From assembly GCA_034927285.1 (NCBI GenBank), contig JAYFQF010000005.1, forward strand, positions 40,229-104,228: a DNA stretch of 64,000 nucleotides, read 5' to 3'. Below are positions 1 through 64,000 of this stretch, one piece after another. The position numbers and the translations under genes were made by a program. Under the pieces are notes generated by a model that saw only the letters and a list, made by a program, of their open reading frames with translations, did no database searches and was not told the origin of the DNA. Origin of the DNA: Peptococcaceae bacterium. Lineage in GTDB: Bacteria; Bacillota; Peptococcia; DRI-13; UBA5745. Position 1 is the stretch's first letter; each line of letters begins with the position of its first letter.

Positions 1-1500
1 CTTTTTTCCGGCAAGATAAATTTCGGCGTCCAGGATTACCTGCCCCGCCGCCAGATTTTCCAGGCCGGTTGCCGGGTTTTCCTGCCCCGCCGCCAGTGCT
101 TCTTCAAAATCCGCCAGATTTTTAATTTTATGCAAAAACCACTTGTCGATGCGTCTGATCCGGTAGATCTCTTCCAGGGGCACTCCCTGGCGGATGGCCT
201 CGAAGATAGTGAACAGCCGCAGGTCGTCCACATCCTTCAGCTTCTCCCGGATATCCACCTCCTTCAGCCCGGGCAGGCTCAGGGTGTCCAGGCCGATCTC
301 CGCTCCCCGCACAGCTTTCATCAGGGCCATTTCAAAAGAGGGGGCGATGGCCATGACTTCGCCGGTGGCTTTCATCTGGGTGCCCAGCTTGCGGCTGGCC
401 CCCACGAATTTGTCAAAGGGCCATTTGGGAAATTTCACTACGCAATAGTCCAGAGCCGGCTCAACACAGGCGCAGGTCTTTCCCGTGATCTCGTTTTGGA
501 TCTCATCCAGGGTGTAGCCGATGGCGATCTTGGTGGTGACCTTGGCGATGGGATAGCCGGTGGCCTTGCTGGCCAGGGCTGAAGACCGGGAAACCCGGGG
601 GTTTACCTCGATGACGGCGTATTCAAAGCTTTGGGGGTCCAGGGCAAACTGGCAGTTGCAGCCCCCTTCGATGCCCAGCTCGGTGATAATGTCCAGGGAG
701 GCGCTTCTGAGCATCTGATATTCTTTATCGGACAAGGTCATGGCCGGGGCCACCACGATAGAGTCCCCGGTATGCACGCCCACGGGGTCAAAGTTTTCCA
801 TGCTGCAGACGGCGATAACGTTCCCCGCCCCGTCCCGCATGACCTCAAACTCGATTTCCTTCCAGCCGAAGATATAGCGCTCCACCAGGATCTGGGTGAT
901 GGGCGACAGCATCAGGCCGGTTTTGGCAATGATCTCCAGTTCTTTTTTGTCGGCGGCCACGCCGCCGCCGGCGCCGCCCAGGGTAAAGGCGGGACGGACG
1001 ATGACGGGATAGCCGATGTCCCCGGCGATCTCCAGGGCATGCTCCACGGTATAGGCGATAGCCGAAGGGATCACCGGCTGGCCGATTTTCACCATGGTGT
1101 CCCGAAAGAGCTGCCGGTCCTCGGCTTTGTCGATGGCCTCGGCGTTGGTTCCCAAAAGCCGCACGCCCATCCGGTCCAAAAAACCTTCTTTGGAAAGCTG
1201 CATGGCCACAGTGAGCCCCGTCTGACCTCCCAGAGAAGCCAGGAGGCTGTCGGGCCTTTCTTTTTCAATGATCCGCTTTACGGTTTCTTCCGTTAAGGGC
1301 TCCAGGTAAATCTCGTCGGCCAGGGCTTTATCGGTCATGATGGTGGCGGGATTGGAGTTCACCAGCACCACATTAATGCCGGCCTCTTTCAATACCCGGC
1401 AGGCCTGGGAGCCGGCATAATCAAATTCCGCGGCCTGGCCGATGACGATGGGGCCGGAGCCGATCACCAGCACTTTTTTGATATCCTTTTTCAGCGGCAC
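1..1500 (-). CDS. carB: carbamoyl-phosphate synthase large subunit (N-terminal ~500 aa; 3' end lies beyond the window edge)
   Basis: The minus-strand frame is open from position 1 to a GTG at 1498-1500, 1 nt after the carA stop. Hand translation [41 protein letters not shown] is the canonical CarB ATP-grasp N-terminus. It is missing from the ORF track because it is truncated. Confidence 0.9.
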
Positions 1501-1501
1501 G

Positions 1502-2590
1502 TTATTTTCCCTCCATCATCTTAATAAACCGGCTGAACAAAAGCTCCGTATCCTTGGGGCCGGAACAGGCCTCGGGATGAAACTGCACGGAAAAGGCCGA
1601 GAGCCCGGGATAATCCACGCCCTCGCAAGTGCCGTCGTTGGCGTTGACAAAGCTGATCTCACCGCCGGCGGCCTCCAGCCCCTCCCGGCAGACGGCGTAG
1701 CCGTGGTTTTGGCTGGAGATATAGGTGCGGCCGTTTTTCAGGTCCTTCACCGGCTGATTAGCGCCCCGGTGGCCGTATTTCAGCTTCATGGTCCGGCCGC
1801 CGGCCGCCAGGGCCAGCAGCTGATGACCCAGGCAGATGCCGAAAATCGGCAACTTGCCCAAGAGCTTTTTCAGCTGGGCGACGGCCTCCAGGTTATCCGC
1901 CGGGTCCCCGGGGCCGTTGGACAGCATGACGCCGTCGGGCTTTTCGGCCAGGATCTCTTCGGCGGCGGTGTCATAAGGCACTACGGTAACGGCGCAGTCC
2001 AGGCGCAAAAGGCAGCGCAGGATATTTTCTTTATGGCCGTAGTCGATCAGCACCACCCGGTGCCTGACTTCTCCCCGAGGCAGATATTCTTCTTTCTTTC
2101 CGGTACTGACGCTTTTTACGGCGTCCTCTATCCGGTATCCGGCGATATCCGCAAATAAAGCTGCCTTTTCCTCATCGGTTTTCGGCAGCTCATGAAGGAT
2201 TCTGGCGTTCATTACGCCGTACTCCCGGATAATCTTGGTGATCTCTCTGGTGTCCACATCGTAAACACCGGGGATCCCTTTTTCTTTTAAATACTGATCC
2301 AGGGTGGTTTCACAACGGAAATTCGAAGGAGCCGGGCAGTGCTCCCGGACAATGTAACCTTTGGCCACGCAGTCCCGGCTTTCCGCATCGGCGCCGATCA
2401 TCCCGTAATTCCCAATGAGGGGAAAGGTCTGCATGACAATCTGCCCGTAATAGCTGGGATCGGTCAGGGTCTCGATATAACCGCCCATGCCGGTGGTAAA
2501 TACCAGTTCCCCTGTGGCGTCCCCGCCGGCGCCAAAGGCCTTTCCTTCGAATATGTGGCCGTCCTGTAAGATAATATACGCTTTTTTCAT
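1502..2590 (-). CDS. carA: carbamoyl-phosphate synthase small (glutaminase) subunit
   Basis: ORF 1502-2671, trimmed to [16 protein letters not shown] at 2590, which is preceded by AGAGAGGGA. It contains the typical CarA motifs [14 protein letters not shown] and [11 protein letters not shown] (class-I amidotransferase Cys). Confidence 0.93.
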
Positions 2591-2688
2591 CTGTCCCTCT
2601 CTTTGTTTTCCGCTTCTTTTCCGCCGGCTTGGTTTTCCGGCGGCCGCCGTCCCTTCCGGAGACGGCGGCATTTTCTCTTCATGATATT

Positions 2689-3924
2689 TTATCCGTTTTT
2701 CTCCTGTTTTCCAAGCAGAGATTTTAAAATTTTCACTGATTTTTTTAATTCCTCCCAGGAAATGTTCAGCGGAGGGAGTAAACGGATCTTCTCCTTGGCC
2801 GTCAGCAGGATCAGTCCCTGGCCGATGGCCTCCGCCACCGCTTCTTTGGCGGTGATTCCCGCGGGCCTGATCCCCAGCATCAGGCCCAGGCCGCTGACCT
2901 CTTCCACTCCGGGAGCATCTTCCAGCTCCTGCCGCAGATAATCCCCCTTGGCTTTCACTTCCGCCAGAAGTTCCGGAGTCAGCCGGCTGATAATACTGAC
3001 GGCCCCGGCGGCGCAGACCGGGTTGCCGCCGAAGGTGGAGCCGTGGTCGCCGGCCCCCAGCACGCCCTGCGTCTTTTCGTTAAATAAGGTGGCTCCCATG
3101 GGCAAACCGCCGGCCAGGCCTTTGGCGGTGCTGACCACATCAGGCTCCAGCCCGTAACTCATATAAGCGTATAAAGCGCCGGTACGTCCGTTGCCGGTCT
3201 GAACCTCGTCGATCAAAAGCAGAATATCCTTTTCCTTCGCCAAAAGGGCCACAGCCCCGGCATACTCCGGATCGATGACCCGCAATCCCCCTTCGCCCTG
3301 GATCAGCTCCAGCATGACGGCACAGACCCGGGGATTTTCCATGGCCTCTTTCATGGCCGGCAGATCGCCGGCGGGCACGTGGACGAAGCCTTCGGTGAAA
3401 GGAGTAAAATGGGTGTGGAAAGCGTCCTGGCCCGTGGCCGCCAGGGTGGTGATGGTCCGGCCGTGGAAGCTGTCCTTCAGGGTGATGATAACGTTGCGCT
3501 CCGCGCCGTATTTATCGGTGCCGTACTTTCTGGCGGTTTTGATGGCGCATTCATTGGCCTCGGCGCCGGAGTTGGAGAAAAAAACTTTCTTCATGCCGGT
3601 CTTTTCACAAAGCAGTTTAGCCAGCTGTACCTGAGGCTCGGTATAATACAGGTTGGAGGTATGCTGAAGCCGGCCCAATTGGGCGATGACCGCCTGCTGC
3701 CACTCTTCGTCGCCATAGCCGAAAGTGTTTACGGCGATCCCCGCTCCTAAGTCGATATATTCCCTGCCGGCTTCATCCCAGGCCCGGGCCCCTTTGCCCC
3801 TGGTCAGCAAAAGGTCGAAGCGGCCGTAAGTATTAGCGATATATTGTTTGTCTTCCTGCTTGACCTGCTCTTTTATCTGTTGATTCATCTGTTGATTTAT
3901 CTGTTGATTTATCTGGTCTTTCAT
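2689..3924 (-). CDS. argD: acetylornithine aminotransferase (class-III PLP aminotransferase)
   Basis: ORF 2689-3990. The likely start is MKDQINQQ at 3924 with GAGGAGGC upstream. Supporting sequence: SNSGAEANECAIKTARKY and DEVQTGNGRTG. It sits within the arg cluster. Confidence 0.9.
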   Translation of the reverse strand: MKDQINQQINQQMNQQIKEQVKQEDKQYIANTYGRFDLLLTRGKGARAWDEAGREYIDLGAGIAVNTFGYGDEEWQQAVIAQLGRLQHTSNLYYTEPQVQLAKLLCEKTGMKKVFFSNSGAEANECAIKTARKYGTDKYGAERNVIITLKDSFHGRTITTLAATGQDAFHTHFTPFTEGFVHVPAGDLPAMKEAMENPRVCAVMLELIQGEGGLRVIDPEYAGAVALLAKEKDILLLIDEVQTGNGRTGALYAYMSYGLEPDVVSTAKGLAGGLPMGATLFNEKTQGVLGAGDHGSTFGGNPVCAAGAVSIISRLTPELLAEVKAKGDYLRQELEDAPGVEEVSGLGLMLGIRPAGITAKEAVAEAIGQGLILLTAKEKIRLLPPLNISWEELKKSVKILKSLLGKQEKNG

Positions 3925-3958
3925 CCGGCTGCCTCCTCTACGCCAGTTCTGCTCCTTT

Positions 3959-4825
3959 TTATCCGATAAACATAGTGCCGATTCCCTCATCGGTAAGAGT
4001 CTCGATCAAAATCGCGTGAGGGATCCGGCCGTCGATAATAAAAACCTTCCGCACTCCCTGCCGGATAGCGTCCACACAGCAGGCTACCTTGGGAATCATC
4101 CCGCCGCAGATCACGCCTTCATTCACCAATTCTTCCGCCTCCCGGACGGTAACCTGGGAGATCAGGCTTCGGGGGTCCTCCTTATCCCGCATCAAGCCGG
4201 CGATATCCGTCATGGAAATCAGGCTTTCCGCCTTCAGCGTGCCGGCAATGCTGGCGGCGGCGGTATCGGCGTTGATGTTATAGACATTGCCTTCCTTATC
4301 GTAGCCCACAGAGGAGATCACCGGGATATAACCTTTTTCGATAATGTCGAAAATCGGCGTAGGATTTACCTTGACGATCTCGCCTACAAAACCCAGCTTA
4401 TCGTCGATTTTTCTGGCCTCGATCATCTGGCCGTCCATGCCGCAAAGGCCCATGGCCTTGCCGCCGATATTGCCGATGAAATTTACCAGGCTTTTGTTGA
4501 TCTTGCCGGCCAGCACCATCTGCACCACTTCCGCGGTTTCCGCATCGGTAACCCGCAGGCCGTTATAAAACTCGCTTTTTTTGCCCATTTTGGCCAGGGT
4601 TTCGGAAATTTCCGGGCCGCCGCCGTGGACCAGCACCACCTTGATGCCCACTAAGGACATCAGGACGATATCTCCCATCACCGCATGCTTCAGTTCTTCA
4701 TTGACCATAGCGTTGCCGCCGTATTTTACCACGACGATTTTATTATAATAACGCTGGATATAGGGCAGGGCGTGAATCAGGACTTCCGCCCGGTTGGCGT
4801 TGGTTAAATCCGTATGCACGTTCAT
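3959..4825 (-). CDS. argB: acetylglutamate kinase
   Basis: ORF 3959-4852, trimmed to MNVHTDL at 4825. It contains VVKYGGNAM and VLVHGGGPEI, typical of ArgB. Confidence 0.93.
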   Translation of the reverse strand: MNVHTDLTNANRAEVLIHALPYIQRYYNKIVVVKYGGNAMVNEELKHAVMGDIVLMSLVGIKVVLVHGGGPEISETLAKMGKKSEFYNGLRVTDAETAEVVQMVLAGKINKSLVNFIGNIGGKAMGLCGMDGQMIEARKIDDKLGFVGEIVKVNPTPIFDIIEKGYIPVISSVGYDKEGNVYNINADTAAASIAGTLKAESLISMTDIAGLMRDKEDPRSLISQVTVREAEELVNEGVICGGMIPKVACCVDAIRQGVRKVFIIDGRIPHAILIETLTDEGIGTMFIG

Positions 4826-4949
4826 CTGTCGTTCCTCTCTTCCTGCGGTCATCCCGTACCTTCGGCCGTACCGGCCAAGGCGGGGAAGATCCGGAGCTTT
4901 CCCCGCCTGGCCGCCGAAGGTATCTTTTGCCCGCCGGCGTCTTACCGGC

Positions 4950-6170
4950 CTAAGACCGGTAGTCCCCGTTGATTTTTACGTAATCGTAAGTCAGGTCGCA
5001 GCCCCAGGCCGTAGCCGTGGCCTCTCCCTGGTTCAGCCGGACGTCGATGAGGATCGCGTCTTTGGTCAGCACTTTTTTGGCAAACTCCTCGGAAAAGTCC
5101 ACGCCCCGGCCCTTTTGGCAGACTAAAAACCGGCCGGCGGCAGACCCCAGGTTCACGTCGATATTATTTACGTCCACATCGGCGCCGCTGTAGCCGATGG
5201 CGCAAAGGATCCGCCCCCAGTTGGCGTCGGCGCCGAACATCGCCGCTTTCAGCAGGTTGGAGCAGATTACGCTCTTGGCCACTTTCCGGGCGGCAGCTTT
5301 ATCTTTGGCGCCGGAAACGGCGCATTCCAAAAGCTTGGTGGCTCCTTCGCCGTCCCTGGCGATTGCTTTGGACAGCCAGGTGGTGACGGTATTCAGAGCG
5401 GCGGCAAAGGCGGCGTAGTCCTCCCCTTCTTTGTCGATAACCGGGTTCCCAGCCTGGCCGTTGGCCATGACGCTGACCATGTCGTTGGTGGAAGTATCGC
5501 CGTCCACACTGATCATGTTGAAGGTATCCTCAATGTCGGCGGACAGAGCTTTCTGCAAAAGGCCGGGGCTGATGGCCGCGTCAGTGGTGATGAAGACCAG
5601 CATGGTGGCCATGTTGGGATGGATCATGCCCGAGCCCTTGGCGATGCCCCCCATCCGGCAGGTTTTGCCGCCCAGGGTAAATTCCAGAGCAACCTCTTTT
5701 TCCGCGGTATCGGTGGTCATGATGGCGGCGGAAGCGGCTTTGCTGCCGGCGGCTTCCGCGGTGAGGCATTTCACCAGCTCATCCATGCCGGCGGCCATAG
5801 GCTCCAGGGACAGAGGCTGGCCGATGACGCCGGTGGAGGCCACGATCACGTCGGCGGCGGAAATCCCGGCAGCTTTTGCCAAAAGCCGGCACATGCCCTG
5901 GGCGATCTCGATGCCGTCGGCATTGCAGGTATTGGCATTGCCGCTGTTACAAATAATGGCCTGGGCATAGCCGTCGGCGATATTGGCTTTTGTGACGTCG
6001 ATGGGAGCGCCTTTCACCAGGTTCTGGGTATAGACTGAAGCCGCCGCCGCCTTGGTCCGGCTCAGGATCAGGGCCAGGTCTTTTTTCTCTTTGTTTTTCC
6101 GGATGCCGCAGTGGATGCCGCTGGCGGAAAAGCCTTTGGGGGCGCAAACGCCGCCGGGGATTGTTTTCAT
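4950..6170 (-). CDS. argJ: bifunctional glutamate N-acetyltransferase / amino-acid acetyltransferase (ornithine acetyltransferase)
   Basis: 406 aa. MKTIPGGVCAPKGF at the N-terminus and HPNMATMLVFITTDA (autoproteolytic Thr site) are diagnostic of ArgJ. An AAGGAGAG RBS is present. Confidence 0.93.
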   Translation of the reverse strand: MKTIPGGVCAPKGFSASGIHCGIRKNKEKKDLALILSRTKAAAASVYTQNLVKGAPIDVTKANIADGYAQAIICNSGNANTCNADGIEIAQGMCRLLAKAAGISAADVIVASTGVIGQPLSLEPMAAGMDELVKCLTAEAAGSKAASAAIMTTDTAEKEVALEFTLGGKTCRMGGIAKGSGMIHPNMATMLVFITTDAAISPGLLQKALSADIEDTFNMISVDGDTSTNDMVSVMANGQAGNPVIDKEGEDYAAFAAALNTVTTWLSKAIARDGEGATKLLECAVSGAKDKAAARKVAKSVICSNLLKAAMFGADANWGRILCAIGYSGADVDVNNIDVNLGSAAGRFLVCQKGRGVDFSEEFAKKVLTKDAILIDVRLNQGEATATAWGCDLTYDYVKINGDYRS

Positions 6171-6335
6171 CTCGATCTCTCCTTCTTCGTATCGGCGGCC
6201 AGACCGCCCTTTCGGGCGGCTGCCGCCGTTGTTTGTTTCATTTTTTATGCCGGTCTTTTCTGCTTTTATGCCGGCCTTTTCTGCCGGTCTGCTTGCGGCT
6301 GCCTGTTTATCAAATCTGGCAGGCCGCCCCGGCCT

Positions 6336-7286
6336 TCATCGGTTCAGCCCTTCGGTTTCTTCTTTGCCGGTCATAATATTCAGGCACTGGACCGCGGCGC
6401 CGGAAGCTCCCTTGCCCAGATTATCAAAGCGGGCCGCCAAAAGCAGCCGCTCCCGGTTGCCCGCCACAATGATCTCCATCGTATCCTTACCCGCCAGCCG
6501 GCCGGCCGGCAGAAACCCGTCTTCCGGAGTACCAAAAGGCGCCACGGTCACCAGCTGCTGGCCGGCGTAGTGCCGGGCAAAGATTTCCCAAAGCTGCTCC
6601 GGCTCCACCTTTTTCTTCATCAGGTGGGAAAAAAGCGGTACCGTTACCGCCATACCGCTGTAAAAGTCAGCTACGATGGGGCTGAAGACCGGAGCCAGGG
6701 CAAGGCCGGGGATCTTCTGCATCTCCGGCAGGTGTTTATGGCTTTGGCTAAGGCCGTATTGGCGGGGACTGCTCAGGTCCGGGCTGCGGTCCGGCGCCTC
6801 ATACTCAGCGATCATTTTCTTGCCGCCGCCGCTGTAACCGGTGACGGAATAAGCGACAAACGGATAATCCGCCGCTACCAATCCGGCGGTCGTCAGGGGA
6901 TAGGCCAGGGCGATAAAACCGCTGGCGTGGCAGCCGGGAACCGCGATCCGGTTCCCCGTGCGGATAGCCTGCCGGTGGGCCGGGGAAAGCTCGGGAAAGC
7001 CGTAGCTCCAGCCATCCTGGGTCCTATGGGCTGTGGAGGCGTCGATAATGCGTACCGCCTGGTTTTCAACCAGGGAAACCGACTCCCTGGCCGCCGCGTC
7101 GGGCAGGCAGAGGATCGTGATGTCGGAGGTATTGATCAGGCGTCTTCGCTCTTCCAGGTCCTTACGCCTTTCCTCCGGTACGGACAAAAGCTCCAGATCC
7201 TGGCGGCCGCCCAGCCGCCGGGTGATCCTCAGCCCTGTGGTCCCCTCCTTGCCATCAATGAACACTTTGGTCTTTTTCGCGCTCAT
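6336..7286 (-). CDS. argC: N-acetyl-gamma-glutamyl-phosphate reductase (short 'uncommon' form)
   Basis: 316 aa. KVFIDGKEGTTGL at the N-terminus and GCHASGFI (catalytic Cys) are present. It is the first gene of the arg cluster. Confidence 0.9.
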   Translation of the reverse strand: MSAKKTKVFIDGKEGTTGLRITRRLGGRQDLELLSVPEERRKDLEERRRLINTSDITILCLPDAAARESVSLVENQAVRIIDASTAHRTQDGWSYGFPELSPAHRQAIRTGNRIAVPGCHASGFIALAYPLTTAGLVAADYPFVAYSVTGYSGGGKKMIAEYEAPDRSPDLSSPRQYGLSQSHKHLPEMQKIPGLALAPVFSPIVADFYSGMAVTVPLFSHLMKKKVEPEQLWEIFARHYAGQQLVTVAPFGTPEDGFLPAGRLAGKDTMEIIVAGNRERLLLAARFDNLGKGASGAAVQCLNIMTGKEETEGLNR

Positions 7287-7396
7287 CGGGCCTCTCCTTT
7301 CTTTTCTTCGGAACTGCCGGCAGACTCGGTTCCTGGTTTTTCAGACCGCTGCCGGTAAATCAGCCCGGAAACCTCCCGGCTGATCTTCTCTTTTTA

Positions 7397-7448
7397 ATTA
7401 TACGCCGAAGATGCATCCTGTCAAGATAAATATGAATATTTATACGAA
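7397..7448 (-). promoter_or_regulatory. arg operon sigma-A promoter plus candidate ArgR/AhrC ARG box
   Basis: On the minus strand, TTGACA (7424-7419), a 16-nt spacer and TATAAT (7402-7397). Immediately upstream is TATGAATATTTATACGAA (7431-7448), which resembles the ARG-box consensus TNTGAATWWWWATTCANW. Confidence 0.5.
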
Positions 7449-7971
7449 AATATTTCGATAAACTGGATGAGTTCTTGCATAAATTCCAGGAACGCTGCAT
7501 AAACCCCAGTTGAGACTATCCCCTCCCTTTATCCCGGCCCCATAAATTCATCCCGGGCGGATTTTCCGCTTTTCCCGGAGCCAGGCTCACCCACGATACC
7601 GGGCCTGCGCTATCCCGGTCCCGGCGGGAAAGCGGCACGGGCTTTTGTCCGCGCCCTCCAAAGAAGGGGCAGCAAAATTTGCTTTTGTCCCCAAGCAGGG
7701 ACGGTTTCTGATTCGCCGGCGGCAGGTTCACCCCGGCCCGGCGCCGGTCTCTCCAAAGAGGGGCGGGCCGCCGTGCTTTTCCCTATGCCGGCAGATTTTC
7801 CCCCAGCCTCAGGAGGCTTTATCCGGAGGGTTCAGGATAGTTTATGATAAATACACGATTCAAAGACGGCTTTTTCTTTTGCCGGGTCTTGCAGTCCGTC
7901 CCGGCAGATGGGATAATAGGAAAGGACAGGATTTGTTATTTCTTTTTAATGTTTTTGCGAGGTGAACTATT

Positions 7972-9654
7972 TTGCCCTATAAACCGGTTATGCTAATCAT
8001 TATGGACGGCTTCGGCATCGGCGACGGCTCCGATCCGGCTCACGACGCCACGGTCCAGGCCAGGACCCCTTGCCTGGACCGGCTGAAGGCCGCATACCCT
8101 TATACGACCCTGGAAGCCAGCGGCGAGGCGGTAGGTCTGCCGGAAGGCCAGATGGGAAATTCCGAGGTGGGTCATTTGAATATCGGCGCCGGACGGGTAG
8201 TCTATCAGGATCTGACCCGGATTAATCTGGCGGTACGGGACGGCAGCATCATGGCCAATGCCCATCTCTTGGAGGCCTGTCAAAAGGCCAAGGCCGAAAG
8301 CCGGCCCCTGCACCTTCTGGGCCTGGTGTCAAACGGCGGCGTACACAGCCAGATGAGCCATCTTTACGCTTTACTGGAGCTGGCAAAAAGTCAGTCGGTT
8401 CCCCAGGTCTATGTCCATGCTCTCCTGGATGGCCGGGATACGCCGCCCCAGAGCGCTCTGGGTTTTATCCGGGAACTGGAGGAACGGATGAGCCGGGAAG
8501 GCCTGGGCCGCATCGCCACCGTCGGCGGACGCTATTACACCATGGACCGCGATAAGCGCTGGGACCGGGTGGAAAAGGGCTACCGGGCCTTGGCTTACGG
8601 CCAGGGTCTGAAAGCGGCTTCCGCTGTGGACGCCATCCTGTCCGCCTATGGTCAGGGCGTCACCGACGAGTTTATCGAGCCCACCGTCATTGTGTCGGAC
8701 AGCTGCCGGACCGGCGCTGCCGTCCCCGGGCAAACAGCCGGCAGCGGGATTCTCCCGGGGATCGCCGGATCAGCGTCTCCGGCCGGCGGCCTGAACGACG
8801 CTTATGCCGAAGGGGCTTTTTGCAGCGCGGTGGACGACGGACAGCCTCTGGCCGTTATTAACGACGGAGATCCGTTGATTATGTTTAATTTCCGCACCGA
8901 CCGGCTGCGGGAGATCTGCCATGCCTTTACCGACCGGGACTTTCCTTATTTTTCCCGCAAGAATCCCTGCCGGCCTTTTATCGTCACCATGACTCAATAC
9001 GAAGCCTGTCTGCCGGTAAAAGCGGCCTTCCCGCCCCAGAACCTGGAAAACACCCTGGGCCAGACGGTAGCCTGGGCCGGGGGCCGGCAGCTGCGGATCG
9101 CCGAAACGGAAAAATATGCTCATGTCACCTTTTTCTTTAACGGCGGCGTGGATGTGCCCAATGAAAAAGAGGATCGCATCCTGATCCCTTCGCCCAAGGT
9201 GGCCACCTATGATATGCAGCCGGAAATGAGCGCCCCTGAAGTAGGCGCCGCGGTAAATGAGCAGATCCTTTCCGGAAAATACGACCTGATTATTTTAAAT
9301 TATGCCAACCCCGACATGGTAGGCCATACCGGCGTCATGACCGCGGCCATCAAAGCGGTGGAAACCGTAGACTACTGGGTGGGAAAAAATGTGGCCGCCG
9401 TATTGCAGATGGGCGGCGCGGTCCTGGTCACCGCCGACCATGGCAATGCGGAAACCATGTGGGACCCCAGGAATAACAGCCCCCAAACCTGCCACAGCTG
9501 CCGGCCGGTGCCCTGCATCCTGGCGGCGGAGGCGGCCCCGGACCTGCGTTCCGGCGGCGCCCTCTGCGACCTGGCCCCCACCATCCTGGAACTGATGGGC
9601 ATCGTCCAGCCTCCCGAAATGACGGGCCGGAGCCTGATCCGCCATCAGGATTAG
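7972..9654 (+). CDS. gpmI: 2,3-bisphosphoglycerate-independent phosphoglycerate mutase, with a ~45-aa low-complexity insertion
   Basis: TTG start at 7972, 8 nt after GAGGTG. Contains IMDGFGIG, GNSEVGHLNIGAGR and ADHGNAE (metal and phosphoserine motifs). Confidence 0.92.
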   Translation: MPYKPVMLIIMDGFGIGDGSDPAHDATVQARTPCLDRLKAAYPYTTLEASGEAVGLPEGQMGNSEVGHLNIGAGRVVYQDLTRINLAVRDGSIMANAHLLEACQKAKAESRPLHLLGLVSNGGVHSQMSHLYALLELAKSQSVPQVYVHALLDGRDTPPQSALGFIRELEERMSREGLGRIATVGGRYYTMDRDKRWDRVEKGYRALAYGQGLKAASAVDAILSAYGQGVTDEFIEPTVIVSDSCRTGAAVPGQTAGSGILPGIAGSASPAGGLNDAYAEGAFCSAVDDGQPLAVINDGDPLIMFNFRTDRLREICHAFTDRDFPYFSRKNPCRPFIVTMTQYEACLPVKAAFPPQNLENTLGQTVAWAGGRQLRIAETEKYAHVTFFFNGGVDVPNEKEDRILIPSPKVATYDMQPEMSAPEVGAAVNEQILSGKYDLIILNYANPDMVGHTGVMTAAIKAVETVDYWVGKNVAAVLQMGGAVLVTADHGNAETMWDPRNNSPQTCHSCRPVPCILAAEAAPDLRSGGALCDLAPTILELMGIVQPPEMTGRSLIRHQD

Positions 9655-9687
9655 GGTTTATCACACCAGAAGTTAATATTATTTTAG

Positions 9688-11004
<1,317 letters not shown>

Positions 11005-11016
11005 TTTTTCGTTGTT

Positions 11017-11052
11017 GGAAAGATGCCCTGACGTCGGCCAGGGCATCTTTCC
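11017..11052 (+). other. 14-bp perfect hairpin just downstream of eno
   Basis: GGAAAGATGCCCTG-N8-CAGGGCATCTTTCC. No clean U-run follows, so this may be a stabiliser or pause hairpin. Confidence 0.5.
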
Positions 11053-11071
11053 AGAAAAAAGCGGACAAAAA

Positions 11072-11112
11072 AAGCATTGAAAGCGTAGTGTTTTCAATGC
11101 TTTTCTCTTTTG
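11072..11112. terminator. bidirectional rho-independent terminator (eno and the CDF-like gene)
   Basis: AAAAGCATTGAAA-N8-TTTCAATGCTTTT, flanked by an A-run on one side and a T-run on the other. Confidence 0.75.
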
Positions 11113-11231
11113 TTCAAAATCGGAATTGATGCGTTATGCCGTTGTGAAAAACCGTGTATCAAAAGTGGAAACTTCAAGCCCACGGCAGGCCGGCGGGTAA
11201 TTTTTGTCCCGTCCCCTTTGCATGGGCAATT

Positions 11232-12161
11232 TTACGGGAAGATAAAGCTGACGCTTACCTTCTCATATCGATGAGAGAGTTCTTCTTCTATATACGCAGC
11301 TTGCTGAAGCAATTCGGTTTTGTTAATGATCTCGGACAGGCTGTCCAGATGAACGGAAATGTTGAAGCTCATGCCTACCTTATGAATAAGGCAATTTTTT
11401 AATTCCGTATTCTTTGGCAGATGCTTCCGAACAACTTGCGTAATCGGCGCCTTTATCTCCTCTTTCGTAACGATTCCATTTGCCATCTCGACAAAGGCCT
11501 CCTGCAAGACCTTCACCGGTTCTTTTATCGAAAACGCCGCCAAGATGATGGTAATGAAGAAGTCCCCCGTATACAGCAGAAAGGAAAAAGAGCCGCTTCC
11601 GTTACTGTCTCCCGTACTGCCTCCACTGATAAAGGACATGATCAGGACGCCAAAGCCGATTCCTCCGGACATAAGACCGTCAATTAACGTGGCTTTCGCT
11701 TCCGCGGCCAGCATTGTGCTTGTATTGTTCGTACGCTTATTTTGCTTCCAATAAAAAAGGGACAAGGCGGCGCACAGAACGACCATGACGATTTCGTAAG
11801 GAATAACCGGACCATAATGCATGATCTCGCCGATTCCATACAGGAAGTAATCCATCGCCTTGGCCGTGACGATTACCGCAGCGTAAACGAGCAGGCCCAG
11901 GGTAAGAAGCGATTTCAGTATGGCGTAAAGGGGTTCCAGAAAAAAATATCCCCGGGGAAAAGACTTGCTCGTATTTTTACTTTTTTTCGAGATAATAGCG
12001 GCCGCAATCCCGGAAAAGACGGTCAGCAAGGTAAAGTACGCGTCGAGGAAAAGCGCCTCTATTTTTGTGATATGGTAAACCCAAATCCCCGCTCCGCCCA
12101 TCAGCATGTTGGAGATGATTCCAACAATTAAAGCTCTATGTTCGTATTTTTTTTGGTTCAT
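11232..12161 (-). CDS. divergent cation-diffusion-facilitator-like membrane transporter
   Basis: 309 aa with about 6 predicted TM helices and a C-terminal cytoplasmic domain. ALFLDAYFTLL and AKATLIDGLMSGG sit where CDF metal-site motifs occur, but the usual His residues are absent. The region is low in GC. Confidence 0.5.
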   Translation of the reverse strand: MNQKKYEHRALIVGIISNMLMGGAGIWVYHITKIEALFLDAYFTLLTVFSGIAAAIISKKSKNTSKSFPRGYFFLEPLYAILKSLLTLGLLVYAAVIVTAKAMDYFLYGIGEIMHYGPVIPYEIVMVVLCAALSLFYWKQNKRTNNTSTMLAAEAKATLIDGLMSGGIGFGVLIMSFISGGSTGDSNGSGSFSFLLYTGDFFITIILAAFSIKEPVKVLQEAFVEMANGIVTKEEIKAPITQVVRKHLPKNTELKNCLIHKVGMSFNISVHLDSLSEIINKTELLQQAAYIEEELSHRYEKVSVSFIFP

Positions 12162-12221
12162 GCGAAGTCACCCATCGCTGCCGGTCCTCCATATTTGTTT
12201 TGACAATTCTTCAATCCGATG

Positions 12222-12248
12222 GTACACTTGTAATGTCAATACAAGTGT
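12222..12248. promoter_or_regulatory. candidate TetR operator (perfect 10-bp inverted repeat) in the divergent promoter region
   Basis: TACACTTGTA-atgtcaa-TACAAGTGTA. It overlaps a plus-strand TTGACA (12198-12203) / TGgTACACT promoter. Confidence 0.6.
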
Positions 12249-12312
12249 ATTCTGCCGAAGACGCTTTGTCAACACATCCCCAATCGGAGTGAACAAACCA
12301 GGAGGAATTGTA

Positions 12313-12882
12313 ATGGCGGAAATGAACTCAGAAATGAAAAAGCGGGAAATTCTTCGCTTATCGAATAAAGAATCAAATAAACTAACAAGAGAATGCATCG
12401 AGGCCGCGTTGATTTTGTTAATGGCCGAAAAGGACTACTCGAAAATAACGATCTCTGAAATTGTAAAGCGGGCCGGTGTTTCAAGAACAGCATATTACCG
12501 CAATTATGAATCCAAGGACGACATATTAAATACTTTACTCCGTTTTCTGATCGCCGATATTATTAAAGCGATGACCCAATTCTCCTATGTCACGGAACAG
12601 AAAATGTACTGGAAAACCTTATTTGTTACGATAAAAGCTCACGCCGGATCTTTCTGCGTTCTGTTAAAAGCAGGTTTTGGGCAGATCATCCTGGAAGAGA
12701 TCACAAGGCAAATGACGGCCGGGATCAAGGAAGAAAATACGAAAGACCGATACGACATGATTTTTTGGAGCGGTGCTGTTTGTAACGTACTGACAAATTG
12801 GATTCAGGACGGGATGAAGCAGACGGAAGAGGAAATGGTAGAAATCTGTTTATATGTCACCGGTTATTTTGATCATGCCTGA
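12313..12882 (+). CDS. TetR/AcrR family transcriptional regulator
   Basis: ATG at 12313 after GGAGGAATTGTA. ITISEIVKRAGVSRTAYYRNYESKDDIL is a TetR HTH signature. Confidence 0.88.
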   Translation: MAEMNSEMKKREILRLSNKESNKLTRECIEAALILLMAEKDYSKITISEIVKRAGVSRTAYYRNYESKDDILNTLLRFLIADIIKAMTQFSYVTEQKMYWKTLFVTIKAHAGSFCVLLKAGFGQIILEEITRQMTAGIKEENTKDRYDMIFWSGAVCNVLTNWIQDGMKQTEEEMVEICLYVTGYFDHA

Positions 12883-13100
12883 TCAATAATCAGAAAGTCC
12901 GAACCCCCGATAACCTTCGACATCTGAGAAATCGCGGCGAAATGCCGGCTTTTGGCGTGGGCCGCTTTTCCAATAAATAAAAAGGACCATCAGGAATGAT
13001 ACGGTCTTCATCTTGATTATTGCCTGGGGAAAACCCTCGCTTGCGATTTCCGGCCTTTACGGTATACAGGAAACAGAGCGCTTTTTTCGGAGGCAGCACC

Positions 13101-13433
13101 ATGAAGGATTTCCGTTACTGCAAAATTGAAATCTTTATCCCGGAGACTCACCTTTCCAAGTTGCGGGAGGCCCTGCAAAGCGTTGACGCGGGACGCATCG
13201 GAAACTACGACAGCTGCCTGTCGTACAGCCAGGTCACGGGCTGCTGGCGGCCGCTGGCCGGGAGCAAACCCTTCATTGGAGCTGAAAATACCGTCAGCTC
13301 GGAACCGGAGCTGAAAGTGGAAGTTACCTGCCTGCGTGAAAAGGCAGAGATCACCGTCGACGCTGTCAGGCAGGTGCATCCCTATGAAACGCCGGTCATC
13401 AACGTGATTCCGCTGTACCGGACAAGCTTCTGA
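13101..13433 (+). CDS. small YqfO / Nif3-insert-domain-like protein (function unknown)
   Basis: MKDFRYCKIEIFIPETHLSKLREAL..GRIGNYD..PLAGSKPFIG..HPYETPV matches the conserved ~100-aa family related to the inserted domain of Nif3/YqfO. The RBS is GGAGGC. Confidence 0.6.
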   Translation: MKDFRYCKIEIFIPETHLSKLREALQSVDAGRIGNYDSCLSYSQVTGCWRPLAGSKPFIGAENTVSSEPELKVEVTCLREKAEITVDAVRQVHPYETPVINVIPLYRTSF

Positions 13434-13440
13434 GGCTCAT

Positions 13441-14226
13441 TCATCCGGTCCGGCCGAAAACCCAGGTGCTGATCACGGCGCAGAATTCCCGGAGGCAGTA
13501 GTTGGGCAGCAAGCCGGGCAGGGAAGGAGCAGGCAGTCCCGATACGTCGCTGTAACCCAGGCCGCGGGCCAGCGCCTGGGCCCGGTACAGGTGGAAGTCC
13601 GAGGAGACAATCACCACCTGGGAGCCCGGTGGGATCAACGCCTGGGAAAAGCGCAGATTTTCTTCCGTACTGGTGGACTGCTCCTCCAAAAGGATCCGCT
13701 CCGGTCCGATTCCCCAGGCCTGAAGCCCCTGGGCCATGGCCCGGGCCTCGGAGATGTCCTCGTCCTGGCCCTGCCCGCCGCTGACTACGGCCAGGGTTTT
13801 CTGATCTTCCTGCAGATACAGGGCGGCGCTGTCGATCCGTTGCTGCAGAGTTTTGGAAGGGATCTGTCCATTGACCTTGGCGCCCAAAACGATAAGGTAA
13901 TCCGCCCCCGGAGCCGCCTGGCCCAGGGCGGCGGCGATAATCAGACCCTCCACCCAGATAAAAGCCGCCAGACCGATCACAGCCGCAGCCGCCAACAGGT
14001 ATTTCCCCCTTCGGGGCAAAGCGGCCAGGGCGGGCCAGGCAGCGCTCAAGCCGAAAAAGGCCAGGCCCAAAATCAGCCAAATATAAATAAACGTATTGCC
14101 GGAGGCAAGATAAAGAGAAAGCCCCAGAAAATACAGCAAACATGCGACCCCAACCAACCCAAGGCCCCGCCGGACCAGGACGGTGCCCGAAGAGGCTACG
14201 GAGCGTTTTTTCTTTTCTTCGTTCAT
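13441..14226 (-). CDS. membrane-anchored YdcF/DUF218 family protein
   Basis: ORF trimmed to MNEEKKKRS at 14226. It has N-terminal TM segments followed by ADYLIVLGAKVNG...STSTEENLRFS...IVSSDFHLYRA, typical of DUF218. Confidence 0.8.
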   Translation of the reverse strand: MNEEKKKRSVASSGTVLVRRGLGLVGVACLLYFLGLSLYLASGNTFIYIWLILGLAFFGLSAAWPALAALPRRGKYLLAAAAVIGLAAFIWVEGLIIAAALGQAAPGADYLIVLGAKVNGQIPSKTLQQRIDSAALYLQEDQKTLAVVSGGQGQDEDISEARAMAQGLQAWGIGPERILLEEQSTSTEENLRFSQALIPPGSQVVIVSSDFHLYRAQALARGLGYSDVSGLPAPSLPGLLPNYCLREFCAVISTWVFGRTG

Positions 14227-14417
14227 TCTTTTCCGACCTTTCCCCCTTATCCGGGGTCCATTCTCAAATTCTTCCGTTCTGTTTCTTATTCTCCCCGGCT
14301 GTTTTTCGTGTCCTTCCGGCCTGTTGGTTTTCACCGGCCGGCGGCAGGTTTTACCGTCCGGGTTTGTTCCGGCAAAAAAACGCTGCCGGAGAAAGGAGCT
14401 TCCCTTTGCGTACAAAA

Positions 14418-15059
14418 ATGCCGAAAATGCCGGCTGAGCTTTTTGCCGCCGGCGATCCGGAACTCCTGCTGGCCGAAGCCCGGCAGGATGAGCGGGACAT
14501 CGAGTTCTGTCAGATCAAAGACGCCGTCCTGACCGGTGCGGATTTAACCGGTCTAAATTTTCACAGCGTGTTGTTGGAAAACTGCCGGTTCCCGAACTGC
14601 CGGGCAGAGCGCTCCGCCTTTGTGGACGTGATCTTTCGCCGCTGCGACCTGTCCAACGCCAATTTCAGCCAGAGCTACTTCAACCGCTGTGAATTCCATT
14701 CCTGCAAGGCCCTGGGAACAAATTTTTACCATAGCGGGCTCAAGCAAATGACGGTACAGGAGTCCAACTGCCAATATGCAAATTTTGACGAAAGCAAGCT
14801 GGAATACATCGAGATCCAGGGAAGTGATTTTTCCGGCGCTATCCTGGGAAATTGCCGGCTAACGGAGTTTACCGTACAGCAAACCCGGCTGGAGGGCGCC
14901 GTATTTGTTAAAACCTCATTGAAGGACGTGGACCTGAGCGACGATCAGATCGAAGGGATTACGGTATCCGACAACTGCTGGGAGCTGCGGGGCGTTACGG
15001 TTTCTCCCTGGCAGGCTATCGACCTGGCCCGGCTCTTTGGGTTGACGGTTAAAAACTGA
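14418..15059 (+). CDS. pentapeptide-repeat protein, Qnr/EfsQnr-like size and architecture (213 aa)
   Basis: Trimmed to MPKMPAELF at 14418. Tandem A(D/N)LXX-type repeats run throughout (ADLTGLNFHSVLLENCRF..., CDLSNANFSQSYFNRCEF...). The C-terminus, RGVTVSPWQAIDLARLFGLTV, resembles the Qnr-family dimerisation tail. Confidence 0.8.
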   Translation: MPKMPAELFAAGDPELLLAEARQDERDIEFCQIKDAVLTGADLTGLNFHSVLLENCRFPNCRAERSAFVDVIFRRCDLSNANFSQSYFNRCEFHSCKALGTNFYHSGLKQMTVQESNCQYANFDESKLEYIEIQGSDFSGAILGNCRLTEFTVQQTRLEGAVFVKTSLKDVDLSDDQIEGITVSDNCWELRGVTVSPWQAIDLARLFGLTVKN

Positions 15060-15165
15060 TCTTAGTCCGGCCCAAGTCTGGCGCCGCAGTATCGGCGCCA
15101 ACGCCAGCCGGGCATGGTTATGACGGTATCCGATCCTGAATCGTCGGACACTCCGGCTTCAGCAT

Positions 15166-15215
15166 CACCATTACCATCACCATTACCATTATTATCACCA
15201 TCATTATCGCCGCTC
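15166..15215. repeat. imperfect caccattac/catcat microsatellite
   Basis: catcaccattaccatcaccattaccattattatcaccatcattatcgcc. No frame gives a convincing ORF. Confidence 0.7.
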
Positions 15216-15242
15216 CCGGCTCCTCATGGCTGATGACCTATG

Positions 15243-15459
15243 TTTACCGGAAAATCCCTTTGTTTTTAAAGCGAATCCCGGTAAATTTCTCCCAAAGCAC
15301 TGATTTTGCCTTGACGGCAAGGGTAAGCCATAGCGTTAAGGCAAAATGGCGAGCCTTTTTCCTTTGATGGTGGAAAAAGTGAAGCAGCATCCTCCTCCCG
15401 GAGACTGTCGGGAACTTTTACCGGGATTTTCAGAAAAAACATGACGAAATCCCGGTAAA
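15243..15459. other. cluster of three strong inverted repeats, two of them built from the motif AAATCCCGGTAAA
   Basis: H1 is TTTACCGG (15243-15250) paired with CCGGTAAA (15278-15285). H2 is ATTTTGCCTT (15303-15312) paired with AAGGCAAAAT (15338-15347), with an alternative inner CCTTG/CAAGG stem. H3 is TTTACCGGGATTT (15417-15429) paired with AAATCCCGGTAAA (15447-15459), a perfect 13 bp. Confidence 0.7.
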
Positions 15460-15667
15460 CATCGCCGGAGGCCGCCGTCCTTAGCTCCTCTGGGGTCGCT
15501 TTACGGCCAAAAGCAGCCCCAAGTCCCGGCTTTTTTACCGCCCAGGGGATGCTCCAAGCAGAAAAAACGGCTTTTTGCCCTTCAATGGACAGGATAAGCA
15601 ACCCCTTGCCGGAGGCTTTTGCCTCCCCGTGGGGACTGCTCTACGAGAAAACGATTGATCTTGTACG

Positions 15668-15788
15668 GATCTTGATCTCAACGCATCCGGCTCTTGATTT
15701 CCTGCCAGCCGCGCGGCCCGCCACGGGCGGAGAATGATGATGAAATTCACGTTGCTCAGTTAATCATGAATCTTGAATCGGTTAACCC
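15668..15788. repeat. copy 3 of the dispersed ~101-bp-period intergenic repeat (B-A-b)
   Basis: 15668-15734 aligns with 62097-62163 at 52 of 67 positions by hand alignment. It includes the identical block cctgccag..gcccgccacgggcgg. A 33-nt A-like module and a restart of B (gaatcttgaatcgg) follow. Confidence 0.75.
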
Positions 15789-15858
15789 ATTGGCCAACCA
15801 AATTGTTGAAGCTTATCATCTCATCTCCTTATAAAAGGCACTGCGCTATATCCTTATT

Positions 15859-15911
15859 AAAAAGGCTGCCGCTCTTTGGTTTTGTCAACCAATTTGCGAC
15901 AGCCCTTTTTT
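15859..15911. terminator. bidirectional terminator abutting the DHHW gene stop
   Basis: GGCTGCCGC ... GCGACAGCC stem (one mismatch) with an inner ttggtt/aaccaa stem. It is flanked by AAAAA and TTTTTT. Confidence 0.6.
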
Positions 15912-17562
15912 ATTGGCTGCCATAGCGGGACAAATAGCTGCCTACCTGGCTGATAGTACGGTCGCTGGCAAAGGTTTCGGCATTATAGAGAAAAAGCACC
16001 TGGTTGATCCGGTTTTCCTTCATGTAGGCAACAGGATCCTTATGCCAGTAACGCAGGTCCACCACATGGATTTCCTCAAAATAAGGGGTTAAAAAAGGGA
16101 TCAGGCAATGAGCATAGGAATCCTTGAAAACCAGCAGCCGCAGGCCCGGGTCTGGCGGCTCTTCCCGCAAAACATCATTGCCGGCAAAACCCCCTTCCGC
16201 AGGTTTTTGGTCCTGCTGCCCGGCGGGGCCGGCAGCGTTCTCCCCGGTCTGAAAGGCCTGGGCCGGCGCTCCGGCCTCCTCTGCTTTTCCTGTCCGGATC
16301 ACCGTCAGTGGTTTGTTTCCGTTCAGAAAATAAGCGTATTTATCCTTGCTCTCCAGATAAGCCGGACCATATAGGGAGTCGCCGGTTTCCTCGCTGCTGC
16401 CGTCATAATAGGTTACCTTAACTTTCGGCTCGCCCGCATCCAGTGTGTAAATCTCGATACTGTCAGGGTCGATGGCGGGCAAGCTGTTTTTTGACCAAAG
16501 GGTGCCGTAGAAGTCGCCGCTGACCCGCTCCTCAGTATAGGCGTCACGGGGATTGGGAGTAAGACCCAGCCATTCCAGATAAGCGGCGTAGCCCTGATAA
16601 GCCGCTGCCGTAACCCAATGATGGTCGGTTCGATAATAGACCTGGCGGCCGGAAGCGTTCATCTCCCTGAGGGCCGGCGTCACGTCAATATAAGCCTCCC
16701 CCAGGTCCGCCTTGGCCTGGGCCAGCAACTCCGCCTGATCGGGCAAATAGGCGTAAGCAGGCAGTTTATCCCGCAGGACCTCAGCCGCCGTAGGCACTAA
16801 AAGCAGAGCGGTTTGAAAAGGCTGCAGGCCTTCCAGGGATTCCGCGGAAGTCTTTAAGGAAGCGGCGTCCTTTTCCGCCGCCTTCCTGCCGTCCGCCAAG
16901 GGCCCGACAACGTTTTCTATTTCGGCGGTGCCCTTTTCCTGATCGGCTTTTTCGCCCTGGCGGCTACCGGCTGCGGCGGTCAAGGTATCCCCCAGCCTCT
17001 TCATCGCCTGGACGGCCGCCAGGTTTTTTTCCACAATGGCCTGATCCACCGGTTCCAGGGCGCCGATCAGATATCCCTGGGCGGCGTTATAAACCTTATT
17101 GTTTTCCTTCTGGAAAGCAGCCTTCTGGCACAGAGCCTTAAGGCTGACCCAGCGGTCCCGGGCCGGAAACTGGTCCATAATAAATTCCTCGATATCGGCC
17201 ATATACTCAGCGCTTTTTATGGCTTTCCACCGGGCCTGGGGCAACTGAGCCAAATAACGGTTTTCCTGGGCGGAAAACTCCCGGGGGGGCAGCAGGACAA
17301 AGGCGGCGGCCAGAATGAAGATAAAAGCGCAAAACACCAAGGCCATGGCCTTGCCGGCCACCGGGTCTTCCCTGGCGCTGACAGGGTCCGGATCCACAAG
17401 TGGCACATCCGGAGTCACGAACCCTGCTTGCAGATCCATAAGTCCTGCTTCCGGATCCACCAGTCCTGCCGGTTGACGGAATCCTGCCGCCTTCCCGGCC
17501 TGCCCAGCGTCCTTTTTCGTCTTGGGACCCGGGGAAACGCCTTTCCGCTTGTCTTTTTTCAT
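15910..17562 (-). CDS. DHHW family protein (AlgJ/AlgX-like extracytoplasmic acyltransferase/esterase partner)
   Basis: 550 aa with an AAGGAGG RBS. It has a TM anchor, the eponymous YYRTDHHW motif and a C-terminal FKDSYAH. The N-terminus and two internal segments are low-complexity. Confidence 0.8.
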   Translation of the reverse strand: MKKDKRKGVSPGPKTKKDAGQAGKAAGFRQPAGLVDPEAGLMDLQAGFVTPDVPLVDPDPVSAREDPVAGKAMALVFCAFIFILAAAFVLLPPREFSAQENRYLAQLPQARWKAIKSAEYMADIEEFIMDQFPARDRWVSLKALCQKAAFQKENNKVYNAAQGYLIGALEPVDQAIVEKNLAAVQAMKRLGDTLTAAAGSRQGEKADQEKGTAEIENVVGPLADGRKAAEKDAASLKTSAESLEGLQPFQTALLLVPTAAEVLRDKLPAYAYLPDQAELLAQAKADLGEAYIDVTPALREMNASGRQVYYRTDHHWVTAAAYQGYAAYLEWLGLTPNPRDAYTEERVSGDFYGTLWSKNSLPAIDPDSIEIYTLDAGEPKVKVTYYDGSSEETGDSLYGPAYLESKDKYAYFLNGNKPLTVIRTGKAEEAGAPAQAFQTGENAAGPAGQQDQKPAEGGFAGNDVLREEPPDPGLRLLVFKDSYAHCLIPFLTPYFEEIHVVDLRYWHKDPVAYMKENRINQVLFLYNAETFASDRTISQVGSYLSRYGSQ

Positions 17563-17642
17563 CTGCCGCCTCCTTTCTCACCTCCCGGGCAATGGCCGGG
17601 CCAGGGAATTTTTTCTCAGCTTTTCTTCAGTAAAGCTTTCCT

Positions 17643-19127
17643 TTAAAACCGGAAATATAAAAAGGGATTGTAACTGGAGTCTACCAGATAGGCGGTGGAC
17701 AAAAGCAGCGCCGCCAGCACCAGGACCGGTTTCAGCCAAAGGGTCAGCCGGGGGCGGCCTTCGGTCAGCCGGTTAAACAGCCGGGCCGGCCAGGGTGTGG
17801 CCGCCGCCAGGGCCAAGATCAGCATGACGCCGAAGGAACTCAGCAAATAGAGGATCCTGTCGTTGATCACTCCGCCGCCGATCCCCTGGCCGGCTAAAGC
17901 CAGCAGATAGCCGGTCAGTCCGGCCATATCCTCAAAAACAAAAATTGCCCAGCCTACCATGACTACTGAGACAGTATAAAACCAGCCCACAGCCCGGGGG
18001 GCCTTTTCCAGCAGCCGGCGCAAGCCGCTTTTTTCCAGAGCAAGAAACACAAAATAATACAAACCCCAGAACAGGAAATTCCAATTGGCTCCGTGCCAGA
18101 TGCCGGTGGCCATCCAGACTACCAGCAGATTGAAGGTGGTCCGGGCCAGTCCGCAGCGGCTGCCTCCCAAAGGAATATACAGATACTCCTTAAACCAGGT
18201 GCTTAAGCTGATATGCCAGCGACGCCAAAAGTCCGAGACGCTGCGGCTGATATAGGGATAGTCGAAGTTACGTTCAAACTCAAAACCCAGCATCCGCCCC
18301 AGGCCCACAGCCATGTCGGAGTAACCGGAAAAGTCGAAATACAACTGCAGGCCGAAGGCTACAATGCCGGCCCAGGCCGCCGTCAACGACATTTCCGCCG
18401 GCGTAAACGCCTTGATGCTGTCCCAGAACAATCCAATATTGTTGGCCAGAAGTACTTTTTTGGCCAGCCCCACGGCGAAGATGCCTACGCCGCTGCCGAA
18501 AGCCGCCAGAGATTCCCGCCGTTCATTGAGCTGCCGGGCCACGGTGTTATACCGGACGATGGGCCCGGCAATCAACTGGGGGAACATGGCCACATAAGTG
18601 CCGAAACTGATCAGGCTGTGCTGGACGGGGGCTTTTCCCCGGTAGACGTCGATGGTATAAGACATGGTCTGAAAGGTATAAAAGGAAATGCCCAGGGGCA
18701 GCGGCAGATCCGGCAGGCTTAAGCGCAGCCCCAAAAGACTGTTGATATTATCGGCAATAAAACCGCCATATTTGAAAAAGCCCAGAATGCCGATATTGAC
18801 CGCCACCGCCAGAGCCAGGATCAGCTTAGCCCGGAAGGCAGCAGCTTGCCCGCGGGGAGCAACTCCTCCACCGGAGGCGTGGCCGCCGTCAGCCTGTCCG
18901 CCGCCGGCTTCTCCCGGCGGACCCCAACGCTCCAGCATCAGCCCCGTGGCATAGCCGAAGACAATCGTAAACAGCATCAAAAAAATATAGATGGGCTCTC
19001 CCCAGGCATAGAAAATAAGGCTGGCAAAAAACAGCATCCTGTTTCGCCAGGCCTTAGGCAGAAGATAATACGCCAGCAGCACCGCCGGCAAATAGCAAAA
19101 AAGGAAAAGTAAGCTGGAAAAAACCAT
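17643..19127 (-). CDS. MBOAT family O-acyltransferase (AlgI/DltB/PatA-like)
   Basis: 494 aa, polytopic. FYTFQTMSYTIDVY, SDFWRRWHISLSTWFKEYLYIPLGG (catalytic His region) and GIWHGANW are present. Confidence 0.9.
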   Translation of the reverse strand: MVFSSLLFLFCYLPAVLLAYYLLPKAWRNRMLFFASLIFYAWGEPIYIFLMLFTIVFGYATGLMLERWGPPGEAGGGQADGGHASGGGVAPRGQAAAFRAKLILALAVAVNIGILGFFKYGGFIADNINSLLGLRLSLPDLPLPLGISFYTFQTMSYTIDVYRGKAPVQHSLISFGTYVAMFPQLIAGPIVRYNTVARQLNERRESLAAFGSGVGIFAVGLAKKVLLANNIGLFWDSIKAFTPAEMSLTAAWAGIVAFGLQLYFDFSGYSDMAVGLGRMLGFEFERNFDYPYISRSVSDFWRRWHISLSTWFKEYLYIPLGGSRCGLARTTFNLLVVWMATGIWHGANWNFLFWGLYYFVFLALEKSGLRRLLEKAPRAVGWFYTVSVVMVGWAIFVFEDMAGLTGYLLALAGQGIGGGVINDRILYLLSSFGVMLILALAAATPWPARLFNRLTEGRPRLTLWLKPVLVLAALLLSTAYLVDSSYNPFLYFRF

Positions 19128-19224
19128 GGCTGGATTTTCCTCCCTGAGGAGTTTATCCCTTGCGGGCGGCGGCAGGCCCTCTGCCGCTCTTTCTTTATAT
19201 CATAATGATCCGCAAGTTTAAAGC

Positions 19225-19725
19225 TTATTTAAAATAGCTTTCGAAATCTTCGGCGATGCCGTCGGCGTCTTTGGCTACGACATACAAAAGATAACGGCCT
19301 TTTTCAATCAGCTTGTAATTTTTTACAATCTCATACTGATCCGGCAGGTATTGGCTCCAGGTCTGCACATTGGTTTCCTGGCGGGCTTCCAGGCCGGCCT
19401 TCAGATCCGCCACGTCTTCCGGGGTTTTTGCTTTTACAATCACCAGATCGGCGGCTTTAACATTCATCATGGCCATATAGCCCACGGCCTCCTCATACTT
19501 TTCGCTGTCCAGGCCGAAAAAATCCTTCAGCCCGGTTTCGTCCAGCTGCATGGTGGCCACGTCAACTTTTTCCAATAAGGCGGCGCCCATCTCGCCGGCT
19601 GAGGCGGAAGCCACAGGTTCCTCATCGGCGCCGGCTGCGCCGGAATTTCCGCCGCAGCCGGCGGCAAGTCCCAGGGTAAGGATCAGAACCGCCGTCAGGG
19701 CAGTCAATAAAATTCTTTTTTTCAT
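19225..19725 (-). CDS. DUF4358-like lipoprotein
   Basis: MKKRILLTALTAVLILTLGLAAGCGG carries a lipobox. The alternative upstream ATG at 19749 lacks an RBS. This family typically accompanies MBOAT + DHHW in Clostridia. Confidence 0.65.
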   Translation of the reverse strand: MKKRILLTALTAVLILTLGLAAGCGGNSGAAGADEEPVASASAGEMGAALLEKVDVATMQLDETGLKDFFGLDSEKYEEAVGYMAMMNVKAADLVIVKAKTPEDVADLKAGLEARQETNVQTWSQYLPDQYEIVKNYKLIEKGRYLLYVVAKDADGIAEDFESYFK

Positions 19726-19873
19726 CTCTTTTTCGGTCTCCTTTTTCATTGCCGGATTATGCCCTCATCCTTGGGGCCTATCTTTTAGACGCAGGCCGGG
19801 GAGTTTTGTTCCCCCGCTCCGCAAATATTTCTCTCCGCTTACCAAAGGCTCCCGGCTGAAATAAGAGAGCAGA

Positions 19874-20812
19874 CTAAAACAGGGCCAGGTTTTTCAGGAT
19901 CACAATCCAAAAGAACATGGTAAAGATGGAGAAAATCGACGTATAGACCACCAACTGTCCCGCCAGGTCGCTGTCGCCGTCCATCTGCTGGGCCATGGCA
20001 AAGGAGGAGGTGGCCACCGGTGAAGCAAACAGCGGCAGCAGCGTAATGATAGCCAGATCCCGGAACCCCAGCAGGGCCGCCACGCTGAGCCACAGAGCCG
20101 GCACCACGATCAGGCGGCCGGTGACGCAAATCACCAGTTGCCGTAAAAAGCCCTTGGTGTCGGAAAAAGAGAAGCTCCCCCCCAATACCATCAATCCCAA
20201 AGGCGTAGCCACCTTGCTGATGGCGGAAGTGGCCGAGGCCAACGGTCCGGGCAGCGGCAGCTCCAGCACCAGAAGCAATAGACCGGCCAGGGCCCCCACA
20301 ATCAAAGGATTGGTCAGAATCTTCCTGCCGATCCGGCTGTAATCAATTTTTCCTTCCCGGAATAATTCCAGGGACAATACCGCCAAAAAATTAAACAGGG
20401 GCACAATCACCGCCACCACGGCCGCGGTATCCCCCAATTGCTCCCGGCCCCATAACGAAAGGGCTACCGGTATGCCGAATAAAACGAAATTACTGCGGAA
20501 CAGACACTGAACCATTACCCCCTGCTTCGGTTTTTCCTTTTCCAGAAGGGGCACCAAAAGCCAGGCCAAAAAAAAGGTGGCGATTACGGCGGCGGCGGCA
20601 AATCCTATCAGAGGAAAGTCCACGCCCTCACTTAAATTGATGTTCCGGACGTTTTCAAACAGCAGCATGGGCAAAAACAGCTGGAAGCATATGCCGTTCA
20701 TCTGCTTCACCGTGGTTTCATTCCACAGGCACAGCCGGCGCAGCAGGTAGCCCAGACACAGATAGACCAGCAGCGGAAACACTACGGTAAAAGCCAGCAC
20801 GAGATTTTCCAT
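19874..20812 (-). CDS. AEC (auxin efflux carrier) family permease
   Basis: 312 aa with about 10 TM helices. The N-terminus MENLVLAFTVVFPLLVYLCLGYLLRR and overall layout are typical of AEC/malate-permease-like proteins. Confidence 0.75.
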   Translation of the reverse strand: MENLVLAFTVVFPLLVYLCLGYLLRRLCLWNETTVKQMNGICFQLFLPMLLFENVRNINLSEGVDFPLIGFAAAAVIATFFLAWLLVPLLEKEKPKQGVMVQCLFRSNFVLFGIPVALSLWGREQLGDTAAVVAVIVPLFNFLAVLSLELFREGKIDYSRIGRKILTNPLIVGALAGLLLLVLELPLPGPLASATSAISKVATPLGLMVLGGSFSFSDTKGFLRQLVICVTGRLIVVPALWLSVAALLGFRDLAIITLLPLFASPVATSSFAMAQQMDGDSDLAGQLVVYTSIFSIFTMFFWIVILKNLALF

Positions 20813-20929
20813 GATGAATCATTCCTTCTTCCGGCAGCGAAAATCCAGATCAGAGGCCACCGGCTTTCCATTCTTATCTTAATCCGCCCGGTTTTAATCC
20901 GCCCGGGAGAAGCCGCCACAGGGCCGGCC

Positions 20930-21574
20930 TCAGCGGCAGTCGGCAATCCCCTTTTCCCAGACGACAAAATCCACGCTTTGATCATGGCTTCCGGCAGGCA
21001 GCTCCGGCCTGAGCAGCAGTTCCCGGCACAAAGCCGCGGTAATAAAAGGGGCGCCGCTTTCCCTGGCCGCCGCCAGATAACGGTCATAATACCCGCCGCC
21101 CCGGCCCAGGCGCCGGCCGGTGAAATCACAGCTTAAGCAAGGGAGAATCAACAGGCCCAGCTCCTCCGGCAGGGCCAGAGCGCATTCAGGAGAAGGTTCC
21201 AATAGCTTCAGCGGGCCGGCGGAGGGTTTCAGCTGAGCCAGAGAAGTCACCCACCGGGCCTCCATCCTGCCCTTCTCCCGGCAAAGAGGCAGGGCTATCC
21301 GCTTTCCCGCCCCCAGAGCCTGAAGAATCAAAGGCCGGGTATGGATTTCCCAGCCCAGTCCCACATATAGGAAAAGGGATTTCGCCCGGCGGTATTCCTG
21401 CCAGTCCGCCAGGCGGGACAGAATCCTTTTATCGGAATCCTCCCGGCCTCTGGCGTCCAGGCTTTTTGCCAGGTCCAAAAGCTGCCGGCGCAGCCGCTGC
21501 TTTTCCGCCGCCAGCTCCGGGGGCTTTATCTGTTCTTTTGGTTTTTTCTGCTCTTTTTTCTTTTCCGGCGTCAT
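20930..21574 (-). CDS. 5-formyltetrahydrofolate cyclo-ligase
   Basis: Trimmed to MTPEKKK at 21574 (GGGGGAGA RBS). The C-terminal GRRLGRGGGYYDRYL motif is present. Confidence 0.85.
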   Translation of the reverse strand: MTPEKKKEQKKPKEQIKPPELAAEKQRLRRQLLDLAKSLDARGREDSDKRILSRLADWQEYRRAKSLFLYVGLGWEIHTRPLILQALGAGKRIALPLCREKGRMEARWVTSLAQLKPSAGPLKLLEPSPECALALPEELGLLILPCLSCDFTGRRLGRGGGYYDRYLAAARESGAPFITAALCRELLLRPELPAGSHDQSVDFVVWEKGIADCR

Positions 21575-21649
21575 TTGTCTCCCCCTGATAAGCCAGCCAA
21601 TACGCGCCACCCAGGAACGGGCCGCCGCCGATGAGGTTTCCTGTGGCTT

Positions 21650-22273
21650 TTATTTAACGATCTGCCGGAGTACCTGCCGGCAGATTCCTTCAGCCAGTAC
21701 CCGGCTCTCCCCGGAAATTTTCAAGGCTTTTTCCTCCAGCTCCAAAGCCAAAGCCCGGTTTTTCATCAGGCCGGTATTGATATATACGTTCATTTCCCCA
21801 CAGGATACGGCGGCCTGCAAAAGCCTTGCGCCGCAGGCCACATCGCTGATGGCCAGCCGGCTGCCTTTTTCCGCCAGAACCTGCTGAAGTTCCAGTGCCT
21901 CCAGGGCCTTTTTCATAATCTCCAGAGGCACCGCCGCCGCCTGGGCCAGGGCCTCCTCCATGACTTTTTCCCGCTCCGCCAGTTCCTCCGGCGTATCCTT
22001 AGGCAGGCCGTAGGCCCGGGCCAGGGGAGCGAAGGCCTCGGCATCGGCGGCGATTAAATCCTTCAGTTCCCGGCGTAAGGCTTCGGTTTTCTTCAAAACC
22101 TCCCGCAACGTTTCCTCATGCTGGGCGTACTTTTTTTTGCCCAGGGTCAGATTGATCACCATGCTGCCCAGGGCGGCTCCCAGAGCGCCGGCCAAAGCCG
22201 CCGCTCCGCCGCCGCCGGGAGTGGCCTTGGAGGAAGCCAGATCCTCCAGAAATAAATCCAGGGTTTCCGTCAT
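21650..22273 (-). CDS. fchA: cyclodeaminase/cyclohydrolase family protein (methenyl-THF cyclohydrolase FchA-like)
   Basis: SSKATPGGGGAAALAGALGAALGSMV is the signature of the FTCD_C family. It lies between fhs and the MTHFS gene. Confidence 0.8.
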   Translation of the reverse strand: MTETLDLFLEDLASSKATPGGGGAAALAGALGAALGSMVINLTLGKKKYAQHEETLREVLKKTEALRRELKDLIAADAEAFAPLARAYGLPKDTPEELAEREKVMEEALAQAAAVPLEIMKKALEALELQQVLAEKGSRLAISDVACGARLLQAAVSCGEMNVYINTGLMKNRALALELEEKALKISGESRVLAEGICRQVLRQIVK

Positions 22274-22284
22274 AGGCCCTCCTC

Positions 22285-23958
22285 TTAAAATAAGCCGGAG
22301 ATCCGGCCCTGATTATCCACGTCGATCTTTTCCGCCGCGGGAACTTTAGGCAGGCCCGGCATGGTCATGATTTCTCCGGTCAAGGCTACCACAAAGCCGG
22401 CGCCGGCAGATACCCGCAAGGACCGCACGCTGATACGGAAGCCTTTGGGACGGCCCAGGAGAGTCGGATCATCCGACAAAGAATATTGAGTCTTGGCCAT
22501 ACAGACCGGATAAGCGCCATAGCCGAGGCTTTCCAAACGGTCCAGTTCCTTGAGAGCGGCGGCGCTGAAATCCACCCCGCCGGCGCCGTAAACCTTTTCC
22601 GCGATTTTTGTGATCTTTGTCCGCAGATTGTCGGCATCGTCATAGATAAAATGAAAGTCCTTTTTGCCCTCCCCGATAAGGCGCAGCACCTCCCGGGCCA
22701 GGGTTTCGCCGCCCCGGCCGCCCTGGGCCCAGACCTGGGACAGGGCCACGTTGACCCCCAGTTCCCGGCAGCGTGCTTCCACCAGGGCCAGTTCCTCAGG
22801 ATCGTCGCCGGGGAAGCGGTTCAGGGCCACCACCGCCGGCAGGCCGAAATGCCCGGTGATATTTTCAATATGTTTTAATAAATTCGGCAGCCCTTTTTCC
22901 AGGGCATCCAGATTTTTCTCCGCCAATTGGGTCTTAGGCAGGCCGCCGTGCATCTTCAGAGCCCGCACCGTAGCCACGATCACTACGGCGTCAGGGGTAA
23001 AGCCCGCTTTGCGGCATTTGATATCCATAAACTTTTCAGCCCCCAGGTCGGCGCCGAAGCCGGCTTCCGTCACCACGTAGTCTGCCAGGGAAAGGGCCAG
23101 CCTTGTGGCCATGATGCTGTTGCAGCCATGGGCGATATTGGCAAAGGGGCCGCCGTGAACGATGGCGGGAGTGTGCTCCAGAGTCTGGACCAAATTAGGC
23201 TTGAGGGCGTCCTTTAAAAGCGCCGCCATGGCCCCTTGCGCTTTCAGCTCCCCGGCGGTCACCGGCCGGTCCTGCCGGGTATAACCGACGATAACAGAGG
23301 CCAGTTTCGCCTTCAGATCGTCGATATCTTCAGAAAGGCAAAGAATCGCCATGATTTCCGAAGCCACAGTGATATCGTAGCCGTCCTCCCGGGGCATGCC
23401 GCCGGCTTTGCCCCCCAGGCCGCAGACGATATGGCGCAGCTGGCGGTCGTTCATATCCACGCAGCGCTTCCAGGTGATGCGCCGGGGATCCAGATCCAGC
23501 TGGTTCCCCTGGAAAATATGGTTGTCGATGAGAGCAGCCAAAAGGTTATTTGCCGCGCCGATAGCATGAAAATCACCGGTGAAGTGCAGGTTGATGTCTT
23601 CCATAGGCACTACCTGGGCATAGCCGCCGCCGGCCGCTCCCCCTTTAATGCCGAAAACCGGCCCCAGGGAAGGTTCCCGTAAAGCGATAGCGGCTTTTTT
23701 CCCCAACCGGCTTAAGGCGTCCCCCAGCCCTACGGTGGTGGTGGTCTTCCCTTCGCCGGCGGGGGTGGGGGTAATGGCCGTCACCAGCACCAGCTTGCCC
23801 TGCTTTTCTGCGGTCGGCAAACGGGTATAGTCGATCTTTGCCTTACCTTTTCCATAGAGCTCCAGTACGTCGCGCTCCAGGCCCAGCTTTTCCGCTACCT
23901 TCTCTATGGGCCAAAGGGGTGTTTCCTGGGCAATCTGAATGTCGCTTTTGCAGGTCAT
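22285..23958 (-). CDS. fhs: formate--tetrahydrofolate ligase
   Basis: 557 aa. [24 protein letters not shown] and the C-terminal PGLPKVPAA are present. Confidence 0.95.
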
Positions 23959-24080
23959 GTTAAGCCTCCCCGTTCTTTTATCGGCTTCCGGCCGCAGGTT
24001 ACTGCCGAGCCTTTCATCTCAATATTTAGATCATATCATATTTGGGCCGAAAGCCAAAGGGCCCAAGGGATGTATACGCA

Positions 24081-24314
24081 TCAATCCGCCAGCCCGGCAG
24101 GCTGATCTTTCTTCACCGCCGGCGGGACAAGTGACCTTGGCATCTGCCGTGGCCCGGCTCTTCGATGGCTGTTGAAAATAATGTATTTGCTGAAATCCTT
24201 TAAATACAAAAACAGGGCCGCCTCCTGGACAGTGAGGAGGCCGGCATTGGCCTTATGGATGAGACTTAATGTGTTGTGTTGTTCCAAGGTTAGTTTAATC
24301 ACTCCTGTTTTCAT
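24081..24314 (-). pseudogene. possible remnant of a transposase N-terminal HTH (IS481/ISNCY-like)
   Basis: The first ~38 aa, KLTLEQHNTLSLIHKANAGLLTVQEAALFL, follow the 'G-x-LT-x-x-EAA' HTH pattern of integrase-type transposase N-termini. The remainder is Arg/Pro-rich nonsense. The region is low in GC and is flanked by a CAGGG(GG)TGACATT direct repeat at 24331-24372. Confidence 0.3.
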
Positions 24315-24406
24315 CCGATTAGTTTACCCACAGGGGGTGACATTTTCTCTGGTTACTCTACAGGGTGACATTATCACAGATTAACCACAAAAGATTTTCC
24401 CGGTCC

Positions 24407-24470
24407 TTGACAAAAAACCGTATCAGTTATATGATACGGTTACACCGTACTATCTTAGTAATACGGTTTT
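24407..24470 (+). promoter_or_regulatory. promoter and palindromic operator of YtrA-type module 1
   Basis: TTGACA (24407-24412), 17 nt, then TATGAT (24430-24435). It is overlapped by the perfect inverted repeat CCGTATCA-gttata-TGATACGG (24418-24439), and a second ACCGTA-N12-TACGGT follows. Confidence 0.65.
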
Positions 24471-24497
24471 GATGCTGAAAGGTTGCAGGTAAGCCCC

Positions 24498-24878
24498 ATG
24501 ATTTCTTTTGAGCACTTTATCCTGGAGGACGGCAGTCCCATTTATGCACAAATCATACGGCATATTAAGCGGGGCATTACCGCGGGAACGATCAAAAACC
24601 AGGATGAAATGCCCTCGAGAAGAGTACTGTCCGCCCTGCTGGGGGTGAACCCGAATACCGTCCAAAAAGCCTACCGCCTGCTGGAGGAGGAAAAGATCAT
24701 CGAATCCCGTTCCGGCGCCAAAAGCTATGTGACGGTAAACTCGGACCAGGTGGAGAAAATCCGCTCTCAGCTGCTGGAAAGCGATACCAGGACATGGATC
24801 GAAGCCATGAAACAAATGGGGCTTTCCCGGGAGGGGGCCCTCAGGCTGGCGGAAAAGATCTGGGGGACGCCGGATTGA
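24498..24878 (+). CDS. GntR family (YtrA subfamily) transcriptional regulator
   Basis: PIYAQIIRHIKRGITAGTIKNQDEMPSRRVLSALLGVNPNTVQKAYRLLEEEKIIESRSGAKSYV is a winged-helix GntR domain. The short C-terminus is typical of YtrA. Confidence 0.88.
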   Translation: MISFEHFILEDGSPIYAQIIRHIKRGITAGTIKNQDEMPSRRVLSALLGVNPNTVQKAYRLLEEEKIIESRSGAKSYVTVNSDQVEKIRSQLLESDTRTWIEAMKQMGLSREGALRLAEKIWGTPD

Positions 24879-24892
24879 ATAAGGAGTTTTTG

Positions 24893-25621
24893 ATGAAGCG
24901 ATATTTTTCCGTATTGATGATCGCCGCCAGAAGCACGATCTATAAAATAACCGGCCTCCTTTTGCTGATGGGGGCGGCGGAAGCCGCCTTGTTTTACCGC
25001 CTGCTGCAAAAGAGTGCCGCCGAGGGCCCTGCGCCGCTGGAATCGTTGATTACCCGAAGCCGGCTTTCCCTGATCTGCGGCCTCGCCTTTTTCCTGCTGT
25101 GCGTAATTCTCAGCCTGGTGGGATATGAGTTTTCCGGCAGCAAGACGCGGTATACCATCCAACGGCTTTCCCTCCCGGAGGAAGCGGCCGTTCTTTTATG
25201 GGCCTTTTACAATATGCTTTGCTTTTTAATTTTCTGGGCCGCACAGCTGCTGGTGGTTCTGCTGCTGTGCCGCTTATACATTTCCGTCATGGAGCCGACC
25301 TATTGGAACCGGCAGACGATTTTTCTGGCCTTTTACCGCAGCGGCTTCCTGCACAGCCTGCTTCCCCTGGAAGAAACCAGCCGCTGGCTCCGGAACGGGG
25401 CGTTGATCCTCGGGCTGGGCCTTGCCGGGGCCTGCTTCCCGCTGAAGCAAAGGCGGGGCCAAAAGGGCCTTGCCATGGCGGTATTGGCTGCGTTGACCTT
25501 TATCACCTTTCCCCAGGAAATGGGCAGTTTCGGTTCGGATGCAATCATCATGCTGATCGCCCTGGGGACGGCGGCATATTCATTTTATGGAATTTGGTGG
25601 GGGCCAAGGGATGAGAGCTGA
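24893..25621 (+). CDS. hypothetical polytopic membrane protein (module 1)
   Basis: ATG at 24893 after AAGGAG. About 6 hydrophobic segments. I recognise no family. Confidence 0.6.
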   Translation: MKRYFSVLMIAARSTIYKITGLLLLMGAAEAALFYRLLQKSAAEGPAPLESLITRSRLSLICGLAFFLLCVILSLVGYEFSGSKTRYTIQRLSLPEEAAVLLWAFYNMLCFLIFWAAQLLVVLLLCRLYISVMEPTYWNRQTIFLAFYRSGFLHSLLPLEETSRWLRNGALILGLGLAGACFPLKQRRGQKGLAMAVLAALTFITFPQEMGSFGSDAIIMLIALGTAAYSFYGIWWGPRDES

Positions 25622-26117
25622 CATAGAAAAATATTTCCCCGCGGGAATTGACCGCCGGCAGGAAATCAAATGGATCGTCATCGGTCTTTCGGCAAGCTTT
25701 ATTTACAGCCTGGAGTTTTTTATCTTCCTGTCAAACCGTTACTATTCCCTGTTTACCATGCGGGGAAAAAAGCTGGTGCTGACCGAGGGTGCCGTCATGC
25801 CGGACTTCGTGGAAGTCCTGGGATCAAGCCTCACGGGCTTTTGGCTCGTGGCCCTTTGTATGGTTGCGCTTTTTGCCTATCACTACGTTTATCATTACCA
25901 GGGCAGTAAAAGTATCTACCTGATGAAGCGGCTGCCAAACCGCTGGGAGCTTTGGCGGCGCTGCGTTGCCCTGCCGGCGCTTTCCGCGGCGGCGGCCCTT
26001 TGCCTGGCCGGCCTTTTGCTGCTGATTTATCTCGGGATATATCTCCTGGTTACCCCAAAAACCTGTCTGGCTCCCGGTCAATGGCAAAAAATCTGGAATA
26101 CTTATTTAGGAGTATAG
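25611..26117 (+). CDS. hypothetical membrane protein (module 1)
   Basis: MRADIEKYF start overlaps the upstream stop. About 4 TM segments. I recognise no family. Confidence 0.55.
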   Translation: MRADIEKYFPAGIDRRQEIKWIVIGLSASFIYSLEFFIFLSNRYYSLFTMRGKKLVLTEGAVMPDFVEVLGSSLTGFWLVALCMVALFAYHYVYHYQGSKSIYLMKRLPNRWELWRRCVALPALSAAAALCLAGLLLLIYLGIYLLVTPKTCLAPGQWQKIWNTYLGV

Positions 26118-26119
26118 CT

Positions 26120-26866
26120 ATGCTGGAAATTCACATCACAAGCAAATACTACGTCGGTAAATCCCACATTGGGAAACAAGCCCTGCGGTCCGTTGACCTG
26201 AGCCTGCCGCCGGGAGAGATCGTCGGTCTCTTTGGGGAAAACGGCGCCGGCAAAACCACCCTGATGAAATGCGTTTTGGGCTACCTGCGTTATCAGGGGA
26301 ATATTACCCTGGACGGGGCGCCTATCACCAGAAAAAACATTGCCCGCCTTTCCTTTGCCACTTGCGAGCACTCCTTTTTTCCCAATCTGACGGCCAAGGC
26401 CCATCAGGAATTTTACCAGCTGCACTTTCCCGCCTTCCGCCAAAAACGGTTCCAGGGGCTGATGGAATTTTTTCAGCTGCCCTTATCTCAGCCCCTGCGC
26501 CGCCTTTCCACAGGACAAAAAAATCAGTTCGAGGTCATTTTGGCCCTTTGTCAGGGGGCGGATTATATCCTGATGGACGAACCCTTTGCCGGCAACGACG
26601 TCTTCAACAGAGAAGACTTTTATAAGGTGCTGCTGGGCATTTTAGAGCCTGCGGAGACCCTTTTGCTGTCCACCCACCTGCTGGAGGAGGTGGAAAACTT
26701 CATCGGCCGGGCCATCCTGATCCACCGGGGGGAGATCGCCGGCGACATTTCCATGCAGGAGCTGGAGGAAACCGGAAACACGCTGATGAACTATGTGAAA
26801 GAAACCTATGGGTACAAGTCCGACCGGGTCAGCAAGGCCCTGTCCGACCTGACAGCCAAAGACTAA
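26120..26866 (+). CDS. ABC transporter ATP-binding protein (module 1)
   Basis: Trimmed to MLEIHITSKYY at 26120. Contains Walker A GENGAGKTT, signature LSTGQKNQ and Walker B ILMDEP. Confidence 0.88.
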   Translation: MLEIHITSKYYVGKSHIGKQALRSVDLSLPPGEIVGLFGENGAGKTTLMKCVLGYLRYQGNITLDGAPITRKNIARLSFATCEHSFFPNLTAKAHQEFYQLHFPAFRQKRFQGLMEFFQLPLSQPLRRLSTGQKNQFEVILALCQGADYILMDEPFAGNDVFNREDFYKVLLGILEPAETLLLSTHLLEEVENFIGRAILIHRGEIAGDISMQELEETGNTLMNYVKETYGYKSDRVSKALSDLTAKD

Positions 26867-26880
26867 GGAAAGGGCCGGTT

Positions 26881-28251
26881 ATGCGAAAGAGCTTGGGATT
26901 CACGTTTTTTCTGTTTCTTCTATCGACGGCTATCCTCTGCGGCTCATCCGGCTGGGTAAACCAGGCCAAGGATGACGTGGTGATCGAGGAAAGCGTAGTA
27001 TACGGCGATAAATCCGCCGCCGAAGGGATCGCCGTCACCAACAGAACCACCTGCGATTATCATCTGTTCTGGAATACCGTCTACCGGGTGGGCGGCGACC
27101 TGTCCGTAAGTACAACGTTCACCTTCTCCCAGGCCCGGTTGGAGGAACGGAACAGAGCCGACCAGCCGGCCCTGTCTCTTTATTCCAATACGGATTTTGG
27201 CATAAGCGGAAATAATCTGGATCTGGAGGCGGAGCACTATTCCCCGGAAACGGCCATGAAGCCGGTCATCGCCGTGGCGGAACGCACCCCTGCCGGAGGA
27301 ACCCGGGAGGAAACGGTTTTCCTCCGGGATTATTACGAATTTTATCCCCTAACCCTGGATATGGATATTCAGGACACCCGTCTGGCGATGAATCAGGAAA
27401 TCCGGCTGGCTTTTGCGGACTATCTCCGGATACCCGTTGACCCCGGGCACCAGGTCAAGATATCGGTAACCAAGGACGATGATGGGAATATCATCGAGGT
27501 GAACAGCAGTACCGTATCCGGGTGGGCAGAGCTTTCCGCCGCAAGCGCAGCCACGGATTCCGGCTGCTACTTCGCGCTTTCCGCCGTCAATGACCAGGGC
27601 GTTGCCATCCCTTTGCCGGCGGAACTTTCCGGCATTCATTACCTTCCCTTTGAAAAGAAGGGGGAATTTCTCCTCCCTGCTGTAGACCAAATGAGGCTGG
27701 TCTATCCCCTGGATCAAAGGACCCGGGTCCTTCACCTGGGCCAAAGCGCCGGCAGCCGGCTGCTGCTGCTCACCAGGAAAGATCACGCCGCCACACTCTC
27801 CGTGATCGATCAGGAGAGAAGGCAGCTTTTGCAAAAAATCCCTCTGCTGAAGGGGCGGGAAGAGGTGATCGTCCGGGAGATCCAGCAGAAGGATTCTTAC
27901 CTGCTGCCGATTTTTTCCGACGGCAGCTTTTCCCTGCTTACCGACGAGCCCGAGTCCGGCTACAAAATTCAGCTGAGCGGCAACCTCTTTGCCGGGGAAG
28001 GGCTGGACCCGGATCTGCCTTACTATGATCTGACGGCGGACTATGACGGCCGGCGCCTGGCTGTGGCGTTTTATCAATATCATCGCCAATGGGATGATTC
28101 TCTTTGCGGAACCTATCTGCTGGTCTATGGCCGGGAGGGCCTGATCTACGCGGGGCAATACGACCACAGCGCCGACCGGACCCTGACCCCGGGTTATCGG
28201 GAAAGGGTCCGGCTCCTGGACCAAGGGCCCGTAACCGTAAGCTTCAACTGA
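26881..28251 (+). CDS. hypothetical exported or membrane-anchored 456-aa protein (module 1)
   Basis: N-terminal signal/anchor MRKSLGFTFFLFLLSTAILCGSSG. I recognise no domains. It is translationally close to the ABC ATPase. Confidence 0.6.
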   Translation: MRKSLGFTFFLFLLSTAILCGSSGWVNQAKDDVVIEESVVYGDKSAAEGIAVTNRTTCDYHLFWNTVYRVGGDLSVSTTFTFSQARLEERNRADQPALSLYSNTDFGISGNNLDLEAEHYSPETAMKPVIAVAERTPAGGTREETVFLRDYYEFYPLTLDMDIQDTRLAMNQEIRLAFADYLRIPVDPGHQVKISVTKDDDGNIIEVNSSTVSGWAELSAASAATDSGCYFALSAVNDQGVAIPLPAELSGIHYLPFEKKGEFLLPAVDQMRLVYPLDQRTRVLHLGQSAGSRLLLLTRKDHAATLSVIDQERRQLLQKIPLLKGREEVIVREIQQKDSYLLPIFSDGSFSLLTDEPESGYKIQLSGNLFAGEGLDPDLPYYDLTADYDGRRLAVAFYQYHRQWDDSLCGTYLLVYGREGLIYAGQYDHSADRTLTPGYRERVRLLDQGPVTVSFN

Positions 28252-28267
28252 TGATGGCTTAAACATA

Positions 28268-28325
28268 AATCCGAACCCTTCTTCGACAGGCTTTTCCTGT
28301 GTTGAACGGTTCGGATTATATTTTG
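28268..28325 (+). terminator. rho-independent terminator of module 1
   Basis: AATCCGAACC ... GGTTCGGATT followed by ATATTTT. Confidence 0.7.
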
Positions 28326-28354
28326 ACGGCCTTTTGTCCTTACCTTCTGTTCTC

Positions 28355-28525
28355 CTAAGGGGCTACATTGCGTAAAAAGGTCTCCAGCGGCGTATCAAGA
28401 ACAAACAGCCCCTCATCATTGATATTATACGCTCCTGTGGAGGTATCGAAGAGGTAAATCGTGCCGCCCATTTTAATTCGCAGATCATAATTGGCTTCCG
28501 GAGCGGGCTCCGCCGGCGTCGACAT
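28355..28525 (-). CDS. hypothetical small protein (56 aa)
   Basis: ATG at 28525 follows AGAGG, with a TATGATAAT -10-like box upstream. The region is low in GC and I recognise no similarity. Confidence 0.35.
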   Translation of the reverse strand: MSTPAEPAPEANYDLRIKMGGTIYLFDTSTGAYNINDEGLFVLDTPLETFLRNVAP

Positions 28526-28719
28526 GGCGCCTCTGTCAAAATAATACTTGATCACTGCGGATTGGGTTAGTATTATCATACGCTCTAAGTAACGCCTTAT
28601 CAATAATAATCTCAGCGTCCTGTATTTTATTTAGCACAGGTTCACATCGCAAATTCAATCGTTAGTCCGGAAATGGTCAGTGGCCTCATCACGGATTCAT
28701 ATCATGATTAAAACCAAGG

Positions 28720-28759
28720 CCCCTGAAAAGACGAACAAAAAGGTTCGTCTTTTCAGGGG
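28720..28759. terminator. perfect 17-bp hairpin downstream of cbiO
   Basis: CCCCTGAAAAGACGAAC-aaaaag-GTTCGTCTTTTCAGGGG. Confidence 0.75.
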
Positions 28760-28798
28760 CCTTTAAGTATCCCTATGTCAAGGATCGTCTTCTTCCCA

Positions 28799-29752
28799 TC
28801 ACCTGATCCTTTTCTCCAGAAAGTGCCGGAATTCCTCCGGGGTTTTCGGCAGATCCGGCGGCAGCTTCCCGGCGGATCTGCCGGCCGAGCCTGGCCCGCC
28901 GGTTTTCCGGGTTTCTCCGGTTTTTCCGGACCGGTCTTCTTCCCCGGCTTTTCCGGCCTTTTCCCCCGCCTCTTTCCCGGTCCGGCTCAATAACTCCGCC
29001 GCCGCCTGATAAAGCAGGGGCTTTTTTAACCCCGCCCGACAGATCAGCTCATCGTCGGCAAATATTTCTTCCGGCAATCCGTCGGCAATGATTTTTCCCT
29101 GATGGAAAACCAGCAGCCGCCGGGCAAAGCGCCAGGCGAAGTCCACGTCGTGAGTGGAGACCACCAGGGTCATGCCCCGGGCGGACAGTTCATCCAAGGT
29201 CTTTTCCAGCAGGGCAGAATTCTGGGGATCCAGGGAAGCCGTGGGCTCGTCAAATAAAATGATTTTCGGCTCCATGGCCAGGATATCGGCAATGCTGACC
29301 CTTTTTTTCTCGCCGCCGCTTAAATAGTGGGGCGGCCGCCGCCGGTATTCCTCCAGGTCCATGGCCTTTATCGCTCCCTCCACCCGGGCCAGGACTTCTT
29401 CCTTTGGCAGCTTCAGATTCATGGGGCCGAAAGAAACCTCGCTTTCCACCGTGGCGGCAATGATCTGCTGATCCGGCTCCTGAAACACGATCCCTACGTT
29501 TTTTCGCAAAAGGATCAGTTCCTGCCGCTTATGCCGGATTTCCCGGCCCTCAAACAGCAGCCGGCCGGCCTCAGGCCGCAGCACGCCGTTGCAGCAGAGA
29601 AAAAAGGTGGACTTTCCCGCTCCGTTGTTTCCCAGCACCGCCACCCGTTCTCCCGGGTAAAAGCGGGCCGATACTTCCTCCAGGGCCTTTCGGCCTTCCT
29701 GATAAGCATAGCTGACATTTTCCAGTTCCAATAAGCATTCCCGTTCTACCAT
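28799..29752 (-). CDS. cbiO: cobalt/ECF-type ABC transporter ATP-binding protein with a low-complexity C-terminal tail
   Basis: Walker A GNNGAGKST, signature LSGGEKKRV and Walker B ILFDEP. It is the last gene of cbiMNQO. A ~45-aa Gly/Lys/Glu-rich tail follows. Confidence 0.88.
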   Translation of the reverse strand: MVERECLLELENVSYAYQEGRKALEEVSARFYPGERVAVLGNNGAGKSTFFLCCNGVLRPEAGRLLFEGREIRHKRQELILLRKNVGIVFQEPDQQIIAATVESEVSFGPMNLKLPKEEVLARVEGAIKAMDLEEYRRRPPHYLSGGEKKRVSIADILAMEPKIILFDEPTASLDPQNSALLEKTLDELSARGMTLVVSTHDVDFAWRFARRLLVFHQGKIIADGLPEEIFADDELICRAGLKKPLLYQAAAELLSRTGKEAGEKAGKAGEEDRSGKTGETRKTGGPGSAGRSAGKLPPDLPKTPEEFRHFLEKRIR

Positions 29753-30678
29753 GCCGGACCTCCGCTTTTCTGCCAGGCTAAAAGGGCCGTGGCCGCCGCC
29801 AAAGAGACCGCCGCCCAGGCCAGATCCCCGGCCAGCACCGGCTTGGCCTGTTCCAAAAACCGCAGCTCTCCATCGTAGCAGCGGGCCTCCATGGCGTCAA
29901 AAGAGGCGGCTGCCTGCCGGAAGGACAGGGCCAGCAGATTGGCGGCGATCCCGGCAAAGCTCCGCCAGGAGTTTTTCAGGCCGTCGTCTCCCAGCCTGGC
30001 CCGGCAGGCGGTCTGCATCCGGTGCTGCAAGTCGATCAAAATAAAGATATAGCGGTAAATCAGGTACATCAGCTCCAGGACAATGGCCGGCATACGAACC
30101 CGCCGCAGGGCTCCGATGAGCTCATAAACCGGCGTAGACAGGCTTAAGGCATACATACAGCTGAGGGCTCCCATCGCCTTGACCATGATCAGCAGGGCGG
30201 CTCGCCGCCCCGCCCCGGTGGCGGAAAACCAATAGCCGCCCGGCAGGGGCAGGTCCAAAAGCCCCAGAGGCTCCGGCGACAGGCTGAAAATGATGGCTAC
30301 GCTGCTGAGCAGGATGAAGGAAGCCGGCACCAGCAGCAAAGAGAGATAGACATGGCAAGGAATCCGGCCGCGGCTCAAGGTCAGCCAGGTCATCCCTACC
30401 GCTACAGCCACAGCCAGCGGCACAGAGTCCGCGGCTACGCAAAGCACTAAAAAGAACAGGAACAGGCAAAGCTTAAAGCCGGCGTTCAGCCGGTTTAAGC
30501 CCGAGGTCTGGGCATAAAAATCAATGGAAAGATAGCCGCCATGCTCGTGGCCGTGGCTTTTGCCCAAAATGTAAAAGGCCGGGGCCAAAAGCAAGGCCGC
30601 GGCCAGGGCCGGTCCAGGCACGGCGCGGTAAAGCAGGGCAAAAATCACCGCCGCAGCCAGCAGGGAAGTAAGCAGCAT
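29746..30678 (-). CDS. cbiQ: cobalt ECF transporter T component
   Basis: Trimmed to MLLTSLL at 30678 (AGAGGGAG RBS). Polytopic, overlaps the cbiO start, and has a CbiQ-type C-terminal ARxxR coupling region (ACRARLGDD). Confidence 0.8.
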   Translation of the reverse strand: MLLTSLLAAAVIFALLYRAVPGPALAAALLLAPAFYILGKSHGHEHGGYLSIDFYAQTSGLNRLNAGFKLCLFLFFLVLCVAADSVPLAVAVAVGMTWLTLSRGRIPCHVYLSLLLVPASFILLSSVAIIFSLSPEPLGLLDLPLPGGYWFSATGAGRRAALLIMVKAMGALSCMYALSLSTPVYELIGALRRVRMPAIVLELMYLIYRYIFILIDLQHRMQTACRARLGDDGLKNSWRSFAGIAANLLALSFRQAAASFDAMEARCYDGELRFLEQAKPVLAGDLAWAAVSLAAATALLAWQKSGGPAW

Positions 30679-30862
30679 AAAACTCCCTCTTTCATTATAC
30701 AAGACAAAGGCCGCCCTGGACGACACGCCGGTCTTCTTGTATATTCAGCGGTTTTGTCTTCCGCCGGCTACAGTAAGAGAGCGCATCCGGTTAACAAGGG
30801 CAGCCTTATCCTTTTCTGAACGAAAGCACGAAAAACAGGCTTTTCGTTCCTGCTGTCATTCT

Positions 30863-31165
30863 TTATTTCACCGCAGCTTCAGTTTTATACTTCCTTCGGG
30901 CCACCAGGTAGCCGAAACCATAACCCAGGATGCTGGCTCCCAGGGCCGCCTGCAGACAAAACAGCAAGGACTCGGTCTCGCCGCCGGGAGGCTCCAGAAT
31001 GCTTTCGGCCCAGGGCTGATAATCGGGGTTAATGGCCGTAATCACTTCCTCCGCGGCGCCGTCGGCGCCGCCAAACTCGGAATCCTTGATGGCTAACAAA
31101 GGCACTATGGCGATCACCGCGCAGGCCGCCAGCAGGCAAATTACAATTATTGTTCTTTTGCTCAT
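30863..31165 (-). CDS. cbiN: cobalt transport protein CbiN
   Basis: About 100 aa and two TM helices. MSKRTIIVICLL...EFGGADGAAEE...PPGGETESLLF is typical of CbiN. The start abuts the cbiM stop. Confidence 0.85.
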   Translation of the reverse strand: MSKRTIIVICLLAACAVIAIVPLLAIKDSEFGGADGAAEEVITAINPDYQPWAESILEPPGGETESLLFCLQAALGASILGYGFGYLVARRKYKTEAAVK

Positions 31166-31166
31166 T

Positions 31167-31925
31167 CTATCTGCCTCCTTGCGCATAAGAAAAATAGCCC
31201 AGGTCAGTTAATTCCGGTTTTGCGTAAGTCTCCAGGCCCATGACCACAACAACGCTCAACAGCCCTTCGATAACGGCCAGAGGCACCTGGGTCACGGCGA
31301 AAATCCCCATGAACTCCACGATGGACGCCGCCGCGCCGCCTACGGCGCTGGGGTGAGCGATTCCCAGCTGAACGCTGGTGACGCAGTAAGTAAAGAGGTC
31401 CCCCAAGGCGGTGGCCAAAAACACACCCGCCAGCTTATTGATCTTCAGCTTTTGGCTCAGCCGGTACACTCCGTAGCTTAAAAAGGGGCCGGCAATGGCC
31501 ATACTGAAAATATTGGCGCCCAGGGTAGTCAGGCCGCCGTGAGCCAGCAGGATCGCCTGGAATAAAAGAACGATAGCCCCCAGCACCGCCATGGGGGCGG
31601 GCCCAAAGAGGACGGCTCCCAGGCCTGTCCCCGTAGGATGGCTGGAAGAGCCGGTAACGCTGGGGATTTTTAAAGCCGAAAGGACGAAGGCATAAGCTCC
31701 TGCCATAGCTAAGATCAGCAGAGTCTTGCGGTTTTCCGCCACAATCTTTCGAAGCTTCATCACCCCTGCCGCCAGAAAAGGCAGGCATAAAGCTCCCCAG
31801 ACGATGCAGTAGGCCGGGGGCAGGTAGCCTTCCATGATATGCATACCGCTTACGCTTTGTGTTACACCAAAGGTAAGGGCAAACATAATGGAAAAGGCCA
31901 TGAGAATTTTCTGTTTTCGATTCAT
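31167..31925 (-). CDS. cbiM: cobalt ECF transporter S component CbiM
   Basis: A signal peptide is followed by MHIMEGYLP (the processed N-terminal Met-His metal ligand motif). Confidence 0.9.
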
Positions 31926-31960
31926 GTTCTTTCCCTCCTTGAAAATTAACGGCGCAAGAG

Positions 31961-32270
31961 AAAAAAAGACCTTTTCCCTATCATGCGGAAAAGGTCAGAA
32001 TCAGCCGCTTGCGCGCGCCTGTCGGTTTACCGTCCCGCCAGAATTCCGTGGCGGACCGGCACTTCCCACCTCTTGCCGAGTCGGGTATGAATCATCAGGC
32101 AGGTCTTCTGGCTCAGGCTTCGGCGCCGGCGCTCCGTCTTCCCGTGTGTAACCACAGTGACCTTCTGGAGCGCGGCTCGGCCATTACAGCGGCGGTCCCG
32201 CGTGGGCTTCTCACCCAGCTTCCCTATTCTCGCAAGCCCAAAGGGCCTGCGCACCTGACGATGCTATATC
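31961..32270 (-). promoter_or_regulatory. cobalamin (B12) riboswitch with terminator expression platform
   Basis: The minus strand reads AATAGGGAAGCTGGGTGAGAAGCCCACGCGGGACCGCCGCTGTAATGG ... GTCACTGTGG ... GGGAAGACGG ... AGCCAGAAGACCTGCC (B12-box and core motifs). The terminator GACCTTTTCC-N10-GGAAAAGGTC + T7 lies at 31961-31996. An upstream TTGACA-17-TAAACT promoter lies at 32306-32278. Confidence 0.88.
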
Positions 32271-32350
32271 AACACTTAGTTTAGTCCCTGCCGCAGCCGG
32301 TGTCAAGAGCGGGGATTTCTTTTGGGATTTTTCTTTTTCAAGCAACTCAG

Positions 32351-32388
32351 AAAAATCCCCGGGGGATTTTTAACACCCCGGGGATTCA
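32351..32388 (-). terminator. terminator after the amino-acid ABC ATPase gene
   Basis: On the minus strand, AATCCCCGGGG-N10-CCCCGGGGATT followed by TTTCTG. Confidence 0.65.
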
Positions 32389-32408
32389 TAAATCAAAAGA
32401 GGCTCTCT

Positions 32409-33155
32409 TTATTTCAGAATAGAATTTAAGAACAGCCTGGTCCGTTCCTTTTTTGGCGCCCCGAAAATTTCCGCCGGCGGCCCTTCCTCCTCGATGCGGC
32501 CCTGGTCCATGAAGATCACCCGGCTGGCCGCTTCCCGGGCAAAGCCCATCTCATGGGTCACCACGATCATGGTCATTTTCTCCCGGGCCAGCCTCTGGAT
32601 GACCTGCAGCACCTCCCCGGTCAGCTCCGGATCCAGGGAAGAAGTGGGTTCGTCAAAGAGCAAAAGCTCCGGCTCCATCATCAAAGCCCGGGCAATGGCC
32701 ACTCTTTGCTGCTCCCCTCCGGACAAAAGGGCCGGGTAGGCCTGAGCCTTGGCGGTGAGCCCCACTTTTTCCAAAAGAGCGGCAGCCCGCTGGTCCAGCA
32801 CCTGCTCCTTCTCCTTTTTCACCAGCCGGGGCGCCAGCTTCAGATTATCCAGCACATTCATATTGGGGAAAAGGTTGAACTGCTGAAAGACCATCCCCAT
32901 TTTGGCCGTAAGGGTCCGGGAGTCCTGCTTGCTGCAATAATTTCCTTCCTGCACCAGCGGCCGGCCGTCGATCAGGATGGAACCGCCGTCCACCTTCTCC
33001 AGATCGATGAGGCAGCGCAGCAGCGTGGATTTGCCGGAGCCGGAGGAACCGATGAGAGCGATCACCTCGCCCTGCTCCACGTCAAAGGAAATATCCTTCA
33101 GCACTTCCTGAGAGCCGAAGGACTTCACCAAATGCTTTGCCTGGATTATACTCAT
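32409..33155 (-). CDS. polar amino acid ABC transporter ATP-binding protein (GlnQ-like)
   Basis: Trimmed to [14 protein letters not shown]. Contains [28 protein letters not shown] and [13 protein letters not shown]. Confidence 0.92.
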
Positions 33156-33166
33156 GGGTTCCCCCC

Positions 33167-33835
33167 TCACTTTTCCTGCAGTTTATGGCGTTCTTCCAGC
33201 TTTTTGAAGATCAGCGTCATGATAAAGACCAATACCAGGTAAATCACGCCGGCCACAATATAGGCCAGGGGGGTAACGTCCCGGCTGACCACGGCCTTGG
33301 CGGCGTGCATCAATTCCGCCAGGGCGATCACATAAGCCAGGGCCGTATCTTTTACCAGGGTAATGGTTTCGTTGGCGATGCTGGGCAGGGCCACCCGGAA
33401 CATCTGGGGCACGATCACCCGGGTCATGGTCTGGAGCTTATTCAGCCCCAGCACCTGGCAGGCCTCATATTGACCCTTGGGCACCGCCAGAAACCCGCCC
33501 CGGAAGATTTCGGCAAAATAAGCCGCGTAATTCAATATAAACGCCACCGCTGCCGCCGTGAAGCGCCCCATGGTCAGATAGGGGCCGATTTTCGGGATAT
33601 AGGGCAGGCCATAGTAGACAAACATCAGTTGCAGCATCAAGGGCGTCCCCCGCATGATGTAGATATAGACCTCCATCAGCCAGGACAGGGGCTTGACTCT
33701 GCTTCTGACTCCCATGGAGGCCAAAAAGCCCAGGGGCAGCGAGAAAACCATCGTTACGCACCAGAGGCCGATGGTCATTTTGGTGCCCTTTAATAACATG
33801 GGCAAAATCTTTGCAATGTACTCCATGAAGCCCAC
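33167..33835 (-). CDS. polar amino acid ABC transporter permease (His/Glu/Gln/Arg/opine family)
   Basis: 222 aa. The conserved region is [29 protein letters not shown]. Confidence 0.9.
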
Positions 33836-34188
33836 AAACCTTTCCGCTCATTTCCCCGGCGCGCCGGCAGACGCCGCCGCTTTTCATCGCCGTCTCCTCA
33901 GGAGCTGAAAAATCCCCCTGCATGCCGGCGGTCGCCGCCGGCTTTTCCCGGCAGATTTTTTTGCTTTTTCCCTTTTCTGCGGCCCTGGCCGGAAGACGGC
34001 AAAGAGGTTGCTGCAAAAAGAAAAATGCAACAACCTGTTCGTCAAAGCCTTTTTGGCAGGCCAAAGCCTTTCCCCTAATCTCAGGCATGGGCCCGGGGCC
34101 TGCCGCCGCGGCGTTTTCCGTTAACGGGCCGGGGCAGCCGCAAAACTTCGCAACTGCCCCGGGAACCTATTCTTTCTCTCCGGGCCGG

Positions 34189-35025
34189 CTATTTGATCAC
34201 CATGATATCTTCGCCGAACCACTTGGTGGAAATCTGGGCGGCGGTGCCGTCTGCCACCATCTCTTTTAAAGCGCCTTCCACGGCGTCTTTCAGCTCGGTA
34301 TTCCCTTTTTTGAAGCCCACGGCGTAGTCTTCAGGAGCCAGGGCGTCGCCGATGATCTCCAAACCGGCGTAAGCGTCGGTGCCCATATAGTACTTGGCAA
34401 TGACCACGTCGGCCACCACGGCGGAAAGCCGGCCGGCCACCAGGTCATTGAAGGCGTCCACGTTGGTGGGATACTCACTCATCTTACCAATAATGTCAAT
34501 CAACTCATCGCCTTCCACCGCGTCCTTGGCGGAAGACCCTTTCTGTACGCCGATTTCCTTGCCGGCCAGATCAGCCTTGGCGGTGATGCCGGAATCCTTC
34601 TTGGTAATGATTACCTGGGCATTGGCAATATAGGGTACGCTCATTTCCATGCTTTCCTGCCGCTCCGGGGTGACGGAAAAGCCGTTCCAGATGCAGTCGA
34701 TGTTGCCGGTATCCAGCTCGACTTCCTTGGAATCCCAGTCAATAGGCTGCAAAACCAGCTCATAGCCCAGGCGCTTGCAGACCTCGGTGGCCAGATCCAC
34801 GTCGAAGCCCGCGATATTTCCGTTTTCATCCCGGAAGCCCATGGGCGCAAAGCTGTCGTCCAGGCCCATGACAAATTTCCGGCCTGCTTCGCCCTGGCCC
34901 TCGGGGGTTTCTCCTCCGGCAGCGCCGCCGTTATTATCGGGGGCCGTGGCAGCGTCATCGCCGCAGCCGGCCAGGATGGTCATGCCCATCAGGCAGATTA
35001 ATAAAATCGTCAGTAACTTCTTCAT
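34189..35025 (-). CDS. amino acid ABC transporter substrate-binding lipoprotein
   Basis: Trimmed to MKKLLTILLICLMGMTILAGCG (lipobox) after GAGGAGGAG. It has an SBP_bac_3-like body (FAPMGFRDENGNIAGFDVDLA). Confidence 0.9.
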   Translation of the reverse strand: MKKLLTILLICLMGMTILAGCGDDAATAPDNNGGAAGGETPEGQGEAGRKFVMGLDDSFAPMGFRDENGNIAGFDVDLATEVCKRLGYELVLQPIDWDSKEVELDTGNIDCIWNGFSVTPERQESMEMSVPYIANAQVIITKKDSGITAKADLAGKEIGVQKGSSAKDAVEGDELIDIIGKMSEYPTNVDAFNDLVAGRLSAVVADVVIAKYYMGTDAYAGLEIIGDALAPEDYAVGFKKGNTELKDAVEGALKEMVADGTAAQISTKWFGEDIMVIK

Positions 35026-35158
35026 TTTCCTACTCCTCCTCATGTGTCGGCACAGGGCCTGGCCCTGTGCCCTATGGGGCGGCCCGATCGCTTCACCACT
35101 TTATCGCAGTAAAGTATCCGCCACTACGGTGATAGTTTAGCATGGTTACGCAATGAAG

Positions 35159-36856
35159 TCAACCTTGTAATCCGAATTTCTTGATCCGGTCGTAAAGGCT
35201 GGAAAGGGAAATGCCTAAGCTCCGGGCGGTCTCCCTTTTTCCCGCCAGGGAATTCCCGTATTTCTCCAGGGCCTTTTGGATGGCCTGCTTTTCCAGCTCT
35301 TCCAGGGTCAGCCCCGTCAATTCCTGTCCCAGTTCCAGCCCCTTTCCCTGGAGGACCTGCAGCACGTCGTCCCTGGTGATCACGCTTTTTTCCTGATAGG
35401 CCGAGAGCTTTGCCACAAAATTTTCCATTTCCCGGACATTGCCGGGCCAATCGTAGCGGGTCAGCACCTCCAGGGCGCCGCCCTCCATACGGGGAAGCCG
35501 CCGGCCGGGAGAGAGTTTTTTCAGCAGGTGCTCCACCAGAACCGGGATGTCCACCCGCCGTTCCCGCAACGGCGGGATGTGGATATGGATCACATCCAGA
35601 CGATAATATAAATCTTTGCGGAACAGCCCCTTTTGGACCAATTCCAGCAGGTCCTGATTGGTGGCGGCGATGACCCGCACGTCGATCTTCTTTATTTCGT
35701 TGCTGCCCAGCCGCTCCACTTCATGCTCCTGCAGCACCCGCAGCAGCTTGGATTGGAGGATCAGCTCCATATCCCCCACTTCGTCCAGAAAAATACTGCC
35801 GCCGTCGGCCAGTTCAAACTTGCCCGGCTTTTCCCGCCCGGCGCCGGTAAACGCTCCTTTTTCATAGCCGAAAAGCTCGCTTTCCAGAAGCGTGGAGGGA
35901 CTTGCCGGACAGTTTACCTTGATAAAAGGATTGTTTGCCCGGTTGCCTATCCGGTGAATGCCATGGGCAAAGAGTTCCTTGCCGGTGCCGGACTCGCCGG
36001 TAATCAGCACCGTAGCCTGGCGGAAGGCGGCTTGGCGGGCCTGGTTGAGACAGGCCAGGAAAGCTTCGCTGACGCCCACCAGATCGTTAAGGTCGTAGAC
36101 CGGCTGATTCAGATTGCTCAGTTCTTCTTTCAGGGAAGCGATCATCTCTTTTTTCTCCTGCAGGGCCTGGGCCAGCCGTCCGGCATTGGAGGCGTCGTTA
36201 AACACCGTAACCGCCCCTACGATCTCCCGTTTTTCATTGTAAATCGGCGAGGCATTGGAGACCACGGGCTTTTTAGGCTGGGGGTAGCTGAGATGGGCGT
36301 AAACCGGTTTTTGGGTGGTCAGCACCCGGCTGATGGCGCCGTCCCGCTGCACCTCAAAAGCATTGCGGCCTTCCCTTTCCTCCCGCTCTACGTCGCTGAT
36401 TTTAAAGGAAGCGTCGTTGCAGTAGATAAAGTTTCCCGCGGCGTCGGCGATCTGGATGCCTTCCGTGGCATAGACAGTGATGACCTCCAGCATACGCCGG
36501 TAATAATCCAGATCCTGCAGCAGGCCGATAAATTGATAAAAGCGCTCCAGATGGCAGGGACCTACCAAAAAGGGCCGGTCCGGCAGTCCCAGGTCGCCGG
36601 CGTCTTTCAGCCTGCCCCCAAAATCCAGCACCAGATCAAAGCCCCCGGTTTTGGGAAGCTGTTCCGGGCTTTCGTAAATTTTCGCCGGCTCCTTCCCGGC
36701 CGGGGGCAGCTTAAAGCCGTTCTCCGCCGGCTTTCCATCCACCTCAGGATAAAGGAGGATGCCCCGAATGGGCAAAAATTCCGGCAGGGCCGCCCGTCTG
36801 CCGAACTCCCGTAATTCCTGGAAACTGCCGACGAACAACAGAAAATTTCGTTTCAT
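35159..36856 (-). CDS. sigma-54-dependent transcriptional activator (unknown N-domain + PAS + AAA+ + Fis-type HTH)
   Basis: Contains [15 protein letters not shown] (Walker A), the [10 protein letters not shown] (GAFTGA) loop and a C-terminal [25 protein letters not shown]. Confidence 0.92.
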
Positions 36857-36874
36857 GAAAATTCTCCTTGCGCA

Positions 36875-36987
36875 GTTGTGAAAATCGAAATTAATTCCGA
36901 TTTCGAGAATGAAGGCCGCTGCCTTTATTATACAAGAAATGCAGGAATCTTCAACGACCTTAAAAAAAATGCTTCCGGAAATCGGAA
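36875..36987. promoter_or_regulatory. candidate enhancer (UAS) sites for the sigma-54 activator
   Basis: TCGAAAT-N8-ATTTCGA lies at 36875-36896. The exact 10-nt inverted pair TTCCGATTTC (36886-36895) / GAAATCGGAA (36978-36987) sits 120-230 bp upstream of the -24/-12 element. Confidence 0.4.
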
Positions 36988-37106
36988 ACGGTCTCCTCCA
37001 TTTCCTCCGCCGTTTTTTCAGTCAATTATTTGTGAAAAAATATACTTTCCTTTTATCGTCTGTTAATTCCAACGTTTTTAAATTTTTCAACGCTTTATCC
37101 TTTTCC

Positions 37107-37122
37107 TGGCATGTCATTTGCA
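37107..37122 (+). promoter_or_regulatory. sigma-54 (-24/-12) promoter
   Basis: TGGCATGTCATTTGCA matches TGGCAC-N5-TTGCW with correct GG-N10-GC spacing. It is 101 nt upstream of the permease ATG and faces away from the activator gene. Confidence 0.8.
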
Positions 37123-37223
37123 GAGATAAAGAAAGGGCCGGGAAACCCTTCGGGAAAGACTTCAGAGAAAGGAGGCTTTGCTTCAGGCCAATGCTGCAAA
37201 AGAATGGAAAGTGAGGTTTTTCT

Positions 37224-38576
37224 ATGATTATTGTTGTTGTCCCTGTCATTATTCTATTCGCGATTATCCTCATCAAAAAAATCCCTTATATCGGCGGAAA
37301 TATCCAGATCGCCCTGATGCTGACCGGACTGGCCGCCCTGCTGATGGGCGGCATGGTTAATCCCATCTCCTGGATCGCCGCCTGGATCAACGGCATCGAC
37401 CGGCTGGCCTGGATCATCGGTCTGGCTGTCTTCGGCAGTATCTACGCCGAAACCCAGGTACGCCTGGGCACCATGGAAACGGTGATCAACGCCCTGCGGG
37501 CTTCCTTCGGCCGCTCCCCCAAGGGGCTGATCGTCTGCGTGATCATCGCCCTGACTATCGCCGGTTCCCTGATCGGCGACGCCACCGCCTCTTCCACCGT
37601 TGTGGGCGTACTGGTCATCAGCGCCCTGGCGGAGATGGAGCTTTCCCCGGAAAAAATCGCCTCCACCGTAGTCATGGGCGCCAGCCTGGGCTCCATTATG
37701 CCCCCGATCACCCAGGCGGTGTTCCTGGCCTCCACCATGGCCAATGTGGATCCTGACGCCGTGGCAAAGGTAGCTTACTTCACCGTTGGCCTGGGCGTAA
37801 TTATTTGCTCCGTCTACGCCGCTTACCACTACGTGAAGATCAAGTCCCTGCCCGAGGATCTGATCCCCAAGGAAAAGGCCAGGCAGATTCTGGCCAAAAA
37901 CTGGTATACTCTGGTGCCGCTTTTTGTGCTGCTGGTCCTGGTGGTCCTGCGTACCGGCCTGAAAATCGACATTGCCACGATGCTCTTTGGCCCCTTCCTT
38001 TCCTGGCTCAGCGGCCTGACGATCTTAAAGGGAATATCCAACCTGATCGTCTTTAATATTATTATGGCCACAGTAGTAGCCTTTTGCTTCCCCTCGGTTC
38101 ACCGCAACGTGGGCAGCCTCTTCAGCACCGCGATGAAAAACGTATTTCCCTGCGTCAGCGTGCAGCTTTCCGCCGGTCTGATGCTGGGCGCTTTCTACGC
38201 CGCCGGCCAGATCGAAGCGGTACAGAATTTTGCCATGGGCTTAAACCAGCATGTCCTGAAAATCGGCGGCGGCTTCTCCCTGATGGCCGTAGGCATGCTG
38301 ACCGGGTCCCAGACCACCGCCCAGAACACCATCTTTTCCTTTCTGGCCCCCGCCCTCATCAGCGCCGGCGTGGACCCGGTAAAGACGGCCGTGGCCGGCG
38401 CCCATCTGGCCATGTCCGGACAGGGCATGCCTCCCGCCTGCCTGACCACCTTTGTGGTCTGCGGCCTGGTGGGCGGCATCCTGGCCAAGAAGGTGGACCC
38501 TCTGAAGACCATGCTTTACAACATGCCCATGTGCATTTACTTCATGATCGTGGGCTTTGTTTTCCTGTATATCTGA
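37224..38576 (+). CDS. ion-transporter-superfamily-like permease (~12 TM; substrate unknown, possibly an amino acid)
   Basis: 450 aa and highly hydrophobic. Its two-repeat architecture is reminiscent of the DctM/GntP/DcuC-type IT superfamily. I cannot assign an exact family by eye. Confidence 0.6.
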   Translation: MIIVVVPVIILFAIILIKKIPYIGGNIQIALMLTGLAALLMGGMVNPISWIAAWINGIDRLAWIIGLAVFGSIYAETQVRLGTMETVINALRASFGRSPKGLIVCVIIALTIAGSLIGDATASSTVVGVLVISALAEMELSPEKIASTVVMGASLGSIMPPITQAVFLASTMANVDPDAVAKVAYFTVGLGVIICSVYAAYHYVKIKSLPEDLIPKEKARQILAKNWYTLVPLFVLLVLVVLRTGLKIDIATMLFGPFLSWLSGLTILKGISNLIVFNIIMATVVAFCFPSVHRNVGSLFSTAMKNVFPCVSVQLSAGLMLGAFYAAGQIEAVQNFAMGLNQHVLKIGGGFSLMAVGMLTGSQTTAQNTIFSFLAPALISAGVDPVKTAVAGAHLAMSGQGMPPACLTTFVVCGLVGGILAKKVDPLKTMLYNMPMCIYFMIVGFVFLYI

Positions 38577-38694
38577 ACTAAGGCAGCTCCAAAACTCCCG
38601 GAGTCTGACCCGGTGATCAGGTGGACCCGGGGAAAAATGCCGCTTGATGAACCGCTGTTCTGAACCGGCCGCCCAGGGCCTGACTTGACCCGCT

Positions 38695-38736
38695 AAAAAA
38701 AACGGGCGGCAGGGTTTCCCTGCCGCCTGTTTCCTT
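38695..38736. terminator. bidirectional terminator after the permease (stronger U-run on the minus strand)
   Basis: A8 - GGCGGCAGGG-ttt-CCCTGCCGCC - tgtttcctt. Confidence 0.75.
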
Positions 38737-38852
38737 ATATAATTATATCATGAATTCTGATCAGAACGCGGCGGTCTCTTTATAACGCGCCTGTCGCACG
38801 GCCCGCCACGAGAGGAAAATTATGACGTAATCCCCTGTGTTCATTATAAAAT
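38731..38852. repeat. copy 1 of the dispersed ~101-bp-period intergenic repeat ((a)-B-A)
   Basis: 38752-38819 aligns with 62097-62163 at 51 of 67 positions by hand alignment. 38820-38852 aligns with the 33-nt A module at 28 of 33. Confidence 0.75.
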
Positions 38853-38880
38853 AAGATCATGATCAGAGGAGGCGGACAAA

Positions 38881-40458
38881 ATGACTCTGGGACTCTTTGA
38901 CGTAATCGGGCCGGTGATGCACGGCCCCTCCAGCAACCATACCGGCGGCGCCAACCGCATCGGCTATCTGGCACGGCAGCTGATGGGGGGCAGGCCGGAA
39001 AAAATCCGTTTGGGCTTTCATCCGGCCTATATGGGTTCCTATACCGGCCAGAAAAGTCATACGGCCCTCATCGCCGGCTGCCTGGGCTTCCGGGAATATG
39101 ACGACGAAAGCACCCAATCCCTGGAAATCGCCGCAAAGCTGGGCATTCCCTGGGAGGCCTATGCCATCGGCGAAACCGGGCGCAGCCGCAATACGATGCG
39201 GGTGACAGGAGAAATCCGGGGCCAGCTCTGGGAGATCAACGGCGACTCCGTCGGCGGCGGCAATATCCTCATCGACCGGATCAACGGACTGGAGGTCAGC
39301 CTGGACGGCAATACCTGGGAAGTCATGGCTTCTGCCGACACCGACGCCCTGCTGCGGGAGCTCCTGGATTTTCTGGCCGGGCTGGACGGCTGCAAAACAG
39401 CAGTTTCCGGGCAGGCCCTGGAGCAGCGCTTCCTTTGCTGCGGCACCTTTTCCCAGGAGCCGCCCTCCGCGGCAGCCCTGCCTCCCTCCCTGAAGCAGGC
39501 GGAAGAGGAAGGCCGGCTGGTCTGGCGGGTGGTGCCGCCCTTGTACAAATTCAGCGATTCCGGCTGTCCTCCCCTTTTTACTACCTTCGCCCAGCTTTTG
39601 GCGCTGTGCCGGGACAGGGACATCCTGGACGTCATCCTGGAGTACGAAAGCCGCCGCAGCCAGGTAACCAAAGAAGAGGTGCTGGCGGAAGCGGAATACC
39701 TGGTGGAAGTCATCGCCGGCGCCCTGGCAAAGGGGGAGAAGGAAGAGATCCGGCTGATCGGGATGCTTACGGACCCTGGCGACGGCAAAAGGATGCTGGC
39801 CTGGGCTGCCTCCGGCCAGGCCGTAGTTAACGAAATGTTTGCCAAAGGCCTGGGCCGGGCCATGATCCTGGCCCAGCTGAACGCGGCTGCCGGCCGCATC
39901 GTGGCCGCCCCTACGGGAGGTTCCGCCGGCAGCCTGCCCGGCACTCTCTTCTCTGCGGCAGAGCGTTACGATAAGGATAAAAAGGAGTTGGCCAAGGCTT
40001 TCCTGATCGCCGGGGCCATCGGCCTGATCGTCGGTAATCAGGCCTCGTTTTCCGGCACCATCGGCGGCTGTCAGAGCGAGGTAGGCATCGGCGCCGCCAT
40101 GGGCGCCAGCGGCGTGATCTGGCTGGCCGGAGGCACGGCGGAGGAGATCGTTCAGGGCGCGGCCATTGCCTTAAAGAATGTGCTGGGACTGACCTGTGAT
40201 CCCCCGGCCAGTCCCACGGAAATTCCCTGCATCAAACGCAACGCCATGGGGGTGGCCATGGCCTTTTTCGGGGCGGAAATGGGGCTGGCGGGGATCCGTT
40301 CCGCCATTGCTCCCGACGACGTGGTGGCGGCTCTGGCGGAGACCCAGCGTCTGATGCCCATGGAGCTTAAATTCTCCCACTGCGGCGGGCTGGCCGCCAC
40401 CAAATCCGGCCGGGAGCTGAACAAACAGTGGCAGGAGCGGCTGAAAACCCTGAAATAA
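38881..40458 (+). CDS. sdaA: L-serine ammonia-lyase, iron-sulfur-dependent, fused beta-alpha form
   Basis: The N-terminus FDVIGPVMHGPSSNHTGG is the beta-domain motif. The alpha domain carries GGCQSEVGIGAAMGA and LGLTCDPPASPTEIPCIKRNAMG (cluster Cys residues). The RBS is GAGGAGG. Confidence 0.88.
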   Translation: MTLGLFDVIGPVMHGPSSNHTGGANRIGYLARQLMGGRPEKIRLGFHPAYMGSYTGQKSHTALIAGCLGFREYDDESTQSLEIAAKLGIPWEAYAIGETGRSRNTMRVTGEIRGQLWEINGDSVGGGNILIDRINGLEVSLDGNTWEVMASADTDALLRELLDFLAGLDGCKTAVSGQALEQRFLCCGTFSQEPPSAAALPPSLKQAEEEGRLVWRVVPPLYKFSDSGCPPLFTTFAQLLALCRDRDILDVILEYESRRSQVTKEEVLAEAEYLVEVIAGALAKGEKEEIRLIGMLTDPGDGKRMLAWAASGQAVVNEMFAKGLGRAMILAQLNAAAGRIVAAPTGGSAGSLPGTLFSAAERYDKDKKELAKAFLIAGAIGLIVGNQASFSGTIGGCQSEVGIGAAMGASGVIWLAGGTAEEIVQGAAIALKNVLGLTCDPPASPTEIPCIKRNAMGVAMAFFGAEMGLAGIRSAIAPDDVVAALAETQRLMPMELKFSHCGGLAATKSGRELNKQWQERLKTLK

Positions 40459-40462
40459 GCCG

Positions 40463-40488
40463 CCCGGCGGTGGTTTCCGCCGTTTTTG
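40463..40488 (+). terminator. rho-independent terminator after sdaA
   Basis: CGGCGG-tggttt-CCGCCG followed by TTTTT. Confidence 0.7.
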
Positions 40489-40569
40489 GATAAGGCAGGC
40501 AAGGCCTCCCCGGCCATTGCCTAAGCCCTTCAAACATGGTAAACTAGCCATGAATGGAGGGCTTTTTTC

Positions 40570-41055
40570 ATGAAAGCAAAAAAAACCAACGCGGCCCGGC
40601 TCCTGGACAGCCCGAGCGTGCCTTATGAGCTGATCGAATACCAGGCCGACGAAAATGACCTGAGCGCCCGGCACGTGGCGGAAGCCACCGGTCAGCCCCT
40701 GGAGCGGATTTTCAAGACCCTGGTGGCTAAAGGGGACAAGCATGGCATTTTGGTTGCCTGTATTCCCGGGGGCCGGGAGCTGGATCTGAAAGCTCTGGCT
40801 CAGGAAAGCGGAAATAAAAAAGTGGAGCTGGTGCCCATGAAAGATATTCTGGGGCTTACCGGTTATATCCGGGGCGGCTGCTCGCCCCTGGCCATGAAAA
40901 AGTCGTATCCCACCTATATCGACGCCTCGGCTCAGTCCTTTGACCGGATTATCGTCAGCGCCGGCCAGCGCGGCCTTCAACTGGTCTTAAGCCCACAGGC
41001 CCTGGCCTCTGCCGCCGGCGGGCGCTTTTGCGCCGTCAGTATCGAGGAGGGATAA
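40570..41055 (+). CDS. ybaK: Cys-tRNA(Pro)/Cys-tRNA(Cys) deacylase YbaK
   Basis: 161 aa. Contains TNAARLLD, IFKTLV and LTGYIRGGCSPLAMKK, typical of YbaK/EbsC. Confidence 0.88.
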   Translation: MKAKKTNAARLLDSPSVPYELIEYQADENDLSARHVAEATGQPLERIFKTLVAKGDKHGILVACIPGGRELDLKALAQESGNKKVELVPMKDILGLTGYIRGGCSPLAMKKSYPTYIDASAQSFDRIIVSAGQRGLQLVLSPQALASAAGGRFCAVSIEEG

Positions 41056-41057
41056 CT

Positions 41058-42029
41058 TTGCGCAAAGGTCTGCTGATTTATAACCCTCTGTCGGGAGCCC
41101 AGTCCGTGCCTAAAGGGCTGGATGATCTGATGGCTTACGCCATGAAAAAAGATCTTTTGCTTACTCCCCTGCGTTTAAATGACGCCCCGGATTTCCAGCA
41201 GTTTATGGTTCAGCTGCTGCGGGAGCCCTGGGTTGAGTTTGTCATCGCTTCCGGCGGCGACGGCACCTTAAGCAGCATTGCCCAGCTGATCCTGGAAAAC
41301 CGGCCGGAGCTGCCCATGGGGATCATCCCGGCCGGTACCTGCAACGACTTTGCCGAAAGTCTGTATCTGCCTGCCGACCCCTTCGACTGTCTGGATGTGG
41401 TGGCGGAAAACAACTGCCTGGGGCTGGACGTAGGGCGGGTAAACGGCGAAAGGATCTTCCTCAGCACCTGCGCCGCCGGGGTTTTTGTCAACACTTCCTT
41501 TACCACCAACAGCCAGTTGAAAAAATCCCTGGGGCCTCTGGCTTACTATTTTTCCGCCTTAGGCGAACTCCACAATGTCCGGGCCTTTCCCTTGCGCATC
41601 GAAACCGAGACCGAGGTCATTGAAGACGACTTTCTGCTTTTCCTGCTGATCAACGGCAGCCAGGCCGCCGGCTTTTCCAAGCTCTATCCCAAAGCTCTGA
41701 TGAGCGACGGACTGATGGACCTGCTTTTGATCCGCAACGTCCCCCGTTTCGAACTGCCCAACCTGTTGATCGAGCTGGTAAACCGGGAAAGCGGTGACGG
41801 TAAATTCTTCCGGCATATCCGGGCCGGCCATTTCCGGTTCACCACCACCGCCAACCTTTTGACCACCCAGGACGGCGAGCGGGGGCTGCCCCTGCCTTTG
41901 GAGGTGGAGGTATTGGCCACCGCCCTGAAGGTCTTTATCCGGGACCCCGAAGCTTCCGGCCGCCGGCTGAAAAAAAGCAGACCGGAGATCATGGACTACA
42001 GCCTGTTCCAGGGACCTTATCCGGACTGA
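41058..42029 (+). CDS. diacylglycerol/lipid kinase family protein (YegS/DagK-like)
   Basis: TTG at 41058, 7 nt after GAGGAGGG, preferred over the in-gene ATG at 41028. Contains LLIYNPLSG and ASGGDGTLSSIAQ. Confidence 0.85.
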   Translation: MRKGLLIYNPLSGAQSVPKGLDDLMAYAMKKDLLLTPLRLNDAPDFQQFMVQLLREPWVEFVIASGGDGTLSSIAQLILENRPELPMGIIPAGTCNDFAESLYLPADPFDCLDVVAENNCLGLDVGRVNGERIFLSTCAAGVFVNTSFTTNSQLKKSLGPLAYYFSALGELHNVRAFPLRIETETEVIEDDFLLFLLINGSQAAGFSKLYPKALMSDGLMDLLLIRNVPRFELPNLLIELVNRESGDGKFFRHIRAGHFRFTTTANLLTTQDGERGLPLPLEVEVLATALKVFIRDPEASGRRLKKSRPEIMDYSLFQGPYPD

Positions 42030-42048
42030 CCGCCCTTTGAAAAACCCA

Positions 42049-42098
42049 AGCCCGGGGCTTGCGCTGAATCAGCGTAAACCCCGGGCTGATTTTTTTCT
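42049..42098. terminator. bidirectional terminator (dagK and the nucleoside ABC operon)
   Basis: AGCCCGGGG...CCCCGGGCT with an inner GCGCTGA/TCAGCG stem, then T7. Confidence 0.8.
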
Positions 42099-42134
42099 GT
42101 GCAGGATACGGAAAAGCTTCTCCGGCCCGCCGCC

Positions 42135-43091
42135 TCAGCGGTCTTCCCGGAAGTAGGAATTTCCCAGGCCTGCCGGCGGGTTGTATTCTTCTTTTTTCCG
42201 CAGGTTGATGAAAACCAGCACCAAAATCGTGGTCAGATAGGGCAGCATATCCAAAAGCTGAGCGTTTACCACCACCACGGTGCCAAACAAAGCGATCCCG
42301 CTTTGGAAACGGAAGCCCAGGGAACGGATGGCGCCGAAAAGATAGGCGCCCAAAATGGCCCGCAGGGGATTCCAGATTGAGAAAATCACCATGGCCACGG
42401 CGATCCAGCCGGCGCCGGCGGAAAGCTCATTTTGCCAGATGCCGGCGTAAATCATGGATAAATAACAGCCTCCCAGGCCGCAAAGCAGGCCCCCGATCAG
42501 TACGTTTATATACTTATACAACGTAACATTAATGCCGGAAGCGTCGGCGGCGCCGGGGTTTTCCCCGATCATCCGGGTATTCAGGCCCAGGCTGGTGCGG
42601 GTGTAAAAGATGTATAAAACAACAGCCAGCACCACCCCCAGCCAGACAAAGGGGCTTTGCTTAAAAAAGACTTCCCCCAAAACCGGGATCCGGGAAAGCA
42701 GGGGGATATCCCGGGGGCCCAGGGTGGCGGCGATCACCTTGGGCAGGGAAACCCCGGCCATGGTTTTGCCCAGCATACTGGAGACCCCTGTGCCGAAGAT
42801 GGTCAGGGCCAGGCCGGTGACCACCTGGTTTGTCCGCAGAGTGACGGTGGCCAGGGCATACAGCAGAGAGGCCAGGACGCTGGCCAGGCAGCCGGCCAAA
42901 AGAGCCAGCCAGGGATTGGCGGTATTTAAGGCTACGTAAAAGCTGAAGGCGCCGCCCAAAAGCATCAGGCCTTCCAGACCCAAGTTCATATTCCCTGCCT
43001 TTTCGCAGAGAATGCCTCCCAGGGTGGCAAAGAGCACATGGGTGCCCAGGGCCGCGATGGAAGCCATAAAAATCGTAAAAGTCTCCAGCAT
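42135..43091 (-). CDS. BMP-family (nucleoside/simple-sugar type) ABC transporter permease
   Basis: 318 aa, about 9 TM helices, YufQ/NupQ-like. It is contiguous with its partner permease. Confidence 0.85.
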   Translation of the reverse strand: MLETFTIFMASIAALGTHVLFATLGGILCEKAGNMNLGLEGLMLLGGAFSFYVALNTANPWLALLAGCLASVLASLLYALATVTLRTNQVVTGLALTIFGTGVSSMLGKTMAGVSLPKVIAATLGPRDIPLLSRIPVLGEVFFKQSPFVWLGVVLAVVLYIFYTRTSLGLNTRMIGENPGAADASGINVTLYKYINVLIGGLLCGLGGCYLSMIYAGIWQNELSAGAGWIAVAMVIFSIWNPLRAILGAYLFGAIRSLGFRFQSGIALFGTVVVVNAQLLDMLPYLTTILVLVFINLRKKEEYNPPAGLGNSYFREDR

Positions 43092-44168
43092 TTACGCCGC
43101 CTCCTTTTCGCCGGCCCCGCCGGCCTTTTTTTCTCTGACTAAGGAAACTTTATACTGGAGGAAAAACTCGCTGCCCAGCACGAAGAAAATAATCAGTCCC
43201 TGCAGCATCTGCGCCACGCTGGCGGAGATCCGCATAGAAGTTTCCAGAAAGCTGCCGCCCTGCAGCAGAAGGCCGAACAAGAAGGAAGTCAGCACCACGC
43301 CCGGAGCCGAAAGCCGGCCCAGCCAAGTGGTGATGACGGCGGTGAACCCTAAGCCACCGGTGATATTGGAGTTCAACGTCTTTTCCACGGCAGAGGCCTG
43401 GATCATCCCGGTAACACCGCAAAGGGCCCCGGAAATCAGCATGGTGACCACGATGATCTTCATCACGTTAATGCCGGAGTATTTGGCCGTGGTCCGGCTT
43501 TCGCCGATAACGGCAATTTCATAGCCCAGCTTGGTGCGGGTGAGCAGGACATGGATGATCAGCGCCAGCACCAGGGCGATCACCCAGCCGATGTGGATGC
43601 CGAGAAAGCCGGGCAGGATGGCGTTGGCATTAAAGGAGGCGATCTTGGGGAAGGCCCCGTCCTTCCAGGGACCGTATTGCAGATAGGTGATCCACTTCAG
43701 GGCGATATAGTTCAGCATCAGGGTCACCAGGGTTTCGCTGGTATCCAGCCGCGTCTTTAACAGGGCCGGGATCAGGGCCCAGAGGCCGCCCCAGACTGCC
43801 GCCGCGGCAAACATCAGCGGCAGAAGGACAAGGGCGGGAAGCTGTCCGTAATTAAGGGCGATATAAGAAGCGCCAAAGGCCCCCATGGCCATCTGCCCCT
43901 CTGCCCCGATATTCCAGAATTTCATTTTAAAGGCCACCGCCACGCCCAGGGAAAGGATGGTCAGCGGAATAACTTTGTTAAACATGCCCTTTACCCGGTA
44001 GGCGGAACCCAGGGCGCCGTTGACGATCTGAATATATACCTTAAAGGGGTTATGGCCCATGACCGCCATGACAATCCCGGCGGCGGCCAGAGCGGCGATA
44101 ATGGCCGCCAACTGCATCATCAGCTCTTTGCCAAAAGGCGCTTCCGGTTTTCTGGTCAGCTTGATCAT
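43092..44168 (-). CDS. BMP-family ABC transporter permease
   Basis: 358 aa, YufP/NupP-like, polytopic. Its start overlaps the ATPase stop. Confidence 0.85.
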   Translation of the reverse strand: MIKLTRKPEAPFGKELMMQLAAIIAALAAAGIVMAVMGHNPFKVYIQIVNGALGSAYRVKGMFNKVIPLTILSLGVAVAFKMKFWNIGAEGQMAMGAFGASYIALNYGQLPALVLLPLMFAAAAVWGGLWALIPALLKTRLDTSETLVTLMLNYIALKWITYLQYGPWKDGAFPKIASFNANAILPGFLGIHIGWVIALVLALIIHVLLTRTKLGYEIAVIGESRTTAKYSGINVMKIIVVTMLISGALCGVTGMIQASAVEKTLNSNITGGLGFTAVITTWLGRLSAPGVVLTSFLFGLLLQGGSFLETSMRISASVAQMLQGLIIFFVLGSEFFLQYKVSLVREKKAGGAGEKEAA

Positions 44169-45694
44169 GCGGACGCCTCCTTATCTGCGGATTTTTCCCC
44201 CAGCATCAAAAGCCCCACCTCTTCTTTGGTCACCCGGCGGGGATCCAGGATATCCATCACCCGCCCGTCATGAATGACCATCAGCCGGTCGCAGAGGGAA
44301 AGCAAAACGTCCAGGTCCTCGCCGATCAGCAGAACCGCCACGCCCCGGCCTTTTTGCTGGTTCAAAATATCATAGACGTTATATGAAGCGCCGATATCCA
44401 GCCCCCGCACCGGATAAGCCGTGATCAGCAGAGAAGGATTCAAATCAACCTCCCGGCCTAAAAGCACCTTCTGAATATTGCCGCCGGAGAGCTTACGGAG
44501 AATATGCTTTACCGAGGGAGTGGAGATATCGAAGCGCTCCACGATCTCCTGGGCCTTGGCCTGGCCGCCGGCCTTATCAATGAAAATCCCCGGGCTTTTC
44601 TGAAAGGTGCGCAGCATAACGTTGGAGATAATGTCCATTCCGCCCACCAGGCCCATGCCCAGGCGGTCTTCCGGCACAAAAGACATGCTGACGCCCTTGC
44701 GCAGGATCTCGATGGGGCTCAGGCCCAGGATTTCTTCCCCTGCCAGTTTAACGCTGCCGCCGGTGGCCTCATGGAGGCCGGCGATGGTTTCACAAATTTC
44801 CTTCTGGCCGCTGCCGGCGATTCCCGCCACTCCCAGGATCTCGCCGCCGTAGACCTGGAAGCTGGCCTCTCTCAGGGCCGGCAGGCCATGAGCTCCCATG
44901 GCCGACAGGTCTTTTACCTCCAGCACCGGCTTTTCCGACTGTTTTGCCTCGGTCCGCCGGATATTTAAATCGATGGGCCGGCCCACCATCATCTCCGTCA
45001 GCTGCTGGGCATTGGTCTCGGCGGTTTTGATGGTGCCGATATGACAGCCCCTGCGCAGGATGGTGACCCGGTCGCTGATCTCCATGACCTCATGAAGCTT
45101 GTGGGTAATGATAATAATGGCGCAGCCCTTGGACTTCATATTCCGCAGGATTTCAAAAAGCCGCTGGGTTTCCTGGGGCGTCAGCACCGCCGTAGGTTCG
45201 TCCAGGATCAGTACATTTGCGCCCCGGACCAGCATCTTCACGATCTCCACCGTCTGCTTTTCCCCTACGGACATATTATATATCTTCTCCTCCGGGTCCA
45301 GCTTCAGGCCGTAACCGTCGCAAAGCGCCTTTATTTTCCGGGAAATTTCTTTGCCCTTCAGAAAGAAGGACTTTTCATGGCCGGCGATGATATTCTCCTT
45401 GGCGGTAAAGACTTCCACCAGTTTAAAATGCTGGTGCACCATGCCGATCCCATGCCGGATGGCTTCCTTAGGCGAAGCAAAGCTCACCTCCCGGCCGCCG
45501 ATCAGGATGCTGCCGGCGTCGGGGCTGTAGATCCCTGTCAGCATGTTCATCAGGGTACTTTTTCCGGAGCCGTTTTCTCCTAAAATGGCATGAATCTCCC
45601 CCCGCTCCACAGAGAGCTGCACATCCCGGTTGGCCTGAACCTGGCCAAAACACTTGCATATGCCCTCCATCCGGACGTAAGCTTCCGAGGCCAT
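44165..45694 (-). CDS. ABC transporter ATP-binding protein, duplicated ATPase (YufO/NupO/RnsA-like)
   Basis: Trimmed to MASEAYVRMEGI at 45694. It has two NBDs (GENGSGKST; the second Walker A is degenerate, GIAGSGQ). Confidence 0.9.
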   Translation of the reverse strand: MASEAYVRMEGICKCFGQVQANRDVQLSVERGEIHAILGENGSGKSTLMNMLTGIYSPDAGSILIGGREVSFASPKEAIRHGIGMVHQHFKLVEVFTAKENIIAGHEKSFFLKGKEISRKIKALCDGYGLKLDPEEKIYNMSVGEKQTVEIVKMLVRGANVLILDEPTAVLTPQETQRLFEILRNMKSKGCAIIIITHKLHEVMEISDRVTILRRGCHIGTIKTAETNAQQLTEMMVGRPIDLNIRRTEAKQSEKPVLEVKDLSAMGAHGLPALREASFQVYGGEILGVAGIAGSGQKEICETIAGLHEATGGSVKLAGEEILGLSPIEILRKGVSMSFVPEDRLGMGLVGGMDIISNVMLRTFQKSPGIFIDKAGGQAKAQEIVERFDISTPSVKHILRKLSGGNIQKVLLGREVDLNPSLLITAYPVRGLDIGASYNVYDILNQQKGRGVAVLLIGEDLDVLLSLCDRLMVIHDGRVMDILDPRRVTKEEVGLLMLGEKSADKEASA

Positions 45695-45866
45695 AGAACC
45701 CCCCCTTATCGAAAAGTCTGATTTCCAGGCGCTCCCCCGGCGGCAACAGGGCCTTTGTCCGCCGATAAGCATATAGTTTATTTTATCATAAGATCATAAA
45801 AAAGGGACTGTCTTTTGCAGACAGCCCCGAAAAATTCTAACGGTTTTTTCCCAAAAGGTTCAGCGG

Positions 45867-47018
45867 TCAGGAAAGAGAACCGACAACGCCCTCTACCAGC
45901 CATTCCATATTCCAGACTTCCTCTGGGGTCATATCCTTGGCTTTTACCTCGCCGTTTTGGTCTTTGATTTCGCCCTGGAAAGGATCAAAGGTACCGGCGA
46001 TGATCTGGGCTTTCACTTCCTCCACTCTCTCGGCGGCGCCTTCCGGAGCCAGAGCAGTCAAGGCGTCGATGTCTACCCAGCCTTTATCCATGCCTTCCCA
46101 GTAAGCTTCGCCTTTCCAGGTGCCGTCGATGATGGCCTGGACGTTCTGGGTATAGAAATTCGCCCAGTTGAAAACGGCGGCGGTCATATAGGCGTCGGGA
46201 GCCACGTCGGGGGTGGGCACATTGTAGCCGACGCAGTAAGCCCCGGCTTCCTGGGCCGCCAGCTGAACGGTGGTGGAGTCATGGTGCTGGGCGATGACGT
46301 CGCAGCCTTTATTCAGCAGTTCCACAGCGCACTGTTTGGCCGCGGCCACATCGGTCCAGCTGTTTACCAGCATAAATTCCACGGTAGCCTCAGGATTTAC
46401 GGAGCGTACGCCCCGGGTGAAGGCGTTCATGCCCCGGATGCACTCGGCAAAAGGCATGGCCATAACATAACCGATTTTATTTGTTTCGGTCTTCATCCCG
46501 GCCACAATGCCGGTGAGATAGCGGGGCTGTTCGATCTTACCCATGTAGGTGCACATGTTTTCGGCGGTCATATAGCCGGTGGCATGGCCAAAATACAGAT
46601 CCGGATGGGCCTTGGCCATATTCAGCGTTCCTTCCATATGGCCGAAGCTGGTGGCATAAATCACGTTGCAGCCCAGGTCGATCAGCTCGCTGATGGCGGT
46701 TTCTACCTCGGCGGTGCTTTCGGGTACGTTTTCTTTATACTCGCAGGCGATGCCTTCGGCTTCCAGAGCCAGCCTGCCCTTATCGTGACCCTCATTGTAG
46801 CCGCCGTCCTTGATGTCGCCGATGTAGATAAATCCCACTTTGATGTCTTCCTTAGGGATTCCGGCGGTCTGGCTGCCTTCTCCCTCCGGAGCGCCGCCCT
46901 GGCTTTCTCCTCCGGGCTGGGGCGCCGGCTGCTGCGTTTCATTGCCGCAGCCGCCTAAGGCAAATACGGAGACGATCATCAGCATACACAAAAGCAGAGC
47001 CCATACTTTCTTTTGCAT
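45867..47018 (-). CDS. BMP family ABC transporter substrate-binding lipoprotein (PnrA/Med/TmpC-like)
   Basis: MQKKVWALLLCMLMIVSVFALGGCGN carries a lipobox. The body is BMP-like (VGFIYIGDIKDGGYNEGH). Confidence 0.88.
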   Translation of the reverse strand: MQKKVWALLLCMLMIVSVFALGGCGNETQQPAPQPGGESQGGAPEGEGSQTAGIPKEDIKVGFIYIGDIKDGGYNEGHDKGRLALEAEGIACEYKENVPESTAEVETAISELIDLGCNVIYATSFGHMEGTLNMAKAHPDLYFGHATGYMTAENMCTYMGKIEQPRYLTGIVAGMKTETNKIGYVMAMPFAECIRGMNAFTRGVRSVNPEATVEFMLVNSWTDVAAAKQCAVELLNKGCDVIAQHHDSTTVQLAAQEAGAYCVGYNVPTPDVAPDAYMTAAVFNWANFYTQNVQAIIDGTWKGEAYWEGMDKGWVDIDALTALAPEGAAERVEEVKAQIIAGTFDPFQGEIKDQNGEVKAKDMTPEEVWNMEWLVEGVVGSLS

Positions 47019-47118
47019 TCCTATAACTCCCTCCTCTAACCTCTCGGTGATTGAACAAACCCGCCCGGGTATTCTTTGCCCGGGCGTTTTCCTACAGCTT
47101 GATTATAAGTAATTTTTC

Positions 47119-47154
47119 AAAAAAAAGAAACCCCTATTTTCCAAAAGGGGTTTC
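47119..47154 (-). terminator. terminator of the small membrane-protein gene
   Basis: On the minus strand, GAAACCCCT-N10-AGGGGTTTC followed by T8. Confidence 0.75.
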
Positions 47155-47187
47155 GGAAAAGGCTCCGCCGCCGGGCCTGAGAATCCT

Positions 47188-47448
47188 TCAGCCTTTCATC
47201 ATATACCACAAAAAGGAACCCACGATCAGAGCCAGGTCGATCAGCCCAAAAAACAGGTCGTTTTTATAAATGGTAAACACGGCCAGCACGGCTCCGCCGG
47301 CGGCAAAGGCCATCAATCCATAATAAGAGGTCAACAGTCCGCCGTCGGCCAAAAGGTAAACCAACACGGCAAACAGGACGAAAAACAGCGCCTGGGCGAA
47401 TTTTACGCTGGGATCCATTTTTAGTCGCATCGCCGATTTCTCCCTCAA
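47188..47448 (-). CDS. hypothetical small membrane protein (2-3 TM)
   Basis: 86-aa ORF, hydrophobic (FAQALFFVLFAVLVYLL...). The start is ambiguous (Met 1, 7 or 11). Confidence 0.5.
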   Translation of the reverse strand: MREKSAMRLKMDPSVKFAQALFFVLFAVLVYLLADGGLLTSYYGLMAFAAGGAVLAVFTIYKNDLFFGLIDLALIVGSFLWYMMKG

Positions 47449-47537
47449 TCAAAATTCTCTCTCTTATTAGACGCACGAAAACCGGCATATGTTCCCTTTT
47501 TCCCAAAAAATTTATAAATTTTTACAGTTTTTCCTTT

Positions 47538-49883
47538 TCACCGGCCTGCCGCCACCAGAAAGGAGGGCAGCCCGTCATAGTAAAACCCGGTAAAAAGAAC
47601 GTTATCACTGGGGGATACAAAGTCGATATGCCAGCAGCGCCGGTCCGTTTCCTTTTCTCCCAGGAGCCGCAAATAAGGGGAAAAGCCGCCTTCGGTCAGG
47701 ATGCGGCGGATCGTTTCCCGGTCGCTGATCTCCGTAAGGGAGAGTGAATCGGCGATCCCGGGGCCCAGGGTTTCCGGGAGCTTTTCCTCATAAGGCAGTT
47801 CCGGATAGCTTTCGGCCGCAGGCCTGTCGTAGCGATCAAGGGTTTTGCTTTGGCCCGCTTCTTTCTGGTTGTAGTTTTCCAGCCAGTAGGAATATTCTTC
47901 GGCGGTACCGAGATAGTTATAGCCTTCATACAGCCGGACCGAGGCCACGGCGCTTTCTTCCGGCAGCATGCTGTCTGCCAGCCCCTGCTCTTTCAGCCAG
48001 GCCAAAGTATTCAGGTAACTGCCGTACACCGGCAGGCTTTCGTAGCGCCGGTCATAACGCAGGTAGTCGGGATCGTCCGGGTTTACCTCACCATACCAGC
48101 GATTGATTTGTTTCAGCAGATCTTCACTGAAAATCCGGGGATTGATTTTTTGCAGGGCTTCCCATTCCACCTGGGGCAGAACATAGCGCAGGTTGATGGT
48201 GTAAGCCGCCGCCCGTTCCCCGTCCATCTCCGCATAAGCTTCCTCCCAAAGATCCTTCTGGTAGGCGGCCAGAAGGTCCGCCATCTGCCCGCTTTTCAGC
48301 AGGGGAGATTCGATTTCTGAGAACATGCCGCTGCCCACCGTCATCCAGGCGATATCCGAGGGCTGAGCCAGTAAAATCGTATTATTCCTGATCCGGCATT
48401 CCCGGGACTCCTTCAGCTGGCCGATGAGCTCCGGGTAGTCGGATTCCGTGATCTGATATTGACGGCGCATTACGCTGCCGTCCTTCATGACATAGAAGAT
48501 ACTGTCATAGCGGCGCCTATTCCTCAGTTCCTCCCGCCTGCCGACCAGGTTTTCCTGCAGCTTGATCAAAGCCTGGATATTTGCCGGTTCCTGATACACG
48601 TTTTGCATATACATGGTCTCATAAAACTGAGGCGTCACCCGGATGCCCAAGGCCTCCATTTCTTCCAGCGCCGTCAGGGATTCGGCTACGCCCTGTTCGG
48701 AGCGGTTCAGCAGGGCAAAGGCCACCTGATCTGCTTCCGGCAAGCGGCTCTCATAGCCAAATACGTCAAAACGCAGCCCCGTCAGGAAGATGATAAAGAT
48801 CAGGCAATACACCGCAAGTCCCTTCCAGGCGGATAAAATCCGCACGCTTTTTTGCAGCAGCATCTCGGCAATGGCATAGCCCACCACCGCCCAAAGCAAA
48901 AGAGGCCACCAGGAAAGGCTCACTTCCATGATCTCCATGGTCAGGATCCCGCCGCAGAGGCTGACGCAGAAAGTCACGCCATATTTGAAAATCGGCCGCA
49001 GCACCGGGAAAACGATGATATCACCGGTACTCTCCAAAGGCCGGCGGCGGTAAAGCAGCCAGGCCACCGTCAGGAACAGGACCGTAAGGCCCGCTAACAA
49101 CAGGCAATAGGCGCCCCCCAGCGGTTCGTTGTTAAACAGCTTAAAAAAGGGCAAATAGTTAAAATACTCATCCAGAGTGGAGTAGTATGAGGGGAAGCCG
49201 TAAACGGCCAGCTGCAACAGATAAAAGACCACGGTGTAAAGGCCCACGGGCAGAATATTGAAGATCACGGCAAACACCGGCTGAACCAAGGGCTGGCCGG
49301 TGATCATCCCCATCATCACCGCGGAGGAAAAAAAGGTCATGACCATCAAAATATTGCACAGGGCCCACCAAAGCACCTGAGAGGCGGTATATAAAAGGGC
49401 AAACTGGCGATAGAACAAAAGCAGCAGGCAAATCCCCGCAACGATCAGGATCGGCGCCAGGATCGCCAGGGCTCCGGTAAGGCAGAGGTTGGCAAAAAGG
49501 CTGCCCCGGTGTAAGGGCAGGCTGTGAAAAAAGTTTACCGCCTTGTTTTCGTTCAGATAGTTAAATAAAACCGCAGCCCATAAAAGGCCGATGCCTAAGG
49601 TGACGATCATCACCATGGGGTTGCCGAAGGTGCACTCATAAAACCAGGTGCTGGGCTCCGGCGTCATGCCCGCCGCCTGCATCATCCGGCTGCTGTTCAG
49701 GAAGTTTTCCACCTGGCGGGGCCCCTCCACCAACATCAGGAAAGGCACGCTGAAGAACAAGAGGATCGTATTCAGGATCGGCAGCCAGATAAAACGCTTG
49801 ACGGTCAGGAAAGCCAGGGCTTTATTGGGTACCCGGCAGGGGCCTTTTTTCCCGGCCTCAGAGGACAATATTGGCAATGTCAT
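47538..49883 (-). CDS. large membrane protein: N-terminal multi-TM (ABC-2-like) region plus a ~400-aa extracytoplasmic C-terminal domain (module 2)
   Basis: Trimmed to MTLPILSS at 49883 (GGGAGGGGAAGG RBS). It overlaps the upstream ABC ATPase gene. I recognise no catalytic motif. Confidence 0.7.
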   Translation of the reverse strand: MTLPILSSEAGKKGPCRVPNKALAFLTVKRFIWLPILNTILLFFSVPFLMLVEGPRQVENFLNSSRMMQAAGMTPEPSTWFYECTFGNPMVMIVTLGIGLLWAAVLFNYLNENKAVNFFHSLPLHRGSLFANLCLTGALAILAPILIVAGICLLLLFYRQFALLYTASQVLWWALCNILMVMTFFSSAVMMGMITGQPLVQPVFAVIFNILPVGLYTVVFYLLQLAVYGFPSYYSTLDEYFNYLPFFKLFNNEPLGGAYCLLLAGLTVLFLTVAWLLYRRRPLESTGDIIVFPVLRPIFKYGVTFCVSLCGGILTMEIMEVSLSWWPLLLWAVVGYAIAEMLLQKSVRILSAWKGLAVYCLIFIIFLTGLRFDVFGYESRLPEADQVAFALLNRSEQGVAESLTALEEMEALGIRVTPQFYETMYMQNVYQEPANIQALIKLQENLVGRREELRNRRRYDSIFYVMKDGSVMRRQYQITESDYPELIGQLKESRECRIRNNTILLAQPSDIAWMTVGSGMFSEIESPLLKSGQMADLLAAYQKDLWEEAYAEMDGERAAAYTINLRYVLPQVEWEALQKINPRIFSEDLLKQINRWYGEVNPDDPDYLRYDRRYESLPVYGSYLNTLAWLKEQGLADSMLPEESAVASVRLYEGYNYLGTAEEYSYWLENYNQKEAGQSKTLDRYDRPAAESYPELPYEEKLPETLGPGIADSLSLTEISDRETIRRILTEGGFSPYLRLLGEKETDRRCWHIDFVSPSDNVLFTGFYYDGLPSFLVAAGR

Positions 49884-50769
49884 AGCCTTCCCCTCCCAGC
49901 TCATAAATGAATACTTCCTCAAGAGTCAGAGGAAGCCAATCCAGCAGCAACGGCTGGCGGCCGTTTATCGCTTCCATGACCTGATGCCGCTGCCCTTTGA
50001 TGATCAGCCGCCAGACGCTGCCGAAGACTTCTTTATGCAGTACCCGGAAATCCCGTTCCAGGCCGCTGATGGCTTCCTCGGCCCGCTCCCCGGCAAAAGC
50101 CACCTGAATTTTATATACATTGGACTTGGCGTCGTCCAGGTTTTTTTCCAAAAGCATATGTCCCTGGTTCAGGATGCCCACATGATCGCAAACATCCTCC
50201 AGTTCCCTGAGGTTATGCGAAGATACCAACACCGTCATTTCCCGCTCCGCCACGTCCTGGAGCATCAGGTTCCAAACCTGCCGCCGCATCACCGGATCCA
50301 GGCCGTCCACCGGTTCGTCCAGGATCATCACATCCGGCATGGCGCAAAGGCCCAGCCAGAAAGCCACCTGTTTTTGCATGCCCTTGGACAGCCGGATCAG
50401 CCGGCGTTTTTCCTCGATGGGAAAGGCTTCTTTCAGTTTTTCAAAGCGCCGGCTGTTCCAGCGGGGATATATGCCGGAATAAAGCTGCGCCAGATCCTTT
50501 AATGTGGCCATGGAGAAATAGTACAGATCGTCGCTGACATAGATCAGCCTCTCCTTCAGGCTCTCATTTTCCCAAACCGGCTGGCCGTCGATGGCGATGC
50601 TCCCGGAATCGGGACGGAAAATACCGTTCAATATTTTAATCAGCGTGGTTTTACCGGCGCCGTTAGGGCCTACCAGGCCATAGACGCTGGCTTTTTCCAC
50701 ATGGATGTTCAGATCCCGGATCGCCTGAAAGCCGCCGAAGCTTTTATTGATCCCCTGACCTTTAATCAT
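49858..50769 (-). CDS. ABC transporter ATP-binding protein (module 2)
   Basis: Contains GPNGAGKTTL, LSKGMQKQV and ILDEPVDGLDP. Confidence 0.9.
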   Translation of the reverse strand: MIKGQGINKSFGGFQAIRDLNIHVEKASVYGLVGPNGAGKTTLIKILNGIFRPDSGSIAIDGQPVWENESLKERLIYVSDDLYYFSMATLKDLAQLYSGIYPRWNSRRFEKLKEAFPIEEKRRLIRLSKGMQKQVAFWLGLCAMPDVMILDEPVDGLDPVMRRQVWNLMLQDVAEREMTVLVSSHNLRELEDVCDHVGILNQGHMLLEKNLDDAKSNVYKIQVAFAGERAEEAISGLERDFRVLHKEVFGSVWRLIIKGQRHQVMEAINGRQPLLLDWLPLTLEEVFIYELGGEGYDIANIVL

Positions 50770-51156
50770 CTGCCGTTTCCTCCTTTACCCAGGTAAGCTT
50801 TTCTCCCCCATAGGCCTCCGTCACCCAGGCCTGAACCTGGGACAGGGCCACGCCTAAATGCCGCAGCCGGATCACCGGACGGGCCAGCTCCTTCTGCAGC
50901 TCCAGGGCCTGCCGGGCCAGGAGATCGGGGTTTTTTTCCGCCACGAAGTTTCCTTTGCCCCGGACAGAATAAATATATCCCGCAAGCTCCAGCTCCCGAT
51001 ATGCTTTCTGGATGGTATTCGGATTCACCGTCAGCATGGCGGCCAGATCCCGCACCGAGGGCAGCTGCTGATGGGCCGGCAAAATGCCCCGAAGCATCAG
51101 TTCCTTCAGCTTATCGTGGATCTGTTCATACAGGGGACGGGAATCGCCGTAATCTA
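50762..51156 (-). CDS. GntR family (YtrA subfamily) transcriptional regulator (module 2)
   Basis: TTG start at 51156, 7 nt after AAGGAGG. PLYEQIHDKLKELMLRGILPAHQQLPSVRDLAAMLTVNPNTIQKAYRELELAGYIYSVRGKGNFV is the GntR domain. Confidence 0.85.
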
Positions 51157-51232
51157 ACTGGAACAAGGCGCTTCCTCCTTTTCCCGGCCGCGGCGCGGAC
51201 CGCTCTTGGCAGACCGCCGCGAAACCACCGGA

Positions 51233-51268
51233 CAACTGTATCAACTGTCCTAGTACAGTCATTATATA
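51233..51268 (-). promoter_or_regulatory. promoter -10 and operator of module 2
   Basis: On the minus strand, TATATAAT (51268-51261) is immediately followed by ACTGTACTAGGACAGT (inverted repeat ACTGT-N6-ACAGT, 51259-51244) and a further ACAGTTG repeat. Confidence 0.55.
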
Positions 51269-51334
51269 AAATAATACCTCTTCCCCCGGCCCGGGTCAAC
51301 GGATTAATTCTTACAAAACCCGTAAATTTGGCGT

Positions 51335-51369
51335 AAAAAGACAGACCGGGCTTCTGCCCGGCCTGTCTG
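51335..51369 (-). terminator. terminator after the PAP2 gene
   Basis: On the minus strand, AGACAGGCCGGGC-agaa-GCCCGGTCTGTCT followed by TTTTT. Confidence 0.7.
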
Positions 51370-51393
51370 CCAAACTCATGCTCAGAGCAGGCT

Positions 51394-51951
51394 TCAGCTC
51401 ACCGTTTTCTTTCCTCCGGCCCGGCGTTTCAGCAGCCGTTTCATTATCTTATAAGCCAGCAGTCCCAGCAGAACCCCCAGGAGAGAGCCCAGCAGCACGT
51501 CGCTGGGATAATGGACATAGAGGTACAGGCGGGAAAAAGCGATCAGCGCCGCCAACACCAAGGCGGCGGCTCCCGATTTTTTGTTCCAGTAAAACAGGGC
51601 GCTGGCGGCGGCAAAGGAGGCCTGGCTGTGGCCCGAGGGGAAGGAGAAGTCTAAAGGCGCCTCTACCAGCAGCTTAATTAAGGTATTGGTATCATAAGGC
51701 CGGACCCGGGCCACCAGGGGTTTTAAGGTCAGGTTAACCACCAGGAGGCTGAAGATCAGCGCCAGGCCCATGGTGGCGCCGATCTTGCGGGTAGGTCTGT
51801 AACACAGCAAAAGCAAAGCCAGCAGGATCCAAAACCAGCCTGAATCGCCTAAAAAAGTGATCCTGGGCATCAGCATATCCAGAAAAGGGCTGCGGAAGAT
51901 CTCCTGAATGCCGTCCAAAATGCCGATTTCCCAAAGGTTTAATTCCGCCAT
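51394..51951 (-). CDS. PAP2 family phosphatase (undecaprenyl-diphosphatase/BcrC-like)
   Basis: Trimmed to MAELNLWEI at 51951 (GGGGAGGAA RBS), because the upstream part of the track ORF runs through two tRNA genes. Motifs KPLVARVRP, PSGHS and SRLYLYVHYPSD are present. Confidence 0.85.
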   Translation of the reverse strand: MAELNLWEIGILDGIQEIFRSPFLDMLMPRITFLGDSGWFWILLALLLLCYRPTRKIGATMGLALIFSLLVVNLTLKPLVARVRPYDTNTLIKLLVEAPLDFSFPSGHSQASFAAASALFYWNKKSGAAALVLAALIAFSRLYLYVHYPSDVLLGSLLGVLLGLLAYKIMKRLLKRRAGGKKTVS

Positions 51952-52123
51952 GGTTCCTCCCCGTTTTCTCATCAGGATCAGACTGTAAAAGCAGAACGCT
52001 AAACTGCCCTTCACCAAAAACCGCCGTGGCAAGCTTTCCTTGATATTCGTGGATAATTGAAATTTATTGATCATAGAAAGAACGCACCGAAGGCAAAGTG
52101 TCCTCGGTGCGCTTATCCTTTTA

Positions 52124-52199
52124 TGGTGGGCGGTGACGGGATCGAACCGCCGACATCTTGCTTGTAAGGCAAGCGCTCTCCCAGCTGAGCTAACCGCCC
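52124..52199 (-). tRNA. tRNA-Val (anticodon UAC)
   Basis: The minus strand reads GGGCGGTTAGCTCAGCTGGGAGAGCGCTTGCCTTACAAGCAAGATGTCGGCGGTTCGATCCCGTCACCGCCCACCA. It folds as a cloverleaf with anticodon loop CTTACAA and an encoded CCA. Confidence 0.93.
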
Positions 52200-52208
52200 G
52201 GGACCAAA

Positions 52209-52284
52209 TGGTGAGCCATCCGCGACTCGAACGCGGGACACCCTGATTAAAAGTCAGGTGCTCTGCCAACTGAGCTAATGGCTC
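52209..52284 (-). tRNA. tRNA-Lys (anticodon UUU)
   Basis: The minus strand reads GAGCCATTAGCTCAGTTGGCAGAGCACCTGACTTTTAATCAGGGTGTCCCGCGTTCGAGTCGCGGATGGCTCACCA, with anticodon loop CTTTTAA and an encoded CCA. Confidence 0.93.
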
Positions 52285-52377
52285 ATAAAAGACCCTAAAG
52301 GTCTGACATTGATAAATTATAACCGTCGCCAAGGGGTTTGTCAACAGACATTTTCGGGGTTTTTGGATTTTCCGCTC

Positions 52378-53784
52378 TTATTCCGCCCCTAAGATATGCC
52401 GGGCCGCCAGGATGCCGCTGACCGAGGCCTGCATCAGCCCCCGGGTGATACCGGCGCCGTCGCCGATGGCATAGAGCCCCTGGATTTTGGTTTCCAGGTT
52501 ATTATCCACTTCGATCCTGGAGGAATAAAATTTTGCCTCCACACCATAAAGCAGGGTAGCTTTGCTGTACAGACCGGGAGCCACCTTATCCAGAGCCCGC
52601 AGGGTTTCCAGGATGGAGGTCAGAAAGCGCTGGGGCAAAACAAAACTCAAATCGCCGGGCACGGCGCTTTTTAAGGTGGGAATGGTCGTGGACTTGGCCA
52701 GCCGGCTCTTGTCGCTGCGGCGGCCCTTGATCAAATCCTCCAGCCGCTGGACCATAATGCCGCCGCCGGTCAGCATGTTGGCGCATTTGGCGATATATTT
52801 GCCGTATTCGATGGGCTGATTAAAGGGCTCGGTGAAGTTGGAGGACACCAGAAGGGCAAAGTTGGTGTTGCCGGTCTTTAGCCTGGCGTCGTGGAAGCTG
52901 TGTCCGTTCACCAGGGCCACGCCGCCCTCGTAGTTTTCTTCGGACACGATACCGCCGGGATTCATGCAAAAGGTGCGGCATTTGTTCTCAAAGGTATCGG
53001 AGAAATAGACCAGCTTGGCCTCGTAAAGCTCCCGGGTCAGATGGTCCATGACGGAGTTGGGGGTCTCCACCCGGACGCCGATATCCACGGCGTTATTAAT
53101 CGTTTTCAGCTCCAGCTGGTGGGCCTGCCGGGTAAGCCACTCGGCGCCGCCCCGGCCGGGAGCGGCGATAATTTTGGCGGCGCTGATTTCCTCCCGGCTG
53201 CCGTCGGGGTTTTGCAGTACCGCACCGGTCACCTGCCCGTCCTTCACCAGGATATCGGCCACCGGGGTCAGGGGACGAAATTCAATTTTACCGGACTCCA
53301 CCAGATCCACATAGATGTTTTTCAATACTTCAAAGCCGGTCTCCGTACCCATGTGCCGCACAGGGCAGGGCACCAGAAGAATACTGTGGCGGGAAGCCGC
53401 ATAGGCAATATCGTCCACACCCTTGGAATTCAGACCGTGGACCTTGTCCGGCGCGCCGTAGCCGCAGTATAACTCATCGGTGTAACGGATCATATCCTGG
53501 ACTTTACCGTATCCTACATAATCGGCCAGCTGGCCGCCCACGTCGGGGGACAGGGAGAGCTTGCCGTCGCTGAAAGCGCCGGCGCCGGCCCAGCCGTTCA
53601 TAATGGCGCAGGGCTGGCAATGAGCGCATTTCCCCGTCTTGGGAATCGGACACTGCCGCTCCTGGATCTTCCGTCCCTTATCCACCAAAAGCACCCGGAT
53701 ATCCGGATTTTGCCAGACCAGTTCCCTGGCGGCAAAAATACCGGCAGGGCCGGCGCCGATAATCAGCACATCGTATTTTTTCAT
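52378..53784 (-). CDS. FAD-dependent protein (COG2509-type NAD(FAD)-utilising dehydrogenase)
   Basis: Trimmed to MKKYDVLIIGAGPAGIFAA (Rossmann GxGxxG) at 53784. The C-terminus has GLYAIGDGAGITRG. Confidence 0.8.
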   Translation of the reverse strand: MKKYDVLIIGAGPAGIFAARELVWQNPDIRVLLVDKGRKIQERQCPIPKTGKCAHCQPCAIMNGWAGAGAFSDGKLSLSPDVGGQLADYVGYGKVQDMIRYTDELYCGYGAPDKVHGLNSKGVDDIAYAASRHSILLVPCPVRHMGTETGFEVLKNIYVDLVESGKIEFRPLTPVADILVKDGQVTGAVLQNPDGSREEISAAKIIAAPGRGGAEWLTRQAHQLELKTINNAVDIGVRVETPNSVMDHLTRELYEAKLVYFSDTFENKCRTFCMNPGGIVSEENYEGGVALVNGHSFHDARLKTGNTNFALLVSSNFTEPFNQPIEYGKYIAKCANMLTGGGIMVQRLEDLIKGRRSDKSRLAKSTTIPTLKSAVPGDLSFVLPQRFLTSILETLRALDKVAPGLYSKATLLYGVEAKFYSSRIEVDNNLETKIQGLYAIGDGAGITRGLMQASVSGILAARHILGAE

Positions 53785-53881
53785 GGATCCTGCCTCCCGT
53801 TTTCCTGATCTTCCGCAAGGCCCAGCGGCCTTCTCCTCACAGCGCCATAGGCCGTGAGCTTCCGCCGGAATCCTGCCGCCT

Positions 53882-55243
53882 TTATGATGACGCTCCGCCC
53901 TCACCCTCGCCGGAGCCGTAGAGATTAAAGAATTTGGTGTACCGGTCGTCAAAGCCTAAGTCGATGGTGCCCACCGGGCCGTTTCTGTGTTTGGCCACGA
54001 TAATTTCAGCCACTCCCCGCCGCTCCGTATTCCGGTCATAGTATTCCTCCCGGTAAATGAACATAACCATGTCGGCGTCCTGTTCCAGGGCGCCGGACTC
54101 CCGCAGGTGGCTCAGGCCCGGACGCTTGTCCGCGGTTTTTTCTACCTCCCGGGAAAGCTGGGACAAGGCGATCACCGGCACCTTCAGTTCCCGGGCCAGG
54201 GCCTTTAAGGAACGGGAGATCTCGGAAATCTCCTGCTGGCGGTTTTCTCCTTTGTTTCGGCCCTCCCCCTGCATCAGCTGCAGGTAGTCGATGAGGATCA
54301 TCTGCAGGTCATGCTCGGCTTTAAGGCGGCGGGCCCGGGAGCGCAGTTCCGTCACGGTGATGCCGGGCGTGTCGTCAATATAGATGGGGGCGGCCGACAG
54401 CACCGCCGCCGCATCCACCAGCTTTGTCCATTCGTCGGCGTTCAGCCGTCCGTTACGCAGAGAAGTCTGCTCAATATTGGCCCGGGAGCTGATAAACCGC
54501 AGCAGCAGCTGCTCCCGTGACATTTCCAGGCTGAAAATCGCCACCGGCACCTTGGCCCGTACCGCGGCGCTTTCCGCCAGGTTCAGGGCAAAGGCGGTTT
54601 TGCCCATGGAGGGACGGGCCGCCAGGATGATCAGGTCCGAGGGCTGCCAGCCGCTGGTGAACTGATCCAGGGCTTTAAAATAGGAAGGGATGCCGGTTAT
54701 GCCCTCCTGCCGCTTGGACAAAGACTCGATCTGTTCCACCATGTCCGGGATCATATCCCGAATTGGCAAGAGGCCGCCTCTTCCCTTGCCCTGCCCCAGC
54801 TCGAAGATGGCCTGCTCGGCTTGTCCCACTAAAGCCATGACGTCTTCCTGCTCCTGGTAGCAGCGCAGGTTGATGTCGTTGCTGACCCGGATCAGCCGGC
54901 GCAGAATCGACTTATTCTGGACGATACCGGCATAATAGCGGATGCCGGCAGAGGAAGGCACCATGTTGGCCAAAGCGGCCAGATAGCTCATGCCGCCGCA
55001 CTTTTCCAGCGCATCCCTCTCCCGCAAGGCCTCCGTTACGGTGACCAGATCCACCTCTTCCCCCTTCAGCTCCAGGGATTTGATGGCCTGAAAGATCAGG
55101 CGGTGGGCGTCGCGGTAAAAATCGTCTTCCTGCAAAAGCTCGGTACCAGCGATGATGGCCTCTTTATCCAGGAGCATGGCGCCCAAAACCGCCTGCTCCG
55201 CTTCCTGGCTGTAAGGCGGCTGCCTGTCGATGTCCAGGGCCAT
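53882..55243 (-). CDS. dnaB: replicative DNA helicase
   Basis: Contains PPYSQEAEQAVLGAML, ARPSMGKTAF (Walker A) and IDYLQLM. Confidence 0.95.
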   Translation of the reverse strand: MALDIDRQPPYSQEAEQAVLGAMLLDKEAIIAGTELLQEDDFYRDAHRLIFQAIKSLELKGEEVDLVTVTEALRERDALEKCGGMSYLAALANMVPSSAGIRYYAGIVQNKSILRRLIRVSNDINLRCYQEQEDVMALVGQAEQAIFELGQGKGRGGLLPIRDMIPDMVEQIESLSKRQEGITGIPSYFKALDQFTSGWQPSDLIILAARPSMGKTAFALNLAESAAVRAKVPVAIFSLEMSREQLLLRFISSRANIEQTSLRNGRLNADEWTKLVDAAAVLSAAPIYIDDTPGITVTELRSRARRLKAEHDLQMILIDYLQLMQGEGRNKGENRQQEISEISRSLKALARELKVPVIALSQLSREVEKTADKRPGLSHLRESGALEQDADMVMFIYREEYYDRNTERRGVAEIIVAKHRNGPVGTIDLGFDDRYTKFFNLYGSGEGEGGASS

Positions 55244-55245
55244 AG

Positions 55246-55692
55246 TTAAGCCTCCGTTACGGTGATCGTCTGATTCAATATCACTTCCGGATGCAAGCGG
55301 ATCAGCACCTCGTGCCGGCCCAAAGTCTTGATGGCGCCTTTCAGCTCGATTTTGCGCCGGTCCACGGCAATCCCATAATCCCGCTCCAAAGCGTCGCCGA
55401 TGTCCTTATTGGTAACGGCGCCGAAAAGCTTCTGCCCGCCGCCGGTTTTAGCGGGGACTTTGATTTCCAGATCCTTGATCTTTTCTCCCAGGGCCCTGGC
55501 ATCCGCCAGCTCCGCCGCCTTTTTTTCGGCCGCCAGTTTATGTTGACGCTCCAGCTCTTTCATATTGGCCTCTGTGGCCTCCATGGCCAGCTTTCTCGGA
55601 AAGAGAAAATTCCGGGCGTAACCGTCGCTGACGTTTACCACCTGGCCCTTTTGGCCGCTGCCTTTTACATCCTGGATCAGAATCACTTTCAT
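55246..55692 (-). CDS. rplI: 50S ribosomal protein L9
   Basis: Trimmed to [32 protein letters not shown]. Confidence 0.95.
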
Positions 55693-55753
55693 GAAAAACC
55701 CTCCTTCTCCTTTTCGGGTCCTTTGACCCGGGCCCGGACTTTTCCGGACCGGT

Positions 55754-56752
55754 TTAATCGTAGTCTCCCAGCTTGCGGAAGTCCGCGAAAATATCAACAA
55801 TACCGGCAAGTACCAAAACTATGGGGATGATCAGGTTCCCGGAAAGCAGAACCACGATCAGAAAGGCCCGCAGCAGGATGCCGACGCCCCGGGAAAGCTT
55901 TCGCGAATAAAACGCAAGGACTGCCAGGCCCTGCAGGAAAAAAAGGATGCAGTAAAAGAGCATCAGGTTTCCCGCCGCCTGGGCGATCCTGGGCTGCCCC
56001 GGGAAAAGCTGGGGAGCAAACATGGTAACGGCAAAGGCCGCGATAAAAATCCAAATCTGCCACCAGGGCTGCCGGTACTGACAAAAATGGCCCAGGGGCG
56101 GCAATTTTATCTTCAGCCGGCTGAAGATTTTATGCGCTAAAATGTAGTTTACCCCCGCCGACAGCAAAGCCGATAAAAGCAGCACCGCCGGCAGCAGATA
56201 TTCCAGGAGGTTCAGTGAAGCCTCGATCTGGGCGGCGAACTGCTGCGAGGTGACGCCCAGCTGCTTTAACATGCCCATGCTTTCATACAGGGGCATCGCC
56301 GTCTCAAAACCCTGGCGCAGGGAATCCTTCAGCATCAGCCAATCTTCCCAGGGGCTGATGCCGGTGAGCAGAGCCGCCAGCCCCGCGGATAAGAGCGTAC
56401 AAAGAGCGGTCATGACGGTAGTCAGAAAAACTGTCCGGCCTGTGGGCCAGCCTTTACGCAGAGCCTCACCCAAAAGCAAGGCGGGCCCGGCGCAGGGGAT
56501 GACCATAGTCAGCGCCGTGATCGGGGAGGCGGCCATCAGGATGATCAGGCCCGCCGCCGCCATGGCAAGAACGCCGGCTTTCATCCCGTGCCGCAGGCAG
56601 ATGGCCACCACCGGCAAAGTCCAGACCAGTGCGGCCAGCATCCCCAGCAGCGGCATATAAATGCCGGCCAGGGCCAATACGGCTGTCAGGGCGGCCATGA
56701 CGGCGCCTTCCGTCAGCGCTTTTGTCTCCAAACCTAATCTCGAACCTGACAT
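55754..56752 (-). CDS. YybS/DUF2232 family membrane protein
   Basis: Trimmed to MSGSRLG at 56752 (AAGGAGG RBS). Polytopic, in the conserved position between rpsR and rplI. Confidence 0.75.
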
Positions 56753-56934
56753 TGCCGCCTCCTTGCCGGTAATCTGGCGCCGGCCCCTTTCTGCTTCATC
56801 CTCCGGCTTGGCCTGAAGAGCAGTACCGCCGTCATTTAAGCATAACATAAAACGCCGTCCATTTAAATGATAAAAACCGCTCCGGGGAGTCCGAAGCGGC
56901 AGGTCTTCCAATATGCGTCGGTCTTTTGTCCAGT

Positions 56935-57165
56935 CTACTCAGCGCTGAAAGGCAGCAAAGCGACATTTCTGGCCCGCTTGATGGCGATGGTCAGCTGACG
57001 CTGATGCTTGGCGCAGTTACCGGAGATCCGGCGGGGTAAAATTTTACCGCGCTCGGTGATGTACTTCCGCAGACGACCGGTTTCTTTGTAATCAATATGT
57101 TCGACTTTATCTACACAAAAGCTGCAAACCCTCTTGCGGGGGCGACGCGCACGATCACGTTTCAC
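56935..57165 (-). CDS. rpsR: 30S ribosomal protein S18
   Basis: [45 protein letters not shown]. Confidence 0.95.
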
Positions 57166-57191
57166 TTGATTTCCCTCCTAGCTTATTCAAA

Positions 57192-57587
57192 TCAAAAGGG
57201 GATATCCTCGTCAGAAAAACCGATTTCATTTCCAACGGAACGATCCTCAGGGCTGCCGCTGCGTTCACCTTTCTTGTCCAAAAAACGCACGGTTTCGGCC
57301 ACCACCTCGGTGACCCAGCGGCGGGTGCCGTCCTTGGCGTCGTAGCTGCGGACCTGGATGCGTCCGTCCACGGCGGCCAGACTACCTTTACCCAGGTAGT
57401 TGGCGCAGTTTTCCGCCTGCTTTTGCCAGACCACGATCGGAATAAAGTCCGTCTCTTTCTCACCCTGGGCGTTATTCCTGAACCGGTCTACGGCTAAAGT
57501 AAAGGAAGCCACCGCGGTACCGTTGGTCGTATATTTCAGTTCCGGATCTCTGGTGAGCCGGCCGATCAAAATTACTCGGTTTAACAT
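57192..57587 (-). CDS. ssb: single-stranded DNA-binding protein
   Basis: Trimmed to [20 protein letters not shown]. The acidic tail ends DEDIPF. Confidence 0.95.
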
Positions 57588-57700
57588 AAAGTCCACCGCC
57601 CAGTCAAAAAATTCTTTCCGATACAAAATATGTACCGGGCGACGCGAAAAGGAACCCTGCCCCCTGCTCCGGCATAGCCGGCGGCAAAGGACAGCGGCCA

Positions 57701-57991
57701 TTATTTTTCGTCTTTGTTAATGATCATGAATCTCAGCATATCGTCTGAAATCTTCATGACGCGGTCAAGCTCCACGACTACGGCAGGTTCGCTCTTGAAG
57801 TTTACCAATACATAGTAACCATCATGAAGATCCTTGATCTCGTAAGCCAGACGGCGCTTGCCCCACTTGTCGATGGAAACGACCTCTCCCTGACCGTCGG
57901 TGACGATAGCGGCATATTTGTCAATCGCCTGCTGGATCGCCTCTTCCTCCATGTCGGGTTTGAGGATAAACATAAGTTCATAGTTTCTCAT
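57701..57991 (-). CDS. rpsF: 30S ribosomal protein S6
   Basis: [17 protein letters not shown]...[10 protein letters not shown]. Confidence 0.95.
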
Positions 57992-58125
57992 CTGACTTCA
58001 CCTCCTCCCTTTGGACTAACGGCTCCGGGTCGTCCCCTTTGCAGAGCAAAGGGCGCGGAGCAGGGATACGACTTGAATATGTTACCACATTCATCGCGAA
58101 AAAGCAAGATAACGAATCCGGCCTT
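57992..58125 (-). promoter_or_regulatory. rpsF promoter and structured 5' leader (candidate S6:S18 autoregulatory leader)
   Basis: On the minus strand, TTGCTT...TGgTAACAT (extended -10), then the hairpin CCCTTTGC-tc-TGCAAAGGG upstream of GGGAGGAGG. An S6:S18-binding leader upstream of rpsF is known in Bacillota. I could not verify the consensus by eye. Confidence 0.35.
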
Positions 58126-58136
58126 TCCTTAAAAAA

Positions 58137-58670
58137 TTAAGACAGCTCTTCTGTCAGCAGTTTTTCAAAGGCCAGCCTCTTTTCTCCGGCCTCGGCCCCT
58201 TCCACAAGGCGGACGATCCCGCAATACTGAAAAGAATGTTTCATCAGCAGCCGCTGCATAGCCACATTTTCTCTGTGGGTATCGCTGCGGAGGCTGATCG
58301 CTCCTTTTTTGCGGCACAGTTCTTCGGCCTGCCGGATCAGCCGGCCCGCCAGCCCCTGCCCTTTCCGGCTTTCCTCCACCGCTATCCGGTGAACGGCTCC
58401 ATAGGGACCCTCCTCGTTCAGCCAGCGGCCTCCCTCCAGCGTCTCATAGGCCGGCTCCCGGCCAAAAGTCAGGGCTGCCGCCGCCAGTATCCGGCCGTTT
58501 TCAACCAGCACATAGCTCTGGCCAAGCTCCCTGTCCCCGCAAATGACCGGCAGATCAGGGTAGCCCTTTTGCCATTGGTCGATCCCCCGGGCCTTAAAAT
58601 AAGCCTTGGCCTGATCAGTGATTTCCATTATCCCTGCTTCTTCCCCGGAACGGGTCTGCCGGAATTCCAT
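58137..58670 (-). CDS. GNAT family N-acetyltransferase
   Basis: RIAVEESRKGQGLAGRLIRQAEELCRKKG is the acetyl-CoA binding motif A (Q/RxxGxG/A). The start may instead be Met15, at 58628. Confidence 0.85.
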   Translation of the reverse strand: MEFRQTRSGEEAGIMEITDQAKAYFKARGIDQWQKGYPDLPVICGDRELGQSYVLVENGRILAAAALTFGREPAYETLEGGRWLNEEGPYGAVHRIAVEESRKGQGLAGRLIRQAEELCRKKGAISLRSDTHRENVAMQRLLMKHSFQYCGIVRLVEGAEAGEKRLAFEKLLTEELS

Positions 58671-58688
58671 GTGCTGCTCCCCCTCTCC

Positions 58689-58907
58689 TTACCGCCCCTG
58701 CCGGCCTTCCTGTTCCTGTCCGCCGGAGGCTTCTTTTACCGCTTTGACCGCCTTCATCAAAACATCCCGGTTCATTAAAAGGACATGGCCGCAGCCCCGG
58801 CACTTCAGCCGGTATTCCATGCCCGGCCGCATCACCTGCCAATCATGGCTGCCGCAGGGATGAGGCTTTTTCAGCGTCAGTACGGTCCCCGCCGGATACA
58901 CCACCAT
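58689..58907 (-). CDS. DUF951 family protein
   Basis: LKKPHPCGSHDWQVMRPGMEYRLKCRGCGH is a zinc-ribbon-like CxxxxW...CxxC signature of DUF951. Confidence 0.8.
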   Translation of the reverse strand: MVVYPAGTVLTLKKPHPCGSHDWQVMRPGMEYRLKCRGCGHVLLMNRDVLMKAVKAVKEASGGQEQEGRQGR

Positions 58908-59754
58908 CTTCTACCTCTCCTTTTTCCAATATTACATAGGTGTGGGGATAAGGGATCGCTATTCCCGCCTGCTGCATAGCTTCCTTTGCCTCTTTACGCA
59001 AAGCCCGTTCCACCGCCCACTGCTCCAGGGCCCGGGACTGGGCCAACAGGCGGATCACCACCGCGGATTCCGCAAGATTTACCACCCCTAAAACCTGCGG
59101 GGCTTCCAGCAGAACATCCTTGAATTCCAGCGCCACCTTACGGCAGACCTGTTCCAGCACCTCCGTGGCCCGGCCGATATCGCTTTCGTAAGAGATGCTG
59201 ATATCCACCAATACCCGGCTGCCGCCCCGGTGATGGTTGGTCACCAGACTCATGTTGCCGTTGGGCAGAATATGCAGCCTTCCGTCAAAATCCCGCAGAT
59301 AGGTACAGCGCAGGGTCAGCTTTTCCACATAGCCCGCCACGCCCTGGGCCTCAATATATTCCCCCACATAATACTGATTTTCCAGCAGGATAAAAAAACC
59401 GGTGATGACATCCTTAAAAAGGCTCTGGGCGCCGAAAGCGATACCGACGCCCAGCACGCCGGCAGTGGACAGGATGGCCATGACCGGCACGCCGAAGCGG
59501 TCCAGGATCGTCACCGCCATGATAAAAAGCACCGAATAGCGGATGATGTTTTGCAGCAGGCCGGTGAGCGTAGCATATCGCTTGGCCTCTTCCGGGGTGT
59601 GCTCCCTGGAAAGCCGCATGGTCATCATTTTCTCCGCCAGGGAACAACCTGCCCGGATCACGATCCGCCCCACCACCAGGATAACCGCTGCCGTCAGGGC
59701 ATAGCCGAGCAAGACCTCGCCGTTGGCCCATAGTTTATCCAGCCATTTTTCCAT
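58843..59754 (-). CDS. mechanosensitive ion channel family protein (MscS-like)
   Basis: 303 aa with 3 N-terminal TM helices followed by an MscS beta domain (FKDVITGFFILLENQYYVGEYIE). Confidence 0.88.
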   Translation of the reverse strand: MEKWLDKLWANGEVLLGYALTAAVILVVGRIVIRAGCSLAEKMMTMRLSREHTPEEAKRYATLTGLLQNIIRYSVLFIMAVTILDRFGVPVMAILSTAGVLGVGIAFGAQSLFKDVITGFFILLENQYYVGEYIEAQGVAGYVEKLTLRCTYLRDFDGRLHILPNGNMSLVTNHHRGGSRVLVDISISYESDIGRATEVLEQVCRKVALEFKDVLLEAPQVLGVVNLAESAVVIRLLAQSRALEQWAVERALRKEAKEAMQQAGIAIPYPHTYVILEKGEVEDGGVSGGDRTDAEKASSLRQP

Positions 59755-59811
59755 CGTCTGTTCGTCCTCCCGCTGCCGTTTATTTTTCTATTTTTCCCTT
59801 TTCAGCGGTTT

Positions 59812-60552
59812 TTAGCGCTTTTGCAGCTTTTCTATGGCCCGCCGCCGCTCTTCCTCCACCCAGGAGTCCTGGTCGGGCCCCCCTTGCTCCAGGGCCGGCA
59901 AGGCCTCCCTGATTCCCATCTCCGCCAGGACCTGGCAGGCCTTGGCCCTGACCCGCCAGCTTTCGGAGGACAGGCAGCAGGCCACATTGCCCCAGAGATC
60001 CCGGAAGCTCCACATCTCTACAGCTTTCAGACCGGCCCGCACCAACTCTTCGTCCTGAGACAGCAAGGCCAAAAACGCCAGGTTCTCACAGCGGGGATCG
60101 GCCTGTTCGGCTAATAGCAATAATACCTGGGTTTTAAGGCTTTCCGCGGCGCCTTCTTCAAACCAAAGCTGCCAGAGCTGCTCCAGGCCTTTTGGGCCCA
60201 GGGCGGCCAGCACCTCGCCGGCTTTGGCCGCTCCCTGGCTCTGCCGCAGCATCGCCGCCGCCAGGGGGCGCAGGATCCGGTCCGGCGGCATTTTTTTTAA
60301 GGCCTCGGCCGCCGCCAGCTGAACCGCTTCCTCCCGGTCTTCCAGGCATTTCAGCAGGATCTCCTGGGCCCTTGGGGTAGCCAGGGCCGTCAGGACCTCC
60401 AGCACCAGGCTCTGATCTTCCCTGAGCCGCAGCTTATCCGCCAGAAAGTTTTCCCAGCCGGTATATAGATTGCGGCAGAGGGCGATAAACTCCGTTTCCG
60501 GAAGCAGCAGCTTTTGTTCCTTCATTTTTCCCCAGCTATCCATTGGTTCCAT
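59812..60552 (-). CDS. HEAT-repeat domain protein (function unknown)
   Basis: Repeated helical units carry Leu/Ala-rich ...AVQLAAAEALKKM..., ...VRAGLKAVEM... and ...WRVRAKACQVLAEMG... (the HEAT_2/PBS-lyase pattern). Confidence 0.6.
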   Translation of the reverse strand: MEPMDSWGKMKEQKLLLPETEFIALCRNLYTGWENFLADKLRLREDQSLVLEVLTALATPRAQEILLKCLEDREEAVQLAAAEALKKMPPDRILRPLAAAMLRQSQGAAKAGEVLAALGPKGLEQLWQLWFEEGAAESLKTQVLLLLAEQADPRCENLAFLALLSQDEELVRAGLKAVEMWSFRDLWGNVACCLSSESWRVRAKACQVLAEMGIREALPALEQGGPDQDSWVEEERRRAIEKLQKR

Positions 60553-60608
60553 AGCCTGTCCTCCCCACCCCGGCGGGATATCTTTCCCTGAACGCCATGG
60601 CGGCGCCG

Positions 60609-61331
60609 CTATCCCAGCAGCGGCAGCAGTTTAATCTGATAAAGGTTTGCCATAAACCGCATCAAGCCTGAATTCAGAATCAGCGTATAATACGCCGGCC
60701 CATTGCCGCTTAAGTTGGCCATCAACGCAGCCGGATAGAGAGCCCCGGATAAAAGCACCAGACCGCCCAACTCCACCGCCGTAAAGAAAGTCATCCCCAG
60801 GAGGCCGTCCACCACACCAAAAAGGCCAAAACCGTCGCCGCCGCTGAAAAGCCCCAGAATCCAGCGGACTAAAAAGGAAACGATCCACCAGATCAGCAGA
60901 AAGACGATAGCGCCGACAATGGTCTGGGCAATGCTCAGCATCAGGGAATCCACCACATTTTCAGCGTTGACCGCCCCTTGGACGCCCGTACCCTGCAAAG
61001 CCTGATGCAAATATCCCGCCACTTCTTCCGGCAGCGGCAAGGACAGCAGGCTGTCCTTCAGTTCCTGCAAAGAATCAGCCGCCCCGCTGACCCCCTTGAT
61101 CAGCTCCTGTATATTTTCGGGGATAGCCTGACGCAAAAACAGCGCCAAGCGGGTTTCCACCCCCCATTGTGCCTGGAGCCAGGCCATGGCCAAAGGTTTG
61201 GTCAGCCACGCCACCACCAGCCCTACCACGCAGCCGATGATTCCTTTCAAACAGCCGATAAATCCTTTACAATATCCGATATAGGCCCCCGCCAGGACCA
61301 AAATAATGATCGCGGTATCCACCCAAGGCAT
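60609..61331 (-). CDS. CvpA family membrane protein
   Basis: MPWVDTAIIILVLAGAYIGYCKGFI is the typical CvpA N-terminus. About 4 TM helices. Confidence 0.75.
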   Translation of the reverse strand: MPWVDTAIIILVLAGAYIGYCKGFIGCLKGIIGCVVGLVVAWLTKPLAMAWLQAQWGVETRLALFLRQAIPENIQELIKGVSGAADSLQELKDSLLSLPLPEEVAGYLHQALQGTGVQGAVNAENVVDSLMLSIAQTIVGAIVFLLIWWIVSFLVRWILGLFSGGDGFGLFGVVDGLLGMTFFTAVELGGLVLLSGALYPAALMANLSGNGPAYYTLILNSGLMRFMANLYQIKLLPLLG

Positions 61332-61396
61332 ACCCTTGTGCCTCCTTATGCCGATTTTTCCATGATATGAATGCCGCCGCCCTTAAGGCGGACTGC

Positions 61397-61990
61397 CTAG
61401 TGAAATCCGCAGGAATGCTCAGGATCCACCAATTCCCTGTACTTATCCACCACCAGCTTGACGTCTTCCCAGACCGGGGCCTTCAAGCCGGGATTTCTTA
61501 ACAGTGCCGCCGGATGATAGGTGGGCATCAGCAGCCTGCCCTGCCATTGAATCCATTGGCCCCGGCTGGCGCTGATTTTGGCTTTAGGATCAACCAAGCC
61601 CTGCAGCGCCGTAGCCCCCAGCAAAAGAATGATCCTGGGATCCGCCAGCTGAATCTGCTCCAGCAGATAGGGCAGGCAAGCCTCCCGTTCCTCCGGCAGC
61701 GGCACCCGATTCTGGGGCGGCCGGCATTTTACAATATTCGCAACATAGGTATTGGTCTGCCGGCTGAAGCCGCCGGATTCCAGAATCAGATCCAGAAGCT
61801 TGCCTGCCCGCCCCACAAAAGGGCGGCCCAGCCGGTCCTCATCCTGGCCCGGGCCTTCGCCGATGACCATTAAGCCTTTATTGGGAATCCCTTCGCCAAA
61901 AACAACTTTCAGGCAGCCCTGCCGCAGGGCGCATTTATGGCAGGCCTCGGCCTGCCGGCGAAGCTCTTCTAAATTCTCTGCCGCATTCAT
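61397..61990 (-). CDS. uracil-DNA glycosylase, family 4
   Basis: CHKCALRQGC, GEGPGQDEDRLGRPFVGRAGKLLD, NIVKCRPPQNR and HPAALLRNP. Confidence 0.92.
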   Translation of the reverse strand: MNAAENLEELRRQAEACHKCALRQGCLKVVFGEGIPNKGLMVIGEGPGQDEDRLGRPFVGRAGKLLDLILESGGFSRQTNTYVANIVKCRPPQNRVPLPEEREACLPYLLEQIQLADPRIILLLGATALQGLVDPKAKISASRGQWIQWQGRLLMPTYHPAALLRNPGLKAPVWEDVKLVVDKYRELVDPEHSCGFH

Positions 61991-62063
61991 TCTGCTTCCT
62001 CATTTCCCGGGAAATAGATTACGGGCCTGTCCATACAGGCCGGCTCCCTGCTCTTATCTTGGG

Positions 62064-62197
62064 TTATGACGTAATTCGCTGCGTTCATTATATCATGAAT
62101 TCTGATTGGAACGCGGCCCGCTCTTTACTTCCTGCCAGTCGCACAGCCCGCCACGGGCGGTGATTTATGATGTAATTCGCTGCGTTCATTATATCAT
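62064..62197. repeat. copy 2 (best preserved) of the dispersed ~101-bp-period intergenic repeat (A-B-A)
   Basis: The 33-nt ttatgaCgtaattcgctgcgttcattatatcat (62064-62096) recurs at 62165-62197 with a single C>T change. A 68-nt B segment lies between them. Confidence 0.9.
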
Positions 62198-62218
62198 AAC
62201 TTGACGCTTCAGGTACAG

Positions 62219-62255
62219 AAAAGCCACAGGATGCGTAAATATCCTGTGGCTTTTA
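62219..62255. terminator. bidirectional terminator downstream of the bactofilin gene
   Basis: AAAGCCACAGGAT-gcgtaaat-ATCCTGTGGCTTTT. Confidence 0.8.
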
Positions 62256-62299
62256 TTCCTTATCTCTGTTCTTCTTTGGCTTAACGGCGCGGGGCCTCT

Positions 62300-62689
62300 T
62301 CAGACCACGAGCTTAACCTCTTCTTTTTTCAGGGTATTTAATGTACGGCAACTGCCTACCAGTTCGGAGCCCGGCTCTGTAATCAGGTTGGACATGGTGG
62401 AATTCCCGATCAGCTTCGCCGTCCGGCTCAGCTCGATACGGCCCTCGGCCATGACGTCGCCTTTCAGATACCCGCAATGATAGAGGTTTCTGGCTGTAAC
62501 ATTTCCGGTGCAGGAAGCGCCTTCCCCGATATAAACATCCCCCGGCGTTACGATGTCGCCGATCAGCTCACCGTCGATGCGTACGCTGTTGGGCGCTTTC
62601 AGGTTTCCTTCGAAATGGCTCTCCGGGCCCAGAATCGTCCCTACCTTATCCAGCTCGGCAGTCTGTTTTTGGTTGGGATTATTCGCCAT
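62300..62689 (-). CDS. bactofilin family polymer-forming cytoskeletal protein
   Basis: A beta-helical repeat pattern, FEGNLKAPNSVRIDGELIGDIVTPGDVYIGEGASCTGNVTARNLYHCGYLKGDV. Confidence 0.88.
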   Translation of the reverse strand: MANNPNQKQTAELDKVGTILGPESHFEGNLKAPNSVRIDGELIGDIVTPGDVYIGEGASCTGNVTARNLYHCGYLKGDVMAEGRIELSRTAKLIGNSTMSNLITEPGSELVGSCRTLNTLKKEEVKLVV

Positions 62690-63761
62690 CCGTCGTCTCC
62701 TCCGCTTTCAGCACTTTCAAGGGGTCAATCCACTTGCCGTCCAACTGAATGCCGTAGTGCAGATGCGGGCCGGTAGTACGTCCGGTGGCGCCGCATTTGG
62801 CGATGGTATCTCCCTTGACCAGCTGCTGGCCCTCTTTCACCAAAATCTCACTGCAATGGGCATAGATACTGACATACCCATAACCATGACTGACCATGAC
62901 CAGATTTCCCCAGCCGGATTTATAACCGGCGAATGTAACGATACCGGTGCCGGCCACCCGCATCTCGGTGCCGGTTTTATTGGCAATATCCAAACCGTTA
63001 TGGAACTCGGTGCCGGAGCCGAAGGGGTTTTTCCGATAGCCGAACTTGGAGGAAATCTTTCCTTTCATGGGCCAGAGATCCGGAACGGCCTCGTTAAAGG
63101 CCAGCTGCTTATCCACTTCGCTCATCAGAGCCTGCATGGACTGGGCCTGCTGGGAGATCTTCTGATCCATCTCCTGGAGTTCCTGTTTTAAGTCCTCCAG
63201 GCTGTCCATTTCCATGCCGCTGTCGTTGCCGGTGTAATCGCTGTAGTCGATTAAGCTTCCCAAACTGCGGGAAACGGTGAGGCCGGCTACCGCCTTATCC
63301 CCATCTTCATTCACCGGATCGGCTTCATTTCCTAACTCGATTTCCTGTTCCTGTTCCAGGCCCACTTTGGCCCGGACCTCAGTTTTCATCTCTTCCAGGT
63401 CCGCCATCTTACTCAGCATGGAGCCGGCCATGTATTGCAGGTCTTCAAGCTCCGCAGCCTGGGTAGCGTTGGTTTCGGACAACCGCTGATTTTCTGCCAC
63501 AAGGTTTGTCAGAGTGATACGGTTTACTGCATAGTCCTGGACGAAGAAAGCGCCGGTAGCGCCCAGCCCGACCAAAGAGAAACAGAATAAAGCGAGCCCT
63601 GTTCTGAAACCTTTGGCCGACATCCGAACGTCCCGTATGGGTTTTCCCGGACCCCGCATCATCATAAAGGTGATTTTTTCGTTTCTTTTTTCTTTAACCT
63701 CAGCGACAGAAGACGTCTTCTTTTTTGTAAAAATACTCAAGATTTCATCCTCCATATCCAT
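62679..63761 (-). CDS. M23 family metallopeptidase with N-terminal TM and coiled-coil
   Basis: Contains FHNGLDIA and GATGRTTGPHLHYGI (the HxxxD / HxH LytM motifs). The stop overlaps the bactofilin start. Confidence 0.9.
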   Translation of the reverse strand: MDMEDEILSIFTKKKTSSVAEVKEKRNEKITFMMMRGPGKPIRDVRMSAKGFRTGLALFCFSLVGLGATGAFFVQDYAVNRITLTNLVAENQRLSETNATQAAELEDLQYMAGSMLSKMADLEEMKTEVRAKVGLEQEQEIELGNEADPVNEDGDKAVAGLTVSRSLGSLIDYSDYTGNDSGMEMDSLEDLKQELQEMDQKISQQAQSMQALMSEVDKQLAFNEAVPDLWPMKGKISSKFGYRKNPFGSGTEFHNGLDIANKTGTEMRVAGTGIVTFAGYKSGWGNLVMVSHGYGYVSIYAHCSEILVKEGQQLVKGDTIAKCGATGRTTGPHLHYGIQLDGKWIDPLKVLKAEETTDGE

Positions 63762-64000
63762 GTTTTAAGCCCTGGGCTTAAGCTTCTTTTATGAGAGAGA
63801 AAAACGAGCGACCTCCATGGAGCATATCTTGGGCGGCCACCCGGCTTGTACACATTTTGCTAATGTTTTGTTCATATTTTGTTAACATTATAGCCCTAAA
63901 TTGGTAAAAGCGCAAGTAAAAAATGTCTATCCATATTTTTCATCTGTCCGAACCACGGGCAAATTAAGAGCTGTTCTTATCTATGCCAGGAATAATCAGG

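Follow-up and report, generated by a model that had tools for sequence, protein, structure and literature searches.

The window, the whole 64-kb stretch of DNA from a Peptococcaceae bacterium that was analyzed, contains a pentapeptide-repeat gene and a DHHW-family gene (15910-17562, minus strand) that converge on a stop-to-stop spacer of 850 nt. The neighborhood is a syntenic block of housekeeping genes, and no mobile-element, transposase, or recombinase gene lies within ~14 kb. Reading from the pentapeptide-repeat stop codon, the spacer opens with a segment (15060-15158) that holds a GC-rich hairpin at 15079-15100, unremarked in the original prediction, and continues into a microsatellite with periods of 6, 12, and 18 nt. 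The microsatellite had been described before and is real; we place it at 15159-15208, where its frames are Ile/Thr-rich on the plus strand and Asp/Asn/Gly-rich on the minus strand. A junction conserved among the copies described below (AGGTCATCAGCCATGAGGAGCCGGGAGCGGCG on the minus strand; 15209-15239, delimited from invariant runs and the alignment of the copies) leads into a first hairpin unit containing H1 (15240-15285), an inter-repeat segment containing H2 (15286-15416), and a second hairpin unit containing H3 (15417-15462). On the other side of H3 lies a further module (15463-15640) that includes a GGAGGC-TTTT-GCCTCC hairpin at 15611-15626, one base away from the coordinates first reported for it. 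A bidirectional terminator-like hairpin (15856-15912) adjoins the DHHW stop codon.

An inverted-repeat search recovered H1, H2, H3, and the 13-nt motif that they share at the positions originally reported. The arms of H1 (TTTACCGG at 15243-15250 and CCGGTAAA at 15278-15285) are separated by 27 nt; those of H2 are 14 nt long and match at 93% (15303-15316 and 15334-15347, with 17 nt between them), the outer 10 bp being perfect; and H3 is a perfect 13-bp stem (TTTACCGGGATTT at 15417-15429 and AAATCCCGGTAAA at 15447-15459) closed by a 17-nt loop. An additional 8-bp hairpin between the H1 and H3 units (15355-15379) had escaped notice. Both the hairpins and the motif surpass chance expectation. Allowing up to 2 mismatches, AAATCCCGGTAAA has 7 occurrences in 64 kb where 2.15 are expected, none of 100 shuffles attained 7, and the three best matches of the 64 kb all fall within 15273-15459. 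The window contains 21 perfect hairpins whose stems are 10 bp or longer, compared with 3.5 ± 1.8 in Markov-1 random sequence, and two of the 21 sit 70 nt apart in this hairpin-rich stretch. As single-stranded DNA, H3 folds at -12.9 kcal/mol (z = -5.2), H2 at -12.4 kcal/mol (z = -4.7), and H1 at -6.8 kcal/mol (z = -2.4); over 15230-15470, the fold has a z score of -5.6 on the plus strand and -6.8 on the minus strand, where it is very stable at -92 kcal/mol.

A point absent from the original prediction is that H1 repeats H3, including the loop, in inverted and degraded form, with 15240-15285 and 15417-15462 being 74% complementary over 46 nt. The foldback core of ~223 bp (15240-15462), set in a surrounding module of ~0.5 to 0.7 kb, consists of two inverted units of 46 to 58 nt, each with a palindrome of a 13-bp stem and a 17-nt loop that is intact in H3 and degraded in H1, and these enclose a variable segment of 107 to 131 bp that includes H2. 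In copy L132, described below, the inverted repeat extends to 58 nt at 84%, and the counterpart of the H1 unit is itself perfectly palindromic, its 13-bp stem closed by a 17-nt loop. With a covariance model built for the unit (R1), the H1 unit scores 73 bits and the H3 unit 74 bits; with filters off, the model finds just these two in the 64-kb window, and it finds no occurrence elsewhere in 572 kb of related loci.

The module at 15165-15640 recurs in five other metagenomic contigs, representing three other gene contexts, at 82 to 92% DNA identity. Contigs L132 to L135 match the window only over this interval (87 to 92% identity; 82% for L132), and the genes beside the copies are all unrelated: an ABC transporter, PadR, and GroEL; an MFS transporter; and unknown small genes. 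The remaining flanks of the copies are likewise unrelated to the window, and no transposase gene was seen beside any copy on these contigs. L133 and L135 derive from one locus, and the public data searched yield only about four loci in total. When the 111-amino-acid (111-aa) open reading frame (ORF) that crosses the module was used as a protein query, five relatives only were returned. One copy, P0004 (MEA4893616.1), and the window DHHW protein (MEA4891395.1; 100% identical) both belong to a metagenome-assembled genome (MAG) of a Peptococcaceae bacterium; as the two accessions differ by 2,221, a single assembly is probable. Judging from these neighboring protein accessions, the source MAG probably has a second, diverged copy of the element. 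Three of the six other copies (L132, L133, and P0004) are at or near contig ends, where repeats tend to sit. The original prediction had made its case depend on the motif and hairpins being conserved in relatives, and they are present there. Literature searches with the window motif strings returned unrelated primer sequences only.

The copies do not vary evenly along their length. Invariant sequence is longest in H3 with its loop, in H1, and in the 3′ arm of H2 (in the minus-strand reading); the arms and loop of H3 are near-invariant in six of six copies, and the H2 3′ arm (CCGTCAAGGCAAAATC) is invariant while the 5′ arm varies without compensation. The inter-repeat segment is the most variable part. 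L133 and L135 show no difference over 796 nt, after which 30 of 138 positions differ, and this divergent stretch lies exactly between the two units. Despite divergence of up to ~20%, the 280-nt core aligns in six copies with no indels. The microsatellite lies at the same end of every copy, with a unit and length that differ between copies. The H3-side module (15463-15640) is common to the type-A copies (L133 to L135) and is absent or replaced in the type-B copies (L132 and L140). Weaker homology extends over 15641-15695 in L134 (77.5%) and L132, overlapping the end of a separate dispersed repeat at 15657-15772; a proposed resemblance of the type-B upstream region (L132 and L140) to this dispersed repeat was rejected, as the match of 16 nt scored at shuffle level (z = 2.6). 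On the pentapeptide side, ~15110-15150 resembles, with an apparent deletion, the spacer (CCGGACGATTCA..GGAT.CC) that L132 and L135 have beyond the repeat tail. In L132, L134, and L135, hairpins 81 to 92% similar to the terminator-like hairpin at 15856-15912 follow the element on its other side, by unrelated convergent genes.

Two related contigs, L136 and L137, have the same gene order as the window, with a DHHW protein that is 62% identical and flanking genes at 70 to 84% nucleotide identity, and their syntenic site lacks the element. Their stop-to-stop spacer is 76 nt long, with one terminator hairpin, versus 850 nt in the window, and the gap left unaligned by blastn is 87 nt versus 861 nt. 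We read L136/L137 as the putative empty site, although a deletion in the relative could in principle have left the same arrangement. A conserved syntenic regulatory element was rejected, as this sole close syntenic relative has a 76-nt spacer and the 80 DHHW loci from metagenomes are only ~30% identical and lack the element. The interval 15165-15640, with fringes from ~15100 to 15695, is a non-coding accessory DNA module, and it was probably inserted between the pentapeptide-repeat and DHHW-family genes.

We favor, at about even probability, the reading that the module is a foldback element resembling a miniature inverted-repeat transposable element (MITE), whole or as a remnant, with hairpin units that serve as protein-recognition sites. 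Of the three explanations put forward in the original prediction, a mobile origin is the best fit because the contexts of the copies differ, the syntenic site of the nearest relative is empty, and variation is confined to the interior, with invariant inverted-repeat units; the module looks more like a compact foldback element than like the eroded end of a larger one. Such an element would be non-autonomous, or else immobilized by now, and its hairpin units would be bound by a transposase, a recombinase, or another DNA-binding protein encoded elsewhere, with the interior and the microsatellite tail traveling as passengers. It may have no function for the host; where it now lies, the most to be expected is co-transcription with the neighboring genes, as a hairpin-rich part of their 3′ regions.

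Well-known MITEs and foldback elements of bacteria include the Correia elements of Neisseria, RUP of Streptococcus pneumoniae, and ERIC/IRU of enterobacteria. Like these, the window element is short and non-coding, with long terminal inverted repeats that fold on each other; it is intergenic, as they often are between convergent genes, with filled and empty states of one orthologous site among relatives, and its inverted repeats are conserved while its interior drifts. Unlike them, it has no visible target-site duplication and no known parent insertion sequence (IS) with matching ends, each of its inverted repeats contains a perfect 13-bp-stem hairpin, and the core is accompanied by extra modules and a microsatellite. 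No direct repeat or target-site duplication abuts 15240 and 15462, a result that concerns the core borders only; the unit that moves may have other ends, as adjacent modules accompany the core in all copies and the H3-side module and the repeat tail travel with it. The low copy number also counts against mobility: there is one copy in 64 kb and apparently one or two per genome, and neither a cognate transposase nor an autonomous element with matching ends turned up in the window neighborhood or next to the copies. The absence of indels from the 280-nt core suggests a constraint on length or spacing, unlike a dead passenger.

Two other families of repeats share part of this architecture. REP, BIME, and REPIN sequences are mobilized by RAYT (Y1, IS200-like) transposases and reach tens to hundreds of copies per genome. 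They too are palindromic units of a few tens of nucleotides that lie extragenically at gene 3′ ends, and in the window, as in REPINs, two inverted units build a larger hairpin. However, the window units (46 to 58 nt) and the 131-nt spacer are longer than those described for REPINs, the window revealed no RAYT gene, and neither the 13-mer nor the covariance model of the 51-nt unit gives a further window-type unit in the 64 kb; the idea of a recurrent operator or REP-like motif thus fails locally, and with no extra unit in the window or in the 572 kb of loci, we reject a REP-like family at this local scale. Invertons are invertible promoter segments between inverted repeats, and here inverted repeats do surround a segment of ~110 to 130 bp, but this inner segment has the same orientation in six of six copies and lies downstream of genes. 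An inverton was rejected, as orientation polymorphism, an internal promoter-like site, and a recombinase within ~14 kb are all absent.

A structured non-coding RNA, the first of the original candidates, seems unlikely to us: it would be a small RNA gene of ~250 to 450 nt on the minus strand of a portable module, folded into a long H3:H1 helix with inner hairpins. The stability of the fold, with strongly negative z scores on both strands, and the indel-free alignment of the core in six copies are consistent with such an RNA, as are a terminator-like hairpin in the same orientation after the element in L132, L134, and L135 and the finding that 97.5% of the cells in the predicted minus-strand structure pair. 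Support from covariation and from Rfam did not materialize. None of the 85 pairs shows a compensatory change in six sequences, the covariation term is ~0, and shuffles do equally well, although the test has low power because the sequences are few and very similar. Rfam 15 gives no match at gathering score; at E ≤ 10, the window has only chance-level matches to eukaryotic or unrelated families and the relatives have none. The uncompensated changes in the H2 5′ arm and the conservation of loops as much as stems also argue against an RNA, and the window shows neither an upstream promoter-like site, on either strand, nor an intrinsic terminator after the element. An inference of the RNA strand from the asymmetry of G-U over A-C pairs was discarded: the count of 18 versus 4 on the minus-strand structure is biased because that structure was predicted from the minus strand, and the strand preference vanishes with a strand-neutral set of pairs found on both strands (6 versus 2).

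A scan with the window motif also led to a different sequence. The half-site TTTACCGGGA is common to the window units and to a 21-bp palindrome, TTTACCGGGA(A/T)TCCCGGTAAA, that precedes a pair of GHKL-ATPase-like and DUF4325 (STAS-like) genes at loci L004 to L050. This palindrome occurs in more than 20 species of archaea, Candidate Phyla Radiation (CPR) bacteria, and other bacteria and is conserved nearly base for base from archaea of DPANN, a superphylum with small cells, to Actinomycetota; we found no literature on it. Palindromic organization and paired occurrence are features of both sequences. At the ATPase/STAS loci, the half-sites abut (N1) and the palindrome is present in one or two copies, 27 to 28 bp apart, 10 to 40 nt upstream of the ATPase gene, whereas those of the window have 23 nt between them (N23), form hairpin stems, and lie between gene 3′ ends in the absence of the gene pair.

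It is doubtful, and rather more so than for an RNA, that the module is an array of binding sites for a palindrome-recognizing protein akin to the binder of the 21-bp palindrome, i.e., a protein-bound site with a regulatory, architectural, or recombinational function and not a transposon. The original proposal of palindromic protein-binding sites has some points in its favor: the arm TTTACCGGGATTT agrees with the palindrome half-site at 12 of 13 positions, the palindrome has the wide distribution given above, the arms and loops of the window hairpins are conserved at the sequence level, and the 10-nt half-sites of H3, 23 nt apart, would by our estimate from the sequence be separated by about two helical turns. 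Geometry and location speak against the proposal. The spacing is N23 instead of N1, homologues of the associated ATPase/STAS proteins are missing from the window, an operator between convergent 3′ ends would have nothing to regulate, and the syntenic relative manages without the element; moreover, no binding protein is known in the literature for either the window or the palindrome sequence. The site does not fit an operator of the GHKL-ATPase/DUF4325 pair, given the N23 spacing and the lack of a homologue of either protein in the window, and a remnant of an ATPase/STAS operon was rejected because tblastn of four protein pairs against the window returned noise only.

We consider it improbable that the module encodes a lineage-specific small protein or its decayed remnant, and the original view of the region as non-coding is borne out. 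The 111-aa ORF (15266-15601, minus strand) crosses H1 to H3, and its frame continues through two stops into an Asp/Asn/Gly-rich tail, as had been described; candidates for a protein gene are this ORF, which is 111 to 172 aa long with the in-frame tail, and an Ile-rich hydrophobic peptide on the plus strand that resembles a type I toxin. The minus-strand ORF is open in seven of seven copies (104 to 172 aa), which is partly ascertainment because the copies were found via a protein database. In L133, GGAGG lies 7 nt ahead of a TTG start, the core has no frameshifting indels, and the period of the repeat tail stays a multiple of three, with the tail ending at a conserved GCTGA(A/G)TAA in L132 and L134 and at TCTGAATAA in L135. 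The plus-strand frame is open through the microsatellite, with ...PGSSWLMT(Y/F)VYRKIPLFLK.IPVN conserved.

The quantitative tests all go against coding. Substitutions are spread evenly over the three codon positions (7/9/9, 9/7/9, and 28/27/26), and dN/dS in the ORF frame (0.39 to 0.69) is not below that in five control frames (0.47 to 1.2). GC3 is 0.49 in the ORF versus 0.71 ± 0.04 in genes, and the coding score of -0.13 per codon is lower than that of every 111-codon piece of real genes, so that both are beyond the gene range. The ORF has no match in Pfam or PHROG, a protein search with the remaining five frames was empty, and a profile search of 1.84 billion representative proteins recovered DNA copies only; a decayed known gene was rejected on these results. 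The original prediction had proposed that conserved homologues under purifying selection would mark the ORF as a gene; its five protein relatives are further copies of the same DNA, without purifying selection and with codon usage unlike that of genes. Every copy has a TAA stop in the H1 loop, and no start codon is available within the tail itself; as for the plus-strand peptide, its frame has no start in the window or in L134 and is interrupted by a stop in L133. Two perfect 13-bp palindromes within a reading frame would also be unexpected for a gene. The ORF, open in all copies and without coding signatures, is not counted as a gene.

There is also a slim chance, smaller than for any reading above, that the hairpin units are targets of an undescribed DNA-hairpin-binding or recombination system, the specificity of which (half-site TTTACCGGGA) it would have in common with the palindrome of the ATPase/STAS pair in archaea, CPR bacteria, and many bacterial phyla. 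If so, the element would represent an orphan or mobile target within a widespread, uncharacterized protein-DNA system that crosses domains.

Several further candidates were rejected: an integron attC site lacks its core-site pattern here; a diversity-generating retroelement target does not fit, as the 30 differences between L133 and L135 are not adenine specific; a single-strand origin (ssoA-like) was suggested by TAGCGT in H2, which we take to be the CS-6 consensus of single-strand origins, but the H2 arm that bears it is not conserved in the other copies; and a phage or plasmid origin was dismissed because distant blastn matches are to the His/Asp-codon microsatellite only and two scans of viral contigs gave no match.

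The element is a modest curiosity and not a new system. Once recognized, it accounts for the odd 0.8-kb gap between the convergent genes as non-coding DNA that was probably acquired, and it lets a spurious 111-aa gene be dropped from the public annotations of several MAGs. The palindrome upstream of the uncharacterized ATPase/STAS pair is the more interesting lead, if an indirect one. For a poorly sampled Peptococcaceae lineage, the module offers an example of a low-copy foldback element in which the inverted repeats are themselves perfect hairpins, a property that may aid the search for whichever protein binds or mobilizes it.

The element, a hairpin-rich stretch at about 15165-15640, lies between a pentapeptide-repeat gene (plus strand, ending at 15059) and a DHHW/AlgX-like gene (minus strand, 15910-17562); the stops of both neighbors face it, and it is therefore a convergent-gene spacer and not a leader. 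Every feature listed in the original prediction was found when coordinates were re-checked: a microsatellite (15159-15208; periods 6, 12, and 18), hairpin H1 (8-bp arms at 15243-15250 and 15278-15285), hairpin H2 (arms at 15303-15316 and 15334-15347, of which the outer 10 bp pair perfectly, and a 17-nt loop), hairpin H3 (perfect 13-bp arms at 15417-15429 and 15447-15459, 17-nt loop), and a GGAGGC-TTTT-GCCTCC hairpin at 15611-15626. These features exceed chance. The shared 13-mer stem motif occurs 7 times in 64 kb at ≤2 mismatches versus 2.15 expected, with the best three sites all in the element; perfect hairpins whose stem reaches 10 bp or more number 21 in the window, 2 of them in the element, versus 3.5 ± 1.8 in random sequence; and folding z-scores for 15230-15470 are -5.6 (plus strand) and -6.8 (minus strand).

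Instead of being independent, hairpins H1 and H3 are inverted copies of a single 46-nt unit, loop included (15240-15285 and 15417-15462, 74% complementary). In L132, a metagenomic contig carrying a copy of the element, the H1 hairpin is perfect: its stem has 13 bp, its 17-nt loop is the H3 loop in reverse complement, and the inverted repeat spans 58 nt at 84%. This makes the core a foldback of 223 bp: a unit, 107 to 131 nt holding H2 and an 8-bp hairpin (15355-15379), and the inverted unit. In the minimum-energy fold, H1 pairs with H3 and the local hairpins are not formed.

The nearest syntenic relatives, L136 and L137, encode a DHHW protein 62% identical to that of the window, keep the gene order (DUF4358, MBOAT, DHHW, convergent pentapeptide, and DUF218), and share 70 to 84% nucleotide identity in the flanking genes. 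Their two stop codons are 76 nt apart, with one terminator hairpin in between, versus 850 nt in the window, and the unaligned blastn gap is 87 versus 861 nt. The surrounding block is housekeeping (arginine synthesis, iPGM, enolase, and folate C1 enzymes), and integrase and transposase genes are absent from the roughly 14 kb around the element. The short spacer and this housekeeping context argue that the element is accessory DNA inserted into a conserved block. At 11232-12882, 2 to 4 kb from the element, adjacent cation-efflux (CDF) and TetR-family genes fall under a GC3 cutoff of 0.62 that the other 55 likely genes all pass, and L136 carries different genes there; this pair may be a small acquired island. 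In L138 (GCA_018436295.1), an 800-nt spacer 3' of a 44%-identical DHHW relative contains, at 7480-7700, about five ~25-nt units in both orientations, CAAAAATTACGTTTGTAT / ATACAAACG(A/G)AAAAATTG; they form another, different repeat array at the equivalent position.

When the translation of the 111-aa minus-strand ORF (15266-15601) was compared with 5.8 billion proteins, five sequences at 70 to 85% identity were retrieved, and a cluster look-up added a sixth. In five metagenomic contigs (L132 to L135 and L140), the element is the sole part in common with the window: 15165-15640 aligns to L133, L134, and L135 at 87 to 92% identity and 15203-15498 to L132 at 82%, exceeding the identity of orthologous flanking genes between the two nearest genomes. 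Neighbors of the copies are unrelated (an ABC transporter with PadR and GroEL; an MFS transporter; small unknown genes). The window and L133 to L135 carry type A copies; type B copies (L132, L140, and P0004) lack the 15463-15615 module and have different upstream sequence. P0004 (MEA4893616.1) lies at a contig edge under the same organism name as the source assembly, a Peptococcaceae bacterium MAG whose DHHW protein, MEA4891395.1, is 100% identical to the window's; because the P0004 accession is 2,221 higher and the organism name is shared, the source genome probably holds two diverged copies.

A dispersed intergenic repeat, not homologous to the foldback element but adjoining it, has three copies in 64 kb (15657-15772, 38742-38857, and 62064-62202), each with a ~63-nt core that contains a GCCCGCCACGGGCGG hairpin and is bordered by 38-nt direct repeats. 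The direct repeats resemble sigma-70 promoters (ATGACG and TATAAA or TATATC, separated by 17 nt). One copy sits immediately 5' of a gene at 38881, and another is followed by a terminator hairpin (62219-62254). Four unrelated genes from different MAGs share, at their 3' ends, a terminator-like hairpin of 81 to 92% similarity, GGGCTGCCGCAA...TTGCGACAGCCC with TCAACCAATT in its loop (window 15856-15912, L132:1133-1183, L134:1067-1113, and L135:~1255-1300). It is always near the foldback element, but the window copy is on the other side of the element and has the reverse relative orientation. The L135 contig (ERZ508791 NODE_1179) begins with an Illumina adapter, AATGATACGGCGACCACCGAGATCTACACTCTTTCCCTACACGACGCTCTTCCGATCT, at 17-72.

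A structured RNA would fit the folding z-scores, but the element is not demonstrably one, and we consider this unlikely. No Rfam family matches it; the window's only matches at gathering score are a cobalamin riboswitch (32081-32273, minus strand; 112 bits) and two adjacent tRNA genes (52127-52284, minus strand). In a gap-free alignment of the 280-nt core, which has no small indels across six copies, none of 85 predicted pairs showed compensatory changes, although six such similar copies give little power, and shuffles performed equally well in the pair test. Read on the minus strand, the 3' arm of H2, CCGTCAAGGCAAAATC, is invariant, and the 5' arm varies without compensation. No promoter-like site or intrinsic terminator fitting an RNA was found. 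G-U-compatible changes seemed to be in excess on the minus strand, but this was discarded as a bias of having predicted the structure there; pairs predicted from both strands give 6 versus 2.

It is improbable that the element is a protein-binding array related to a palindrome found across domains. Scanning one genome per species for TTTACCGG-N22-32-AATCCCGGTAAA gave 51 loci, about half of them not chance: these contain one or two perfect 21-bp palindromes, TTTACCGGGA(A/T)TCCCGGTAAA, 27 to 28 bp apart (L004, L005, L008, L010, L011, L014, L015, L017, L019, L021, L026 to L028, L035, L046, L048, and L050; for example, L019:2155-2203 and L027:1934-1981). At most of these loci the site lies 10 to 40 nt upstream of a highly conserved gene pair encoding a GHKL/HATPase-like protein (about 320 aa) and a DUF4325 STAS-like protein (96 aa), both matching the N-terminal part of the PADLOC DrmA model; a few have no pair inside the fetched stretch. 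Carriers include Thermoplasmatota, DPANN, and Methanosarcinales (archaea), CPR bacteria, Omnitrophota, Ignavibacteria, and Actinomycetota. Orphan palindromes occur at L014:2264, L036, L020, and L029. A literature search found nothing on the palindrome, and DUF4325 is mentioned in only three papers. The window arm fits the half-site at 12 of 13 positions; however, its half-sites are 23 nt apart whereas those of the palindrome abut, and the window lacks both pair proteins. A true relationship is possible.

A fast-evolving small gene is very unlikely. The ORF is open in every copy (104 to 172 aa), but the original doubt that it is a gene was borne out by codon, dN/dS, GC3, and homology tests. Substitutions are even across codon positions (7/9/9, 9/7/9, 9/14/20, and 28/27/26); dN/dS is 0.39 to 0.69, matching that of five control frames (0.47 to 1.2); GC3 is 0.49 versus 0.71 ± 0.04 in 29 window genes; and the codon score, -0.13 per codon, is lower than that of all 111-codon pieces of those genes. 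No Pfam or PHROG family matches it, profile searching against 1.84 billion representative proteins retrieved nothing but element copies, and the other five frames retrieved nothing in protein searches. On the plus strand, an open Ile-rich frame crosses the microsatellite and continues into a conserved ...PGSSWLMT(Y/F)VYRKIPLFLK.IPVN; it has no start codon in the window or L134 and a stop in L133. A REP-like, high-copy family was rejected, as neither the 13-mer search nor a 51-nt unit covariance model (filters off) found a further unit in 64 kb, and the model matched only element copies in 572 kb of other loci.

Uninterrupted invariance is longest at H3 (together with its flank and loop), H1, the 3' arm of H2, both arms of the 8-bp hairpin, and AGGTCATCAG. 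In L133 and L135, contigs of one locus recovered from different samples, 796 nt of flank and element show no difference; 30 of the next 138 positions, a stretch lying exactly between the hairpin units (L133:837-974 and L135:864-1001), then differ, and identity resumes through H1. This mosaic points to recombination between element copies or, possibly, to an assembly chimera at the repeats. Conserved inverted termini around a free interior, together with repeat-bounded exchange, are expected of a small transposable element of the foldback type or of recombination among its copies. The element resembles a MITE in its working, a class assigned by likeness and not proven; no target duplication, parent element, or high copy number was found. 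The element is real and non-coding and was probably acquired; the reading with most support, at roughly even confidence, is a MITE-like foldback element or its remnant, in which the hairpin units would be putative protein-recognition sites.

What the first reader, a model, noticed from the sequence alone, without database searches (positions are those of the whole stretch)
62064..62197. Dispersed intergenic repeat family with ~101-bp period (A-B-A), best copy
A 33-nt module A (62064-62096) recurs 101 bp later (62165-62197) with one substitution. The two copies bracket a 68-nt module B.

The same A and B modules occur at two other intergenic sites in this window:
- 38731-38852
- 15668-15788

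All three are in the same orientation. B is about three-quarters identical between copies by my hand alignment, and all share the block gtcgcac.gcccgccacg.

The element is not protein coding. Small ATG frames starting at atgaattctgat end at different places in each copy. It is also unlike a CRISPR repeat-spacer unit, because the 'spacer' itself is conserved.

The reverse complement of A reads TGATATAAT, an extended -10. The forward strand gives ATGACG-17-TATA(T/A)(C/A). A may therefore be a portable bidirectional promoter module. Here it sits about 95 nt upstream of the UDG gene start on the minus strand.

I cannot match it to any repeat, MITE or RNA family I know.
Basis: seen in the sequence. 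Interest (0 to 1): 0.62.

Follow-up and report, generated by a model that had tools for sequence, protein, structure and literature searches.

The report
Low-copy intergenic repeat carrying promoter-like boxes
A roughly 135-base non-coding repeat sits between genes at three places in this window (and a fourth elsewhere) in one uncultured Peptococcaceae species; it matches no catalogued element and most likely acts as a re-used promoter cassette, so it is a real but fairly ordinary kind of bacterial repeat.

Summary
A 33-nt module A occurs at 62064-62096 and 62165-62197, 101 bp apart with one substitution, around a 68-nt GC-rich module B. Related copies lie at about 38730-38864 and 15641-15779, all on the + strand. 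A fourth copy lies between divergent genes on a fermentation-metagenome contig, probably from the same species.

The 113-nt cores are 64-87% identical. They are not coding, match no Rfam family, plasmid, phage or viral contig, and show no RNA covariation.

A is an imperfect palindrome (TTATGAYRTAAT-N11-ATTAYRTCATAA). Its right arm on the minus strand reads TGATATAAT. This consensus extended -10 occurs nowhere else in the 64 kb.

Related species (UDG 83-86% and SdaA 82% identical) lack the element at the orthologous sites. At site 3 it sits where relatives have three extra genes and the native UDG promoter. At site 2 it fills all the space available for an sdaA promoter.

Only about 4-6 copies seem to exist, and I found no inverted ends, target duplication or transposase.

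Best reading: a lineage-restricted, low-copy "putative mobile promoter"-type repeat. The promoter role is inferred, not shown. This is a new member of a known kind, of modest interest.

The parts
62064..62096 (+). Site 3, module A1. It is an imperfect palindrome: TTATGACGTAAT - tcgctgcgttc - ATTATATCAT(GA).
62097..62164 (+). Site 3, module B. It is 68 nt and 62% G+C, and contains the only run invariant in all four copies (GCCCGCCACG, 62146-62155). It also holds a 5-bp hairpin, CCGCC-ACG-GGCGG.
62165..62199 (+). Site 3, module A2. It matches A1 at 33 of 35 positions. Its arms TTATGATGTAAT / ATTATATCATAA are complementary at 11 of 12 positions.
62087..62095 (-). TGATATAAT, a consensus extended -10 on the minus strand within A1, pointing at the UDG gene (ATG at 61990). 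The transcription start is predicted at about 62079-62081, giving a leader of about 90 nt.
   Evidence: the promoter function is inferred
62188..62196 (-). Second TGATATAAT, within A2 and 101 bp upstream of the first. If active, the two form a tandem promoter pair.
   Evidence: inferred
38730..38864 (+). Site 2 copy: the last ~13 nt of a left A, then B, then a full right A (38820-38852). On its left it abuts the terminator 38705-38727. It ends 29 nt before the sdaA start codon (38881).
38742..38750 (-). TGATATAAT of the truncated left A at site 2. It faces straight into the terminator at 38727-38705.
38822..38850 (+). Forward promoter candidate ATGACG-17-TATAAA inside the right A of site 2. 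It is the only candidate promoter between the terminator and the sdaA ribosome-binding site (GAGGAGG, 38866-38872).
   Evidence: inferred
15641..15779 (+). Site 1 copy, the most diverged: a degenerate left A, then B, then a right A (15735-15767), then about 16 nt resembling the start of another B. It lies in an 850-nt gene-poor gap.

Best explanation
This is a low-copy (probably 4-6 copies), lineage-restricted, non-coding intergenic repeat of about 113-135 bp. It belongs to the kind called 'putative mobile promoters': the same upstream sequence re-used in front of unrelated genes.

**Anatomy.** The unit is one or two AT-rich 33-35-bp palindromic A modules around a GC-rich 68-bp B module.

**Proposed mechanism (inferred).** The right arm of each A, read on the minus strand, is TGATATAAT. 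Promoters with this extended -10 are known to be used by the housekeeping sigma factor without a -35 box.
- At site 3, and at the pdxK-like gene on L012, it would drive the gene to the left. At site 3 it would do so as a tandem pair 101 bp apart.
- On the plus strand a weaker ATGACG-17-TATAWM in the right A would drive the gene to the right (sdaA at site 2).
- B has no assigned role. It may be a passenger or an upstream binding site.

**Spread.** How the copies spread is not shown. I found no inverted ends, target-site duplication or transposase. Recombinational copying, or mobilisation in trans, is assumed. The two A copies can also recombine with each other, which would explain the concerted evolution at site 3 and a possible solo-A allele.
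For: **The repeat is real and not coding.**

**A fourth copy** (87% identical to site 3) lies between divergent genes on L012. Its A1 is about 50-80 nt upstream of a pyridoxal-kinase-like gene.

**The flanking genes are functionally unrelated**: UDG, serine dehydratase, a pyridoxal/HMP kinase, a DHHW protein and a pentapeptide protein.

**TGNTATAAT occurs three times in 64 kb, always inside the element**. Five of the seven right-arm boxes keep TGATATAAT exactly, and a sixth keeps TATAAT.

**Relatives lack the element.**
- Species with UDG 86% and 83% identical have no copy in about 20 kb each. There, three extra genes and a native TGTTATAAT promoter precede the conserved TATTTCCCGGGAAATGAGG leader. 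In the window those are gone and the element is in their place.
- A relative with the same transporter-sdaA-ybaK-DAGK gene order has a 146-nt spacer without the element. The window has 304 nt.

**At site 2 the element fills all the space for a promoter.** It occupies everything between the upstream terminator and the sdaA ribosome-binding site.

**At site 3** a strong terminator (15-bp stem) separates the element from the upstream bactofilin gene.

**Low copy number.**
- A pattern matching all four copies found only sites 2, 3 and L012 among 241 million metagenome records.
- It found nothing real in 185,579 species genomes.

**Closest concept and its criteria:** PMC3488235.
Against: - No transcription data exist, so promoter activity is inferred from the sequence alone.
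- The consensus promoter scan finds no two-hexamer sigma-70 site in the element on either strand.
- The forward -10 (TATATC/TATAAA) lacks the conserved final T.
- At site 2 the perfect minus-strand TGATATAAT points straight into a terminator. At site 1 the boxes are degenerate and no gene follows. The promoter therefore cannot be useful at every copy.
- Conservation of TGATATAAT is not clearly beyond what the overall 74-96% identity to consensus would give.
- The 68-nt B module and its invariant GCCCGCCACG are not explained by a promoter role.
- Nothing shows mobility as such. The intergenic regions of relatives are too diverged to define an empty site base by base.
Confidence: 0.5

Rival explanations
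1. It is a decaying relic of a non-autonomous mobile element, such as a MITE, or a mini-element of the IS200/IS605 type whose two ends carry similar hairpins in direct orientation. It would have no present function, and any promoter activity would be incidental.
For: - The copies are 64-87% identical, with ragged and truncated left ends.
- They are intergenic and lie next to terminators at three of four sites.
- They are absent from relatives.
- Each A is a hairpin-forming palindrome and the two are in direct orientation.
- The outermost 12-bp arms of A-B-A are inverted repeats of each other at 10 of 12 positions.
Against: - No consistent target-site duplication is seen at the two complete copies.
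- There is no transposase or recombinase gene among the window's mostly housekeeping genes.
- The copy number is very low.
- Rfam has no hit, including none for IS605-associated RNA motifs.
- Plasmids, phages and viral contigs give nothing.
- The stems are AT-rich with 11-nt loops, unlike typical REP or IS200/IS605 hairpins (from my own knowledge).
Confidence: 0.2
2. It is an array of binding sites for a dedicated DNA-binding protein, either a regulator or a site-specific recombinase. Four 10-bp boxes (ATGAYRTAAT) are arranged > N11 < ... > N11 <, with the two pairs 101 bp apart. This would allow looping, or excision of the 101-bp unit.
For: - The dyad symmetry of A and the box arrangement are regular.
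- The two A copies at site 3 are 33/35 identical, against 24/35 for the two A copies on L012, so they evolved in concert at site 3.
- One Logan contig (L010) joins the right flank to a single A and then to the left flank. This is what a deletion between the two A copies would leave.
Against: - The box occurs nowhere outside the element in the window or in about 130 kb of related loci. There is therefore no wider regulon.
- The whole 113 nt is conserved by descent, not just the boxes.
- There is no candidate protein nearby.
- The L010 junction may be an assembly collapse of a 101-bp loop in a strain whose two A copies are identical.
Confidence: 0.15
3. It is a small-RNA or cis-acting RNA family. 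One option is a ~140-nt minus-strand transcript started at the right-hand TGATATAAT. Another is a ~65-nt plus-strand RNA consisting of B, ending at the CCGCC-ACG-GGCGG hairpin followed by UGAUUUAU.
For: - The plus strand of A-B-A folds better than shuffles (z = -3.5).
- At site 2 a strong terminator with its T-run on the minus strand directly follows the element.
- A terminator-like hairpin is flagged at the end of B at site 3.
Against: - There is no Rfam match.
- RNAalifold on either strand gives a positive (unfavourable) covariation term. Only one compensatory pair is seen, and it lies in the A palindrome.
- The minus strand folds no better than shuffles (z = -0.5).
- The hairpin at the end of B is broken at site 2 and lacks a U-tail at site 1.
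- Termination signals are not conserved between copies.
Confidence: 0.1

Closest known systems
Putative mobile promoters (PMPs; Matus-Garcia, Nijveen & van Passel 2012, Nucleic Acids Res 40:10032, PMC3488235)
   Same: - Homologous non-coding stretches of at least 50 nt and about 80% identity lie just upstream of non-homologous genes.
- Families are small (mostly 2-4 members).
- Most match no IS element or riboswitch.
- The suggested role is promoter re-use.
   Different: - PMPs are an operational class, not a sequence family, and no shared sequence is implied.
- Here the copies face their neighbouring genes in both orientations.
- Two of the four copies (site 1, and the left side of site 2) have no gene to drive.
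- The unit has an internal 101-bp direct repeat.
Promoter-carrying MITEs and small dispersed repeats (Neisseria Correia elements, pneumococcal BOX/RUP, enterobacterial ERIC) - compared from my own knowledge
   Same: - Size is about 100-150 bp and location is intergenic.
- The build is modular (BOX is boxA-boxB-boxC).
- They can form hairpins.
- They can supply outward promoters (Correia elements do).
   Different: - Those families have tens to hundreds of copies. They also have defined terminal inverted repeats and, for Correia elements, a TA target duplication.
- Here only about four copies are known, the long repeats are direct, and no target duplication is seen.
REP/REPIN elements and IS200/IS605-derived mini-elements (PATEs) - compared from my own knowledge
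   Same: - Short imperfect palindromes occur in pairs in intergenic DNA.
- IS200/IS605 ends carry similar hairpins in direct orientation, without inverted ends or target duplication.
   Different: - No RAYT or TnpA gene is seen.
- The stems are AT-rich with 11-nt loops.
- Copy number is very low.
- No conserved flanking tetranucleotide is seen.
CRISPR repeat-spacer unit
   Same: A 33-nt partly palindromic repeat occurs twice.
   Different: - The 68-nt 'spacer' is too long and is conserved between loci.
- There are only two repeats per locus.
- There are no cas genes in the window.

Membership tests
Putative mobile promoters (operational class, PMC3488235) | Alignment of at least 50 nt at 80% identity or more between copies within one genome | tested here: met
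   Site 3 vs L012 is 87% identical over 113 nt, and site 3 vs site 2 is 80% (79.6%) over 113 nt. The pairs that include site 1 are below the threshold (64-73%).
Putative mobile promoters (operational class, PMC3488235) | Copies lie within about 150 nt upstream of the start codons of non-homologous genes | tested here: met
   - Site 3 lies 74-209 nt upstream of UDG (minus strand).
- On L012, A1 lies about 50-80 nt upstream of a Phos_pyr_kin gene (minus strand).
- Site 2 ends 29 nt upstream of sdaA (plus strand).
- The gene families are unrelated.
- Site 1 has no recognisable downstream gene.
Putative mobile promoters (operational class, PMC3488235) | The sequence actually acts as a promoter | not testable with these tools
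   Only motif evidence is available: TGATATAAT and ATGACG-17-TATAWM. No transcript data were accessible.
MITE | Terminal inverted repeats | tested here: inconclusive
   The long repeats (A) are direct. Because A is itself palindromic, the outermost 12 nt of A-B-A (TTATGACGTAAT / ATTATATCATAA) are inverted repeats at 10 of 12 positions.
MITE | Target-site duplication | tested here: not met
   There is no consistent duplication at the two complete copies. L012 has AAAT on both sides, but site 3 has no equivalent at the same boundaries.
MITE | A related autonomous element with a transposase | not testable with these tools
   None is seen in the window's gene list.
CRISPR array | Identical repeats separated by unique spacers of about 30-40 nt, usually three or more units, often with cas genes | tested here: not met
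   There are two repeats per locus. The 68-nt interval is 64-87% conserved between loci. No cas genes appear in the ORF list.
Any Rfam 15 RNA family | Covariance-model score at or above the gathering threshold | tested here: not met
   - The whole window at gathering thresholds gave only a cobalamin riboswitch and two tRNAs.
- Permissive scans of all three sites gave only sub-threshold hits, mostly to the flanking terminators.
REP/REPIN (RAYT-mobilised) | Many copies of a 20-40-nt palindrome, doublets in inverted orientation, and a RAYT gene flanked by the palindromes | tested here: not met
   - The doublets are direct.
- Only seven A modules are known.
- The 10-bp box is absent elsewhere in the window and in about 130 kb of loci.
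- RAYT presence could not be tested genome-wide.
Invertible promoter switch (inverton) | A segment flanked by inverted repeats and found in both orientations in a population | tested here: not met
   Inverted repeats do flank B (ATTATATCATGAAT / ATTTATGATGTAAT). However, all six independent assemblies of site 3 and all three of site 2 show the same orientation. Read-level data were not available.

The most novel reading that the evidence does not exclude
The A module is the recognition site of a dedicated protein: two 10-12-bp inverted arms around an 11-bp spacer, built like a recombinase core site. On this reading the 101-bp unit (B plus one A) is gained and lost by recombination between the two A copies (A-B-A <-> solo A). 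That would switch the number and spacing of extended -10 promoters in front of housekeeping genes. It would be a miniature copy-number phase switch rather than a passive repeat.
Probability: 0.07. Interest if true: 0.6.

Novelty: new member of a known kind. Interest (0 to 1): 0.3.

Why it matters
If the promoter role is right, this is a clean natural example of promoter replacement. At the UDG operon, a three-gene block and the ancestral promoter were lost and a repeat carrying a perfect extended -10 sits in their place. The same cassette precedes unrelated genes (sdaA and a pyridoxal-kinase-like gene).

It would add an example from an uncultured Peptococcaceae lineage to the little-studied class of re-used promoters. 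It also flags a repeat that can break short-read assemblies at these loci.

It does not open a long-standing question. Small lineage-specific intergenic repeats are common.

Tried and rejected
1. **Known RNA family.** Rfam at gathering and at permissive thresholds on all three sites gave nothing relevant.
2. **Structured RNA.** RNAalifold on both strands of four copies gave no covariation support.
3. **Coding.** The six-frame translations differ in their stops, and nearly every nucleotide change alters the residue.
4. **Spurious-ORF trick to find more copies.** I searched the 5.8-billion-protein set with an alignment of the translated element.
5. **Genome, metagenome and viral pattern scans.**
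   - The pattern was GCCCGCCACGNGNGGNNANTNATGA.
   - Hits were same-species contigs plus chance matches in Actinokineospora and two soil contigs.
6. **Plasmid and phage BLAST.** No real match.
7. **Regular ~23-kb spacing (23,085 and 23,345 bp).** I tested this by walking 8.5 kb left and 8 kb right of the window. There is no copy at the left-hand predicted position, about 7.5 kb before the window start. The right-hand one, about 21 kb past the window end, was out of reach. I treat the spacing as coincidence.
8. **A as a regulon operator.** The box is absent outside the element.
9. **A as a descendant of the native UDG promoter of relatives.** The similarity is at noise level (E = 87).
10. **Known operator consensus sequences recalled from memory** (Fur/Zur/PerR, ArgR/AhrC, CodY, FNR/CprK dehalobox, Spo0A box, sporulation and ECF sigma motifs). 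None fits across the copies.
11. **Within-species presence/absence at site 1.** Four exact-protein look-ups found nothing on record.

Full report

Yes.
- The 33-mer TTATGACGTAATTCGCTGCGTTCATTATATCAT is at 62064-62096. It recurs at 62165-62197 with a single C-to-T change. None of 100 shuffles of the window gave even one match.
- The two copies are 101 bp apart and enclose a 68-nt segment, B.
- The repeat finder independently reports a three-member, 113-nt family at 15657-15769, 38742-38854 and 62087-62199.
- An nhmmer profile built from the copies recovers 62064-62205, 38730-38864 and 15641-15779, with E-values of 7e-45 to 2e-38. It finds nothing else significant in the 64 kb. All three copies are on the + strand.
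- Ungapped identity between the 113-nt cores is 64-80% within the window.

Two details need correcting.
- The block gtcgcac.gcccgccacg is not common to all copies. Only GCCCGCCACG is invariant.
- The copies differ in how complete they are. Site 3 is a full A-B-A. Site 2 keeps only the last ~13 nt of the left A. Site 1 has a degenerate left A and then runs ~16 nt into a further B-like start.

**2. Anatomy**

- A is AT-rich (33% G+C) and B is GC-rich (62%).
Twelve-bp arms TTATGAYRTAAT and ATTAYRTCATAA flank an 11-nt spacer. In A2 of site 3 the arms are complementary at 11 of 12 positions.
- A-B-A therefore carries four copies of a 10-bp box in the order > < ... > <.
- The right arm read on the minus strand is TGATATAAT, a consensus extended -10. 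TGNTATAAT occurs only three times in the window, always inside this element.
- Across all seven known A modules, five keep TGATATAAT exactly and a sixth keeps TATAAT.
- On the plus strand, A reads ATGACG-17-TATATC (TATAAA at site 2). This is a much poorer match, and the two-hexamer scan does not report it.
- The element is not coding. The short ATG frame gives 22 aa at site 3 and 11 aa at site 2, and site 1 has no start codon. No other frame is conserved.

**3. Source and wider search**

- The window comes from an uncultured 'Peptococcaceae bacterium' MAG (name attached to the identical UDG and SdaA proteins).
- It is a housekeeping, origin-proximal region. The parA-parB genes lie about 10 kb beyond the window end, and rpsF-ssb-rpsR-dnaB lie inside it.
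- I scanned with a pattern that matches all copies (19 specified bases across the B-A junction).
  - In 185,579 species genomes it found only chance hits in Actinokineospora.
  - It found nothing in viral contigs.
  - In 241 million metagenome records it found seven contigs. Four are sites 2 and 3 of the same species at 99.1-99.9% identity. Two are chance matches.
- The seventh contig, L012, is a fourth locus.
  - It carries a complete A-B-A that is 87% identical to site 3.
  - It lies between a minus-strand pyridoxal/HMP-kinase-family gene and a plus-strand gene.
  - It comes from the same fermentation study, at the same ~2x coverage as the same-species contigs, so it is probably the same genome.
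- Three assemblies together returned site 2 twice, site 3 twice and L012 once. The family is therefore small, probably 4-6 copies.
- BLAST against plasmids and phages found nothing real.
- Rfam found nothing at gathering thresholds, and only sub-threshold hits, mostly to the flanking terminators, at permissive thresholds.

**4. Comparison with relatives**

- Two related species, with UDG 86% and 83% identical, have no copy anywhere in about 20 kb around UDG.
- In both, bactofilin and UDG are separated by three extra genes on the opposite strand: a PrsW-family protease and two unknowns.
- In both, UDG has its own extended -10 (TGTTATAAT) just upstream of a conserved leader, TATTTCCCGGGAAATGAGG.
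- In the window the three genes are absent and so is that native promoter. Between the bactofilin terminator (62219-62254) and the conserved leader there is instead the A-B-A element. Its left-hand TGATATAAT lies about 100 nt upstream of the UDG start codon.
- At site 2, a relative with SdaA 82% identical and the same transporter-sdaA-ybaK-DAGK order has a 146-nt spacer without the element. The window has 304 nt. The spacers are too diverged to align base by base.
- More distant relatives have sdaA in another context and also lack the element.
- The 10-bp box is found nowhere in about 130 kb of these loci. The element is thus restricted, as far as can be seen, to this species.

**5. What it most probably does**

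The flanking genes are functionally unrelated. The whole 113 nt is conserved by descent, not just a short box. This is therefore a repeated piece of DNA, not a set of regulon operators. Its contexts point to promoter function at some copies.
- **Site 3.** A strong terminator isolates UDG from bactofilin. The ancestral promoter is gone. The only good -10 is the element's.
- **Site 2.** The element occupies everything between the upstream terminator (38705-38727) and the sdaA ribosome-binding site. Any sdaA promoter must therefore lie inside it, and the candidate is ATGACG-17-TATAAA at 38822-38850.
- **L012.** The element lies between divergent genes.

It is established knowledge that TGnTATAAT promoters can work without a -35 box and are common in Firmicutes. 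That these boxes fire is inference.

Other evidence counts against a universal role.
- At site 2 the perfect minus-strand box faces straight into a terminator.
- At site 1 the boxes have decayed and no recognisable gene follows.
- Conservation of the box is not clearly above the background identity of 74-96% to consensus.

B remains unexplained.

**6. Dynamics**

- The two A copies of site 3 are 33/35 identical. The two A copies on L012 are 24/35 identical. Corresponding A copies at the two loci are 28-31/35 identical. Site 3 has therefore undergone gene conversion or a recent re-duplication.
- One Logan contig (L010, SRR26328488) reads right flank - one A - left flank, which lacks the 101-bp unit. 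This could be a genuine deletion allele. It could equally be a collapsed 101-bp loop in a strain whose two A copies are identical. Reads are needed to decide.
- Other strains carry the element at the same sites, with a few substitutions.

**7. Rivals**

- **Mobile-element relic.** Supported by the ragged ends, the decay and the absence from relatives. Against it are the missing target duplication, the lack of a transposase and the low copy number.
- **Protein-binding or recombination site array.** Supported by the dyad symmetry and the concerted evolution. There is no wider regulon and no candidate protein.
- **Small RNA.**
  - The plus strand folds with z = -3.5, but this comes from the A palindromes pairing.
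  - The minus strand folds with z = -0.5.
  - There is no covariation.
  - Terminators are not conserved between copies.
- **CRISPR, invertons and REPINs** each fail a defining feature (see the membership table).

**8. Verdict**

- It is a real, previously uncatalogued, low-copy, species-restricted intergenic repeat.
- It is best filed with the operational class of 'putative mobile promoters' (PMC3488235). It meets that class's length, identity and position criteria for three of the four copies.
- It is a new member of a known kind, with an untested but context-supported promoter role. Interest is modest.

Noticed in passing
window 62002-62015 (also 45333-45346 with one mismatch): ATTTCCCGGGAAAT is the exact 14-bp core of the Bacillus subtilis Noc-binding site. 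It sits 12 nt upstream of the UDG start codon and is conserved in both related species (ATATTTCCCGGGAAATGAGG). The region is origin-proximal, with parA-parB about 10 kb away. It may be a nucleoid-occlusion or ParB-family binding site embedded in a 5' leader.
   Followed up: partly
window 61990-62300, against L019 7402-10001 and L023 2371-4819: Relatives carry three extra genes between bactofilin and UDG, on the opposite strand: a PrsW-family protease and two unknowns of about 211 and 300 aa. These are missing from the window and from 16 kb of adjoining sequence. The repeat element sits exactly at this indel junction.
   Followed up: yes
L010 1-60 (Logan SRR26328488), equivalent to window 62064-62208: This contig joins the right flank to a single A and then to the left flank, so it lacks the 101-bp B+A unit. 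It is either a real deletion allele or an assembly collapse.
   Followed up: partly
L004, L006 and L008 contig ends, equivalent to window 62115: Three Logan assemblies from unrelated runs all break at the same base, 19 nt into module B. No shared 30-mer with the other copies explains it. The cause is unknown; it could be local heterogeneity or a coverage dropout.
   Followed up: no
window 15657, 38742 and 62087: The three copies are spaced 23,085 and 23,345 bp apart, in the same orientation. No copy was found at the left-hand predicted position, about 7.5 kb before the window start. The right-hand one, about 21 kb past the window end, lies beyond the 8 kb I could read. I treat the even spacing as coincidence.
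   Followed up: yes
window 15060-15640: About 600 nt to the left of site 1 has no Pfam-recognisable gene. It includes a short CCATTA/CCATCA-type repeat run at about 15165-15210. The 111-aa ORF at 15266-15601 has no family match. This may be a decayed gene.
   Followed up: partly
window 38705-38727: The terminator abutting site 2 has its long T-run on the minus strand (CGTTTTTTTT). It is better oriented to stop a transcript leaving the element leftwards than to terminate the plus-strand transporter gene upstream.
   Followed up: no
window 36905-36935: There is a weak A-like sequence (GAATGAAGGCCGCTGCCTTTATTATACAAG) in a divergent intergenic region. It is not significant (nhmmer E = 3.6) and is probably just a promoter-like AT-rich stretch.
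   Followed up: partly
window 32081-32273 (-), 52127-52199 (-) and 52212-52284 (-): These are a cobalamin riboswitch (111.9 bits), upstream of a putative cobalt ECF transporter cluster, and two adjacent tRNA genes.
   Followed up: no
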